This document shows, one piece after another, positions 1-64,000 of a DNA stretch of 64,000 bases. Numbering within the stretch: the first letter of the stretch is position 1; every line of letters begins with the position of its first letter. Under the pieces are notes generated by a model. It saw nothing but the letters and a program-made list of their open reading frames with translations. It searched no databases and had not been told where the DNA came from. A program made the translations under genes and the position numbers. This DNA comes from Promethearchaeia archaeon (GTDB lineage: Archaea > Asgardarchaeota > Lokiarchaeia > Sigyniarchaeales > SOKP01), in the NCBI GenBank assembly GCA_029856145.1, contig JAHQWK010000025.1, forward strand, positions 30,582 to 94,581. The letters run 5' to 3'.

Positions 1-81
1 TCTAATCAAAGAGATTTATAAATCTTGGTATTAAATTAAAACATGAACTATTTTAACAATAAAAATGTGATTGATTAAAAA

Positions 82-1602
82 ATGGTTAAAAAAAAAATAA
101 TTTTATTTTTATTAGTACCCCTCATAATTGTAAGTTCTATTGTTGCTGTTTTTTTATTTTTCCCAAAAGGAACTTCAGATAATCCAATTGAGTACAATTT
201 TAGAACAAAATGGGACACGTCACGAATAAGTTTGGGTTCGAGTACTCCCAATCAAATCAAATTACCATTGGAATCAGGAGGAACCTATGATTTTACGGTC
301 AATTGGGGTGATGAAACTAACGACACGATAACGAGCTGGAACCAAGCAGAAAAAACGCATACATATTCTTCAGAAGGTGTTTACACGATTAGAATAAACG
401 GAACAATTACTGGTTGGAGTTTTAATAATGGTGGAGATAGATTAAAACTACTTGAAATTCAAGAATGGCATGTTTTACGACTTGGAAATGCAGGATCCTA
501 TTTTTATGGATGTTCTAATCTGAAGATTACAGCCAGTGATGTTTTAAATTTAACAGGAACATCTAATTTTTATAGTGCTTTTAGAGGTTGCAGTTCTATT
601 AATAAAGTAAAAAGAATGAATGAATGGGACACATCAAAGGTTATAAATATGAGCTACATGTTCTATAGTGCTAATCACTTCATCCAAGATATTGGCAACT
701 GGAATGTTTCAAGCGTTACAGACATGAGCTCTATGTTCCGAAATATTTTTTACTTCAACCAAGACATTAGTTCCTGGAATGTTTCAAGGGTTACAAATAT
801 GCAATATATGTTCTATGAGGTTTTTTCCTTTAACCAAGACATTGGCAACTGGAATGTTTCTAGGGTTACAAATATGCAGTTCATGTTCAGGGATGCTACT
901 TCCTTCAACCAAGACATTGGTTCCTGGAATGTTTCTAGGGTTACAAATATGCAGTACATGTTCGCTAGTGCTACTTCCTTCAACCAAGACATTGGTTCCT
1001 GGAATGTTTCAAGCGTTACAAATATGCAGTCAATGTTCGCTAGTGCTACTTCCTTCAACCAAGACATTGGTTCCTGGAATGTTTCAAGCGTTACAAATAT
1101 GCAGTACATGTTCGCTAGTGCTACTTCCTTCAACCAAGACATTGGTTCCTGGAATGTTTCTAGGGTTACAAATATGCAGTACATGTTCGCTGCTACTTCC
1201 TTCAACCAAGACATTGGTTCCTGGAATGTTTCTAGGGTTACAAATATGCAGTTAATGTTCGCTAGTGCTATTTTCTTCAACCAAGACATTGGTTCCTGGA
1301 ATGTTTCAAGCGTTACAAATATGCAGTTAATGTTCGCTAGTGCTACTTCCTTCAACCAAGACATTGGTTCCTGGAATGTTTCAAGCGTTACAGAAATGGA
1401 TTCAATGTTCCAAGGTGTAACATTATCGACACTTAATTATGATAATTTATTGATTGGATGGTCGGCGTTAACCTTGCAAAATGGAGTCTCATTTAATGGA
1501 GGTAATTCTCAATATAGTAAGAGTCCAAGTCTCGCTGCTACAGCAAGAGCGAATATTATTAGTAGTTTTAATTGGTCGATTATAGATGGTGGACCGGTCT
1601 AG
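82..1602 (+). CDS. BspA/DUF285 leucine-rich-repeat surface protein with N-terminal membrane anchor and PKD-like domain
   Basis: N-terminal hydrophobic helix; 'VNWGD...HTY' PKD-like segment; about 10 repeats of [20 protein letters not shown] typical of DUF285/BspA. Confidence 0.9.
679..1410 (+). repeat. Intragenic tandem repeat, 75-bp (25-aa) unit, about 10 copies, one 72-bp variant
   Basis: Near-identical units of ttcaaccaagacattggttcctggaatgtttc...gttacaaatatgcag; one copy lacks a codon (MFAATSF vs MFASATSF). Confidence 0.95.
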
Positions 1603-1740
1603 AAAAACTAAAACATTTTTCTTTTAATAATCCAACCACATTTTTCGAATATTTTTGATTAAATTAGTGTTATGATTAAAAAAAAAGCTTAATCCTCCCT
1701 ACGTTTTCCATTGCAACCAGCTTTATCAATAGTGATTAAA

Positions 1741-2505
1741 TTACACAATTTTTATATATTTAATTAATCTTAAATTACATAAAATTAGGTTGGAATTATC
1801 ATCTAAATATAATTTTTCTAGATCTCTAAATTGTGAAATTAACGATGGGAATTCTTTTAAGTTATTAAATCTTAAATCAAGTCCTGATAATGTTTTCTTT
1901 TTAAAAACTAATGAATACTGAGGTGATAACGGTTGATCAAAAAATCTACTTCCTTCCACGATTCTTGGTTCTCTATTAATAAGTTTTCCTATTCCTTTTA
2001 GAGCGTCAATTTCATTCATACTTAGAAATGAATCTAATAATTCTTCTTTTAAATATTCTTTTATATACCCTTCACTTATTAGATACTTAATAACAGATGG
2101 ATGTCCACTTTCAAACCGTTTTATTATTTCCTCTTTTAGAGTAATTTCAGCATAGGAATCTCCTAATTCCACTAATTTTTTAAGTAATGGAAAAGCAATT
2201 GTTCTATGAAGCAATCGAGTATCGTAATCATTCTCTGCCCATGCTTGCAAGTTGGAGCAGTGAGCCCAGAATTCTTGGTCTGGAGTAATATTAAATGATG
2301 ATAGTGAACTCTCTTTAAGTGAAATATCTAAGATTTCTTCTGCTTCATCTATCGAATTTAAACTCTTGATATAACCAAGGTTTTCTTTGGGGATATGTAT
2401 TAATAAATATTTGCATTGTCGGAATAATTCATTATTAACATAAATATTTGTCTTTCCATCTTCCAACCTTAATTTGATATACTTATTAAGTATAAACTCT
2501 CGCAT
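1741..2505 (-). CDS. Lokiarchaeal expanded-family protein with short C-terminal LRR (probably truncated)
   Basis: N-terminal 'KTNIYVN.ELFRQCKYLL...EFWAHCSNLQAWAENDYDTRLLHR..AFPLLKKL' domain, which I recognise from Lokiarchaeia, followed by only about 2 LRR units. Confidence 0.7.
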   Translation of the reverse strand: MREFILNKYIKLRLEDGKTNIYVNNELFRQCKYLLIHIPKENLGYIKSLNSIDEAEEILDISLKESSLSSFNITPDQEFWAHCSNLQAWAENDYDTRLLHRTIAFPLLKKLVELGDSYAEITLKEEIIKRFESGHPSVIKYLISEGYIKEYLKEELLDSFLSMNEIDALKGIGKLINREPRIVEGSRFFDQPLSPQYSLVFKKKTLSGLDLRFNNLKEFPSLISQFRDLEKLYLDDNSNLILCNLRLIKYIKIV

Positions 2506-2629
2506 AAATCAAGTAAAGATTTTAAGATTTGAATCTAATCATGAAAATAATCGTTAATAAAATTTTTAAATGTTTACTGTCTAAAAGATTTATTAAATTA
2601 TAAAATTTATATCTTGAGACACAATCTTT

Positions 2630-3547
2630 ATGAAGACTCTAATTATAGCTCTTGGTGGGAATGCCCTTATCAGACCAGGTGAAGAGGGAACTGTCAAGCA
2701 AATGCTGAATAATCTAAGAGCTCCAATTGGGCAGATTGCGGAGCTCTCTCGAGATTATCAGATCATCATCACACATGGTAATGGGCCCATGGTGGGCTCA
2801 CTCCTCCTACAACAAGAAGCCGCTCTCCATGTTATTAAGATGCCTTTACAAATATTAGTAGCAGAAACTCAAGGCCAGATTGGTTTCATGATTGAGAGTA
2901 CATTGGATGAAGAGCTTATGAAAATAGAACTCGATGAAGAAAAGCTTTTCATCACAGTTTTAACTTATGTAAAAGTTGATTCTAAAGATCCTGCTTTTAA
3001 GAATCCTACTAAACCAATTGGTCCTGCGTACCCTGTTCGTACAAAACAAGGTCAAGTGAAGACAGCTAAAGGATGGCGTCAGGTTGTTCCTTCCCCTAAA
3101 CCAATAAAAATTTATCAATGGCGTGAAATAAAGAAGTTAATGGAATTAGGAAGTTGGATTGTAATAGCGTGTGGTGGAGGAGGTATACCTGTAATAAAAG
3201 AAGCAAAAAGGTTGTATGGTGTCGAAGCAGTAATAGATAAAGACCTTGCTAGTTCAAAATTAGCTGAACAAGTAGGCGCAGAGATTCTTCTTATTGCTAC
3301 TGATGTTGAGAAAGTTGCTCTTAATTATGGAACTCCTAATCAGAAAGATCTAGAAAAACTGTCTGTATCTGAAGCTAAAAAATATTTGGAAGAAAATCAA
3401 TTCCCTGCTGGAAGTATGGGCCCAAAAATTCAAGCAGTAATTAATTTTATGGAAGCAGGGGGAGAAAAAGCAATTATTACTTCAATAGATAAAATTAAAG
3501 ATGCTTTAGAAGGAAAAGCTGGAACTCATATTCTTTTAGATAATTAA
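2630..3547 (+). CDS. arcC: Carbamate kinase
   Basis: IALGGNAL, THGNGP, KPIGP, VVPSPKP, GGGGIPV, GVEAVIDKD and GSMGPK motifs. Confidence 0.95.
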   Translation: MKTLIIALGGNALIRPGEEGTVKQMLNNLRAPIGQIAELSRDYQIIITHGNGPMVGSLLLQQEAALHVIKMPLQILVAETQGQIGFMIESTLDEELMKIELDEEKLFITVLTYVKVDSKDPAFKNPTKPIGPAYPVRTKQGQVKTAKGWRQVVPSPKPIKIYQWREIKKLMELGSWIVIACGGGGIPVIKEAKRLYGVEAVIDKDLASSKLAEQVGAEILLIATDVEKVALNYGTPNQKDLEKLSVSEAKKYLEENQFPAGSMGPKIQAVINFMEAGGEKAIITSIDKIKDALEGKAGTHILLDN

Positions 3548-3550
3548 TTT

Positions 3551-4813
3551 TTATTGCTTTACAAATACTTTTTCAATAATACCAATTGCCCAATCAATAT
3601 CATCTTTTGTAATAACCAGGGGAGGGGCAAATCGAATTGTTGTTGAATGTGTATCTTTTGCTAAAATTCCATTATCCTTAAGTTCTTCGACAATTTGTCT
3701 AGCATCTTCGGTAAATTCAACAGCGATTAATAAACCTTTTCCTCTTATTTCTTTAATTGGAATTTTAGTTTGTTTTTCAGCAACTTCTTTTAATCTTTTT
3801 ATAAAATAAGCCCCCATTTCTTTAGCTCGTTCAGCAAGATTCTCGCGTAAGTGGATATCTATTGATTTCATTCCAATAGCGGCAGCTAAAGGATTTCCAC
3901 CAAAGGTGCTACCATGAGTACCTGGAGTTATAACATCTGGACCGATAATTTCTTTTGTACTAACACACGCAGACACAGGATATACCCCACCTCCTAGAGC
4001 TTTTCCTAGCAATAACATGTCTGGTTTCACATCTTCATGATCACAAGCAAAAAATTCTCCAGTTCTGCCAAATCCGGTTTGAATTTCATCTAAAACCATC
4101 AATACATTGTATTTTGTACAAATTTCTCTTACCTTTCTTAGATATCCTTCTGGAGGAATTTTTACGCCAGCTTCTCCTTGAATTGGTTCAACTAAAAAAG
4201 CAGCTACTTTTTCAGGTCCCGTTTCTAATATTATATTTTCTAATTCTTCAGCATCTCCATAAGGTATAATAATAAAACCCGGTGTATAAGGCCCAAAATT
4301 ACCATAGTAACGTGATGCAGAAATATCAGAACTAAAACCTACAATTGTAATAGTTCTCCCATGAAAGTTATCTCTACAGACAATTATTTTGGCTTCATTT
4401 TTAGGGATTTTTTTCTTTATATACCCCCACGCTCTTGCCACTTTCAAACCGGTTGAGACCGCTTCTGTTCCAGTATTCATAGGAAGAGACATTATCCCCG
4501 AATTTGTAGGATCATTAATGTGTGGTCCAATAACATCGGCTAACATCTTTAAAAATGGCCCCATCATGTTATTATGAAACGCACGAGAAGTTAATGTAAC
4601 TATACTTGCTTGCTCCTTTAGAGTTGCTACAATTTCTGGATGACAGTGACCCGCATTATGACTTGAATATGCTGATAAACAATCCAAATACTTTTTACCT
4701 TCTGGATCGTAAACCCAAACTCCTTCAGCTCTAGAAATTACCACTGGAATCGGGTGGTAATTATGAGCCGCATATTTGTTATCCATTTCAATGAATTCTT
4801 TTGAAGTTGGCAT
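3551..4813 (-). CDS. rocD: Ornithine aminotransferase (class III PLP)
   Basis: AHNYHPIPVV, LTSRAFHN, EPIQGEAGV, DEIQTGFGRTG, LGKALGGG, HGSTFGGNP. Confidence 0.93.
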   Translation of the reverse strand: MPTSKEFIEMDNKYAAHNYHPIPVVISRAEGVWVYDPEGKKYLDCLSAYSSHNAGHCHPEIVATLKEQASIVTLTSRAFHNNMMGPFLKMLADVIGPHINDPTNSGIMSLPMNTGTEAVSTGLKVARAWGYIKKKIPKNEAKIIVCRDNFHGRTITIVGFSSDISASRYYGNFGPYTPGFIIIPYGDAEELENIILETGPEKVAAFLVEPIQGEAGVKIPPEGYLRKVREICTKYNVLMVLDEIQTGFGRTGEFFACDHEDVKPDMLLLGKALGGGVYPVSACVSTKEIIGPDVITPGTHGSTFGGNPLAAAIGMKSIDIHLRENLAERAKEMGAYFIKRLKEVAEKQTKIPIKEIRGKGLLIAVEFTEDARQIVEELKDNGILAKDTHSTTIRFAPPLVITKDDIDWAIGIIEKVFVKQ

Positions 4814-5163
4814 ATAATTTCACATTTCTTTCTTTACTTTAATTACTACTTAATTATATGAACATATTAATTAAAAGTTTAGAGGTTCTCTTTCTAAATT
4901 TGGGAAGAAAATGGGAAATCTACCATTAACCTAGCATTCAAAGAAAATTAACAAGGACTAAAAATTTTGGGGCAGTAGTACTAAGTTCTTTCATTATAAT
5001 ACAAATATTTTTTTCAGCGGTTATTTTCAATGCATTAGGACTTGGTTCTGCCATATTTTCATTTGTTAAACTATAATTAGATAATCAAATTTAAAATAGA
5101 TTGCTTTCTATGATACATATTCATTAAAAGTAAATTGCTTATTCAAAAACACTAACTGAAATT

Positions 5164-6483
5164 ATGAAAAACAAAATGATTATTAACATAATTTTGGCAA
5201 ATTTACTTTGGGGTTTTATTCCCGTTATTGTAGAAGATTTATTTTTGGAAGTATCAATAATTATGGTAATTTTTTTAAGGTTTTTGATTTCTGGATTTGT
5301 ATTGTTAATTATAGCTGTCATTCTTGTATTAATTAATAATAGATTAACTCATAATGAATCCATATCACTTAGATTTCTATTTAAAAATCTATTACATAAA
5401 AATAGGAGATTTTTCAATATGAAAAATATCTCATATTACCTATATTTGGGTTTTTTTGGTATAATACTTAATATTATTTTTTTCTTTTTAACGTTAAAAA
5501 CTACATCAATAACATTTACAATGGTTGGGTTTCTTTTAAGTGTAATTTTTATTGCTTTTTATGAAAAGGGTGTGAATTTTGAGAAATTTGATATTTTTAA
5601 GGTACTTTATATTATACTTTTATTTTTTACAATCATAATTTTGATATTTGTAGGAAGTACAGGAGCAGCATTAGAGGGTAGACCTGTAATGCTAAATGGG
5701 ATAATCTATTTGTTAATTTTTAGCATAGCAATTTCATTTCTGTATATAGTTATCAACAGAGATGCATATTCATCTGAAGAAATGAAAATTGTTAACCAAA
5801 ATAGGAATTATAAAATACCTCGATTTCTCATTAAAATGTCATTTTCTTTTTTAATAGGGATAGTTTGTATGATTCCACTTATCTTAATCATTTACATCTT
5901 ACCAGTGGAAACTGATTTAACCTATGAGATATCAACTTTTTTTGCTCAGTTTAGTAGTATTTTTTTGATTTTAGGGAGATGGGAGATGATTTTTTTAATG
6001 ATTTTTTCAACAATTATCCCATATCTCTTAATTTTTATAGCAAATGTTAATTGGAAATCCGAGAATTTAACTTATAGTCAATGGAGTAGTATTTTAAATT
6101 TAATCGATCCTATGGGTTCGATTATTTTTTCAGTGATTTTTGTAAATGAGTATTTTCCTTACGAATTATTAATTATTATTATCTTTTTACTAGTCTTTAC
6201 CTTCGTGATTCGATATTCTCATGAAGTAAAGAATTTAGTTCATGCAGTCCTTCTATTAAAATTGAAAAAAGGTTCAATTAATAGAATTTCTTTACGTATT
6301 TTTAAATATCATGGGATAACTTCTACATATGCGTTAGTTGGAACTCATGATTTGTTGTTAAATGTAAAAATAAGTTCTATAAAAGATTTTTATAATCTCA
6401 TAAATATAAGATTAAAACCTTTAAATGAAATTGAAGATATTGAAATTTTATTTATTAATAAAATTGTTAAAACACCAATTTAA
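5164..6483 (+). CDS. DMT/EamA-like multi-pass membrane protein fused to a C-terminal Lrp/AsnC ligand-binding (RAM) domain
   Basis: 'LLWG...FLRFLISG' EamA start; about 10 TM helices; C-terminal 'HAVLLLKL...YALVGTHDLLLNV...IEDIE' Lrp/AsnC fold. Confidence 0.7.
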   Translation: MKNKMIINIILANLLWGFIPVIVEDLFLEVSIIMVIFLRFLISGFVLLIIAVILVLINNRLTHNESISLRFLFKNLLHKNRRFFNMKNISYYLYLGFFGIILNIIFFFLTLKTTSITFTMVGFLLSVIFIAFYEKGVNFEKFDIFKVLYIILLFFTIIILIFVGSTGAALEGRPVMLNGIIYLLIFSIAISFLYIVINRDAYSSEEMKIVNQNRNYKIPRFLIKMSFSFLIGIVCMIPLILIIYILPVETDLTYEISTFFAQFSSIFLILGRWEMIFLMIFSTIIPYLLIFIANVNWKSENLTYSQWSSILNLIDPMGSIIFSVIFVNEYFPYELLIIIIFLLVFTFVIRYSHEVKNLVHAVLLLKLKKGSINRISLRIFKYHGITSTYALVGTHDLLLNVKISSIKDFYNLINIRLKPLNEIEDIEILFINKIVKTPI

Positions 6484-6505
6484 TAAATGGGAGATGGTAT
6501 AATAT

Positions 6506-6751
6506 ATGACAATCAAAGCAGTTATTTTATGTAAATTAGGGATTAGTGTAATAAAACCTGTAATTGAAGAATTGAAAAAAATTCCCCAAATAACAAAAGT
6601 GATGTCTTTAACAGGGGTTTATGATGCTTTAGCGGAAGTTATAGTAGAAACACCTGAGGAATTATATGAAATATTTGCAAATAAAATAGATATGATTGAT
6701 GGAATCACAGCGTCTAATACTCATATGGTAATGAAAGAATTTACTAAATAA
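6506..6751 (+). CDS. Stand-alone Lrp/AsnC ligand-binding (RAM) domain protein
   Basis: 'KAVILCK...LTGVYDALAEV...IDGITASNTHMV' pattern; no HTH. Confidence 0.85.
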   Translation: MTIKAVILCKLGISVIKPVIEELKKIPQITKVMSLTGVYDALAEVIVETPEELYEIFANKIDMIDGITASNTHMVMKEFTK

Positions 6752-6798
6752 TTTTTAATTAAGCAATATCTTTAATATATCTCTGAAAAATTGATTAA

Positions 6799-7587
6799 TT
6801 ATACAAGCTTTCTGTTTACGATTTCCCTTATAAAAAAGGAGGCTACAATTTCAGCATAGGTACCAGGCCCAAATCCGGCATCAAATCCTAATTCTTTCGC
6901 CAATTCATTACTTATTCTAGCACCACCACAAATTAAAATAACTCGATCTCTAATTCCTTCAGCTTCCAATAGGTCAACTAATTCTGTTAAGTTTTTCACA
7001 TGAATGTCTTTCTGAGTGACTGTCTGTGAAACAAGTAGAATATCAGCTTTAAGTTCTATTGCCTTTTTAACAAATTCTTCATTAGAAACTTGGCTACCTA
7101 AGTTATATGCGTTTATCATTTCATATTGTTCAAGGCCATAATGGCCAGCAAAGCCTTTCATATTTATAATTGCATCAATGCCAACTGTATGTGCATCTGT
7201 TCCTGTAGATGCTCCAAGTATGACTATCTTACGCCTTATCTTTTCTTTTATATAATCATTTATTTCTTCTTTAGACATAACATCTATTTCTACAGTTTCT
7301 ACTTGAATTTCAGTATAATTAATTGTGTGAATCAGTTGTCCATAGAGTACAAAAAAAGTGAATCCTTTATCTAATCCAGTATGATAAGCAACCTCTGGGT
7401 CCTTTAAACCCATTTTTTTTGCAAGTTCTTTAGCAGCTTCAATTGCTTTTTCATCATGCTCTACCGGAAGTGTAAAACTCAATTGTACCTTCCCATCATT
7501 CATTGTATCTCCATATGGTTTAATCCTTGTTAAATCAAGTGTTTTATCAAAATCCTCTTTTGTAGTAGAATATAATCCTCCTCCCAT
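6799..7587 (-). CDS. kamE: D-lysine/beta-lysine 5,6-aminomutase beta subunit (B12-binding)
   Basis: KPYGDTMNDGKVQLSFTLP dimerisation domain; DAHTVGIDAIINMKG cobalamin/PLP motif. Confidence 0.95.
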   Translation of the reverse strand: MGGGLYSTTKEDFDKTLDLTRIKPYGDTMNDGKVQLSFTLPVEHDEKAIEAAKELAKKMGLKDPEVAYHTGLDKGFTFFVLYGQLIHTINYTEIQVETVEIDVMSKEEINDYIKEKIRRKIVILGASTGTDAHTVGIDAIINMKGFAGHYGLEQYEMINAYNLGSQVSNEEFVKKAIELKADILLVSQTVTQKDIHVKNLTELVDLLEAEGIRDRVILICGGARISNELAKELGFDAGFGPGTYAEIVASFFIREIVNRKLV

Positions 7588-7588
7588 T

Positions 7589-9187
7589 TTAATTTCCTCC
7601 TTTAGTTAATTCTTTAATCATAAGTTCTATAAATGGATTAAAATATTCTTTTTCTTTCATAATCACTCCTTCTAATCCCTTTCCCCCATCTATTGGTCTT
7701 TTAATGCTTGCAAAGATTCCTTTCTCAATTGTTTTAAACAATCCTTCCTTATCAATTTCTTTTAATAAATCGTAAGCTTTATTGAGTACTCCATTCACTC
7801 TCTTTTCCATTATTCCTCCTTCTTTAAAACTTATCTCATCACTAAAAGCTCTCATATTCTTGAAAATATAGCGTGCATTTTCTATTGATAAAGCTCTATC
7901 TGACATGAATGGAGTATGAATTGCTTCTGTTAACATACCAAGTAGATGGATTCTTTGATTAGTCATTATTGTAATAATATTAAATAAAGCATCCTGAATA
8001 TGCCCTTTGAATATATTTCCAGTCATATACTTTGTAGGCGGCATATATTTAAGAGGCGCATCAGGAAATATCTCTCGTGCCATTTGAGCTTGAGCAAGTT
8101 CATATAAAAATCCATTTTCTAAGTTGGGATCCATTTCAAACGCATGTCCTAAGCCCATTTGCTCTTCTCTAAGGCCTGCAACTAGAGCAAATTGTTCATT
8201 AATAAATTGTGATGCTAGTACTGTATGGGCAGCTTTATAAGCTTCAGCAGTAGTTAGATAATTATCCTCTCCAGTATTAATTATCACACCTGCATAAGCG
8301 TTTATCATTCTTGAAAAATACTGATCAATAATAGTCCTTTTCATATTGATATCCCGAAATAAAATACCATAAAGGGCATCATTGAGCATTACATCAAGTC
8401 TTTCAAAAGCCCCCATAGCAGCAATTTCGGGCATACATAAACCAGAACAATAATTTGTTAATCGTATGTATCGTCCTAATTCTTCACTTACTTTATCTAA
8501 AGCCTTTCTCATAAGACGAAAATTTTCTTGAGTAGCATAAGTCCCCCCATATCCTTCAGTTGTTGCACCATATGGTACATAATCAAGCAAGCTTTGTACA
8601 GTGGATCTTATAACTGCAATTATATCGGCACCTTGTCGAGCAGCTGCTTGAGCTTGAATAATATCTTCATAAATATTACCTGTAGCGACGATAACATAAA
8701 TTAAAGGTCCTTCTTTGTCACCATATTTATTAAGAAATTCACCTCTCTTCTTTTTATTTTGAGAGATTTTTACTAAGCTTTCTTGAGCAATGATATTTAC
8801 TGTTGCTTTAATTTCAGAAAGATCTTTTAAGGGCAATTCTGTTAAATTTAATTCATCTTTAGCGACTTTTTCTGCGATTTCTTGAGGTGAAAGACTAGTG
8901 TGTAATATAGCATTGCCAATATAAATAGCAGCTCCAATTCCAAGCCCATTACCCTTATTTATATTATCTATAACAATGTTAGGTAATGGAACTTCAAATT
9001 CATTCACTCCATCTATCCCTAATAATCTACAAACAGTTCTTTCAATTGTAGTTGTTGTATTTTTATCAATAAAATTTTGAGTCTCTATTGCAATATTCTT
9101 TGCTGTTTTCCTAGCCTTCTCTACTAGAGAAAAATCTATATTTAATTTACTTTTTAATTTTTTTTCGCTTGTCATCAAAATATTCAC
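7589..9187 (-). CDS. kamD: Lysine 5,6-aminomutase alpha subunit (start possibly ATG 9175)
   Basis: YVIVATGNIYED, NYCSGLCMPEIA, LNDALYGILFRDIN, KYMPPTK motifs. Confidence 0.95.
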   Translation of the reverse strand: MNILMTSEKKLKSKLNIDFSLVEKARKTAKNIAIETQNFIDKNTTTTIERTVCRLLGIDGVNEFEVPLPNIVIDNINKGNGLGIGAAIYIGNAILHTSLSPQEIAEKVAKDELNLTELPLKDLSEIKATVNIIAQESLVKISQNKKKRGEFLNKYGDKEGPLIYVIVATGNIYEDIIQAQAAARQGADIIAVIRSTVQSLLDYVPYGATTEGYGGTYATQENFRLMRKALDKVSEELGRYIRLTNYCSGLCMPEIAAMGAFERLDVMLNDALYGILFRDINMKRTIIDQYFSRMINAYAGVIINTGEDNYLTTAEAYKAAHTVLASQFINEQFALVAGLREEQMGLGHAFEMDPNLENGFLYELAQAQMAREIFPDAPLKYMPPTKYMTGNIFKGHIQDALFNIITIMTNQRIHLLGMLTEAIHTPFMSDRALSIENARYIFKNMRAFSDEISFKEGGIMEKRVNGVLNKAYDLLKEIDKEGLFKTIEKGIFASIKRPIDGGKGLEGVIMKEKEYFNPFIELMIKELTKGGN

Positions 9188-9222
9188 TTAGCTTATTAAA
9201 AATTTGAACGATTTTAATTTTT

Positions 9223-10248
9223 TTAGTTATTAACTCCAAGATCATAAATTGGAATCTTGATTTCTTGTTTTAATAAATTTAGAAATTTATCCTTATTAAA
9301 TTCATATCCATAAGGCGATGTTGGATTTATTGATACAGCAATTATTTTGATGGGGTTTATTACCTTTAAAATTCCTCCTTTTTTCTGGAATTTCTTCATA
9401 ATCATCTCGCTTAGAAATAGTTTTGTTCCATCTTCAACCAAAAATATAATTCCTCTATATTTATCAGTGGTTCTCATTAAATCAGTTAAAAATTTATCTG
9501 TCAATGCTCCATTTATTACAACGTATTTAGTTTCGTGATCTAACGCTTGGGCAATTTCTTCAGCGGAATCCAACGATGTTAATACATCTAATGTTTTAAC
9601 AGAATTATCTGAATTGATTATTCCTACTTTTGCTTTTTTTAATATTTTTTTAATTATCGTTAAAATTTCGTTATTTTCTTCATTTTCTAACGTCATTAAA
9701 TTAATTGTATGACGTGTCAAATCGACCACTTCTTTTATATTTCTTGATACAGAAGCACCAGTCGAAAGTATAGTTGCTTCTGATATTAAAGGAGTGGCAT
9801 ATGCACGTCTATCAAACGCACCGTCTATTAATATAATCTTGCATCCTAGTTGTTTCAAATCTAAACAGATTTGATACAAATATGTATTAATAGAGGGTCC
9901 AGCCAATTCAATTAATCCATTGCCTAAAGCTTCTAAGATTAAAACTTCTCCTAAAGGTGTGTTTATTCCTGTATTTTTAATAATTTGCATTGGAATTGTG
10001 CTTTTTTTATAACATTCTTCGGCAGTTGCAATAATTGTTCCTTTTTCTATAAATATCCTTGGTTTTGGTAATTCAGTTATGACATCATATTTCTCTCCAT
10101 CTCGCCCTATGGAGGTAAGACCAAGTTTAACTTTCCCTTTTAAATTTTTAATTAAATAATTTAAGGTAGTAGTTTTGCTAACATTTTTAGCTAAACCAAT
10201 AATTGTGATTATCTTAAAATTAAGAATATTATTTATGATATCAGACAT
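9223..10248 (-). CDS. Conserved lysine-fermentation cluster protein (KamB-like putative 5,6-aminomutase reactivase subunit)
   Basis: 'IIGLAKNVSKTTTLN', 'GLTSIGRDGE' and 'IDGAFDR' P-loop-like family; located between kamA and kamD as in bacterial clusters. Confidence 0.7.
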   Translation of the reverse strand: MSDIINNILNFKIITIIGLAKNVSKTTTLNYLIKNLKGKVKLGLTSIGRDGEKYDVITELPKPRIFIEKGTIIATAEECYKKSTIPMQIIKNTGINTPLGEVLILEALGNGLIELAGPSINTYLYQICLDLKQLGCKIILIDGAFDRRAYATPLISEATILSTGASVSRNIKEVVDLTRHTINLMTLENEENNEILTIIKKILKKAKVGIINSDNSVKTLDVLTSLDSAEEIAQALDHETKYVVINGALTDKFLTDLMRTTDKYRGIIFLVEDGTKLFLSEMIMKKFQKKGGILKVINPIKIIAVSINPTSPYGYEFNKDKFLNLLKQEIKIPIYDLGVNN

Positions 10249-10278
10249 AACTCGTATTAAAAATGAATCTTTGAGTTC

Positions 10279-11529
10279 TTATTTGCTGAGTTTATGTTTC
10301 CTCTGATTTCTTTCTAAATCTCCTGGTTCTATAGTAACTTTTTGTCCTGCTAAGAGACTTGCTACTCCAATCAATTTATCTTCTTCCTTGCAGTGGCATT
10401 CTGGAATGTAATCTACTGGTTCTTCATATGTCGTTATAACCCCCTCATAATTTCTAAGTACTACTCGGTGGTGTCCTTGAGAGATTGTGTAATCAGGCAT
10501 AACAGGAATTTTCCCTCCCCCTCCTGGTGCATCAACGACATAGATAGGAACACATAATCCTGATGTATGCCCTCTTAATCCTTCTATAATCTGAATTCCT
10601 TGAGCTATGGTTGTTCTAAAGTGTTCTAGACCTAATGAAAGATCACATTGATAGATATAATAAGGTCTAACCCTTATTTTGACAAGTTCTTGAACTAGAT
10701 TTTTCATTATATGAATACAGTCATTTACACCACGTAATAGAACAGATTGATTACCAAGGGGGATTCCCGCATCAGCTAACATTTCACAAGCTCTTTTTGA
10801 ATCCTCTGTAATTTCATTTGGGTGATTAAATTGTGTGTTAAACCATATTGGATGATATTTCTTAAGCATGTCACACAACTCTGGAGTTATTCTTTGAGGC
10901 ATTACGCATGGAGTTCTTGACCCTATCCGAATAATTTCTACATGAGGTATTTCTCTAATTTTTTTTATGATGTATTCTAGTTTTTCATTTGACATTAACA
11001 AAGCATCTCCTCCAGAGAGTAGAACATCTCTTATTGCTGGTGTATTCGCTATGTAATTTATTGCTGTATCAATATGATCTTGCGGAGGAGCTTTATCATG
11101 ATGACCTGCGAATCGCCTTCTTGTACAATGCCTGCAATACATCGAACATTTCTCAGTTATTAAGAATAATACGCGATCGGGGTATCTATGGGTTAAACCT
11201 GGAACTGGAGAATCAACATCTTCATGAAGTGGATCAATTAAATCTGAAGTAGCTCTATGTAACTCATAATAAGTAGGTATTGCTTGCTTCCGAATCCCAT
11301 CATAAGGATCATCTGGATCAATTAGAGATAAATAATAAGGAGTAATTGCCATACGATATTCCTTTAGGATTCTTGAATCATCTTCTTTTTCAGTTAAATC
11401 AATATATTTTTTAAGTTCCTCTAATGTTGTTATCCTATTTCTAACTTGCCAACGCCAATCATTCCAATCAATATCTTTTATATGACCAAATAATTCGTTT
11501 CGCCTATTGACTTTCATACTTAAACTCAA
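10279..11529 (-). CDS. kamA: Lysine 2,3-aminomutase (radical SAM)
   Basis: WNDWRWQ, GLTHRYPDRV, CSMYCRHCTRRR, DAPGGGGKIP. Confidence 0.97.
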   Translation of the reverse strand: MSLSMKVNRRNELFGHIKDIDWNDWRWQVRNRITTLEELKKYIDLTEKEDDSRILKEYRMAITPYYLSLIDPDDPYDGIRKQAIPTYYELHRATSDLIDPLHEDVDSPVPGLTHRYPDRVLFLITEKCSMYCRHCTRRRFAGHHDKAPPQDHIDTAINYIANTPAIRDVLLSGGDALLMSNEKLEYIIKKIREIPHVEIIRIGSRTPCVMPQRITPELCDMLKKYHPIWFNTQFNHPNEITEDSKRACEMLADAGIPLGNQSVLLRGVNDCIHIMKNLVQELVKIRVRPYYIYQCDLSLGLEHFRTTIAQGIQIIEGLRGHTSGLCVPIYVVDAPGGGGKIPVMPDYTISQGHHRVVLRNYEGVITTYEEPVDYIPECHCKEEDKLIGVASLLAGQKVTIEPGDLERNQRKHKLSK

Positions 11530-11751
11530 TGTTATTTATAATTTTTACTTTAACTCAACAATTGATTAAAAATGCGTTTCTTCAAATATTTTATGTAATT
11601 TTTCAGACTTTTATAATTATCAAAGCAGAGAAGAACATTAGAAAAGGATCATAGAAAATTAATCTTCTTAATTATTGTCTATTTTTAAAAATTGGAAGGA
11701 ATTAAAATATCATATCATCTAAATTTTAAATAACTTTAACTTAAATTAAGC

Positions 11752-11810
11752 AAAAGTTTAAATAATATAATTTACGATTATTCGTAAATAATTTTCGATC
11801 ATTCGTAAAT
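11752..11810 (+). promoter_or_regulatory. BRE/TATA followed by two tandem palindromic operators upstream of the ZIP-DtxR operon
   Basis: AAAAG-TTTAAATA (11752-11764); ATTTACGA-ttat-TCGTAAAT (11770-11789, perfect 8-4-8); ATTTTCGA-tcat-TCGTAAAT (11791-11810, 1 mismatch); 21-bp period. Confidence 0.75.
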
Positions 11811-11843
11811 CTTAAGAAAATAATCATAGAGGTATATATTTGA

Positions 11844-12602
11844 ATGTTATTTTGGGTTATCTTATTTAGTATTTTAGGAAGTGTAGGTGCAATATTAGCT
11901 GCTTCAATTTTTATTCTAATAGGTGAAAGGATTCAAAAAAAATTAGTTACAGCATTACTTTCTTTTGCAACAGGAACTTTACTGACAGCTGCATTGATGG
12001 GATTGATTCCTGAAGCTATTGAGTATGCTGGAGAACCTCATCTAGTAACTATAGTAATTTTAGGAGGGTTAATCTTTTTCTTCTTCTTAGAAAAGTTTCT
12101 AATATGGAGAAACTGTCAAGTCAATGATTGTGAAGTCCATGCTCATGCCCCGGGACCTTTAATATTAGTCGGAGATGCTTTTCATAATTTTACTGATGGA
12201 ATTGTAATAGCAGCAGCTTTTCTTACTAATAATTTTGGTATTGGTTTAGCAGTAGGGATTACAATAATCATGCACGAGATTCCTCAGGAAACAGGAGATT
12301 TTGCAATATTACTGCATGATGGGATGTCAAAGAAAAGAGCACTTCTATATAATTTATTATCAAGTTCAACAACAATCCCCGCTGCCATCATTAGTTATTT
12401 TGTTTTGGATGTTTTTGAAACAACAATTCCGATATTTTTAGCAATTTCAGCAGCAAGCTTTCTTTATATTGCATTATCAGATCTAACACCTCAACTTCAT
12501 GAGAAAACAGAAACAAAAGAAATAATTAAACAATTAGTTTTAGTTGTTATTGGAATACTCGTAATGGTTATTGTTCTATCTATAGGAGGCCATAGTCATT
12601 AA
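11844..12602 (+). CDS. ZIP family metal transporter
   Basis: HNFTDG and HEIPQETGD ZIP signatures; His-rich loop. Confidence 0.93.
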   Translation: MLFWVILFSILGSVGAILAASIFILIGERIQKKLVTALLSFATGTLLTAALMGLIPEAIEYAGEPHLVTIVILGGLIFFFFLEKFLIWRNCQVNDCEVHAHAPGPLILVGDAFHNFTDGIVIAAAFLTNNFGIGLAVGITIIMHEIPQETGDFAILLHDGMSKKRALLYNLLSSSTTIPAAIISYFVLDVFETTIPIFLAISAASFLYIALSDLTPQLHEKTETKEIIKQLVLVVIGILVMVIVLSIGGHSH

Positions 12603-12621
12603 TAATTAACTGCTCTTAATC

Positions 12622-13053
12622 ATGTTGGATATAGATTATCAAATTTTGAAGATTATTTATAGAACTAATGGTAAAGCAAGGTTAAAACATATTCAAGAAG
12701 AGATTAAAGCAACTAAGGGTATTAAAATTCCATTATCAACGATTAATAGTTGTATTGAGAGACTTGAGAAAAAAGAATTTGTTGAGTGGGTTAGATATTC
12801 TCCCCTCAAATTGACAGAACAGGGTTCGGATTTAGCAAAAGAATTAATACGCCATGCGCAATTGCTTGAAGTATTACTATATAATGAATTAGAATTAAGC
12901 GCTGAGGAAGCTCACGTAGAAAGTGAAAAATTTAACTTACTATTCTCCTGTAATACTATCAATAAAATTTGTGAAAAATATAAACACCCATCAGAATGCC
13001 CATGTGGAGACACAATCTTAAGCTCTAACAACTGTTATTGTGAAAATGAGTAA
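12622..13053 (+). CDS. DtxR/MntR family metal-dependent repressor
   Basis: wHTH, then 'LTEQG...RHAQLLE..L...L.L..EEAH.ESEK' and 'HPSECPCG'. Confidence 0.85.
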   Translation: MLDIDYQILKIIYRTNGKARLKHIQEEIKATKGIKIPLSTINSCIERLEKKEFVEWVRYSPLKLTEQGSDLAKELIRHAQLLEVLLYNELELSAEEAHVESEKFNLLFSCNTINKICEKYKHPSECPCGDTILSSNNCYCENE

Positions 13054-13078
13054 AAAAAACCCTAATAGATATTCATTT

Positions 13079-14119
13079 TTATTTGAGATATTTTTCATTG
13101 AATATGTTCCGCAATGTTTCTGATTCTCTTACTAAATCTAAGGCAATTTGAGCATGGTTCTTAGCATACCCACAACCAATTAACATTTTAACATCTTTCC
13201 CTATTCCTTCTGCTCCTAAGGCTGCTTTTGTAAAACTAGTTGCCATAGAAAAGAAATACACGATCCCTTCATTTTTAACTGGAAGTATACTGGACATTTC
13301 TGTGCTAGGAATACTCAAACAATTTATTGAAATATCCACTTCCTTTCCATCATTCACCATATATACTTTATCTAAAACTTCTACAGGGTTTAATACATTA
13401 GTAATAATTATTTCATCACAAAATTGAGTACTTTTAAGGAATTTTGCTCGTTTTTCATTTCTTGCTTGTCCGATAACTTTTCCATCCTTTCCAGCCATTT
13501 TTTTAGCCATTAATGAACACATCAATCCTGATTTTCCTGTAGCCCCTAAAATTAATACACTATTTCCTGGTTTTACTAAATTCTTTACTTGAGCTGGAGC
13601 ACCTGCTACATCAAGAATGGCCAATGCCAGAGTGTCCTCCATATCTTCAGGAAGTTTAGCATAAATTCCACTTTCAAAAAGAATTGCTTTTCCCGCAATT
13701 TCAACCCTATCAATATCAGGTTGAATTTTTAGAATTTTATCTATTCTAAGTGGTGTGAGGGAAAGTGAAACAAGTGTTGCGATTTTATCACCAACGGTTA
13801 AGTCAATTTTACCTTTTAATGCATCACCAATTTCTTCTACATTTCCTATTAGCATTCCACCAGAGCCAGTCACCGGATTTTGCATTTTACCTTTTTCATT
13901 AACAATTTGCAGTATTTTTTCTTTAATTTTTTCAATATCGCCTTTAGCCTCTTCTTTTAGTTGTGTAAAACTGGCTGAATCAATATTTAAATAATCTACA
14001 TCAATCAAGATTTCATTATCATAAAGAGTCATATCGTTTGAAATCTTTATTGCAGGTTGAGGTAAAGCTCCCTTTGGTTCAATAACTCTATGTGTTCCAT
14101 ATCTATTTCCTTTCTTCAT
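13079..14119 (-). CDS. kdd: L-erythro-3,5-diaminohexanoate dehydrogenase
   Basis: GNRYGTHRVIEPKGALPQPA, NIDSASF, GKMQNPVTGSGGM, LDVAGAPAQ, FFSMATSF. Confidence 0.93.
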   Translation of the reverse strand: MKKGNRYGTHRVIEPKGALPQPAIKISNDMTLYDNEILIDVDYLNIDSASFTQLKEEAKGDIEKIKEKILQIVNEKGKMQNPVTGSGGMLIGNVEEIGDALKGKIDLTVGDKIATLVSLSLTPLRIDKILKIQPDIDRVEIAGKAILFESGIYAKLPEDMEDTLALAILDVAGAPAQVKNLVKPGNSVLILGATGKSGLMCSLMAKKMAGKDGKVIGQARNEKRAKFLKSTQFCDEIIITNVLNPVEVLDKVYMVNDGKEVDISINCLSIPSTEMSSILPVKNEGIVYFFSMATSFTKAALGAEGIGKDVKMLIGCGYAKNHAQIALDLVRESETLRNIFNEKYLK

Positions 14120-14127
14120 ATTACATC

Positions 14128-14970
14128 TTATTCATTAATTTTTAGTCCTAGTATATTTCTTGCTTCATGAGGAGAAGCAATTTCTCTTCCTAATTCTTTA
14201 GCAATTCTAACTGCTTTTTCCACTAATTCTCCATTAGATTTTGCTAACACTCCTTTTGATAGATACACGTTATCTTCAAACCCTACTCTCGCATGCCCCC
14301 CCATTATAATAGCTAATGTAACCATTGGAAATTCATACTTTCCAATCGCACCAACACAAAATGTCGAATTTTCAGGAATACTGTTCACTAAAAAATTTAA
14401 ATCTCTTGTTGAAGCATTTATACCACCAATTACTCCTAACATAAAATTAAAGTGCATTGGATCCTTGATATACGCCATATTCCGTAATTTTAAAGCCATA
14501 TCAACCATTCCCTTATCAAAACATTCTAACTCATATTTAATTCCACGTTTATTCATTTCCTCAGCAAAATAAATTATTGTATTTTCTGTATTTACAAAAA
14601 TATCATTACCTCCAAAATTCATAGTTCCACAATCAAGTGTTGCCATTTCTGGAGGTGGATCTAAATAAATGGGCTGGAGTCTTTCTTCATTAGTCATTCC
14701 TACAGCTCCACCAGTTGAAGGTAATATAATTACATCAGGACATCTTTTTCTAATTTCCCCAATGCAAACTTGAAATCTTTCTTTGTTTTGAGTAGGGGTT
14801 CCATCATCTTCTCGGACATGTAAATGGATTATGCTAGCTCCCGATTTATAAGCTGATTCTGCTTCTCTTCCTATTTCCTCCACTGTATAAGGAATATTTG
14901 GGTTACTTTCTTTTGTAACTTCTGCCCCACATATAGCAGCAGTAATAATCAATTTTTCCATTAATTTCAC
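14128..14970 (-). CDS. kce: 3-keto-5-aminohexanoate cleavage enzyme (BKACE/DUF849)
   Basis: LIITAAICGAE, HLHVR, STGGAVG, RVGFEDN; context next to kdd. Confidence 0.93.
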   Translation of the reverse strand: MKLMEKLIITAAICGAEVTKESNPNIPYTVEEIGREAESAYKSGASIIHLHVREDDGTPTQNKERFQVCIGEIRKRCPDVIILPSTGGAVGMTNEERLQPIYLDPPPEMATLDCGTMNFGGNDIFVNTENTIIYFAEEMNKRGIKYELECFDKGMVDMALKLRNMAYIKDPMHFNFMLGVIGGINASTRDLNFLVNSIPENSTFCVGAIGKYEFPMVTLAIIMGGHARVGFEDNVYLSKGVLAKSNGELVEKAVRIAKELGREIASPHEARNILGLKINE

Positions 14971-15004
14971 ACAGTATTGTTTATAAAAATAAAACGTGAA
15001 AAAA

Positions 15005-16258
15005 TTATAATAACTTCTTAGCTTTTTTTAAAGCCTCATTTATCATATTTGCTGCAAAATCTAAATCTTCTTCTGAGTGACGATAACAAATATAACCATG
15101 ATGGTAAGGTTGAAGGAATATTTTTCTTCGAATCAGTTGTCTATAGAATTCGTCTCTAAGTTTCCTATATAGAAAGTCTTTATCCGGAATAAAGGTTATA
15201 TATGGCATCCAAGGTTCTCCAGAATAAATACATGGGACACCACTATCTTCAATATACTCTTTAATTCGCTTTGCAAATTGCTTCCCTTTTTGATGTATAT
15301 TATCTAAAACTTTTTCGCGTTCTAGTATTTCAATCGTTTTAAGAGATGCGATCTGAGTCAGACTATTAGGGAAAAAGGTTGAACTTAAAAAGACTTTTTC
15401 TAATAAAACATCCATAAATTCTGCTTTACCAACAAGAGTGCTTATCGGGTATCCATTTCCCATAGCCTTACCAAACGCTGCAAGATCAGGAACAACACCA
15501 AACATTTTTTGTGCTCCACCCATATCTACTCTAAAACCTGTTCTTATCTCATCATATATTAATAAAGCATTATTATCACTTGCTAATTCACGAAGACCTT
15601 CTAGATATCCTGGTTTTGGCATCTCAACCTCTCGACCGCCAGGAGTATGTATAGGATTTACAATAATAGCAGCAATTTCATCCTTATTTTTTTTAAATAA
15701 GATTTCAACTTCTTCTAGATTATTAAACTCAAATTCATAAAAATCCTCATATAATTTCTTAGGTATTCCCGCTTCGATTCCATGAACCTCACTGAAGGCG
15801 TCATACCAACCATGGTATCCACAACTAAGAATCTTTATTTTTTTTGTGTATGCTCTAGCAACTCTTATTGCTGCTGTTGTTGCATCCGTTCCCATCTTCA
15901 TTAATACCATCTTTTCACAGCAAGGTATCAAATCTCTTATTTTTTTTGCTAGTTTATTTTGAACTTGTTGAGTTAGAGACATACAGAACCCCTTATTACG
16001 TATTTGCTCAATAACAGCGTTATCTATTTCTTCTTCCCTGTGACCAATGATAATTGGGCCGTAAGCGCACAACATATCAATATATTCATTACCATCTACA
16101 TCAATTACTTTTCCACCTTTTGCAGATTCAAAGAATATAGGATATTCTCCCTCAACAAAATTATATGGACGTCTTATACCTAAAATTGCTCCTGGAATTA
16201 CATTCAATGCCTCTTCATATAATTTGAACGTATTATTAAGATTTAATTTATCAGACAA
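15005..16258 (-). CDS. kat: Class III aminotransferase, probable 3-aminobutyryl-CoA aminotransferase
   Basis: GSA-aminotransferase-like fold (DVDGNEYID, GYHGW, DEIRTGFR, GKAMGNGYP); occupies the kal position in the lysine cluster. Confidence 0.75.
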   Translation of the reverse strand: MSDKLNLNNTFKLYEEALNVIPGAILGIRRPYNFVEGEYPIFFESAKGGKVIDVDGNEYIDMLCAYGPIIIGHREEEIDNAVIEQIRNKGFCMSLTQQVQNKLAKKIRDLIPCCEKMVLMKMGTDATTAAIRVARAYTKKIKILSCGYHGWYDAFSEVHGIEAGIPKKLYEDFYEFEFNNLEEVEILFKKNKDEIAAIIVNPIHTPGGREVEMPKPGYLEGLRELASDNNALLIYDEIRTGFRVDMGGAQKMFGVVPDLAAFGKAMGNGYPISTLVGKAEFMDVLLEKVFLSSTFFPNSLTQIASLKTIEILEREKVLDNIHQKGKQFAKRIKEYIEDSGVPCIYSGEPWMPYITFIPDKDFLYRKLRDEFYRQLIRRKIFLQPYHHGYICYRHSEEDLDFAANMINEALKKAKKLL

Positions 16259-16489
16259 TTTCTCTCTCCATTTTTTCTAATATTATAGCAATTAATTATT
16301 AAACATAATTATTGAAGATTACTAAACAAAATTTTGTCTTAATTTAATATTCCACAAGATTAAAGTTAGTTTTACTTTTTCTATGAAAACAGATATATTA
16401 CTCTAATTATAATCCATAAGAGATTCATTTTTGTTTTAATAATATTTTGGTGTCAATAAGAAAAGTAAATCGTAAAGTGTTGGAAAAAA

Positions 16490-16663
16490 ATGTCAAATAA
16501 ACTAGTATGTAGTATATGTGGCTCTGAAAAAGAGGTTCCCGTTTGTTGTGAGAAATCAATGATGGTGAATGATGGATATTTACTTTGCTGCTGTTCAAAA
16601 GAATGCGGATACCAACCTATTCCTGAATGTTGTGGAAAAAAAATGGAATATATGAAATATTAG
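16490..16663 (+). CDS. 57-aa Cys-rich mini-protein (10 Cys), tandem desulforedoxin/Zn-ribbon-like
   Basis: Hand translation MSNKLVCSICGSEKEVPVCCEKSMMVNDGYLLCCCSKECGYQPIPECCGKKMEYMKY; below the ORF-track cutoff. Confidence 0.8.
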   Translation: MSNKLVCSICGSEKEVPVCCEKSMMVNDGYLLCCCSKECGYQPIPECCGKKMEYMKY

Positions 16664-16703
16664 ATAAATAATAAAAAAGAAATAAGGATAAAAATAAGTG
16701 ATT

Positions 16704-18326
16704 CTACCAAACTAAGTTCGATATAATATCTTTTGCCGTATCAGCTTGTTTCTTACTTAAAATTTTACGAATCCTTAGATCATTAATAGCATCTTCAAGA
16801 CGTGTATCTAAGTTTTTTGTTTCCATCAAATTATTTTTATCGGATTGTGTTTCAACTAATTCAATCATTGCATTGTCTTTATTCATTAAATCTCGTAATT
16901 TTTGTCTGAATCCCGCTTTAACTTTCGTTTCTACTTTTTTCCCTTTGTCAATTAATATGGGTAGTACAGGAGCTCTTTCAGTGGTTCTCTTTGTATTAAG
17001 ATCGGTAAAGAAGAATATATATATCGGGATACCTACAATGACATTTTGAGTCTTGATCTCAAGAGTGTAGTTATTAAAGAAGTTTTGAACATCAGTCATC
17101 TCTCTATCTTTAATAGATTCAATATTGTCCAAACTAGATTGTTTTTCTGTTTTTATTTGAGCAATTGTACCTTCAGCAGAAGTTAAATCTTTACTAAGTC
17201 CACTATGCTTTGCTTCAATTTGTTTTTCAACCTCTGCTTTTTTCCGTTCTAACTCTCTTAACTTCTGTTGTTTTGTTTTTTCGAGATCAGAGATTTCACG
17301 TTGAACATTTTTTCTTAGTTGAGCAATTTCATTATTATATCTACTGATAGAATTTCCTAATTCTCTATATTTTACATTAATATCCTTTAAACCTTCTTCT
17401 ACTAAGAATAGATCACGGTTATTAATTGCATTTTTCAAGCCATCAACACTATTTTTAATTGAGCTAAGATTATTATTCAATTCTCCTGTTTTATCATTTA
17501 TTTTATATTTTCCTAGTTTTACTAATTCTTCTGGAGATTTTTCAATTTCTCGTTCTTTTTCTGCTTGTATTTCCTTATTTAATATTGCGAGTTGTTTCTC
17601 TTCTTCACCTGTATCTACCTTAGTATCTCTAATTTTGTCTACTTCTTGCCCTCCTTTTTGTATCCATCTCTCACATAATTTTATAATAGCATCTCCAAAC
17701 GTATCAAGCATTTTAACATCTTTCTGTGAAACATATACTGGGATTTCTGTTGCTATTTTTGTCTGATTAACACTTTTAGTAATAGGTCCTCCTTCTAGTA
17801 TAAAATAAGGAGTAGAATGAGAACTTAAACCATATTGGTTAAGGAAAAAATTCTGAAAAAAACCTACTTCATTGGTATTAAATAAAGCCTCTTGTATAAC
17901 AGTGCCCCTTTTAAAGTTTTTTGAACGTCTTAGATATGTATTATTATAAGTCTGTAATGAATTTAAAAAAGATACAGGATCTGCTCCTTTAATAACATTT
18001 TCAGGTCTAGGTGGCATTTGAGCAAACTCTCCTACACTTAACTTCTCTTGTTTATTTAAGAGATAACTACAGACACAAGCTCTTGTATCACTTAATGGTA
18101 TTAAACGAACTGGCCAGAATGCTGTTGAAATTTTTGATATTTTTCCTAATTTTTTAAGACTTTTACCATATATACTAATACAATCAATTAAACCCATCGC
18201 TAATTCATTTAATAGAGCCGCTTGGCTACGTGCAGGATTCACTTCGCCCATATTAATTAAATAAGGTACTACTTTATCAACCATATTTGATTCACTTGAT
18301 ATTTCTATATTTATTTTTAATATCAA
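16704..18326 (-). CDS. Hypothetical protein with long central coiled coil
   Basis: E/K/Q-rich heptad region at about aa 230-415, flanked by globular segments. Confidence 0.75.
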   Translation of the reverse strand: MILKINIEISSESNMVDKVVPYLINMGEVNPARSQAALLNELAMGLIDCISIYGKSLKKLGKISKISTAFWPVRLIPLSDTRACVCSYLLNKQEKLSVGEFAQMPPRPENVIKGADPVSFLNSLQTYNNTYLRRSKNFKRGTVIQEALFNTNEVGFFQNFFLNQYGLSSHSTPYFILEGGPITKSVNQTKIATEIPVYVSQKDVKMLDTFGDAIIKLCERWIQKGGQEVDKIRDTKVDTGEEEKQLAILNKEIQAEKEREIEKSPEELVKLGKYKINDKTGELNNNLSSIKNSVDGLKNAINNRDLFLVEEGLKDINVKYRELGNSISRYNNEIAQLRKNVQREISDLEKTKQQKLRELERKKAEVEKQIEAKHSGLSKDLTSAEGTIAQIKTEKQSSLDNIESIKDREMTDVQNFFNNYTLEIKTQNVIVGIPIYIFFFTDLNTKRTTERAPVLPILIDKGKKVETKVKAGFRQKLRDLMNKDNAMIELVETQSDKNNLMETKNLDTRLEDAINDLRIRKILSKKQADTAKDIISNLVW

Positions 18327-18451
18327 GATAATAATTAAAGTTATGCTTTTGAGTTAATTAAATAACATCTCAATTAAAATTTTAAATAATGTAAGAGAAA
18401 ATTAATATCATGGAATAAAGATAATTTCTGAAAATCATAAGTGTTGAAATA

Positions 18452-19261
18452 ATGATAGATAAATTTCTGGACGGAAAGGGTGCTCTAATCACAGGAGGAG
18501 CTTCTGGTTTTGGTAGAGGTTTTGCGTTCGCTTATGCACAAAGAGGAGCAGATTTAGTATTAGTAGATATTAATGGAGAATTATTAGAAGAAACTGCTAA
18601 AAAAGTCAAGCAAGAAACAGGTCAAAACGTAATTCCAATTGTATGCGACGTAACAAAATCAGATCATGTTCAAAATATGGCAAAACAAGCTTTCAATGAA
18701 TTGGATAACATCTATATTTTAAATAACAATGTAGGTGGAGGATTTGGTTTTTTTGATTTATTAAGAGTTAGAGAAGATATTTTTGACAAAACTATAGCTC
18801 TTAATCTAAAGGGACAATGGTTAATCGCAAAAGAAGTATGTAAAAGAATGAAGAAACAAAAATTTGAACCACTGGCGGGAAAAGTTATTCATACCGCTTC
18901 AATAGCAGGTGTTAAAGTAGATGGAGGAACTCCCGTATATTCTATAAGTAAAGCGGGTATTATTGCAATGATGCAATTGCTTGCTCAAAGCTTAGCTCCA
19001 AAAATAACTGTTAATGCTATCTCTCCTGGATACCATTTAACAGGAGCATATAAAGACAAATTAGATGTAATGAAAATGACAATGGATGAGGGTCATGTAA
19101 AGACTCCCTTAAATAGATATGGTACAGTTGAAGATGTTGTCAATGTTTCTGTTTTCTTAGCTTCTCCAGATTCAAATTTCATCACAGGGCATAACTTCAT
19201 CGTAGATGGAGGAATCGCAGAAGTTGGTGTTCAAGCATATTATTTTAAATCAGAAATTTAA
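18452..19261 (+). CDS. SDR family oxidoreductase
   Basis: TGGASGFG, YSISK, VNAISPG, FITG...VDGG. Confidence 0.92.
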   Translation: MIDKFLDGKGALITGGASGFGRGFAFAYAQRGADLVLVDINGELLEETAKKVKQETGQNVIPIVCDVTKSDHVQNMAKQAFNELDNIYILNNNVGGGFGFFDLLRVREDIFDKTIALNLKGQWLIAKEVCKRMKKQKFEPLAGKVIHTASIAGVKVDGGTPVYSISKAGIIAMMQLLAQSLAPKITVNAISPGYHLTGAYKDKLDVMKMTMDEGHVKTPLNRYGTVEDVVNVSVFLASPDSNFITGHNFIVDGGIAEVGVQAYYFKSEI

Positions 19262-19275
19262 ATTTTTAAATAGAG

Positions 19276-19695
19276 GTGAAAAATTTGTTAAATATAATAA
19301 TAGCAATATTTCAGATAATATGGATATTGCTCTTTGTAGGTTTTTGGGTTGTTTTTTATTTTACAGAGTATAAAAAAGGTAAGATGTCAGAGGTTTTATA
19401 CAAGCATGAAATTTCCTTCCCATTTCCAGAGCTAGTATGGATTGTGCCAAATCTTATTGTAGCTGCTATAGGTATACTAATAGAACAAAGTTTTGGGTTT
19501 TTTTTTTCTGCTTTAGCAGGTAGTGGGATGGTCTTCATAGGAATTATAGATATAGCGTTTGATATACAAAATAAGCTATTTAATAGAGAAAAATATGGTT
19601 TTGATGCACTTGTGAGTATAGGGATCATCGTTCTAACCTTAATATTTGGTCCAATTTTTATTATATATGGAGCATTTGGTCTTGGTATTATCTAA
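19276..19695 (+). CDS. Hypothetical 4-TM membrane protein
   Basis: Four hydrophobic segments; co-oriented between two SDRs. Confidence 0.7.
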   Translation: MKNLLNIIIAIFQIIWILLFVGFWVVFYFTEYKKGKMSEVLYKHEISFPFPELVWIVPNLIVAAIGILIEQSFGFFFSALAGSGMVFIGIIDIAFDIQNKLFNREKYGFDALVSIGIIVLTLIFGPIFIIYGAFGLGII

Positions 19696-19715
19696 TTGGA
19701 AATAGGGGAAAAATT

Positions 19716-20567
19716 ATGGCAAAAGAAAAGTTGATAAAAAAACAACCTTTTAAAGGTAAAGTCGCATTTCTTATTGGTGCTTCAACTGGAATGGGAAGAG
19801 CTATTGCAAAAGATTTTGTACAACTAGGTGGTAGTGTACTAATAATTGCTAGACGTCAGAATGTCTTAGAAGAAACTGCTAAAGAGATCCAGCAAAAAAT
19901 TTCAGATAAATCTCAATTTGTAGAATCTATATCGTGCGATGCTACAGACATGGAGAAATTGAAACCATTGCTAGAAGATTTTATTAAAAATCATGGATTA
20001 CCAGATTATTTATTCAATCTAGTAGGCCGTGCTATCCCTGGTTATATTGAACAATACACTCTTGAAGATTTTAAAGAAAACATGAATATGAATTATTTTG
20101 GTCAATTAATACCTACTCTTATTCTTCTCCCATATTTTATGAGAGAGAAGAAAGGACATCTAATCTACTTTTCATCTATTTTAGGGTATTTGGGAATGAT
20201 GGGATTTTGTGCATATGTCCCTACCAAATTTGCTATTGTAGGATTGGCAGAAGCTCTACGCAATGAATTAAGACCATATAACATTAAATGTTCAATAGTA
20301 TATCCTCCCGATACAAATACACCAGGACTTAAAACAGAAAATGAGGGTAAAACACCAGAATGTGTGATGATGTCGGAAACTGGAGGTCTACTAGAGCCCA
20401 AGGAAGTCGCAGAATATGTTATCGAAAAAACTTTGAAAAATAAATTCCATATTTCTCCGGGTATGGCAAAAACGTTTCGTTACCTTCATAGAATTTTTCC
20501 TAAAGTTGTTAGATGGTATTTAGATCGAGACTACAAAAAAGCACGAAAAAAGTTGGGTAAAATATAG
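19716..20567 (+). CDS. SDR, KDSR (3-ketodihydrosphingosine reductase)-like subfamily
   Basis: GASTGMG, YVPTK and the YPPDTNTPG..EN..K signature of KDSR-like SDRs. Confidence 0.75.
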   Translation: MAKEKLIKKQPFKGKVAFLIGASTGMGRAIAKDFVQLGGSVLIIARRQNVLEETAKEIQQKISDKSQFVESISCDATDMEKLKPLLEDFIKNHGLPDYLFNLVGRAIPGYIEQYTLEDFKENMNMNYFGQLIPTLILLPYFMREKKGHLIYFSSILGYLGMMGFCAYVPTKFAIVGLAEALRNELRPYNIKCSIVYPPDTNTPGLKTENEGKTPECVMMSETGGLLEPKEVAEYVIEKTLKNKFHISPGMAKTFRYLHRIFPKVVRWYLDRDYKKARKKLGKI

Positions 20568-20585
20568 TTAAATCTAGTTTTTTTA

Positions 20586-21209
20586 TTATTTTTTTGCAAA
20601 GATATATCTAAATTTGTGAGTATGTAGACCAAGATCACCATGATTCTCTTTCTCTTCAATAATATTTGTTTCAATCACAGAAAATGCATTGAAATGTTTC
20701 AATATATCTTCTTTTGTAAAATAATGTGTAGGTCGATATGGCTTACTTTCGAAAGTGTTCTCTTCAATTTTAGTGCCTTTTCCAAAACGTTCTTCTTGTT
20801 CAGAAAATACTGAGAAAAATATAAAACCATTATCTCTTAGTTGGCTATAACATTTTTCTATAAACAAGGCTCGTTCATTTTTTAGTAATAAGTGTAATAG
20901 GTTATAGCAAAATATAGCATCATACATTTCATCATTGAAGGGCATATCTAACACAGAACCTAACATTAGTTTAGATTTTGAATCTAATTCTTTGGCTATA
21001 TTTAAGCCTATTTCAGAAATTTCAATACCTGTCACTTCATAATTATTTAATGAAAAGAATTTTGTGTGTCTTCCGTAACCACTCCCGGGAATTAAAATTT
21101 TTTTAATATCATAGTTTTTGAATAATTTAAGGGCATAAATTGCAGTTTTACTAGGTTCAATTCCCCAAATTTTTCCTTTACCTGAGAACCTCTTGTTCCA
21201 ATATTCCAT
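20586..21209 (-). CDS. Class I SAM-dependent methyltransferase
   Basis: ILIPGSGYGRH motif I; 'MPF...YDAIF'. Confidence 0.88.
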   Translation of the reverse strand: MEYWNKRFSGKGKIWGIEPSKTAIYALKLFKNYDIKKILIPGSGYGRHTKFFSLNNYEVTGIEISEIGLNIAKELDSKSKLMLGSVLDMPFNDEMYDAIFCYNLLHLLLKNERALFIEKCYSQLRDNGFIFFSVFSEQEERFGKGTKIEENTFESKPYRPTHYFTKEDILKHFNAFSVIETNIIEEKENHGDLGLHTHKFRYIFAKK

Positions 21210-21328
21210 AGATGCTTAAAAGTTATTAAATTAGAAGATTTATTTATTCAAAATAAAAATATATTAATAAATATTAAAATTTCTATTTAATTGATTCAAT
21301 GTTAAAATATAAGGAATGAAACCAGAAA

Positions 21329-22456
21329 TTGAAAAACATCCATAACAAAGTAAAAAAAATCGGTTTAATTGTAAATCCTATTTCCGGAATGGGTGGCAGT
21401 GTAGGACTTAAAGGCACTGATGGTGATATTTACAAAAAAGCTATAGAAATGGGTGCTACTCCTATTGCACCAGACAGAGTAAGTGAATTATTATCTCAAA
21501 TTAAACGAAAAAATGAAATTTTTTTTCTTGTAGCACCGGGCATAATGGGGGCAGATTATATCAAGGATCAAGGATATAATTTCGATATCATAGGAGAAAT
21601 TAGTGATCCTTCAGGTCCACAAGATACTAAAAGGATAGCAAAAAAAATGATCGATTCTACAATTGAATTATTAGTATTTTGCGGAGGAGATGGAACCGCA
21701 AGAGATATTTATGACGCTATTGGATTACAAAAGCCTGTGGTTGCAATCCCTGCGGGAGTAAAAATGTTTAGCTCTGTTTTTGCGCTTAATCCTAAAGCTG
21801 CGGCTCAAATTATAGATAAATTTATAGAAGAGTTTGTTGAGACACAAGAAAAAGAAGTATTAGATATTAATGAAGAACTTGTACGGAAGGATAAATTGGA
21901 ATCAAAATTATATGGATATTTGAAAGTGCCAAAAATCTTGAGTTTAATACAATCCAGTAAAGTTGGTTCAAAATTTGGAAAAACAGTGGAGCAAAATAAA
22001 CAAGAAATCGCGCAATTCATAGTTGAGAATATGACAAGTGATGTTTTATATTTATTAGGTCCAGGAACAACAGTAAAAACAATTGCAGATTATTTAAAAT
22101 CGCCAAAAACTCTCCTCGGAATTGATGCGATATACAATAAAAAGATAATCGGAAATGACTTAAATGAAATAGGTATACTTGAATTGCTAAAAGAGCATAA
22201 AATAGCCCAGATTATTATATCGCCCATAGGAGGTCAAGGTTTTATCTTTGGAAGAGGAAATAAGCAAATTACTCCACAAATTCTTAGAATAATAGGGAAA
22301 AATAACGTAAAAATTATAGCAACAGAAGAAAAACTGAAAGAACTCGAATGTTTAAGAATTGATACAGGTGATAATGAAGTTGACGATATATTTAAAGGCT
22401 TTACTAAAGTGATTATTGGATATAAAGAAGAATTAATAATAGAAATAAAATGTTAG
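21329..22456 (+). CDS. ATP-NAD kinase family protein (AcoX-like)
   Basis: VNPISGMGG.VGLKGTDG, GGDGTARD, GGQGFIFGRGNKQ. Confidence 0.88.
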   Translation: MKNIHNKVKKIGLIVNPISGMGGSVGLKGTDGDIYKKAIEMGATPIAPDRVSELLSQIKRKNEIFFLVAPGIMGADYIKDQGYNFDIIGEISDPSGPQDTKRIAKKMIDSTIELLVFCGGDGTARDIYDAIGLQKPVVAIPAGVKMFSSVFALNPKAAAQIIDKFIEEFVETQEKEVLDINEELVRKDKLESKLYGYLKVPKILSLIQSSKVGSKFGKTVEQNKQEIAQFIVENMTSDVLYLLGPGTTVKTIADYLKSPKTLLGIDAIYNKKIIGNDLNEIGILELLKEHKIAQIIISPIGGQGFIFGRGNKQITPQILRIIGKNNVKIIATEEKLKELECLRIDTGDNEVDDIFKGFTKVIIGYKEELIIEIKC

Positions 22457-22469
22457 TAAAATATTAATT

Positions 22470-24350
22470 TTAAATGATGTTAAGTTCCTTTAATTTTTTT
22501 TCAGAGGGTTTTCCGGTTTCCCAGTCCCATTCTCGCTGTTTATAATAGGTTCTTAAATTTTCTTCTAATTCTAATTTTACATGAACAGTTTTACCAGTTT
22601 TTAATTCTTGTTTTAGTATATTTGGTAATTTGTCGTCTTCCCTTGTAGTTCCTAGGCTACAATTTAATAATCTTTTTAAGTTATTTATTCGTTCTCCAAC
22701 TTTTAAAATTGATTTTTTGTCATAATTAAAACCAGTTGCAGAGTTTATGTGTCCTATAATATGATCTAAACTGAGACTGACAAAACTACAATTAATAGCA
22801 GAATCATCTATGGCTCTGATATCTTGTAAAGCAATAACTCCTTTTTCTCTCCCTTTGATTGACGATCTACTTTTGCCAATTTTTACACGTAATTCTGGAT
22901 AAGAAGCAGTTGTTATTTCTACGCTATACCAATCACACTTTTGATGATTTGCTCCCACACAACTTGTAATATAACTTAAAGCTTGCCCCGCAAACGCTCT
23001 TGGATCATGCATAGGCATTTCTAAGCCTTTCACATGAGCAGCTAATTCTGGATCAATTCCTAGTTCTTCAGCAATTAATCGGACACCTTCAGCTAGCAAG
23101 TTTCCTATCCCTTCCCGACGTGAAATCTTTTTAACCAAGTTTAATATTAATTTTCCATTGCCCCATTTTATCTCTTCGAGTTTGATATCATCTAAGAGTT
23201 TTTTTATTTCTACAATATTAAGATTATTTTCAACTAAATATATCAGAAAGGCAATACAGACCCCAGTTGATATTGTATCAATTCCATATAAGTTACATAA
23301 ATGGTTAGCTAAAATTACATCTTTAGAGTCAAATACACCACATAAAGGCCCAAATGCGGCTACGGTTTCATATTCAGGACCATCAACTTTTATTTCTTCA
23401 CCATTGTCTACAATAATCGTTTGCTTGCCACATTTCATAGTGCAACCAGCACACCCATAGTCTAATACGGGATATTCCTCTCTCAAAGTTTTTCCTGTTA
23501 ACTTTTCAGCCGGAAATTCTGTTTCTGTAAAATAATATGCAGGAGTATCTCCAAGAGCCATTCCAATATCGAGATAACAGTTTGTTCCATATAAAGTATA
23601 TAAAAGCGGTGTTGTCGACTGAAGAAGATTACCTATTTTTGCTTTCTCTGCTTTTTTTATTAATTCTTTACCTATATTTGGATCACTAATTTTGATTTTT
23701 ACAGTTCCATGAATAGCAATTGCTTTCAATTTCTTTGAACCCATTATTGTTCCCAACCCACATCTTCCAATAGCTCTCCCTTCATCATTTATAATCCCTG
23801 CGTATTTTACCAGATTTTCTCCAGCAATTCCTATAGTAGCAATCCTAACTTTATCATTTTTTAGCTCATTTTTAATTATTGATTGAGTTTCATAAGTATC
23901 TTTACCCCATAATTTACTTGCATCTTTAAATTCAATTTTTTCATCATGAATATATAAATAGATAGGATCTTTAGATTTTCCAACAATAACTAGAGCATCA
24001 AACCCACTATTCCTTAGTGAGATACAAAAAAATCCCCCCGATGTTCCTTCTCCCCAAATTCTTGTGAGGGGGGATATGCCAGTTACAGAATATCTCCCTG
24101 AAGAAGGTCTTATTGTTCCTGTTACAGGTCCAGTAGCGAAGATAAGTGGATTTTTTTCTGAAATGGGGTTATTTTTTAAAATTTCATAATCTTCATCTTT
24201 TAACCAATCATATGTTAATTTAGCACTTAACCCGGTACCACCTAGATAAGCTTTTGCTATTTGAGTATTTAAGTCTTTAAGCTCAACCTTTTGATTATTT
24301 AAATTAATATATGCAATTTTCCCATTATAACCAAACAATTGTTTGCTCAT
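22470..24350 (-). CDS. Tungsten aldehyde:ferredoxin oxidoreductase family protein
   Basis: GRCGLGTIMGSKKLKAIA, GPEYET, GIDTIS, HVKGLEMPMHDPR. Confidence 0.92.
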   Translation of the reverse strand: MSKQLFGYNGKIAYINLNNQKVELKDLNTQIAKAYLGGTGLSAKLTYDWLKDEDYEILKNNPISEKNPLIFATGPVTGTIRPSSGRYSVTGISPLTRIWGEGTSGGFFCISLRNSGFDALVIVGKSKDPIYLYIHDEKIEFKDASKLWGKDTYETQSIIKNELKNDKVRIATIGIAGENLVKYAGIINDEGRAIGRCGLGTIMGSKKLKAIAIHGTVKIKISDPNIGKELIKKAEKAKIGNLLQSTTPLLYTLYGTNCYLDIGMALGDTPAYYFTETEFPAEKLTGKTLREEYPVLDYGCAGCTMKCGKQTIIVDNGEEIKVDGPEYETVAAFGPLCGVFDSKDVILANHLCNLYGIDTISTGVCIAFLIYLVENNLNIVEIKKLLDDIKLEEIKWGNGKLILNLVKKISRREGIGNLLAEGVRLIAEELGIDPELAAHVKGLEMPMHDPRAFAGQALSYITSCVGANHQKCDWYSVEITTASYPELRVKIGKSRSSIKGREKGVIALQDIRAIDDSAINCSFVSLSLDHIIGHINSATGFNYDKKSILKVGERINNLKRLLNCSLGTTREDDKLPNILKQELKTGKTVHVKLELEENLRTYYKQREWDWETGKPSEKKLKELNII

Positions 24351-24371
24351 TTTTTAACCTCTGGTTTTTAA

Positions 24372-25658
24372 TTAAAAATCAATGATTCTTCCATCCCACG
24401 CAAATTCGAAAATTTTTCTGTATAGGTCTTCATTAATAGGACGATATGTTGTTAAAGTTACAGCATCATTAAGAGCGTAATCAGCTAACTTATCAATTTT
24501 TCCAAAATATTGTTCTTTTTGTATTTTTGGATCTTTAATGTCCTTAACACAAGTAGACCCATCAACTGAATGTATAAAATCTTTAATTGATTGAATAAGC
24601 TCATTTAATAAACTTTCTCTCTTTTTATTTTCAGTTTCGATACCGAAAATAGGACATAATTGGATCCATTTATCAGTAATTTTCGCCTTAAAAGCAATTC
24701 CATATGGTAAAAACATACTAACAGCAATACCATGATGAACCCCAAATATCTTACCAAAGCTATGACCTAAAGCATGATTTATTCCAGGAGCTTGGTTTCC
24801 ATATGAACCAAATGCAGCTAATGTTGAAGCAATTTGCATATGGCTTCGCGCTTCTATATCTCTTCCACCATACTTATAAGACCGAGGGAGATATTTTATA
24901 ATTTCTTCAATAGTTGTTTTATTTGTTGCATCAAAGTAGGGGTTACCCCAATTTGTTGTAAAAGACCCCATAGCATGTGCTAATGCATCTAAACCAGTAG
25001 CCATTGTTAAAAAAGGTGGCAAATCTTTTACAAATTCTGGATCTAATATAGTAATATCTGCTAATAATTCATCATGGACAACTTCTATTTTTTTTGGAGG
25101 ATCTCTGGTGGTATCAGTAATTAAAGCTGCCGTGGCAATTTCAGATCCAGTTCCTGCTGTAGTAGGTATAGCAATCAGATATTTAATCTTCTTACGTAAT
25201 CCAAGGGCTGCGCCAATGCTAGGCAAAATCATGAAAAGATTTTGTTTAGGTTTTTCATACTTTACTAAAACCATTTTAGCAGTATCGATAACACTCCCAC
25301 CCCCAATTGCAATGAGAATTTTGGGATGATATTGTTCGCAAATTTTAGCTCCTTCATCTATAGTTAATACTGGAACTTCTGGTAAAACACCAGACCATAC
25401 TTTATAATCCATATCAATTAATTTAAGGTAATCCTCTATATTTTTAACAAATTTTTGAGTAAATGAATCTGTAATGATTAAAGCTTTTCTTTCCTCCTTT
25501 TCAATAACTGCTTCTAAATATCTTGCTACTCTGAGTAGTGATGATTTACCTGTATATATTCTTGACAAGAAAAAATTTGTTTCTAATCCTCTTACCGCTC
25601 TAGCACCCAATATTGGCATCAGATCTTTAATTATTTTAGATTCATACCAAGTAGGCAT
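24372..25658 (-). CDS. Iron-containing alcohol dehydrogenase
   Basis: GGGSVIDTAK, IPTTAGTGSE, DALAHA, HALGH...HG. Confidence 0.92.
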   Translation of the reverse strand: MPTWYESKIIKDLMPILGARAVRGLETNFFLSRIYTGKSSLLRVARYLEAVIEKEERKALIITDSFTQKFVKNIEDYLKLIDMDYKVWSGVLPEVPVLTIDEGAKICEQYHPKILIAIGGGSVIDTAKMVLVKYEKPKQNLFMILPSIGAALGLRKKIKYLIAIPTTAGTGSEIATAALITDTTRDPPKKIEVVHDELLADITILDPEFVKDLPPFLTMATGLDALAHAMGSFTTNWGNPYFDATNKTTIEEIIKYLPRSYKYGGRDIEARSHMQIASTLAAFGSYGNQAPGINHALGHSFGKIFGVHHGIAVSMFLPYGIAFKAKITDKWIQLCPIFGIETENKKRESLLNELIQSIKDFIHSVDGSTCVKDIKDPKIQKEQYFGKIDKLADYALNDAVTLTTYRPINEDLYRKIFEFAWDGRIIDF

Positions 25659-25814
25659 CTTAACATATCCCCTTTATTATCTTAACAAAATTTTTTTTTG
25701 AGTAATAGATATTAAAGACAGATTCAATAAAAAAACATTTTTAATTCAAGCTGCGATACTATCTTAATTAGAAAAAGATGATTAGTTTAATTTACAAATT
25801 TTTGGTTTCGAAAT

Positions 25815-26798
25815 ATGAAGATTAGATTAAATATGAATGAAATGTACAAACTTCCTCCAAAAGAGGTAATAAATCCTGTAAAAGATTCTATCAATGAAAT
25901 CAATAGATATACTCCTCAAAAGGAAGTAGATATTTTAATTGAAAGCTTATCCCGTTATGTAAATATCCCACAAGAATCAATTTTTTTAAGTTCAGGCTCA
26001 GACTTGATCATAAAAGAATTCATTTTTCTATTTTCGAATAAGAGACAAATAGTAATTGCCGAACCAACCTTTGTTATTATCAATAATTCAGCTCAGAATG
26101 CTGAAAGCTCTTTGATAAAAATCAGGTTAAAAGAACCAGATTTTAAAGTGTCTTTAGAACCTCTACTTGAAGAATTTAAAAAACCATCATTAGTAGTTTT
26201 TGATAACCCAAATAATCCAACCGGAAGCTTACTACTTACTCAAAGTGATGTTGAGACTATTTTGCAGTATGAAAATGTTATTTTATTAATTGATGAGGCA
26301 TATTTTGAATTCTCAAAAGTAAGCTTTGTTGAATTAATAAATGATTACCCCAATCTCGCGATCTTAAGAACATTAAGTAAATCTTTTGGATTAGCAGGAT
26401 CAGGAATTGGATATCTGATTGCGGGAGATCTGATACGAAAAAAATTCCAAGGATTAGAGATAATGTTACCTTACCCAAGTGTAATTGCTGGGAGTAAAGC
26501 TCTAGAAAACCAGACTTACATGTTTGATTATACTAAGGAAGTAGAGAATGAAAAAAGAAGAATAATGAATTTTGCTGTAAAGTTAGGGATAACGGTTTAT
26601 CCAAGTTATACCAATTTTCTACTAATGAAAACGAACTTACATAACATCTCAGAAAAATTAGTAGAACGAGGAGTTTTAGTACATGATGCATCGAATCAAT
26701 TAGGATCAGAATTTTTCAGAGTCACCATAGGTTCTAAAAAAGAAAATGATTACTTTTTAGATTCTCTCAAAAATATTATTATCTACAACAAGGATTGA
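25815..26798 (+). CDS. Histidinol-phosphate aminotransferase family (class I/II PLP)
   Basis: NPNNPTG, DEAYFEF, RTLSKSFGLAG. Confidence 0.88.
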   Translation: MKIRLNMNEMYKLPPKEVINPVKDSINEINRYTPQKEVDILIESLSRYVNIPQESIFLSSGSDLIIKEFIFLFSNKRQIVIAEPTFVIINNSAQNAESSLIKIRLKEPDFKVSLEPLLEEFKKPSLVVFDNPNNPTGSLLLTQSDVETILQYENVILLIDEAYFEFSKVSFVELINDYPNLAILRTLSKSFGLAGSGIGYLIAGDLIRKKFQGLEIMLPYPSVIAGSKALENQTYMFDYTKEVENEKRRIMNFAVKLGITVYPSYTNFLLMKTNLHNISEKLVERGVLVHDASNQLGSEFFRVTIGSKKENDYFLDSLKNIIIYNKD

Positions 26799-26885
26799 TT
26801 AAAAATGTATTAAATTTAACAATATATCTTTTCTAATGTAATAATTAAATTATAAATAATTAAAATTTGAGTTAAACGTGATTAT

Positions 26886-27728
26886 ATGAGCGAAAAAATT
26901 ACTACTATTTCTGTAATTGGAGCAGGATATATGGGTCGACAAATTATTGAGAAATCTGCCTTATACGGATATAATATACATGTATTTGATGTAAGTCCTG
27001 AAGGATTAGAGGAATTTATTAGTGAAGTTAAAAAGAAAACTGAACGGAAAAAGATCAAAATTGATATAAAACTCTTTACTAGTATTTCTGAGGCAGTGAG
27101 AAATACAGATTTAATCATTGAGACAATTCCAGAGAAAATAGATTTAAAAAGAGAAATTTTTTCTCAGATTGATAAATTAGCTCCAACCAATGCTATAATA
27201 GCAACTAATAGTTCTTCCATTCCGATTTCAAAATTAGAAGAGGTTGTTGAACGGAAAGATAAAGTATTAAATATTCACTTCTACAACCTATTCACCATGC
27301 CGATGGCAGATATCATGCGGGGAACTAAAACTAGTCATGAGACTTTCCAGAAAGGGAAAGCTTGGTTAGAGAGTATTGAAATCCTTCCTCTTGAAGTAAA
27401 AAAAGAGTGTTATGGGTTTGTTCTTAATAGAATATGGAGAGCAATTAAAAAGGATTGTCTAAAGATTTGGGCAGGTGGATATGCTGACATTGAAACCGTA
27501 GATAAAGCGTGGAGTATCTTTTGTCAATATTTTATTAAAAATGATTATGGTCCATTTCAATTTATGGATCGAATTGGATTGGATGTAATTTATGATATAG
27601 AAATGTCTTATTTCAAAAATAGTGGATTCCCAGATGATAAACCACCGGATGCGCTTAAAGAAATGGTTGAAAGAGGGGAATTGGGGATTAAAACGGAGAA
27701 GGGATTCTATAATTATAAGACCAAATAA
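26886..27728 (+). CDS. 3-hydroxyacyl-CoA dehydrogenase family protein
   Basis: VIGAGYMG, IETIPE, ATNSSS, HFYN, GFVLNRI, GPF..MD.IGLD. Confidence 0.92.
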   Translation: MSEKITTISVIGAGYMGRQIIEKSALYGYNIHVFDVSPEGLEEFISEVKKKTERKKIKIDIKLFTSISEAVRNTDLIIETIPEKIDLKREIFSQIDKLAPTNAIIATNSSSIPISKLEEVVERKDKVLNIHFYNLFTMPMADIMRGTKTSHETFQKGKAWLESIEILPLEVKKECYGFVLNRIWRAIKKDCLKIWAGGYADIETVDKAWSIFCQYFIKNDYGPFQFMDRIGLDVIYDIEMSYFKNSGFPDDKPPDALKEMVERGELGIKTEKGFYNYKTK

Positions 27729-27793
27729 TTTTTTTTGAAATTTTAATTTAAAAAAGTAATTCTTATAGTCTTAATTTTTATTTAATATTAGAT

Positions 27794-28510
27794 ATGTCAG
27801 AAAAGAGAAAACAAGAAATTCATAGGATTAAAGAACTTGAAAGTATCAATTTGGCTACAGAAGATATTAGAGAATTTGTGATAGAGACCAAAAAAGAAGT
27901 TGAAAAAGATAATGAGCTATTAGCAAATCAGATAAACAATAAGCTCAAAAATAATGGTATAAAATCTATTGATATAGTTGGAGCGATAGGTGCTGGAAAA
28001 ACAGCAATTTTAGAAAAAATAGCGGAAAAAATATCAGAAAAATATAGAATCTTAGTCATCTGTGGTGATATTACTACTAGAGTTGATGCCGACAGAATAG
28101 AGAAACACAATGTCGATACAGTTCAAATAAATACTGGTCGAGAATGTGCTTTGAACGCATATCACATTCATCAAGTTCTTAAGAGTAAAGACTTAAACGA
28201 TTATGATTTAATTTTTGTGGAAAATGTTGGCAATCTCATTTGTCCTTCAGAGTTTAAACTAGGAACAGATAAAAGAATCACGGTTGTTTCGATTACTGAA
28301 GGTGAGTGGGTTATTGAGAAACATCCAATGCTCTTTAAAATGTCTGATATCGCTGTTATTAATAAAATTGATCTTTTAGAGAGATTGGGAACAAATCTTG
28401 ATAAAATGGTAAAGGATGCTAAGAATTTTAACCCAAACATAGAAGTAATAACAATAAGTGCTAAAACTGGCAAAAATATTGATTTGTTAATTGAAGCCTT
28501 AGAGCTATAG
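27794..28510 (+). CDS. hypB: Hydrogenase nickel incorporation GTPase HypB
   Basis: GAIGAGKT, QINTGREC, ENVGNLICP, NKIDL, SAKTG. Confidence 0.92.
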   Translation: MSEKRKQEIHRIKELESINLATEDIREFVIETKKEVEKDNELLANQINNKLKNNGIKSIDIVGAIGAGKTAILEKIAEKISEKYRILVICGDITTRVDADRIEKHNVDTVQINTGRECALNAYHIHQVLKSKDLNDYDLIFVENVGNLICPSEFKLGTDKRITVVSITEGEWVIEKHPMLFKMSDIAVINKIDLLERLGTNLDKMVKDAKNFNPNIEVITISAKTGKNIDLLIEALEL

Positions 28511-28530
28511 AAATTTATTAGTGAGGAAAA

Positions 28531-28965
28531 ATGAAAAAAGAACTAAAAGAAATTGAGAAAACAATTAGTAGTTTAGAGCTAAATTCTCAAACTCAGATTC
28601 AAGAATTATTGAATATATTCTTAAAAACGCATCTTAAACGAAGTAAAATTGACAACTTTATAGGTGATTATCCAACATTTATAGAACCTGTGCATCTTGA
28701 AGAGAATGTTAAAATTGGAGATGACGTACTTCTAGGACCAAATGTATTTATTGGAAAGAATTCAGAAATAAAAAATTACGTAGAAATATCAAACTCAATT
28801 ATTTTTGATAATGCTATTATTGGTGAAAACATAAAGATGGATAATTGTATTATTGGAAAAAATAGTTCACTGAGTTGTAAAAATACTCCGATAGATAATT
28901 GTGTTGTAGTCGGAAATGTGAAAACTAAAGAAGACCTTTACAAGATTATGTATAAATTTAAGTAA
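28531..28965 (+). CDS. Left-handed beta-helix (hexapeptide repeat) protein
   Basis: Hexapeptide repeats like an NDP-sugar pyrophosphorylase C-terminus, without the catalytic domain. Confidence 0.75.
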   Translation: MKKELKEIEKTISSLELNSQTQIQELLNIFLKTHLKRSKIDNFIGDYPTFIEPVHLEENVKIGDDVLLGPNVFIGKNSEIKNYVEISNSIIFDNAIIGENIKMDNCIIGKNSSLSCKNTPIDNCVVVGNVKTKEDLYKIMYKFK

Positions 28966-29006
28966 TGTAATTTATTCTTGAATTTCTATTTTAAATTAAA
29001 ATTAAT

Positions 29007-29831
29007 TTGGTTATAATTTTGAATGGGGATAAATATTTTGAGACAAATTTAAGAAGATGGAATGAACTTGTAGATATTAATGCTAAAGCCAAGTCATATG
29101 ATTTAGAAGGATTTAAATCTGGAAATATATCCTTATTTCCCATAGAGCTTGAAGAATTAGGAGATGTCAAGGGGAAATCGTTATTACATCTACAATGTCA
29201 TTTTGGAATGGATACACTCTCCTGGGCGAAATTGGGCGCTAAAGCAACAGGTATAGACTTTTCAGAGAAGGCGATTAACTTAGCAAAAAGTTTAAGTAGA
29301 GAACTTAATATTCCTGTGAGATTTATCAATGCAAATTTATACGATATTCCGAGTATATTAAATGAACAATTTGATATTGTATTTACTTCATATGGTACTA
29401 TTTGTTGGTTACCAGATATAGTTAAATGGGCTCAAATTATTAGCAATTGCTTAAAGACCGATGGAATTTTCTATATAATTGATGGACATCCTTTTGGTTT
29501 TATAATTGATGAAAATCAGGAGCCTTTTAAAGTAGGATTCAACTATTTTTCTGAGGGAACACCAGTATTTTTCGATGAGGGCGGTGCTTATGCAGATCCT
29601 TCGGCAGATCTAAAAAATCAAGCTTCATATCAATGGGACCATCCTATGAGCGATATAATAAATGCTATATTAAATGCAGATTTAGAGATAGATTTTCTTC
29701 ATGAATTTCCATTTACATTTTTTAATATACACCCTGATATGAAAATAAGAGAAGATGGATATTGGGAATTCCAAAACTTAAAATTCTCTGTTCCAATGAT
29801 GTTCTCAATCAAGGCACATAAAAAAATTTAG
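29007..29831 (+). CDS. Class I SAM-dependent methyltransferase
   Basis: LLHLQCHFGMDTLSWA...G.DFS, FDIVFTSYG..CWLPD. Confidence 0.9.
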   Translation: MVIILNGDKYFETNLRRWNELVDINAKAKSYDLEGFKSGNISLFPIELEELGDVKGKSLLHLQCHFGMDTLSWAKLGAKATGIDFSEKAINLAKSLSRELNIPVRFINANLYDIPSILNEQFDIVFTSYGTICWLPDIVKWAQIISNCLKTDGIFYIIDGHPFGFIIDENQEPFKVGFNYFSEGTPVFFDEGGAYADPSADLKNQASYQWDHPMSDIINAILNADLEIDFLHEFPFTFFNIHPDMKIREDGYWEFQNLKFSVPMMFSIKAHKKI

Positions 29832-29877
29832 CAGAGAGCAAAATAAAAAAAGAAAAGGTGTAAAATTAATTATAGAT

Positions 29878-30840
29878 TTAAGGCCAAGAAATTGGCAGCG
29901 AAACAGTTAAATTGATGAAAATTAATGCGTATAACGTAGAAAAGGTAATTCTAAATAATAAATTAGCAGTTTCGGTCAATAATCCTTCTATATAAGCTGT
30001 ATCAATACTTACGTTAATTTCTTGATTTAAAGTTTGTGTGAATGAATGAAATGTGTTTTGATATGGAACTGGAGAACCACCTATTTTCGTATCAAAAGGA
30101 AGTAAAACAGGATCACTTGATGTTACTGTAACAATTTCAGCATTTAAAATTACATTATGAATAGCATATAATCCGTTGTTGGTTACATCAAAAGGTATCG
30201 TAATAATAAAGGAATCATCTCCATAGACTCCTGGAGTTCCTCCGTCATCATGGACAGGAGGGGGAAAAGTATCATGAAGATTTACTCTAAGATTTAACCC
30301 ACTAAAAATTATACTTCCAAAATATCCTACGATTATTAGGCTAGCAATTATTCCTAGTACTTTAAAGATTGTGCTGACTTTAAACTCTTTTTTGACCGTA
30401 ACTCGGTATTCTTTCTTTTTACGTAATTCAATAGCCTCTACTAAATACCGTATTCCTCTAATTATAGTTGCCCCTAAAAGTAACCACGCTATAACTTTTA
30501 AACCTAATAGAACCTGAATATAAGACATGTCAATATAGTACGTTCCTAAACTCGTTCCAGGATCAAAACCTCCAAATATGTAGAAAAGGAATATTCCAGA
30601 ATATACAGTTATTCCAAATAAAATAAGACGATTCGCAGGTGTATCTTCAGGGAATGCATGTCTTAACATTGAGATAACGATCCCAATAATTCCAAAAATA
30701 ATAATGGCTATTCTATATGCGTCAGTAAAAGTCATTATACCGTACAGTTCAAGAAAATAAAACAAGACAAGAGGAACAACGAGATAAAAGATAGCAGAAA
30801 GAATTCCATGTAAAATTATTTTTCCGTATTGAATTTCCAT
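29878..30840 (-). CDS. Hypothetical membrane protein with extracellular beta-rich domain
   Basis: About 5 TM helices, then a LEA/Ig-like C-terminal segment. Confidence 0.7.
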   Translation of the reverse strand: MEIQYGKIILHGILSAIFYLVVPLVLFYFLELYGIMTFTDAYRIAIIIFGIIGIVISMLRHAFPEDTPANRLILFGITVYSGIFLFYIFGGFDPGTSLGTYYIDMSYIQVLLGLKVIAWLLLGATIIRGIRYLVEAIELRKKKEYRVTVKKEFKVSTIFKVLGIIASLIIVGYFGSIIFSGLNLRVNLHDTFPPPVHDDGGTPGVYGDDSFIITIPFDVTNNGLYAIHNVILNAEIVTVTSSDPVLLPFDTKIGGSPVPYQNTFHSFTQTLNQEINVSIDTAYIEGLLTETANLLFRITFSTLYALIFINLTVSLPISWP

Positions 30841-30964
30841 AACTCTTTAACCCATTTAAAATTTGTATATTATAATTTAGATGAAATATTATCCTAAATA
30901 TCTCCTAAGTCGTATATAAATTTTCACACGATAGAGTTATTTTTTGTTAATTATTGTATTCTTA

Positions 30965-31513
30965 TCAATAATCTAAAAGATTAGTTTCAATATTCTCCCA
31001 TCCGTAAGCTTTTTCAATATATCTATTTCCTCCAATTTCAATAGATTGTTCACCGATATAATGTCCTCCCAATTTTTCATAAAATCTACAGTAGGGATTT
31101 TCTTTTAATACCCAAATAATCATACTTCTTACATTATTCCTCATAAAATATATAACTACTAATTTTACTAATTCTGTCCCTATCTTTTTGCCTTGAAAGT
31201 CTTTTAAAACATAAATGGCACATAGTTCTCCAACATATCTTTCTGGTTTGATTGAAGTTATGAATGGATTATATTTTTCTAGAGTTGCTAAAGAGAATCC
31301 TACAATTTCATGGAGATCAGTCATAGCAACATAAATTTTAGCGCCATGGGTTGGATTTTCTAATCTTTGTCTCCAATTTTCTTCTTTGTCTTTATAAGAT
31401 AATGTTTGAAGATATTCTTCTGATATTATCCCTCTATATGTTGTTTTCCAAGTATCTACTTTGACTTTAACGATTCCGCTTAAATCTGAAAAAGTAGCTT
31501 CTCTATAGTTCAT
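30965..31513 (-). CDS. GNAT family N-acetyltransferase
   Basis: AIYVLKDFQGKKIG motif A; WVLKENP..RFYEKLGG. Confidence 0.92.
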   Translation of the reverse strand: MNYREATFSDLSGIVKVKVDTWKTTYRGIISEEYLQTLSYKDKEENWRQRLENPTHGAKIYVAMTDLHEIVGFSLATLEKYNPFITSIKPERYVGELCAIYVLKDFQGKKIGTELVKLVVIYFMRNNVRSMIIWVLKENPYCRFYEKLGGHYIGEQSIEIGGNRYIEKAYGWENIETNLLDY

Positions 31514-31572
31514 TTATTCTACTCTAGATTATCTATGTTAATGAGTTAATATAAATTCGAAATATAATTTTG

Positions 31573-31663
31573 AGATGCTTGAAATCAGATCTCTGTTCCA
31601 TTATCATTGTAAAAAAGGGGTATTAATTACTCAAACCACATTAATCATCATTTTCGAACATCT
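31573..31663 (-). ncRNA. Box C/D guide sRNA
   Basis: Minus strand: box C AUGAUGA (31651-31645), 10-nt guide, D' UUGA (31634-31631), C' AUGAUAA (31607-31601), 12-nt guide UGGAACAGAGAU, box D CUGA (31588-31585); terminal stem AGAUGUUCGAAA/UUUCAAGCAUCU (12 positions, 1 mismatch, 1 G-U). Confidence 0.7.
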
Positions 31664-31817
31664 AATTAATATAAATATTTTGAATAAAGATAAAACTTTC
31701 ATTAAAATTATATTTAAAAATTAAAAAACAAAAAGCCTATTTGAATTAATAATACCTTATTTACATCCAAAAACAATAATAAAATTTGATAGGTGAAATA
31801 TAATATTCGTCAAAATA

Positions 31818-32354
31818 GTGAAGCTATTTGAAATGAAGGTCGTATCTTTCCATTCTTGGGGTGAATTCATCGGGGATCCTGAGATTAAAACACTTCAAAA
31901 ATTAGAAGAATGGATAATAAAAAGGAGTCTATCGATTGATCCTTCAAGACATCAAATATTTGGATTTGATAATCCAGTTCCACAAGGTAATGAGAAAGGA
32001 GAACAATTTGCTTCCAAAGAAAATCCTTATGGATATGAAGTATGGATTACTATCCCAGAAGATTATAAGATCGAAGAAGATCTAAAAATAAAGAAGGTTG
32101 AGTCAGGATTATATGCAGTTGTTTCTGTAAAAAGCGTTATGGATATAGGCTATGGTTGGAAAAACATATTCGATTGGATAAAGAACTGTGAAAAATATGA
32201 TTTCCATCCAAAATGGAAAGGAATAACAAAATATTATGAAAAAGAAACGATTGAACATGGTAAAATTGGACTTGAACACCATATCAATTATCCTGAGAAA
32301 GAAATAGATAAAATGCTTATGGAAATATATGCCCCAATAATTGAAAAAAAATAA
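31818..32354 (+). CDS. GyrI-like small-molecule effector-binding protein
   Basis: FGFDNP...YGYEVWITIP...GLYAV...W..I..WI pattern. Confidence 0.8.
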   Translation: MKLFEMKVVSFHSWGEFIGDPEIKTLQKLEEWIIKRSLSIDPSRHQIFGFDNPVPQGNEKGEQFASKENPYGYEVWITIPEDYKIEEDLKIKKVESGLYAVVSVKSVMDIGYGWKNIFDWIKNCEKYDFHPKWKGITKYYEKETIEHGKIGLEHHINYPEKEIDKMLMEIYAPIIEKK

Positions 32355-32565
32355 AGCTAAATATTGTGAAATGCTTGAAGATAGTCTTAGGATTACTATC
32401 TCCAAAATTAATTATTTCTTCGTGAAACCCGTCTTTCACGATTAATCATATCATGGAATTATTCTCACCATAAGATGTAGTGTTACCGAATTAAATCAAA
32501 ATTTTTAAAAAGAACCTTTAAATTATAAAACTAAATATTAATTAAACATAAAGAAATCATAAAAT

Positions 32566-33171
32566 ATGCCACCATCTAAAAAAAAAGCAATATACATTAT
32601 TGTACCAACCGTATGTTTATATATCCTTGTTTTGGTTTTATTCCTCTTAACCCCATTTGGAACTGCCTATGACTTTTTTATAAGATTTGGTGCGTTATTT
32701 GGATTTACATCTATGTTTGTAGCAACTATGATGACTCCTTTTGCTGTTCAATTATACAAAATTTTTGGGAAACCATTTGTTAAAATACATCACATTTATT
32801 CAATTACAGGTTTATTATTAATTACTCTCCATCCAGTAGTTTTTGCAATTTCAGTGTTTGATATTACTGTTTTTATACCAGATTTTACTTCATGGATCGA
32901 TTTTTGGCGGTTAGGGGGTCGTTTAGCCCTCATTTTGATCTATCTTGCAGTGATCGGAGCACTTTTAAGAAAGAAATTAACAAAATATTGGAGAATTCTT
33001 CACATTTTAAATTATGCTGCACTATTCTTAGCTTACGTTCATGGAGTGCTTATAGGAACAGATTTCCAAAATATAGGGATTTTAATTATCTTTTCATGCA
33101 TGATAATCGTTAGTTTTGGCATTCTAGCATTCAAAAGATATATCAGTTTTAAAAGGAAGAAAAAGGATTAA
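32566..33171 (+). CDS. Ferric reductase-like transmembrane (heme b) protein
   Basis: About 6 TM; His pattern KIHH...LHP and WRILH...VHG. Confidence 0.8.
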   Translation: MPPSKKKAIYIIVPTVCLYILVLVLFLLTPFGTAYDFFIRFGALFGFTSMFVATMMTPFAVQLYKIFGKPFVKIHHIYSITGLLLITLHPVVFAISVFDITVFIPDFTSWIDFWRLGGRLALILIYLAVIGALLRKKLTKYWRILHILNYAALFLAYVHGVLIGTDFQNIGILIIFSCMIIVSFGILAFKRYISFKRKKKD

Positions 33172-33210
33172 AGATTTTGAAATTTATTTTTTTTTTAAGT
33201 TGATGAGAAA

Positions 33211-33594
33211 TTATTCACCCGTAGTTACTTTTCCTTGAAAAGAGGAAAACTGATTAAATATGGATTTAGCATCGCCTTCAATTTTAGCAAAAACGTTCAC
33301 GGGACTTGCAGCAACAGGTTTATTGCCAGAACTCGCGGGAGTTGGACCCCATAAAATACAGAATCCTTGACCACTAATCCAATAACCGACATCTCCACTA
33401 TCGCATTCCGTCTGAGAGTTTTCTGCAGGAATTGAGACAGGACAATCGCCATACAATTCTTCACCCCATCTTGATAAATTCACTTCAAAAGGAAGAGAAT
33501 CCCAAATTGCCTGGCAAGTTTTAGGATTTTTGTCTATTAACAATTTAGCTTTTACCTCTCCGATTTTTTCATTTTCAATTATTATATATTTCAT
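33211..33594 (-). CDS. Cyclophilin-like fold protein (DUF369 type)
   Basis: RWGEELY, GDVGYW..G..FCI.WGPTP, ASPVNVF. Confidence 0.85.
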   Translation of the reverse strand: MKYIIIENEKIGEVKAKLLIDKNPKTCQAIWDSLPFEVNLSRWGEELYGDCPVSIPAENSQTECDSGDVGYWISGQGFCILWGPTPASSGNKPVAASPVNVFAKIEGDAKSIFNQFSSFQGKVTTGE

Positions 33595-33752
33595 GGTACT
33601 ACATCAAAAATTAGGGTTTTAACAATATATAATAATCGTTAATATTTAAACAGAATAAATAGAACAATACAAATAAAACTAGAAAACCAAATATAATTTT
33701 AATAAACAATAATATTTATAGGCATAATAAAAAAGTGAAAGAGTTTTAGAAT

Positions 33753-34196
33753 ATGACACAAAATAATGTTGACAAATTACCGCTAAATCCAATTGAAGCT
33801 CAAGGTTTATTGATTAAAGCTGTGTATAAAAAGTTTGGAGTAGAAGTATTGCCTATTATAAAGAATGTTTGTGGGAAGCAAGGAAAGGCATTGGGTCTAA
33901 AAGTTAAAAAAAAAAATCCGAATAACAATTTGACTACTGTCGCTAAAGCATTTTCAAAAAGTTTTAACCCAAATTTCGTTAAAGTAATTTCTATCTCGGA
34001 TGAAAAATTCCAGATTCATGGCACTAAGTGTCCTTTTGGTCTTGAAAATACCTCTAGAGAATTATGTGAAGCCGTTATGGCCATTGACCATGAATATTTT
34101 CGTGAAGCAGTTAGTGATAAGATCGAACTCAAGATTCTCAAAACTGTCGCGGGGGGAGACCCTTATTGTGATACTGTTTACGAAATAATGAGATAA
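33753..34196 (+). CDS. V4R/ATC-hydrolase-like small ligand-binding domain protein
   Basis: KCPF...LC...D and 'KTVAGGDPYC' motifs. Confidence 0.65.
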   Translation: MTQNNVDKLPLNPIEAQGLLIKAVYKKFGVEVLPIIKNVCGKQGKALGLKVKKKNPNNNLTTVAKAFSKSFNPNFVKVISISDEKFQIHGTKCPFGLENTSRELCEAVMAIDHEYFREAVSDKIELKILKTVAGGDPYCDTVYEIMR

Positions 34197-34222
34197 TCAT
34201 ATTCCTAAGAATATTATCAACT

Positions 34223-35035
34223 ATGATTTTAGAAAAAACTATCGCCTTAATTAAACAAATTTATAAAATCCATAAGATTGTTCCGCCTAAAGCTACAAAA
34301 GTTGTGATCGGCTTAGGTTATACAGGTGTAGAAGTTTCTGCTTATGCTTATGAACCATTTTTAGGATTAGCATCAACTTTACCTAGCATTATTAAAGCTA
34401 CTAGTTGCAATAAAATTACTTTTGCCGGAGAGCTTACTAATAAGCCCCTTAGTGAATTATTGGACTGGTCCCTTAAAACGCCGAGTTTAGAAAGAATTAT
34501 TGGAATTGCTACTCTGAATAGTGTATCCCAACATATCTTAAAAATAATTAACCCTTATAAGAAACTTGATGGAAATGTATTAGAACACTTGAATATCAAT
34601 AATGATACAAAAATAACGTTCATAGGTTTAATTAAACCACTGATAAAAGAAGTAAGTAAAATAACTCAATTGATAACAATTGTGGAAGATACTCTCTCAT
34701 CTCCATTAGAGTTTAATCAACTCGACTTTAAGCAAAATTTAAATGAACTGAAAGAAGATGAAATATTTACGGATATTTTATTTTGTACTGGAACTGCTTT
34801 AATAAATAATACTCTTGAATCTATCTTAGAAAAATATAGAAGAAAAGCTCGAAAAATAATTTTAATTGGCCCAACTGCTAGTATGATCCCTGATATTCTA
34901 TTTGATTATGGTATAGATATAATTGGAGGAATTGAAATCTTTAATTCAGAAGCCACGATACAAATTTTGCAAGAAGGAGGGGGGACTAAGTTATTTAAAA
35001 AATATGGAAAAAAGTATAATCTGATGAAGGAATGA
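34223..35035 (+). CDS. DUF364 Rossmann-like domain protein
   Basis: IGIATLN, TGTALINNTLE.IL, LIGPTASMIPD.LF. Confidence 0.85.
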   Translation: MILEKTIALIKQIYKIHKIVPPKATKVVIGLGYTGVEVSAYAYEPFLGLASTLPSIIKATSCNKITFAGELTNKPLSELLDWSLKTPSLERIIGIATLNSVSQHILKIINPYKKLDGNVLEHLNINNDTKITFIGLIKPLIKEVSKITQLITIVEDTLSSPLEFNQLDFKQNLNELKEDEIFTDILFCTGTALINNTLESILEKYRRKARKIILIGPTASMIPDILFDYGIDIIGGIEIFNSEATIQILQEGGGTKLFKKYGKKYNLMKE

Positions 35036-35102
35036 AATCATATAAATTCTTGAAATTCTATAAGATTTTTATAAAAAAGATTCATTGTTTAATTCCTATA
35101 AA

Positions 35103-35633
35103 ATGGCAGAATTATCATTCAAAGTCATTGTCATAGGACCTGCAGCAGTAGGTAAATCCAGTCTTATCCGAAGATTTGTAGATGATAAATTCACTCTTGC
35201 CTATAAATTTACTATTGGTGTAGATTTCTCAACTAAAATCATAGAATATAGGTCTGAAAAGAAAGCAAGAGTAACTATTTGGGATATTGGGGGTCAAGAT
35301 CGCTTTAAAATACTACGTCGTAATTTTTATGAAGGTACCCATGGTGCATTGGTGGTATTTGATCTTTCAAGAGCCCAAACATTTTCAAAAATGAAAGAAT
35401 GGATCTCTGATATGAATCAGTTGCTTGAAGAAAAAGTTCCACTCGTAATTCTTGGAAATAAAATCGATTTAATTCCTGAAATAGGTGAAGTAATCGATAA
35501 AGAAGAACCAAAACTATTTGCTGATAAGATAGATAGTACATATATAGAGACATCAGCTAAATCAGGTGATAATGTACAAGAAGCATTTGTTGAACTTACT
35601 AAAAAAATAGTAAAGAATACTTTTAATGAATGA
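35103..35633 (+). CDS. Rab-like small GTPase (paralogue 1)
   Basis: GPAAVGKS, TIGVDF, WDIGGQDRF, GNKID, ETSAK; ATG 35103 preferred to TTG 35085. Confidence 0.95.
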   Translation: MAELSFKVIVIGPAAVGKSSLIRRFVDDKFTLAYKFTIGVDFSTKIIEYRSEKKARVTIWDIGGQDRFKILRRNFYEGTHGALVVFDLSRAQTFSKMKEWISDMNQLLEEKVPLVILGNKIDLIPEIGEVIDKEEPKLFADKIDSTYIETSAKSGDNVQEAFVELTKKIVKNTFNE

Positions 35634-35842
35634 TTTCCATCTGGATTCTTTGATTTTGATGGAATAAAAAAGAGTTTCTATCTTTGCTTAAAACTCATAT
35701 ATAAATTAGGATAAACGGAGGATTTAATTTATTTATAAAGTTTGTTATAAACTACCATTTAATTAGGAATTATATCATTCAATTAATATAAAATTAGTAA
35801 AGAGTATTTTTTAGATAAAAATAGTAAGCTTGACTTCCATTT

Positions 35843-36373
35843 ATGTTTGAATATTTATTAAAAATAATAGTGATAGGGCCTGGTGGTGTTGGAAAGTCTT
35901 CTCTCATTCGTAGGTTTGTTGAGAATGAATTCTCTTTTAATTATAAATTCACAATTGGGGTAGAAATCAATTCTAAATTGGTAGAATATAAGAAAGGGTT
36001 ATTTACTCAACTCACAATTTGGGATATAGGGGGACAAGATCGCTTTAAAATATTACGTCGAAATTTTTATGAAGGTACATATGGGGCATTAGTGGTTTTT
36101 GATCTTTCGAGAGCTCAAACTTTTCCAAAAATGAAAGAATGGGTATCTGATATGAACCAGATACTTGAAAGAAAAGTTCCACTTGTAATTTTGGGGAACA
36201 AATCCGATTTAATTCCCAAAATGGGTGAATCATTAAATCAAGATGAACTTTATCATTTTGCTGAGAATTTAAACAGTGTTTATCTTGAAACATCAGCAAA
36301 AACAGGAGATCATGTTCAAGAAGCATTTGCTCAACTCACTAAAATGATTATAAAAAATACATTTGGTGAATGA
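35843..36373 (+). CDS. Rab-like small GTPase (paralogue 2)
   Basis: GPGGVGKS, TIGVE, WDIGGQDRF, GNKSD, ETSAK. Confidence 0.95.
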   Translation: MFEYLLKIIVIGPGGVGKSSLIRRFVENEFSFNYKFTIGVEINSKLVEYKKGLFTQLTIWDIGGQDRFKILRRNFYEGTYGALVVFDLSRAQTFPKMKEWVSDMNQILERKVPLVILGNKSDLIPKMGESLNQDELYHFAENLNSVYLETSAKTGDHVQEAFAQLTKMIIKNTFGE

Positions 36374-36502
36374 GTACTTTCTCGAATTTTGAGTTTTGTC
36401 GAACATAAAAATAATATCTATTTAAACTCAATGTTTTGGAAAATCTTTTAATATCAGATTAAGATTATTTATTAGAATTGTAATTTAGGTTCTATATTTA
36501 TC

Positions 36503-37033
36503 ATGGCACTCTATGTATTTAAGGTTATAATAATTGGACCTGGCGCTGTCGGAAAAACATCATTATTACACAGGTTTGTTGAGAATAAATTCTCTTTTCG
36601 ATACAAGTTGACCATAGGAGCAGATTTCCTTTCAAAAATTATTGACTACAATGAAGATTCAATAGTAAAATTACAGATTTGGGATATTGGGGGTCAAGAT
36701 AGATATAAATTTTTAAGATCAAGCTTTTTTGATGGAGCTAATGGGGCATTAATAGTTTTTGATCTTTCACGATGGCATACATTTGAAGAACTTGACGATT
36801 GGGTATCAGACTTACGAGAATATGCCGGCGAGAAAATTCCTTTTGCACTAATTGGAAATAAAGTGGATTTAATCGACAAAAGAGATGAGCTCTATGAGCG
36901 AGAGAGTGCTGAAGTATTTGCTAAAAAGGACCAAACTTTCTATGTTGAAACATCTGCGAAAACAGGTGAAAAGGTAGGAGAAGCTTTCTTAAACCTAACA
37001 GAAAGAATGTTGAAAAATGTGGATTCCAAGTAA
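36503..37033 (+). CDS. Rab-like small GTPase (paralogue 3)
   Basis: GPGAVGKT, TIGADF, KLQIWDIGGQDRY, GNKVD, ETSAK. Confidence 0.95.
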   Translation: MALYVFKVIIIGPGAVGKTSLLHRFVENKFSFRYKLTIGADFLSKIIDYNEDSIVKLQIWDIGGQDRYKFLRSSFFDGANGALIVFDLSRWHTFEELDDWVSDLREYAGEKIPFALIGNKVDLIDKRDELYERESAEVFAKKDQTFYVETSAKTGEKVGEAFLNLTERMLKNVDSK

Positions 37034-37042
37034 TATGTCTTA

Positions 37043-40000
37043 CTAATCTACGAATTTTAGTAAAGCAAATGAAATAAGATTGGTATAAAATTTTGATTTA
37101 TTTCTTCTAATCATTTCATTTTTGAGATCTTCATAGTCAAATAATAAACCATCCAATTTCTTTTTAGTTGATTTTATGTCTTTGTTAATAAATTTAATCT
37201 CTTCTTCCAATTTTTTAATATAACCTAATCTTTCTTTTTTTTTTTCTGTATCTGTTATTCTTTCTATATTTTGGAGTTGACGTGTTGTGGGTCTTTTGTT
37301 TTCCTTTTGTTCTAATGTTTTTGTTAACGATTCAAGTTTAAGATTTAGAGTTCTTCTCTTATGCGAGTATATTTTTTCTTTTTTTTTTTTTTCTTTATTA
37401 AAAATATTATTATTTAGAATTTTAATTTCTCTCTTCCATATAGATGTTTTCAATTTAACAATTTTTTTCGCATTTCCCTGAAGATTATTGATAGTATTAT
37501 AATTTATATCAATTTTCTCTCTCTCATCATTAAATAGGAATATTTCACTGAAATTTTTAATATCTAATATAATATCAGCAAATCCATTAATTTCATTTCC
37601 AATTTTATCAACTACAATAGCAGAGATTTGATTTTCAATTATATAACCTTGAAATTTTACTGAAAAGATAAAAAGATATAATTCTTTTTCTTGAATTAAT
37701 TTCAAATCATAATCTCTTTCTAAAGTCCCCCTTTTTAAATTTAATACACTAAAATTTCCTTTAAAATCATCACTTATGCAATAATCCAAAATATTATCAA
37801 TTAATGGATGACCTAGAGCAAAAAAATCAATTTCTTCTTTATTCCTGGCAAGATCTAAATTGAATGTTCCATAATATTCACTTAGGAATTTATATTTAGG
37901 ATTTTTTAGTAAGAAATTATTTAATATAATTTTTGATTTGATATTAAATCCATCTATAATTTCAAAAGAAACATCTTGAACATCTTTAAAAACGCCATAA
38001 ATCTGATTATTAAGATTAAAGAATTGTTTTATTAGCAAATATAACTCATTATGAGTAAGTTTTATATCAATACACGATGCTAAGGAGCTGATTAAGCCTT
38101 CCATCTGAAAGGATTTCTTGTCAATCATTAAATCATCTAATTGTATCTCTATCTCTTTCGCTTTTCTTATTTCCTCATCAAGTGTGCGGTAAAACTCATT
38201 TAATTTCCTTCGCTTTTTTGGATCTTCCTCAGCAAATATTACATTTTTGAAGTCCTTTTCAATTCTGCCTATGATTGGTTCTAAAATCCCAATAGATTCT
38301 TCAAACAAATTAATTCGTTTTAATAAAGCATGAATCACGTCAGTTTCAACAGTTCCTTCCATAAAGAAATTGTAAATATAAATTTGTCGTGATTCTTGTC
38401 CAATTCTATCTAACCTGCCAATTCGTTGTTCAAGTTTCATAGGGTTCCATGGTAAATCATAATTAATAAGAATGCGGCAAAATTGAAAGTTTCGACCCTC
38501 ACCACCAATTTCTGTAGAAATCAAGATTGAAAACTTCTTGTTATTTCTAAATTTCTCAACTGCATCATCTTTCTGATTTATATCTAATCCTCCATAAAAT
38601 AGTTCAACACTAAATTGCGGATTATGATTCTCTATTAATGATTTTAGATGTTTTAATGTATCAACAAATTGAGTAAAAATTATTATCTTTTCCTTTGTAT
38701 TTTGGAAATAAATTTTATCTAATAATTCCAATAGTTTATCTGATTTAGAATCGTATGGAAGGGATTTTAGTTTATTATAAAATTCTTTTAAAATTCTCTC
38801 TTGATTGAGAAGATCTATTGTTTCATCTTCCTTTTCTTTGATTGTTTTACTATTGAAAATATCAATTAATTCAGAATCAAGATATTGATCCTCTAACTCT
38901 GATTCATAAAATTCAGGATTTTCTTCTTTTATTATAGCCGTATCAAGAAAAATATTTTTATAACGATTAATTTGTTCTAATCTTCTTTCAAGACTCCTTA
39001 AAAATGCATATTTTGAACTAGTTAAAAGTTTCTGTAAAGTTGTAATAACAAAACCAATCCCAGCATTTTCTTTACTTATAGAAGAATTATAAATTTTAGC
39101 AAGATACAGACGAATTTCATTATATACTTTTAATTCTTGTTTAGTAGGATCAACTATAATCGTATTTACTATCCTTTTATTTAAAAGATCACCAGTAAAT
39201 ACATTTTTCTTGCGATTTCTAATCAAAAATTTGGATAATGTATGGTCCTCTTCAATTTTTCTTAACAAATCTATTTTAAAAGAATTATCTTTAAGTTCAG
39301 TAGAAATTTGGTTAACATTTTTTTTCGTGTCTATGTATTTAAGATCCTTTAGGAGTTTTATTGTGTTTTTTACTTCAAAATTGTTTAATTTCTCAATATT
39401 ATTCAAGTTTGTAATTAATAAATTGATAAATGGCATATTTTTTCTAAAATGTTCAAAATCACTAAAATTATCAAAAGTTTCAGGTTGAATGAGCTCAATT
39501 AGAGAAAATAATTCAAAAGAATGAAGTTGTAGAGGTGTAGCAGTTAATAAGAGTAAACTTTCTGAATTAAAAATTAAATTCTTTGCTAACTCATAATTAA
39601 GAGTTTCTCGGTAATTCCCGGTTGTAGCATTAATAATGTATCTTCTTAAATGGTGTGCTTCATCAAAAATTACGATATCCCATGATATGCTTGATAATAA
39701 TTTAATATATCTCTTATTTCTGGCAAATTGAAGAGAACAAATAATTAAGTTATTATAATAGAAAGGATTTTGGAGAATCTCCGGATGTTTATAGCTTCCT
39801 GTACGTTTTAGCTCTTTAACTTTTTTACCATCATATACAGTAAAATTGATATTAAACTTATTTTGCATTTCAAATTGCCATTGCTTAACTAAAGATGCTG
39901 GGACTATAATTAAAATACGTTCTGCTAAATCCCTTGCCATCATCTCCTTGATATAAATACCTGCTTCAATAGTTTTTCCAAGACCGACTTCATCTGCCAA

Positions 40001-40651
40001 AATAATTCTTGGAAACTGTTCCTCAGATAAACGATGAGTTACATTTATCTGGTGTGGCATTAAAGTTAAGCGTGAATTTGTAATGCATTTGATTTGATAT
40101 GATTTATAATAAGAATAGAAAAGATTTGCCCAATATTTAATCAAGAAATTCTTAGGAGGATCAATTACCTGGTTTGAAATCAGAGTTTTTATTGGAGTTT
40201 CATATTTAGAATAAATTTCATTTTCATAAATTTGAGATTTTTTACCATTTTCCATTAAAAATTCATAGGAAATTATTCCATCCTTAATCAGGAATTCTTT
40301 TTTATTTATATAACCAATTCCTTGTTTAGTAACTATTTTATCCTCTTCTTGAAAAATAAAATGGACTAGATCAATTGGATGGATTATTTTTATTATGTTG
40401 TTTTTAAATAAGACTTTATATTTAGTAGAAAAATGAGTATCATTATCATCTAAAGATTTTGAAGTGGGGATTTCTAACTTTTTTATTACCCTTCCAGTCC
40501 CTAAATCTGGATTTAACCTATATATAACTAGATTACTTAAGTTAAACTTTTGTCCTTGACAATATATATTAAAACATTTAGAAAATCTTGATTCTAATTC
40601 TTTTCCGCAGAATGGGCAGTTATACTTAAGAGGATTTATCTTTAAAACCAT
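37043..40651 (-). CDS. SNF2-family helicase, RapA/HepA-like, with N-terminal Zn finger
   Basis: LMPHQ, ILADEVGLGKT, DEAHH, LLLTATP, GGEGRNFQF, DLPWNP.KLEQRIGRLDRIGQ; N-terminal CPFC..C....C. Confidence 0.9.
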   Translation of the reverse strand: MVLKINPLKYNCPFCGKELESRFSKCFNIYCQGQKFNLSNLVIYRLNPDLGTGRVIKKLEIPTSKSLDDNDTHFSTKYKVLFKNNIIKIIHPIDLVHFIFQEEDKIVTKQGIGYINKKEFLIKDGIISYEFLMENGKKSQIYENEIYSKYETPIKTLISNQVIDPPKNFLIKYWANLFYSYYKSYQIKCITNSRLTLMPHQINVTHRLSEEQFPRIILADEVGLGKTIEAGIYIKEMMARDLAERILIIVPASLVKQWQFEMQNKFNINFTVYDGKKVKELKRTGSYKHPEILQNPFYYNNLIICSLQFARNKRYIKLLSSISWDIVIFDEAHHLRRYIINATTGNYRETLNYELAKNLIFNSESLLLLTATPLQLHSFELFSLIELIQPETFDNFSDFEHFRKNMPFINLLITNLNNIEKLNNFEVKNTIKLLKDLKYIDTKKNVNQISTELKDNSFKIDLLRKIEEDHTLSKFLIRNRKKNVFTGDLLNKRIVNTIIVDPTKQELKVYNEIRLYLAKIYNSSISKENAGIGFVITTLQKLLTSSKYAFLRSLERRLEQINRYKNIFLDTAIIKEENPEFYESELEDQYLDSELIDIFNSKTIKEKEDETIDLLNQERILKEFYNKLKSLPYDSKSDKLLELLDKIYFQNTKEKIIIFTQFVDTLKHLKSLIENHNPQFSVELFYGGLDINQKDDAVEKFRNNKKFSILISTEIGGEGRNFQFCRILINYDLPWNPMKLEQRIGRLDRIGQESRQIYIYNFFMEGTVETDVIHALLKRINLFEESIGILEPIIGRIEKDFKNVIFAEEDPKKRRKLNEFYRTLDEEIRKAKEIEIQLDDLMIDKKSFQMEGLISSLASCIDIKLTHNELYLLIKQFFNLNNQIYGVFKDVQDVSFEIIDGFNIKSKIILNNFLLKNPKYKFLSEYYGTFNLDLARNKEEIDFFALGHPLIDNILDYCISDDFKGNFSVLNLKRGTLERDYDLKLIQEKELYLFIFSVKFQGYIIENQISAIVVDKIGNEINGFADIILDIKNFSEIFLFNDEREKIDINYNTINNLQGNAKKIVKLKTSIWKREIKILNNNIFNKEKKKKEKIYSHKRRTLNLKLESLTKTLEQKENKRPTTRQLQNIERITDTEKKKERLGYIKKLEEEIKFINKDIKSTKKKLDGLLFDYEDLKNEMIRRNKSKFYTNLISFALLKFVD

Positions 40652-40721
40652 TATCTTTATATTGTATTTAATATAGAAACAAGTAAAAATTTTAGTATTT
40701 TAAACCAAAAGTGAAAAAAAA

Positions 40722-41576
40722 ATGTCAGACGCAGGGATTGAACCGACTTATATCGGAAAAAATGAAAACCTGGTATTTATCATTCCCAATGAACTCTTTA
40801 ATATGAGCTTAGGTCCGGCGGAAGTCTTGGATCGCGAAACTGCTAAATTATTTAGTAAATATCTCAGAGGTACATTTAAAGGGTTTCAACAATCAAGGAA
40901 GACGAAATATGGGAACGAAAATAATACAAAAACAGAAACCACTTCTGATTTTTGGGAGCAATTTGAAAAAAAAGCTAGCGGACTTGATGTAAATTTTATA
41001 GGGTATACTCCTGTTAATGAAAACTATATTTTTAAAGGTCTTAAAGTATACGGAAAAAATGCAATAGTACTTGCAATGGAAATGAAATGGGATCAAATCA
41101 AAACAGCTCCAGGAGCTATTTGTGAAATTGAAGTATTTAGGGTCTACAAAGTATTAGGTGATGTAACAATTGAATTGGCTGAATTTTTAAAGGAACAAGG
41201 TTATAAAAGTGAAGCACATCATCCTTTTGGTGGAAAACTTCTATATGGACCACATGCTATAGCTGCTAATTTAGGAATAATGGGAAGAAATGGATTAATT
41301 ATTACACCTGAATTTGGACCACGACAAAGGTGGAGTATAATTACCACCGATGCAGAAATCCCTAAAGCAAAAGAAAGAGACTTTAGTGAATTAAAGGAAT
41401 TCTGTGAAAGATGTGGTATCTGTGTGAAGGAATGTATAGGAGGAGCAGTTTTAGAAACCCCAATTAAAAAAGGAAATGGTGTAGTCACACATATAGATCG
41501 ATCTAAATGTATTCAAAGTATATTGGATAATAATTATTGTAGTTATTGCTTGAGGATATGTATGCCTTCAAGTTGA
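40722..41576 (+). CDS. Reductive dehalogenase/QueG-like cobalamin- and 2x[4Fe-4S] protein
   Basis: 'A.AANLG.MGRNGLIITPEFGPRQR...ITTD', FCERCGICVKEC, C...CSYCLRIC; no Tat signal. Confidence 0.75.
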   Translation: MSDAGIEPTYIGKNENLVFIIPNELFNMSLGPAEVLDRETAKLFSKYLRGTFKGFQQSRKTKYGNENNTKTETTSDFWEQFEKKASGLDVNFIGYTPVNENYIFKGLKVYGKNAIVLAMEMKWDQIKTAPGAICEIEVFRVYKVLGDVTIELAEFLKEQGYKSEAHHPFGGKLLYGPHAIAANLGIMGRNGLIITPEFGPRQRWSIITTDAEIPKAKERDFSELKEFCERCGICVKECIGGAVLETPIKKGNGVVTHIDRSKCIQSILDNNYCSYCLRICMPSS

Positions 41577-41686
41577 TCCTAAAAATTAACTTAATATAAA
41601 TTTTTTATTATCAAATTATAAAAGTTATATTCAAATTGTTTTAACCTTTTTAATAAACTGTAATAAACCTACTTTCTTGAGAAAAA

Positions 41687-44449
41687 ATGACTGAATCTGA
41701 TGATAAATTAGCTGATGAAAAAATTAAAGGAACAGCTTCAATAGAAAAGCTTAGAAAAGTTAACGCTGCTGCTAATTATTGTTATGAATGTAATCGCTGT
41801 GTGAATGTTTGCCCAGTAGCATTTCTAGATATTTTCAATCCCCGTGAATTAATTACTGATTTAGTTTTCCTAACACCAGAAGAAGCTTTACAAAATAATG
41901 ATATATGGAAGTGTCTTACCTGTGGATTATGCTCAATTTATTGCCCAATGACTAAGGAAGACACTGGAGTAAACTTCACCCAAATTATTAAGGATCTTCG
42001 CTCTCTTGTTTCAGAGTATGAACCATTACAAAAGGGGTTATTAAGTTGTAATCATGAAAGGGTATACTCAAGTCTTCCAAAATTGATGGCTGAAGACAAA
42101 ATTAAATTTACTAATAAAATAGGATTCTTAGAAGGAACGGGATTAAAGACAACTGATAATGGAGAAATTGGATATTTTATGGGATGTGTTCCGTTTCTAA
42201 CAGGCACGGCACCATGTGTTGTTGGATGTCCTGCTGAAGTAGACGTTCAAGGATACGTATCACTTATTGCAGAAGGTAAATTTCAAGAAGCTATCGATCT
42301 GATAAGAGAAACTAATCCATTACCATTCTTATGTGGAAGGATTTGTACAGCTCAATGTGCATTAAATTGTAACCGTCAACATTTTGATGATCCAGTAGCT
42401 ATACGTGAACTTAAGCGGTTTGTTTGTGACTGGGAAGCTGAGCATCCTAATCAAAGTAAAATTAAACCCGTCCCTCAAACTAAGGAAAAGGTTGCTATTA
42501 TTGGTGCGGGGCCAGGTGGATTATCAGCAGCATATTTTCTCGCAAGGATGGGATATAAACCGACTATTTTCGAGAAGGGAGATAAAACTGGTGGAGTAGT
42601 AAGATATGGTGTCCCACAGTACAGACTTTCTGATGAGGCACTTGACCATGATATAGATTTTATAAAAAGCATGGGAGTAGAAATTGTTTTAAATAAAGAA
42701 TTTGGTCCAGATTTCACAATAGAAAATATTTGGGAGCAAGGTTATAAAGCAATCTTTATTGCTGTAGGTTTGTATGTCCCCAAAACTCTCAGACTTGAAG
42801 GTGAAGAATTACCCAATGTAGACGTAGCAATTGATTTTCTTTTAGAGCGGAAGTATAAATGTGCTGCAAATCCAGAAGAATTTAAAGGTAAAACTTTTGG
42901 TATTATCGGAGGTGGAGCAGTAGCAGTTGATGTTGGCGAAACAGCAATTCGACTCGGAGCAACTAAAGCTGATCTTGTCGATATTTTAACTGAAGAAGCA
43001 TTAAAAAATGTACTTAAGGACTTACATGAAGCTGAGAGAGAAGTGATAAAATACCATTTTGAAACATCAACAACAAATATCACTCAAGAACCTGATGGAA
43101 AATTAGCTTTAAATTGCTATAAAATTGAATGGGGTGTTCCTGATCCTAAAACAGGAAGGAGACCCTTAAGTAAAATTGAAGGTTCAGAATTTAAGATTGT
43201 AGTTGATTATATCGTTATTGCTATTGGTCAAGGACTTGATCCAGAACCTATTAAAGCTGCTACAGATAATCAATTAAAAATTGAAAGAGGCAAAATTGTA
43301 GTAGATGATTTAACCTATGAAACTGGCATCCCAGGGGTTTTTGCTGGCGGTGACATAATTTATAATTCGTTAATGTGTGCTGTTGATGCCATTGGAGATG
43401 GAAGAGAAGCGGCATTTACCATTGATCGTTATCTCCGCGGGCTTGATTTTAAAGAAGGAAGGATAAGGAAGGATGATTTAAAGCGATCCACAATTCCTAA
43501 AAAATATATTCAAACCCAATCATGCCAAGAAATGAATTTCATGCCAGGTAATGAAAGGCTTGTTTGTTTTGATGAAATGGAAATAGGATTTAGTATAGAT
43601 CAAGCAAAGAAAGAAGCTAATAGATGCTTAAATTGTAATTGCTGTTGTAATCATGATCAGATACCAGAAGATTTTGAAAATGCGCTTGATGCCTCTGGAG
43701 TTATGATCTGTGATTATGGGAGTCAAGATAATTTACCATCACTGAATTCACCTAATTATTTTGAAATCCCGAAAAGTGTTATAGGAATTTTAAATCAAAA
43801 TGATATAGTTCCAGTTGTCTTACCAGAAGAAAAATGTTGCGGGCATGATAGTCTTTGGCAAGGAGATGTTGATACCTTTAAAAAATTAGCAGAATATAAT
43901 GTAAAACTATTTAAAGATGCAGGAGTTAAAACTTTAATCTTTAGTTGTGCTGAAGGATATTATACTTGGAAAAATGAATATAAAAATCTGTTTAAAGGCA
44001 GCGATAAGTTCGACTTTGAGATTTACCATATTACTGAATATATATTAAAAGAAAATCTGTTAGAAGATATAACTTTTCCTAGCTTTGACAAAATTAAAGT
44101 GACTTATCATGATCCATGCAGACTTGGGAGAATGAGTAATGTTTTCGAAGCACCACGTGAGGTATTGAAACTTATACCATCTGTAGAATTAATAGAAATG
44201 GAAGATACTATGCAGGATGCAGAATGTTGCGGAGTTTCTGCATATGTTTCTTGTAATCAAGATTCAAAAAAATTACAAGAGAAAAAAATCTTGCAAGCAA
44301 TAGAAACTGGAGCAGAATACATAATTACAGCATGCCCTAAATGTATTGCTCATTTAAACTGTTACCTAAATGAAAATAGAGATTTAAAAAATAAGATAAA
44401 AGTTATTGATCTTGTAAGTTTTCTAGGAAAGCTTCTCTTTCTCATCTAA
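41687..44449 (+). CDS. HdrD/GlpC-like Fe-S oxidoreductase with a nested GltD/NfnB-like FAD/NAD(P) module
   Basis: N-terminal 2x CxxCxxCxxxCP; YFMGC (aa ~167); GltD module APCVVGCP...IIGAGPGG...RCLNC (aa ~175-650); then KCCG, YHDPC, ECCG, TACPKC CCG motifs. Confidence 0.85.
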   Translation: MTESDDKLADEKIKGTASIEKLRKVNAAANYCYECNRCVNVCPVAFLDIFNPRELITDLVFLTPEEALQNNDIWKCLTCGLCSIYCPMTKEDTGVNFTQIIKDLRSLVSEYEPLQKGLLSCNHERVYSSLPKLMAEDKIKFTNKIGFLEGTGLKTTDNGEIGYFMGCVPFLTGTAPCVVGCPAEVDVQGYVSLIAEGKFQEAIDLIRETNPLPFLCGRICTAQCALNCNRQHFDDPVAIRELKRFVCDWEAEHPNQSKIKPVPQTKEKVAIIGAGPGGLSAAYFLARMGYKPTIFEKGDKTGGVVRYGVPQYRLSDEALDHDIDFIKSMGVEIVLNKEFGPDFTIENIWEQGYKAIFIAVGLYVPKTLRLEGEELPNVDVAIDFLLERKYKCAANPEEFKGKTFGIIGGGAVAVDVGETAIRLGATKADLVDILTEEALKNVLKDLHEAEREVIKYHFETSTTNITQEPDGKLALNCYKIEWGVPDPKTGRRPLSKIEGSEFKIVVDYIVIAIGQGLDPEPIKAATDNQLKIERGKIVVDDLTYETGIPGVFAGGDIIYNSLMCAVDAIGDGREAAFTIDRYLRGLDFKEGRIRKDDLKRSTIPKKYIQTQSCQEMNFMPGNERLVCFDEMEIGFSIDQAKKEANRCLNCNCCCNHDQIPEDFENALDASGVMICDYGSQDNLPSLNSPNYFEIPKSVIGILNQNDIVPVVLPEEKCCGHDSLWQGDVDTFKKLAEYNVKLFKDAGVKTLIFSCAEGYYTWKNEYKNLFKGSDKFDFEIYHITEYILKENLLEDITFPSFDKIKVTYHDPCRLGRMSNVFEAPREVLKLIPSVELIEMEDTMQDAECCGVSAYVSCNQDSKKLQEKKILQAIETGAEYIITACPKCIAHLNCYLNENRDLKNKIKVIDLVSFLGKLLFLI

Positions 44450-44651
44450 GATATCAATTGATATTTCATATTTTTTTATTTGAGTCTCAATAAAGATTTT
44501 TTACACTTTTGTAAGTCTCATATAATCAATCATAATAATGTAGAGAATAATTTTAAAGAACGAGATTTTTAGGATTAACAAATAACCTTTAAAATTTTGA
44601 TACTTTATTTTTTCATAATTATTTACTATAAAAAATAACTCATAAATAATA

Positions 44652-46583
44652 GTGAAAAACATGAGTAAGACTAAAGAAATACCTATTCCTGATAAGATTT
44701 CGGGTTTTACGCAAGTTAGACTTGATGTAGATCTAACAGATGGAAAGATTAGTAAATCTACATTATCTAATGAGTTTTGCCGGGACTGGATTGGAGGTTA
44801 CGGATTCGCGAGTAAAATTCTATGGGATGAATGCCCAACGGGAGTTGATCCCCTAAGCCCAGAAAACGTGTTTGTATATGCACATGGCCCATTTCCAGCT
44901 ACTATATTACCAACAAGTTCTAAATATGGAGTATTTGCTAAATCTCCATTAACTGGTATGTTTGGCATGGCAATATCCTCTGGATCTGTTGGAGCTCAAG
45001 CTCGCCGCGCTGGTATCAATATGATTGTAATCAAAGGTAAAGCACCAGAACTTTCATACTTGGTTGTGGATGATGATGATTATTATGTCGTTCCATGCCC
45101 AGAACTTGCGGGAAAAGGTTGTTGGGAGACAGAAGAACACTTGAGAGAAGAATTTCAAGATCAGAGATTGGCAGTTATGGCAATTGGTCCTGCTGGAGAA
45201 CGAATGAGCAAAATGGCGTGCATAACCAATGATCGCAATAGACAAGCAGGAAGAACTGGGATGGGCGCAGTTATGGGGTCTAAAAATCTTAAAGCTGTAT
45301 GCTTTAGAGGTACTAAAGGCGTGAAAGTAGCATCCCCAGTTGAGTTTTATAAATTAGCTAAAAAATTAATTAAAGTTGCTAATGGCCCTGCTACAGCTAA
45401 ATATCGAGATTTAGGAACTCCTGCAGGCTTAACAAGCTATAACAAACTGGGAATGATGCCTACATTTAATCACCGCGAGGGAACTTGGGAAAAAATTGAT
45501 GATGGAACTTTTACGGGAGATACACTTAATAATGACTGGGTGGTAAAAAAGGTTGCATGTTCTCAATGTTCAATTGCGTGTGATCATATTGCTAAAGTAC
45601 CAAAGACACATCCTCATTGGCCTAACTTATATGCTAGTATAGATGTAGAGCTTTGTTATTCATTTGGAACAAATATGGGTACTTCTGATTGGCCAACGGT
45701 ATTTAAATGTGTTCAATTATGCGATGATTTAGGTATTGACGCAATCTCAGGCGGGGTAACGGCCTCAATGGCGGCAGAATTGTTTGATCTAGGGCTTATA
45801 ACTAAAAAGGATTTAGGCTATGAATTACCATTCGGTTCAACGGTCAATTTAGTGAAATTCACAGAAGAAATGTGTCTTGGAAAAGGATTTGCAGGTGAAA
45901 TCTTTGGAGATGGTTGTAAACAAGCAGGAATTCGATTAGAAGAAAAAGGAATAAAAAACGCAGGCTATTACGGAATGCACATAAAAGGCTTAGAAATGCC
46001 CGCTTTTGACCTTCATGGTATGACGTCCTTTGCGGTTGGAGAAAGTGTTTCAATTAGAGGGGCATGCCATTTAAGAAATGGAGCCTATGGACTCGATGCT
46101 AAAGGAAAGTTCGACAGGTTCGGATACGATAAAGGTCTCGAACGTGGTAATTCAATAGTGGCAGTTGAAGATGTTTATGGCATAATTGATTCTTATATAA
46201 TATGTAAATTCACTCGTGGAATTTACGAAAATGATGCCGAAATGGCAAAAGTGTTTGAGCTTGTAACTGGTATTCCACACACAGAAAAATCATTGCTGAC
46301 AAGAGGAGCTGCAATAGTTACGCTTTCTAAATGTTTCAACATTCGAGAAGGATGGATAAGAGATCATGATCACCCTCCTGAGAGGTTCTTTAAGGAATCA
46401 CACACAAAAGGACCAGCTAAAGGAGTTACTTTAAAGGAAGATGGATATCAAACGTTATTAAGTGGTTATTATGAAGCTAGAGGTTGGGACACCAAAACAG
46501 GAATTCCAACTGATGAAACATTAAAGTCTCTTGGATTAGATTTTGTAATTGGTAAATTACAGCCTGCTGGAGGTAAGAAATAA
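44652..46583 (+). CDS. Tungsten aldehyde:ferredoxin oxidoreductase family protein (start possibly ATG 44661)
   Basis: AGRTGMGAVMGSKNLKAV, CSQCSIAC, GIDAIS, KGLEMPAFD, RGACHL, YYEARGWD. Confidence 0.93.
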   Translation: MKNMSKTKEIPIPDKISGFTQVRLDVDLTDGKISKSTLSNEFCRDWIGGYGFASKILWDECPTGVDPLSPENVFVYAHGPFPATILPTSSKYGVFAKSPLTGMFGMAISSGSVGAQARRAGINMIVIKGKAPELSYLVVDDDDYYVVPCPELAGKGCWETEEHLREEFQDQRLAVMAIGPAGERMSKMACITNDRNRQAGRTGMGAVMGSKNLKAVCFRGTKGVKVASPVEFYKLAKKLIKVANGPATAKYRDLGTPAGLTSYNKLGMMPTFNHREGTWEKIDDGTFTGDTLNNDWVVKKVACSQCSIACDHIAKVPKTHPHWPNLYASIDVELCYSFGTNMGTSDWPTVFKCVQLCDDLGIDAISGGVTASMAAELFDLGLITKKDLGYELPFGSTVNLVKFTEEMCLGKGFAGEIFGDGCKQAGIRLEEKGIKNAGYYGMHIKGLEMPAFDLHGMTSFAVGESVSIRGACHLRNGAYGLDAKGKFDRFGYDKGLERGNSIVAVEDVYGIIDSYIICKFTRGIYENDAEMAKVFELVTGIPHTEKSLLTRGAAIVTLSKCFNIREGWIRDHDHPPERFFKESHTKGPAKGVTLKEDGYQTLLSGYYEARGWDTKTGIPTDETLKSLGLDFVIGKLQPAGGKK

Positions 46584-47138
46584 ATGTCAAAAAGCATTAA
46601 AAAGAGAGGCGGAGTAGTTCACCAATTTATAATTGTTGACCCAAATTTATGCACGGGCTGTGAGACATGTGAATCTATTTGTTCTTTCGTCCATGACGGC
46701 GAATTCAACCCAATAAACACACGGATCCACAGAGTACGTATTGAACCAATTTTAAATGTCGCATTAGCATGTCAAAAATGTGATGATGCTCCATGTGTAC
46801 GCAGTTGTCCTGAAAAAGCTTTAGAGCAGGATAAAGAAACTGGCTCGATTATTGTCGATGATGACAAATGTAATGGTTGCGCCTTCTGTATTCGTGCATG
46901 CGATTTTGGAGTTCTCAGTTTACATATCCAGACTCAGAAAGCTCTCATCTGCGATTTATGCGAGACTATGAAGGAAGATTATATTGATCCTGAGAGAGGA
47001 GAAAGATATCCAGCTTGCATTGATGTCTGTCCAAAAGAAGCTATCTCATTAAAAGATGTAGAACAAATTGGTGAAGAAAAACGGATTGATGCGGTAAAAC
47101 GCCTTTTTGGCGAAATCCTAAAAGAAACTGAAGCTTAA
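46584..47138 (+). CDS. 4Fe-4S dicluster (DmsB/HydN-like) electron-transfer subunit of AOR
   Basis: Four Cys clusters; start abuts the AOR stop (taaatg). Confidence 0.9.
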   Translation: MSKSIKKRGGVVHQFIIVDPNLCTGCETCESICSFVHDGEFNPINTRIHRVRIEPILNVALACQKCDDAPCVRSCPEKALEQDKETGSIIVDDDKCNGCAFCIRACDFGVLSLHIQTQKALICDLCETMKEDYIDPERGERYPACIDVCPKEAISLKDVEQIGEEKRIDAVKRLFGEILKETEA

Positions 47139-47155
47139 ATCTAAATTTTTATTAT

Positions 47156-47350
47156 TTATATTTTTTTCTTAATCTTAATGTTTATTAAAATAAGGTAAAT
47201 TTGGGTTATTTTATTTATATCCCTATTTACAAGTTTCCCGATAATTGCGTCAATAACAATTAAGCCAGCACTAATGAATGGTACGATAATTCCTAATTGA
47301 ACGCCATATATTACCCAAAAAAGCCAATAATATTTTTTAATTTCACTCAA
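47156..47350 (-). CDS. Small hypothetical membrane protein (uncertain)
   Basis: 64-aa ORF with a hydrophobic N-terminal half; may be a remnant. Confidence 0.35.
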   Translation of the reverse strand: MSEIKKYYWLFWVIYGVQLGIIVPFISAGLIVIDAIIGKLVNRDINKITQIYLILINIKIKKKI

Positions 47351-47599
47351 AATGATTTATCTTCATTTTTTTACTAATGGTTTTCAAATCATCTATTAAT
47401 ATTTCATTTTCGCTTTAAAATTTATAAAAAAAATTCAGATCTTAATTAAAATGATATGAAATTTCATAATAATTGAGTTTTAATAATATAGACTATTTAC
47501 AATCACATAATACATTTCTCAGAAATGTTCTAAGAACTGAGAGCAAGTATGGTTAATCTTTAATAATTAGGAGGTTAAGATTAACAAAGGTGAATAAGA

Positions 47600-49576
47600 T
47601 TGTCTGAAAAACAGACCAAAGAAAATAATAACGAAGATCAACCAAGAATAGGTGTGTTTGTGTGTCACTGAGGTATCAATATTGCGGGGATCTTAGACAT
47701 TCCAAGGATAGTCGAAGAAATAGGTAAATTAGATAATGTTTGGGCTTATCCATATCTATCATTATGTACTGAAGGCGGATCTACAGAAATCAAGGAGAAG
47801 CATGAAGAATTTAAATTTGATAGGGTTTTAGTTGCCGCATGTACTCCAAAAACTCATCAACCTGTGTTCCATGCAATATTATCAGAGATGGGATTACCAC
47901 CAAGATATTTGGAGTTTGTAAACATTCGAGAGCATTGTTCTTTTGTACACCAAGCTCCAGAAGTACGTGAAAAAGCTAATCTAAAAGCTATTGAATTAAT
48001 CAAAGCAGGGATCGCCAGATCGAAATTATTAGAGGATGTTCCTACTAAAACTGTTCCGGTAGAACCAGCTGCTTTAGTGGTAGGTGGAGGAATTGCAGGA
48101 TTATCTGCTGCCATCGATTTAGGAGATGGAGGATATAAAGTATATTTAGTTGAAAAGAATACGACTATTGGTGGACGCATGTCTCAACTTGATAGAACCT
48201 TCCCTACAGATGATTGTTCTATATGAATCTTGGGACCAAAAATGCTTGAAGCAAATCGCCATCCAAATATAGAAATATTGTCTTACAGTGAAGTCTCGGA
48301 AATTGATGGTTTTATTGGCAACTTTGAAGTTAAAGTTAAAAGAAAAGCTCGATTTGTAGATGAAACGAAATGTACCGGATGCGGTACTTGTACTGATGTA
48401 TGTCCTGTATATACCAGCAATTATTTTGATGAACATTTATCTGCAAGAAAAGTTATTGATATTGCTTTTGCTCAAGCAGTACCAGCAATATCACAACTTG
48501 AAAGGGATGTATGCATTGAATGTTTTGCATGTGTTGACGCATGTGACCAATCAGCTATAGATTTCAGTCAGCAGGATGAAATTGTAGAACTTAAAGTTGG
48601 TACGATAATAGTCGCTACTGGTTGGGACCTTTACCAAGGTGATGACTATGGATATGGTATTTATGACAATGTAATCAACCAAATACAACTAGAGAGAATA
48701 ATAGCACCAAATGGGCCAACCTATGGACACTTAAAGCGACCATCTGATGGCAAACGTCCAACCAAGATATTGTTCATTAACTGCGTTGGATCTAGAGATG
48801 TAAATAAGAATGCTCATTGCAGTGTTATCTGTTGTAATCTTTCTCTTAAAAATTCTAAATTAATTAAAGCAGAGTACCCTGATTCTCAAATCGTTTGTTG
48901 TTATATAGATATGCGATGTGCTGGGAAAGATTATGAAGAATATTACAGAAGAACTCGAGATGCTGGAATAATATTTGTCAAGGGATTGGTTGGTAAGATC
49001 GAAGAAGATCCTTTAACTAAGAACCTTAAAGCACAGTTTGAACCAGTTGGAACTAATTCTGTTGTTACAATGGAAGCTCATATGGTTGTATTATCATCTG
49101 CTTCACTTCCATCTCAAGGTACAGTAGAAATTGCTAAAGTACTGAAAATGGAAAAAAGTCCTGATGGTTTCTTAAAAGAATATCATCCTCGGCTTGATCC
49201 AATTAGTACAAAAGTACCTGGTATATATATCTGTGGCTCTGCTCAAGGTCAGAAGGAGATTGATAAAACAGTAAGTCAAGCTCGAGGAGCTGCATCAGTA
49301 GCAAGTATTCCAATGGGTAAAGGAGAATATACTATGGAATTAATTCGAGCGACTCCATCAGATGAACGTTGCGCTAAATGTTATAAGTGTATTGAAGCTT
49401 GCCCATATACTGCGATTTCAGTAAATGAGAATGGTAACCTTGTTGTTGACTTAATAAATTGTCGAGGTTGCGGAACATGTGCGTCTTTATGTCCATCTAA
49501 AGCTATTGAATTAACTTACTTTAGAGATGATCAATATATGGCGTTAGTAGATGAATTATTACCAATAGTGGAGTAA
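47600..49576 (+). CDS. hdrA: Heterodisulfide reductase subunit A, selenoprotein with 2 Sec (658 aa)
   Basis: One frame from TTG 47600 (after AGGTGA) through TGA 47669-47671 (RIGVFVCH-U-GINIAG) and TGA 48224-48226 (TFPTDDCSI-U-ILGPKM) to TAA 49576. Both TGAs sit at conserved HdrA Cys positions. The track ORFs 47864..48226 and 48230..49576 are fragments of this gene. Confidence 0.93.
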
Positions 49577-49589
49577 AGAGGTAATGAAA

Positions 49590-50048
49590 ATGGCAGAAGA
49601 TAATGATATTAAAATTATAGTTTATGCTTGCTGGAAATGAGGGTATGGTAGTGCCGACATGGCAGGTACTATTCGAGCACAATATCCGGATTCCATCAGA
49701 AATGTTTTAGTACCTTGTGCTGGACGCGTTGGACCTGATTTAGTAATGCGAGCATTTGGAAGAGGCGCAGATGGTGTAGTCATTAACGCTTGATACCCTG
49801 GAGAATGTGATTATGAAACAGGAATTTATCACGCATATCGACAAGTCGAATATATTAAAGAAATTCTAAAAGTCGTTGGATTAAGTCCTGATAGAATTAA
49901 AATAATCTATTGTACTGCAGCTGAAGGTCAGAAATTTCAAATTGAAGCTATAGAAATCGATAAAACAATCCGTAAATTAGGACCAAGTCCTCTACGTACA
50001 AAAGGCACACCTAAAAAAGGAAAAGCTAAAGCAAAAGCTAAGGCTTAA
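49590..50048 (+). CDS. mvhD: MvhD/VhuD [2Fe-2S] hydrogenase/Hdr adaptor, selenoprotein with 2 Sec (152 aa); absent from the ORF track
   Basis: MAEDNDIKIIVYACWK-U-GYGSADMAG...VPCAGRV...GADGVVINA-U-YPGECDY...AAEG...KLGPSPL; TGA at 49638-49640 and 49791-49793 match the CxxC and GCHxGxC Cys of MvhD; SD GAGGT 7 nt upstream. Confidence 0.92.
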
Positions 50049-50056
50049 TAAATTTA

Positions 50057-50129
50057 ATGTGTTTACTGATGAGACTGAGTTAAAAAAACGAGAACTCAGT
50101 TGAAGAAATGGTTGCACCATATAACACAT
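50057..50129 (+). promoter_or_regulatory. Eukaryote-like SECIS element (3' UTR)
   Basis: Helix I AUGUGUU(50057-63)/AACACAU(50123-29); core AUGA(50069-72)...GA(50102-03); helix II GACUGAGUU/AACUCAGUU; apical loop starting with A7; begins 8 nt after the mvhD stop. Confidence 0.88.
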
Positions 50130-50235
50130 AAAAATGGTTTGATAAAATTTAATAAAAATATTTAAAATTTATTCCAAAAATTTGGGAAATTTAAGAAAAA
50201 AGAATAGTATAGTATATAGATAGAGTTGGAATTGC

Positions 50236-60122: not shown

Positions 60123-60794
60123 TTAATTTATTTTTTTTGGTTTTATTTTAAAGTTCAATTGATAAATAAACCAATTACCAAATTGCTCCTCTAATTCAAA
60201 ACCAACTTCTTCTGCCCACTTTTTTTCTGTTTTTCGTCGGGGGTAATCTGGATCAGGAAATATTTCACTTAATGATATTAATCCATCAGTTTTTAGAACC
60301 CTTTTAAGTTCTTTAAGAGCTCTTATAGGTTCTGGAATTTCAGGAAGACAAGCAATCATTAGAACACGATCAATGCTTTCGTCTTCAAACGAAAGATTAT
60401 AAGCATCATCTATTTTCGGAATGATATTAGTGATATTCTCTTTTTCTATTCTTTTTTTTAATCGGTTAATAACTGATTCTTGTATGTCAATAGCGTATAC
60501 AATTCCCTCTGGTAACACTTTCTTGGCAATTGCTTTGGTGTAACTCCCTTTTCCCGGTCCAATTTCTACAACAGTCATGCCTGATTCTAATTTCAATCGT
60601 TCCGCAACTTTTTCAGGTTTTTGGATGAATTTTCTTCTAATTGGATTGTCAATTAAACGGGTCATAAAGCTGGGAATTGGAAATTTATGATACTTTCGGA
60701 TAATTCTCAGAAGAATAAATACAATGAAAAAGAATATACCGAAAATAATCAGAATTATGAGGAAAATAAATCTTATGATTAACCAAAAATCCAT
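60123..60794 (-). CDS. Membrane-anchored class I SAM methyltransferase
   Basis: N-terminal TM; VEIGPGKG; 'ALKELKRVLK.DG'. Confidence 0.88.
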   Translation of the reverse strand: MDFWLIIRFIFLIILIIFGIFFFIVFILLRIIRKYHKFPIPSFMTRLIDNPIRRKFIQKPEKVAERLKLESGMTVVEIGPGKGSYTKAIAKKVLPEGIVYAIDIQESVINRLKKRIEKENITNIIPKIDDAYNLSFEDESIDRVLMIACLPEIPEPIRALKELKRVLKTDGLISLSEIFPDPDYPRRKTEKKWAEEVGFELEEQFGNWFIYQLNFKIKPKKIN

Positions 60795-60826
60795 TGGTAA
60801 AAAACTCTTGAATATATAATTTTAAT

Positions 60827-61207
60827 CTACACTTTCCCATTCAACCTTAACGCAAAAGGTTTGAGAAAACTTAATGCTTTGGGGGGATCTGCTTGAGGCA
60901 TGGCATATGATACAAGCACTCCTCCTTGAAAAGGAACGAATAATATATGTCCCATCCCACTTTCACTGGTTCCAACAATTCCTTCAGCAGTAGTTTCAAC
61001 AACCGAATATTTTACATCACTTAAAACAAATAAGTGGTCTCCTTTAATAACATTCATTATAATGTTCGTTTGATTAGTTAGATCCCAATTTTCAGTCTGA
61101 ATAACTAAATTACCCTTATCAGACACCACTGCAATGGCAGCAATTTTTATGCTAGTTTCTAGGGCTGCTATTCCCAATTCATCAATGATATTTTTAATTT
61201 CATCCAT
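60827..61207 (-). CDS. Asgard profilin (126 aa; start ATG 61207)
   Basis: MDEIKNIIDEL...IAVVSDKGNLVIQTENWD...KYSVVETTAEGIVGTSESGMGHILFVP...LVSYAMP closely follows the Loki profilin pattern; the track's upstream extension overlaps the next gene. Confidence 0.85.
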   Translation of the reverse strand: MDEIKNIIDELGIAALETSIKIAAIAVVSDKGNLVIQTENWDLTNQTNIIMNVIKGDHLFVLSDVKYSVVETTAEGIVGTSESGMGHILFVPFQGGVLVSYAMPQADPPKALSFLKPFALRLNGKV

Positions 61208-61319
61208 ATTATGTATACTAAATTTATATTTTTTAAATATGGTTTTTGTTTTAACTCTTAAATTAAATAAATGAATTAAAAGAATAATCCTTTTAAAGTT
61301 CTTTAAATAAAAATAATCC

Positions 61320-62246
61320 ATGGATCTTAGCACGGGAAAACCTATTGAAATAACAGATAAAAATCTATTTGATGAATATTTCCAAAAATATCCACCAGAC
61401 ATTTCTGAATTTACATTTACAAACCTCTTTATGTGGAGGAATTATTATAATTTCTTGTTATTAAAATTTAAGGAGCATTTAATCTTATTCTCTAATGATT
61501 ACTTAAAAAATAGAAAAAATCCTATCAATACAGACTCAAGAGATTATATTTACTTTTTTCCTCCGATTGGTCCTTTTCCTGACAAAATAATTATTGAATT
61601 ATTTGAAAATATTGGAAATATAGAGGTTCATAGAGTTCCAGAGGATATCTGTGAAAAACTAACTAAAAACGAGAAATATGCAAAATTAAATTTGGATTGT
61701 CTTGAAGATAGGAATAATTGGGATTATATCTATAACAAAGATGAAATTTTGAATTTAGCAGGAAACAAGTATAGACAAAATAGAAGATGGTTACAAAAAT
61801 TCTTAAGTAGTTATAATTATGATTTTAAATTATTAAAAGAAAATCTTGTTGAAAAATGTAAGGAACTCCAATTAGAATGGTGTGTTATGAGGGCATGTAC
61901 CGAAGATGAGAGTTTAGAAGCAGAACAAGAAGCAATATATGAAGCATTGAATAATTTTGAGGCTCTTGGCTTTAACGGAGGTTTATTATGTGTTGATGAT
62001 AAATGTGCTGCTTATACTTTTGGAGAGATGTTAAATGAAAACACTTTAGTAATTCATATTGAGAAGGCTCATATGGAGTATATGGGGTCCTATCAAGCAA
62101 TCAATAATTTGTTCTTGAAAAATTGCTGTGTAGATACGATATATGTTAATAGAGAACAGGATATTGGAATAGAAGGGCTAAGAAGAGCAAAAGAGTCATA
62201 TAAACCCATTCGAATGGTAAAAAAGAACATTATATATCAAAAATAA
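61320..62246 (+). CDS. DUF2156 (aminoacyl-phosphatidylglycerol synthase C-terminal-like) protein
   Basis: SEFTFTNLFMW, DYIY...L.G.K, HIEKA, G.YQ.IN, NREQDIG.EGLRRAKESYKP. Confidence 0.9.
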   Translation: MDLSTGKPIEITDKNLFDEYFQKYPPDISEFTFTNLFMWRNYYNFLLLKFKEHLILFSNDYLKNRKNPINTDSRDYIYFFPPIGPFPDKIIIELFENIGNIEVHRVPEDICEKLTKNEKYAKLNLDCLEDRNNWDYIYNKDEILNLAGNKYRQNRRWLQKFLSSYNYDFKLLKENLVEKCKELQLEWCVMRACTEDESLEAEQEAIYEALNNFEALGFNGGLLCVDDKCAAYTFGEMLNENTLVIHIEKAHMEYMGSYQAINNLFLKNCCVDTIYVNREQDIGIEGLRRAKESYKPIRMVKKNIIYQK

Positions 62247-62310
62247 TTTTAGAGTGAATTTTTTTATAAATGAAATAATTAGTATAGCGCAATTTTTTAA
62301 ATTCTCATAT

Positions 62311-62440
62311 CTGGTTACGACACTTCAGCACAGCGGAGGCTGTACGACACTTTCACCGAAGGATACCTATTTACAGTGTGGTACATATCGAAGCGGCGCG
62401 AATTACGCACAACCTGGTGATGTATGGAGAATTACACCCG
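62311..62440 (-). ncRNA. Candidate structured ncRNA of unknown family
   Basis: 65/130 nt G+C in an AT-rich background; at least 6 nested helices that need G-U pairs on the minus strand; C(UUCG)G tetraloop; TATA-like TTTTATAAAT at 62466-62457 just upstream. Confidence 0.6.
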
Positions 62441-62598
62441 ATCATCAAACACATCTATTTATAAAAGAAGATTCGATTGATTTTATTTTTCTCATGTTAT
62501 GATTTGAGTTTAATATATTAAGTAAATAGGGGTAAATTCAGTATATTTAAAGAAAAACAGTTTCGCGATTTTTTATTTAAAAATACACAAAGCAATTT

Positions 62599-62825
62599 AT
62601 GGTTACTATGATGTTTAATTATTCTGATGTGATTGCTGAATCACTTGAATTTCTCATAGCTTTAGGATCAATAATCGTGGTGCTTGGAGTCGCAGTAGGA
62701 TTGTTAGGATAGTTTTTTTAGGACAATTTGGAAAACGCGACATGATTGCAGTGATTATTGTTTCTACCATTTTATTAGCTGTATGCGGAACCTATCCATG
62801 GTTAGAATGTTTTGAAATTCGGTGA
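62599..62825 (+). pseudogene. Degraded small membrane protein gene
   Basis: MVTMMFNYSDVIAESLEFLIALGSIIVVLGVAVGLLG* then a frameshifted GQFGKRDMIAVIIVSTILLAVCG... Confidence 0.45.
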
Positions 62826-62944
62826 AGAAGCATTAGCTGAGAAATTAGCGTTAGAGTTGAAAATTATTAATATTCTAATTAAATTAAGAATTTAAAAAAA
62901 ATAATTATTAATTTTGAATTTTAGTTTCTTGCTTAATGAGCTTT

Positions 62945-63472
62945 TTAATCTGGTTTTGCTACACACCAATCTATCATAATATAGTAGTTTCCGCCGAACC
63001 ATTTACAATAATCGAATATAACTTCAATATAATCTAAATACCTTGTGTCATCAAGATCAAAAGTATAATATCCATCATGTAATGAATAATATCGTTCTCT
63101 ATCCCCTGTGGTATAATAGATATTTACATCATAATGCTCTCCAGAAGCTGTACCATCAAAACTTAACTTTAATTCATAACATTTTGTATTTGGAAACCCA
63201 ATTTCCATTGTAGCAAAGTAAAGTGAAAAAAGCTGATCCGCTTTAACCTTCCATACATCAAAATCATAATAATATAATGACTCTAGATTACCGGAGCTTG
63301 TATCCCCTGGATGAGCATGAATTGATGATGGGAGCAAATTATAGCCTCCCCCACCTCCATCGCCAGGATCAAATTGAGCTTTTGAAATTAAAGGTATACA
63401 ACAAATTGATATAAAAGCAATAAAAAGCATTATCCTTGAAGACTTTTTAATATTTTTCATTTCTACCCTCAT
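62945..63472 (-). CDS. Secreted hypothetical protein
   Basis: Signal peptide (..ISKA), DGGGGG linker, Tyr/Asp-rich beta domain. Confidence 0.7.
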   Translation of the reverse strand: MRVEMKNIKKSSRIMLFIAFISICCIPLISKAQFDPGDGGGGGYNLLPSSIHAHPGDTSSGNLESLYYYDFDVWKVKADQLFSLYFATMEIGFPNTKCYELKLSFDGTASGEHYDVNIYYTTGDRERYYSLHDGYYTFDLDDTRYLDYIEVIFDYCKWFGGNYYIMIDWCVAKPD

Positions 63473-64000
63473 TCTTTGTTTTTTTCTTAATTATTTCTTA
63501 AATAATTTTTTCTCATAATTCTTTAAAAAAATTAAATTTTTTTTAGATGAAGTTAGGATCACTAATTGCTACTTATATCTTTAAATATATTTGGATAGAA
63601 TGTTCAAAATTTCTTTATTAAAGAAATCTTTGACATAGTAAAATCAGTAAAATCAAGCACAATACAAGCTATTGGTTTTAATTTTTGTGAAATGGGATGT
63701 GTTCCAATCTTCCCATGAACATTTTTTTTTTAATTCTGTCAAAATTTCTTGATATTTCTCACAATTTTAATAACCTTTAATTTAAATGCTATCATGATAT
63801 TTCATCATTGAGTTCCATTGTTTATTAGTTTTTTTTATGGAATCAAAATTACTGAGATCCAATGAGATGAGCTTTTTAAATGCAAAAACAATGTAAAAAT
63901 AGTAAAATAAAAGAAAAAGAAGATCCTTATGTAAAGAGAAGATATAGCATTTTAGCTTCTATTCTATCTTTAAATTATTTTCATTTAACCAAAATTGTCT

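What the first reader, a model, noticed from the sequence alone, without database searches (positions are those of the whole stretch)
47600..50129. Hidden selenoprotein operon: four UGA-Sec codons in two cistrons apparently served by one distal eukaryote-like SECIS
Seen directly: HdrA has UGA at codons 24 (CH-U-G) and 209 (CSI-U), and MvhD has UGA at codons 17 (CWK-U) and 68 (U-YPGEC), all at Fe-S-ligating Cys positions. Only 13 nt separate hdrA from mvhD, so hdrA has no room for its own 3' SECIS; the only AUGA/GA element follows mvhD. Both genes end in UAA. Established: Lokiarchaeota use eukaryote-like SECIS elements, and HdrA/VhuD are archaeal selenoproteins. Inference: one SECIS recodes across a cistron boundary over about 2.4 kb on a polycistronic mRNA, combining prokaryotic operon structure with eukaryotic-style long-range recoding. 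Standard annotation would miss mvhD and split hdrA. The N-terminal CHUG site is additional to the CSIU site I know from methanococcal HdrA.
Basis: partly seen in the sequence, partly recalled or inferred. Interest (0 to 1): 0.85.

Follow-up and report, generated by a model that had tools for sequence, protein, structure and literature searches.

The report
Known Asgard hdrA-mvhD shared SECIS
Two adjacent redox-enzyme genes of an uncultured Loki-type Asgard archaeon each carry two UGA "stop" codons that are almost certainly read as selenocysteine under one RNA signal behind the second gene; this is real, but the arrangement and this reading of it were published in 2016 and 2024.

Summary
hdrA (47600-49576) has in-frame TGA at codons 24 and 209. 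mvhD (49590-50048) has TGA at codons 17 and 68. The genes are 13 nt apart and both end in TAA. One AUGA/GA hairpin lies at 50057-50129.

All four TGAs are kept in 35-36 orthologous loci from Promethearchaeota (Lokiarchaeota) MAGs. They align with Cys, or with the selenocysteine of solved Methanococcus HdrA/VhuD. The genome has tRNA-Sec, SepSecS, EFSec, a PSTK-like gene and two Sec-SelD genes, and TGA is otherwise an ordinary stop.

The hairpin fits the published "lokiSECIS" exactly: AUGA, 9-bp stem, 11-nt A-rich loop, GA. I found no second conserved SECIS, no Methanococcus-type element and no local constraint after any UGA.

It is the same as Mariotti et al. 2016 (PMC4989117) and Huang et al. 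2024 (PMC11227280), and it is still untested by experiment. This scan reached the same verdict on other genomes.

The only feature I did not find in those papers' main text is a third arm of the SECIS. It is supported by covariation and makes the element a three-way junction.

The parts
47600..49576 (+). hdrA, 658 codons, TTG start preceded by AGGTGA, TAA stop; HdrA-type flavoprotein with N-terminal Fe-S domain, FAD domain and two ferredoxin domains
   Evidence: NF040770 E 1e-219, NF041778 E 2e-181, both below their curated cut-offs; PDB 9sfi_A E 6.5e-206, 5odc_A E 6.5e-192
47669..47671 (+). UGA codon 24 of hdrA (VCH-U-G), N-terminal Fe-S domain; Cys in Cys-type homologues
   Evidence: TGA in 35/35 orthologs; Cys in paralogs C13 and C26 and in 9sfi_A
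48224..48226 (+). UGA codon 209 of hdrA (DDCSI-U), the canonical HdrA Sec position (Sec197 of M. maripaludis)
   Evidence: 35/35 orthologs; aligned to the non-standard residue X in solved chain 9sfi_A; Cys197 role from PMC9012536 and PMC13518236
49577..49589 (+). 13-nt intercistronic spacer with Shine-Dalgarno-like AGAGGT; too short for a SECIS
   Evidence: spacers of 7-14 nt in all 36 orthologous loci
49590..50048 (+). mvhD/vhuD (FlpD family), 152 codons, TAA stop followed by a second TAA
   Evidence: (PF02662 E 2e-38, above cut-off)
49638..49640 (+). UGA codon 17 of mvhD (CWK-U-GYG)
   Evidence: 36/36 orthologs; aligned to X (Sec) in M. maripaludis VhuD chain 9sfi_K and to Cys in MvhD 5odc_D
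49791..49793 (+). UGA codon 68 of mvhD (INA-U-YPGEC)
   Evidence: 36/36 orthologs; aligned to the second X of 9sfi_K
50057..50129 (+). Whole SECIS fold. Helix I is 50057-50063 paired with 50123-50129. The third arm is the hairpin 50108-50112 / 50116-50120.
   Evidence: fold, z -3.6; 36 orthologs, 99.2% of cells paired; model R2; 28 diverse elements, all three helices covary
50069..50103 (+). lokiSECIS core. AUGA is 50069-50072. The 9-bp helix II is 50073-50081 paired with 50093-50101. The 11-nt apical loop AAAAAAACGAG is 50082-50092. GA is 50102-50103. The AUGA starts 21 nt after the mvhD stop and lies 2400, 1845, 431 and 278 nt after the four UGAs.
   Evidence: feature list from PMC4989117
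50236..51375 (+). Context only: FrhB/FdhB-like Fe-S protein gene, conserved about 100 nt after the SECIS on the same strand. A conserved AATTTGGGAAATTTAAG block lies in the spacer, which may be its own promoter.

Best explanation
This is a bicistronic hdrA-mvhD selenoprotein unit of a Promethearchaeota (Lokiarchaeota) archaeon. Both genes are transcribed on one mRNA that ends shortly after a single eukaryote-like SECIS (lokiSECIS) placed 21 nt behind mvhD. While ribosomes translate either cistron, that 3' element, presumably together with the archaeal EFSec carrying Sec-tRNA(Sec) and a still unknown SECIS-binding factor, redefines the four in-frame UGAs as selenocysteine. The UGAs are two in hdrA, 2.4 and 1.8 kb upstream of the SECIS, and two in mvhD. 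The UAA stops of both genes are unaffected.

Shown here: the four UGAs, their conservation, the Sec machinery, the SECIS structure, and the lack of any other conserved recoding element.

Inferred: co-transcription, action across the cistron boundary, and actual Sec insertion.
For: Four in-frame TGAs sit at Cys/Sec-aligned positions. They are conserved in 35/35 (hdrA) and 36/36 (mvhD) orthologous loci of Promethearchaeota MAGs.

hdrA stops are always TAA or TAG (36/36), as expected if a UGA there would be recoded.

Sec machinery is present: tRNA-Sec (62 bits against a 47-bit cut-off), SepSecS 477 bits, EFSec-like 231 bits, PSTK-like 146 bits, and two SelD genes each with one TGA.

TGA is a normal stop in 237 of 1669 long ORFs.

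The SECIS matches the published lokiSECIS feature for feature and is conserved with compensatory changes.

The other three Sec-type hdrA-mvhD pairs in this genome have the same layout, with a SECIS only behind mvhD.

No other conserved AUGA/GA hairpin was found. No GAA_A-type archaeal SECIS was found. Synonymous sites are not constrained in the 15 codons after any UGA.
Against: There is no transcript, selenium-labelling or mass-spectrometry data for any Asgard archaeon in what I could read. A lokiarchaeal vhuU SECIS did not work in Methanococcus maripaludis (PMC11881835), so function is untested. No SBP2 homologue is known in archaea. The PSTK-like and EFSec-like genes score below NCBIfam cut-offs built for other lineages. 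The genome is a MAG with 5.4% estimated contamination.
Confidence: 0.85

Rival explanations
1. hdrA has its own recoding signal that I missed. This could be a local hairpin after each UGA (bacterial-type SECIS or eukaryote-type SRE), a 5'-UTR element as in M. jannaschii fdhA, or an element inside mvhD. In that case the downstream SECIS serves mvhD only.
For: A weak AUGA...AA hairpin spans the hdrA-mvhD junction at 49551-49594. Pattern scans cannot find unknown element types.
Against: In orthologs the junction 'AUGA' becomes ACGA, UCAA or UGUA, and its 3' arm changes without compensation. No other AUGA/GA hairpin recurs at one position in more than 8 of 37 loci. No GAA_A element was found. Synonymous-site entropy after the UGAs is ordinary, at percentiles 0.27-0.84. 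Covariance models R1/R2 hit only 50053-50134 in this region.
Confidence: 0.05
2. The UGAs are read through without selenium, for example by Cys or Trp insertion from near-cognate tRNAs, or only when selenium is scarce. The SECIS-like hairpin would then be mainly an mRNA 3'-end or stability element.
For: No direct evidence of Sec in any Asgard protein. The Loki SECIS is inactive in M. maripaludis. The element sits where a terminator or stabilising hairpin would sit.
Against: A complete Sec pathway is kept in the genome. The AUGA/GA core and A-rich loop are invariant while the stems covary. The same element follows every UGA-containing gene found and no Cys-type hdrA paralog. The UGA positions are those occupied by Sec in solved M. 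maripaludis HdrA/VhuD.
Confidence: 0.04
3. The genes are pseudogenes, or the in-frame stops are assembly errors.
For: Standard gene callers would split hdrA and truncate mvhD.
Against: The same four TGAs occur in 35-36 independent MAG assemblies with otherwise intact, 71-93% identical proteins. There are no frameshifts or other stops.
Confidence: 0.01
4. hdrA and mvhD are translated from separate mRNAs. The SECIS would then reach hdrA UGAs only in a minority read-through transcript or in trans.
For: Co-transcription was not shown here or in the papers read.
Against: The 13-nt spacer (7-14 nt in orthologs, and overlapping genes in one published pair) leaves no room for a terminator plus promoter. 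The gene order is invariant.
Confidence: 0.05

Closest known systems
Lokiarchaeota HdrA-VhuD tandem selenoprotein genes sharing one lokiSECIS (Mariotti et al. 2016, PMC4989117; Huang et al. 2024, PMC11227280, 'hdrA-frhD' with type I eSECIS-like structure)
   Same: Same phylum. Same gene order and very short spacer. Multi-Sec HdrA including the canonical position, and two-Sec VhuD. [quoted passage not shown] The HdrA stop is never UGA. The span is about 2 kb.
   Different: Nothing of substance; this is another genomic instance. The third arm and closing helix of the SECIS that I see are not mentioned in the main text of either paper. I could not read their supplements.
Methanococcales/Methanopyrus HdrA (Sec197) and VhuD (two Sec), with solved structures 9sfi and 5odc
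   Same: Orthologous proteins. The Sec positions U209, U17 and U68 coincide with the non-standard residues in 9sfi_A and 9sfi_K. The hdrA-vhuD synteny is the same.
   Different: Methanococcal genes use GAA_A-type archaeal SECIS elements and HdrA has one Sec. Here there is an extra N-terminal Sec, a eukaryote-like SECIS, and none for hdrA alone.
Eukaryotic SECIS (type I) in 3' UTRs, e.g. SELENOP with many UGAs
   Same: AUGA/GA quartet core, an A-rich apical loop, 3' location, and action over kilobase distances on several UGAs.
   Different: Helix II is 9 bp here, shorter than I recall for eukaryotic SECIS elements (recalled from memory, not tested). No Rfam SECIS family matches. No SBP2 is known in archaea. 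The mRNA is polycistronic. An extra hairpin lies on the 3' side of the internal loop.

Membership tests
lokiSECIS / Asgard type I eSECIS-like element | AUGA immediately 5' of the main stem and GA (or AA) immediately 3' of it | tested here: met
   AUGA 50069-50072 and GA 50102-50103. The ATGA columns are invariant in all 36 aligned sequences; the 3' dinucleotide is GA in 35 and AA in 1 (L036).
lokiSECIS / Asgard type I eSECIS-like element | 9-bp stem and 11-nt apical loop whose first nucleotides are adenines | tested here: met
   Stem GACUGAGUU/AACUCAGUU and loop AAAAAAACGAG. Orthologs have loops of 11-13 nt. 8 of 9 stem pairs show double changes across 28 elements.
lokiSECIS / Asgard type I eSECIS-like element | Lies close to the 3' end of a selenoprotein CDS; for HdrA-VhuD pairs, only behind VhuD | tested here: met
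   It starts 21 nt after the mvhD stop. No second conserved element was found. The same holds for the three other Sec pairs in the genome.
lokiSECIS / Asgard type I eSECIS-like element | Directs Sec insertion at upstream UGA | not testable with these tools
   No experiment exists for any Asgard SECIS. A Loki vhuU SECIS was inactive in M. maripaludis (PMC11881835).
Sec-containing HdrA | HdrA domain architecture with UGA at the canonical position (Sec197 of M. maripaludis, Cys197 of the crystal structure) | tested here: met
   Alignment to 9sfi_A over residues 14-654, with U209 opposite X. NCBIfam HdrA models hit at E 1e-168 to 1e-219 but below their curated cut-offs, which were set for methanogen or fused forms.
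Sec-containing VhuD/MvhD (Pfam FlpD, PF02662) | FlpD domain above the gathering score, with two UGAs at the two VhuD Sec positions | tested here: met
   PF02662 scores 131.6 bits against a 22.3-bit cut-off. U17 and U68 lie opposite both X residues of 9sfi_K.
Archaeal/eukaryotic Sec-decoding trait | tRNA-Sec, PSTK, SepSecS, EFSec and SelD present in the genome | tested here: met
   tRNA-Sec at C8:12915-13007. SepSecS 477 bits. Two SelD genes above cut-off, each with one TGA. EFSec-like 472 aa, 231 bits against a 242-bit cut-off. PSTK-like 146 bits against a 290-bit cut-off. The last two are best hits but below cut-offs trained on other lineages.
Methanococcus-type archaeal SECIS (GAA_A bulge) | Two stems separated by a GAA / A asymmetric bulge, in the 3' or 5' UTR | tested here: not met
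   No such element in window 46584-53000, and none recurring in at least 4 of 37 loci.

The most novel reading that the evidence does not exclude
The lokiSECIS is not a simple eukaryote-like stem-loop but a three-way junction. A short third hairpin (50108-50120 here) sits on the 3' strand between the GA of the kink-turn core and the closing helix I. This resembles what I recall of a 'k-junction'; that resemblance is from memory and was not tested.

The third arm covaries across paralogous and unrelated selenoprotein genes and is present in every same-genus genome searched. It could be the docking site of the unknown archaeal SECIS-binding factor, and part of what lets one element act over 2.4 kb and across a cistron boundary.

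Separately, U24 and U209 may both ligate the same N-terminal [4Fe-4S] cluster. A paralog with four Sec (contig C30) might then have an all-selenolate-ligated cluster.
Probability: 0.35. Interest if true: 0.5.

Novelty: already known. Interest (0 to 1): 0.2.

Why it matters
One SECIS serving several UGAs in two cistrons of a prokaryotic operon is a striking intermediate between archaeal and eukaryotic selenocysteine decoding. It remains experimentally untested. It has nevertheless been in the literature since 2016 and was catalogued across 227 Asgard genomes in 2024.

This locus adds a clean, well-conserved example and an annotation fix: hdrA would otherwise be split and mvhD missed. The small addition is evidence that the SECIS has a conserved third arm and closing helix, which anyone designing a reporter or binding assay should include in the construct.

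Tried and rejected
- Rfam, at gathering and at E up to 10, gave no SECIS family hit and only chance matches.
- The SECIS-like hairpin across the hdrA/mvhD junction (49551-49594) was rejected. Its AUGA and 3' arm are not conserved and do not covary.
- Two weak AUGA hairpins inside hdrA occur in only 8 of 37 loci.
- A scan for a Methanococcus-type GAA_A SECIS found nothing.
- There is no synonymous-site constraint after any UGA.
- Global TGA reassignment was rejected, because TGA ends 14% of long ORFs.
- An in-frame HdrA-MvhD fusion by read-through was rejected, because mvhD is in the +1 frame.
- Model R1, built from orthologs only, was too specific to see paralogous SECIS elements.
- MAFFT could not align paralogous SECIS elements, so I used a model-guided alignment instead. 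That alignment leans towards the model's structure.
- Supplements of PMC4989117 are not held, and those of PMC11227280 had no matching strings. I therefore could not confirm that the N-terminal Sec site is one of the five published positions, or that the third arm is absent from the supplementary figures.
- I could not read PDB coordinates to check which N-terminal cysteines ligate the cluster.
Full report
**What is in the sequence.** Reading TGA as U, window 47600-49576 is one 658-codon frame with TGA at codons 24 (47669-47671) and 209 (48224-48226), ending in TAA. Thirteen bases later, behind an AGAGGT Shine-Dalgarno-like motif, a 152-codon frame runs from ATG 49590 to TAA 50046-50048. It has TGA at codons 17 (49638) and 68 (49791). 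An extra in-frame ATG at 49584 is not conserved in relatives. The second gene is in the +1 frame relative to the first, so these are two cistrons and not a fusion.

The first protein is an HdrA. NCBIfam HdrA models hit at E 1e-168 to 1e-219, below cut-offs set for methanogen or fused forms. PDB 9sfi_A matches at E 6.5e-206 and 5odc_A at E 6.5e-192. The second protein is MvhD/VhuD: Pfam FlpD scores 131.6 bits, above its gathering score.

**Are the TGAs selenocysteine codons?** U209 aligns with the non-standard residue (X) of the solved Methanococcus maripaludis HdrA, which is the canonical Sec197. U24 aligns with Cys in that structure. Both MvhD TGAs align with the two X residues of M. maripaludis VhuD (9sfi_K) and with Cys in MvhD 5odc_D.

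A scan of species-representative genomes returned 36 related loci, all from Promethearchaeota/Asgard MAGs, with 59-93% MvhD identity. Both mvhD TGAs are kept in 36/36 loci. Both hdrA TGAs are kept in 35/35 full-length genes, and six of those also have TGA at the position of Cys56.

In the window's own 3.55-Mb genome (97% complete, 5.4% contamination), TGA ends 237 of 1669 long ORFs, so it is not reassigned.

The genome encodes the following Sec machinery:
- tRNA-Sec (ARAGORN; Rfam RF01852 at 62 bits against 47), next to SepSecS at 477 bits.
- An EFSec-like GTPase of 472 aa whose best family is selB.
- A PSTK-like gene.
- Two tandem SelD genes, each with one TGA.

Pseudogenes and assembly errors are excluded by this conservation.

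**The SECIS.** Twenty-one bases after the mvhD stop lies AUGA (50069-50072). It is followed by a perfect 9-bp helix (50073-50081 with 50093-50101), an 11-nt loop AAAAAAACGAG, and GA (50102-50103). The MFE fold adds a closing helix (50057-50063 with 50123-50129) and a small hairpin (50108-50120). The fold has z = -3.6, and 0 of 200 shuffles fold as well.

This is, feature for feature, the 'lokiSECIS' of Mariotti et al. 2016: AUGA, 9-bp stem, 11-nt apical loop beginning with adenines, GA, close to the CDS end. Across 36 orthologs, 99.2% of cells pair and four pairs show compensatory change. The strict pattern occurs only three times in the whole genome, each time behind a UGA-containing ORF.

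**Is it the only element?**
- A relaxed AUGA/GA hairpin scan of 47300-50300 finds one other candidate, across the hdrA/mvhD junction (49551-49594). In orthologs its AUGA becomes ACGA, UCAA or UGUA, and its 3' arm (the SD region) changes without compensation, so I reject it.
- No other position carries such a hairpin in more than 8 of 37 loci.
- No Methanococcus-type GAA_A element exists in the region or recurs in orthologs.
- Synonymous-site entropy in the 15 codons after each UGA is ordinary (percentiles 0.27-0.84), which argues against bacterial-type or SRE-type local structures.
- Covariance models built from the element hit only 50053-50134 in the region.

The three other Sec-type hdrA-mvhD pairs of this genome (two on C2, one on C30 with four Sec in HdrA) show the same layout. 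Two Cys-type hdrA paralogs (C13, C26) have none of the SECIS hits found in the genome-wide pattern scan or the R2 search next to them. All 36 orthologous hdrA genes end in TAA or TAG, never TGA.

**Mechanism.** The best reading is a bicistronic mRNA whose single 3' SECIS recodes all four UGAs, which lie 2400, 1845, 431 and 278 nt upstream. The structure, the conservation and the absence of alternatives are shown here. Co-transcription, cross-cistron action and Sec insertion are inferred.

A conserved FrhB/FdhB-like gene follows about 100 nt after the SECIS in 34 orthologous loci. The spacer holds a short T-run and a conserved AATTTGGGAAATTTAAG block. I therefore think that this gene has its own promoter and that the SECIS marks the 3' end of the hdrA-mvhD transcript. 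This is inference.

**Comparison with what is known.** Mariotti et al. [quoted passage not shown] They describe support for up to six UGAs over about 2 kb, HdrA with up to four Sec at five positions, and HdrA always ending in UAA or UAG.

Huang et al. 2024 extend this to hundreds of Asgard MAGs, and a 2026 review repeats it. No experiment has tested it. A Loki vhuU SECIS was inactive in M. maripaludis.

Earlier follow-ups in this scan reached the same verdict on other genomes.

- The N-terminal CH-U-G site is new relative to Methanococcus, but multi-Sec Loki HdrA is already known.
- 'All at Fe-S-ligating positions' is documented only for U209. That residue equals Cys197, described as a ligand of the partner protomer's N-terminal [4Fe-4S] cluster (PMC9012536). 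A 2026 cryo-EM study instead sees Sec197 in a Cys-Sec bridge between that cluster and FAD (PMC13518236). Mariotti et al., writing before that crystal structure, said the Sec sites were not cluster ligands.

The Sec positions seen in this lineage (24, 56, 81-equivalent, 209) would fit three N-domain ligands plus Cys197. I could not check coordinates.

**What may be new.** The small hairpin between the GA and helix I is not an accident of this locus.
- MFE folds of independent SECIS elements (other hdrA-mvhD paralogs, vhuU, a UU-selenoprotein gene, a paralog from another MAG) give the same three-way junction in 5 of 7 cases. A sixth has a 3-bp arm. Flank-shuffled controls give it in 7-16% of cases.
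- A model built from diverse elements finds 5-11 full-length matches in each of 16 same-genus genomes and none in 10 genomes of other genera.
- On 28 such elements, 94.9% of cells pair, against 27-51% for slid controls. All four pairs of the third arm and all seven of helix I show changes on both sides.

Two caveats apply. The alignment is fitted to the model, and many rows are orthologs of a few classes, so cells overcount events.

Neither paper's main text mentions a third arm, and their supplements were not readable. The resemblance to a k-junction is recalled from memory and was not tested.

**Verdict.** Interest is low for this finding as stated, with a modest side result on SECIS architecture.

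Noticed in passing
window 50108-50120 and 50057-50063/50123-50129: The lokiSECIS has a third hairpin arm and a closing helix, which make it a three-way junction. All three helices covary across 28 elements from the genus. The two SECIS papers' main texts do not mention this arm.
   Followed up: yes
own genome C30:8200-10722 (L062, L057): A paralogous hdrA has four in-frame TGAs, at the positions equivalent to residues 24, 56, 81 and 209 here. If the three N-domain positions and Cys197 are the cluster ligands, its N-terminal [4Fe-4S] cluster would be ligated only by selenocysteines. Its mvhD ends in a UGA that is part of the SECIS AUGA.
   Followed up: partly
own genome C2:105939-106012 (L056): The SECIS behind the hdrA-mvhD pair at C2:108467-106001 has two U-U mismatches in helix II and an AUAAA loop start. 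It scores only 42.9 bits with model R2. It may be a weakened element although the pair keeps four TGAs.
   Followed up: no
own genome C9:170437-170987 (L060:838-1314 plus SECIS): A 158-aa ORF has two adjacent TGAs (HAD-UU-AD), no Pfam family, and a perfect lokiSECIS 9 nt after its stop. It lies downstream of a membrane-protein gene. It looks like a member of the tandem-Sec family that other follow-ups of this scan report in arsenic operons and find missing from published lists.
   Followed up: partly
own genome C26:76622-76699: A further full-length SECIS match (41.9 bits, AUGA UUCUUGUUA ... GA with third arm). I did not identify a selenoprotein ORF upstream of it.
   Followed up: no
own genome C9:622849-625200: Two tandem SelD genes, each with one in-frame TGA. 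Duplicated Sec-SelD is reported as common in Loki/Thor genomes by Huang et al. 2024.
   Followed up: no
window 50130-50235: The spacer between the SECIS and the conserved FrhB/FdhB-like gene holds a short T-run just after the SECIS. It also holds a conserved AATTTGGGAAATTTAAG block about 45 nt before the ATG. These are a likely terminator region and an independent promoter.
   Followed up: partly
window 44652-47138: An aldehyde:ferredoxin oxidoreductase gene (AFOR_N/AFOR_C) and a polyferredoxin gene lie directly upstream on the same strand, separated from hdrA by a 460-nt AT-rich spacer.
   Followed up: no
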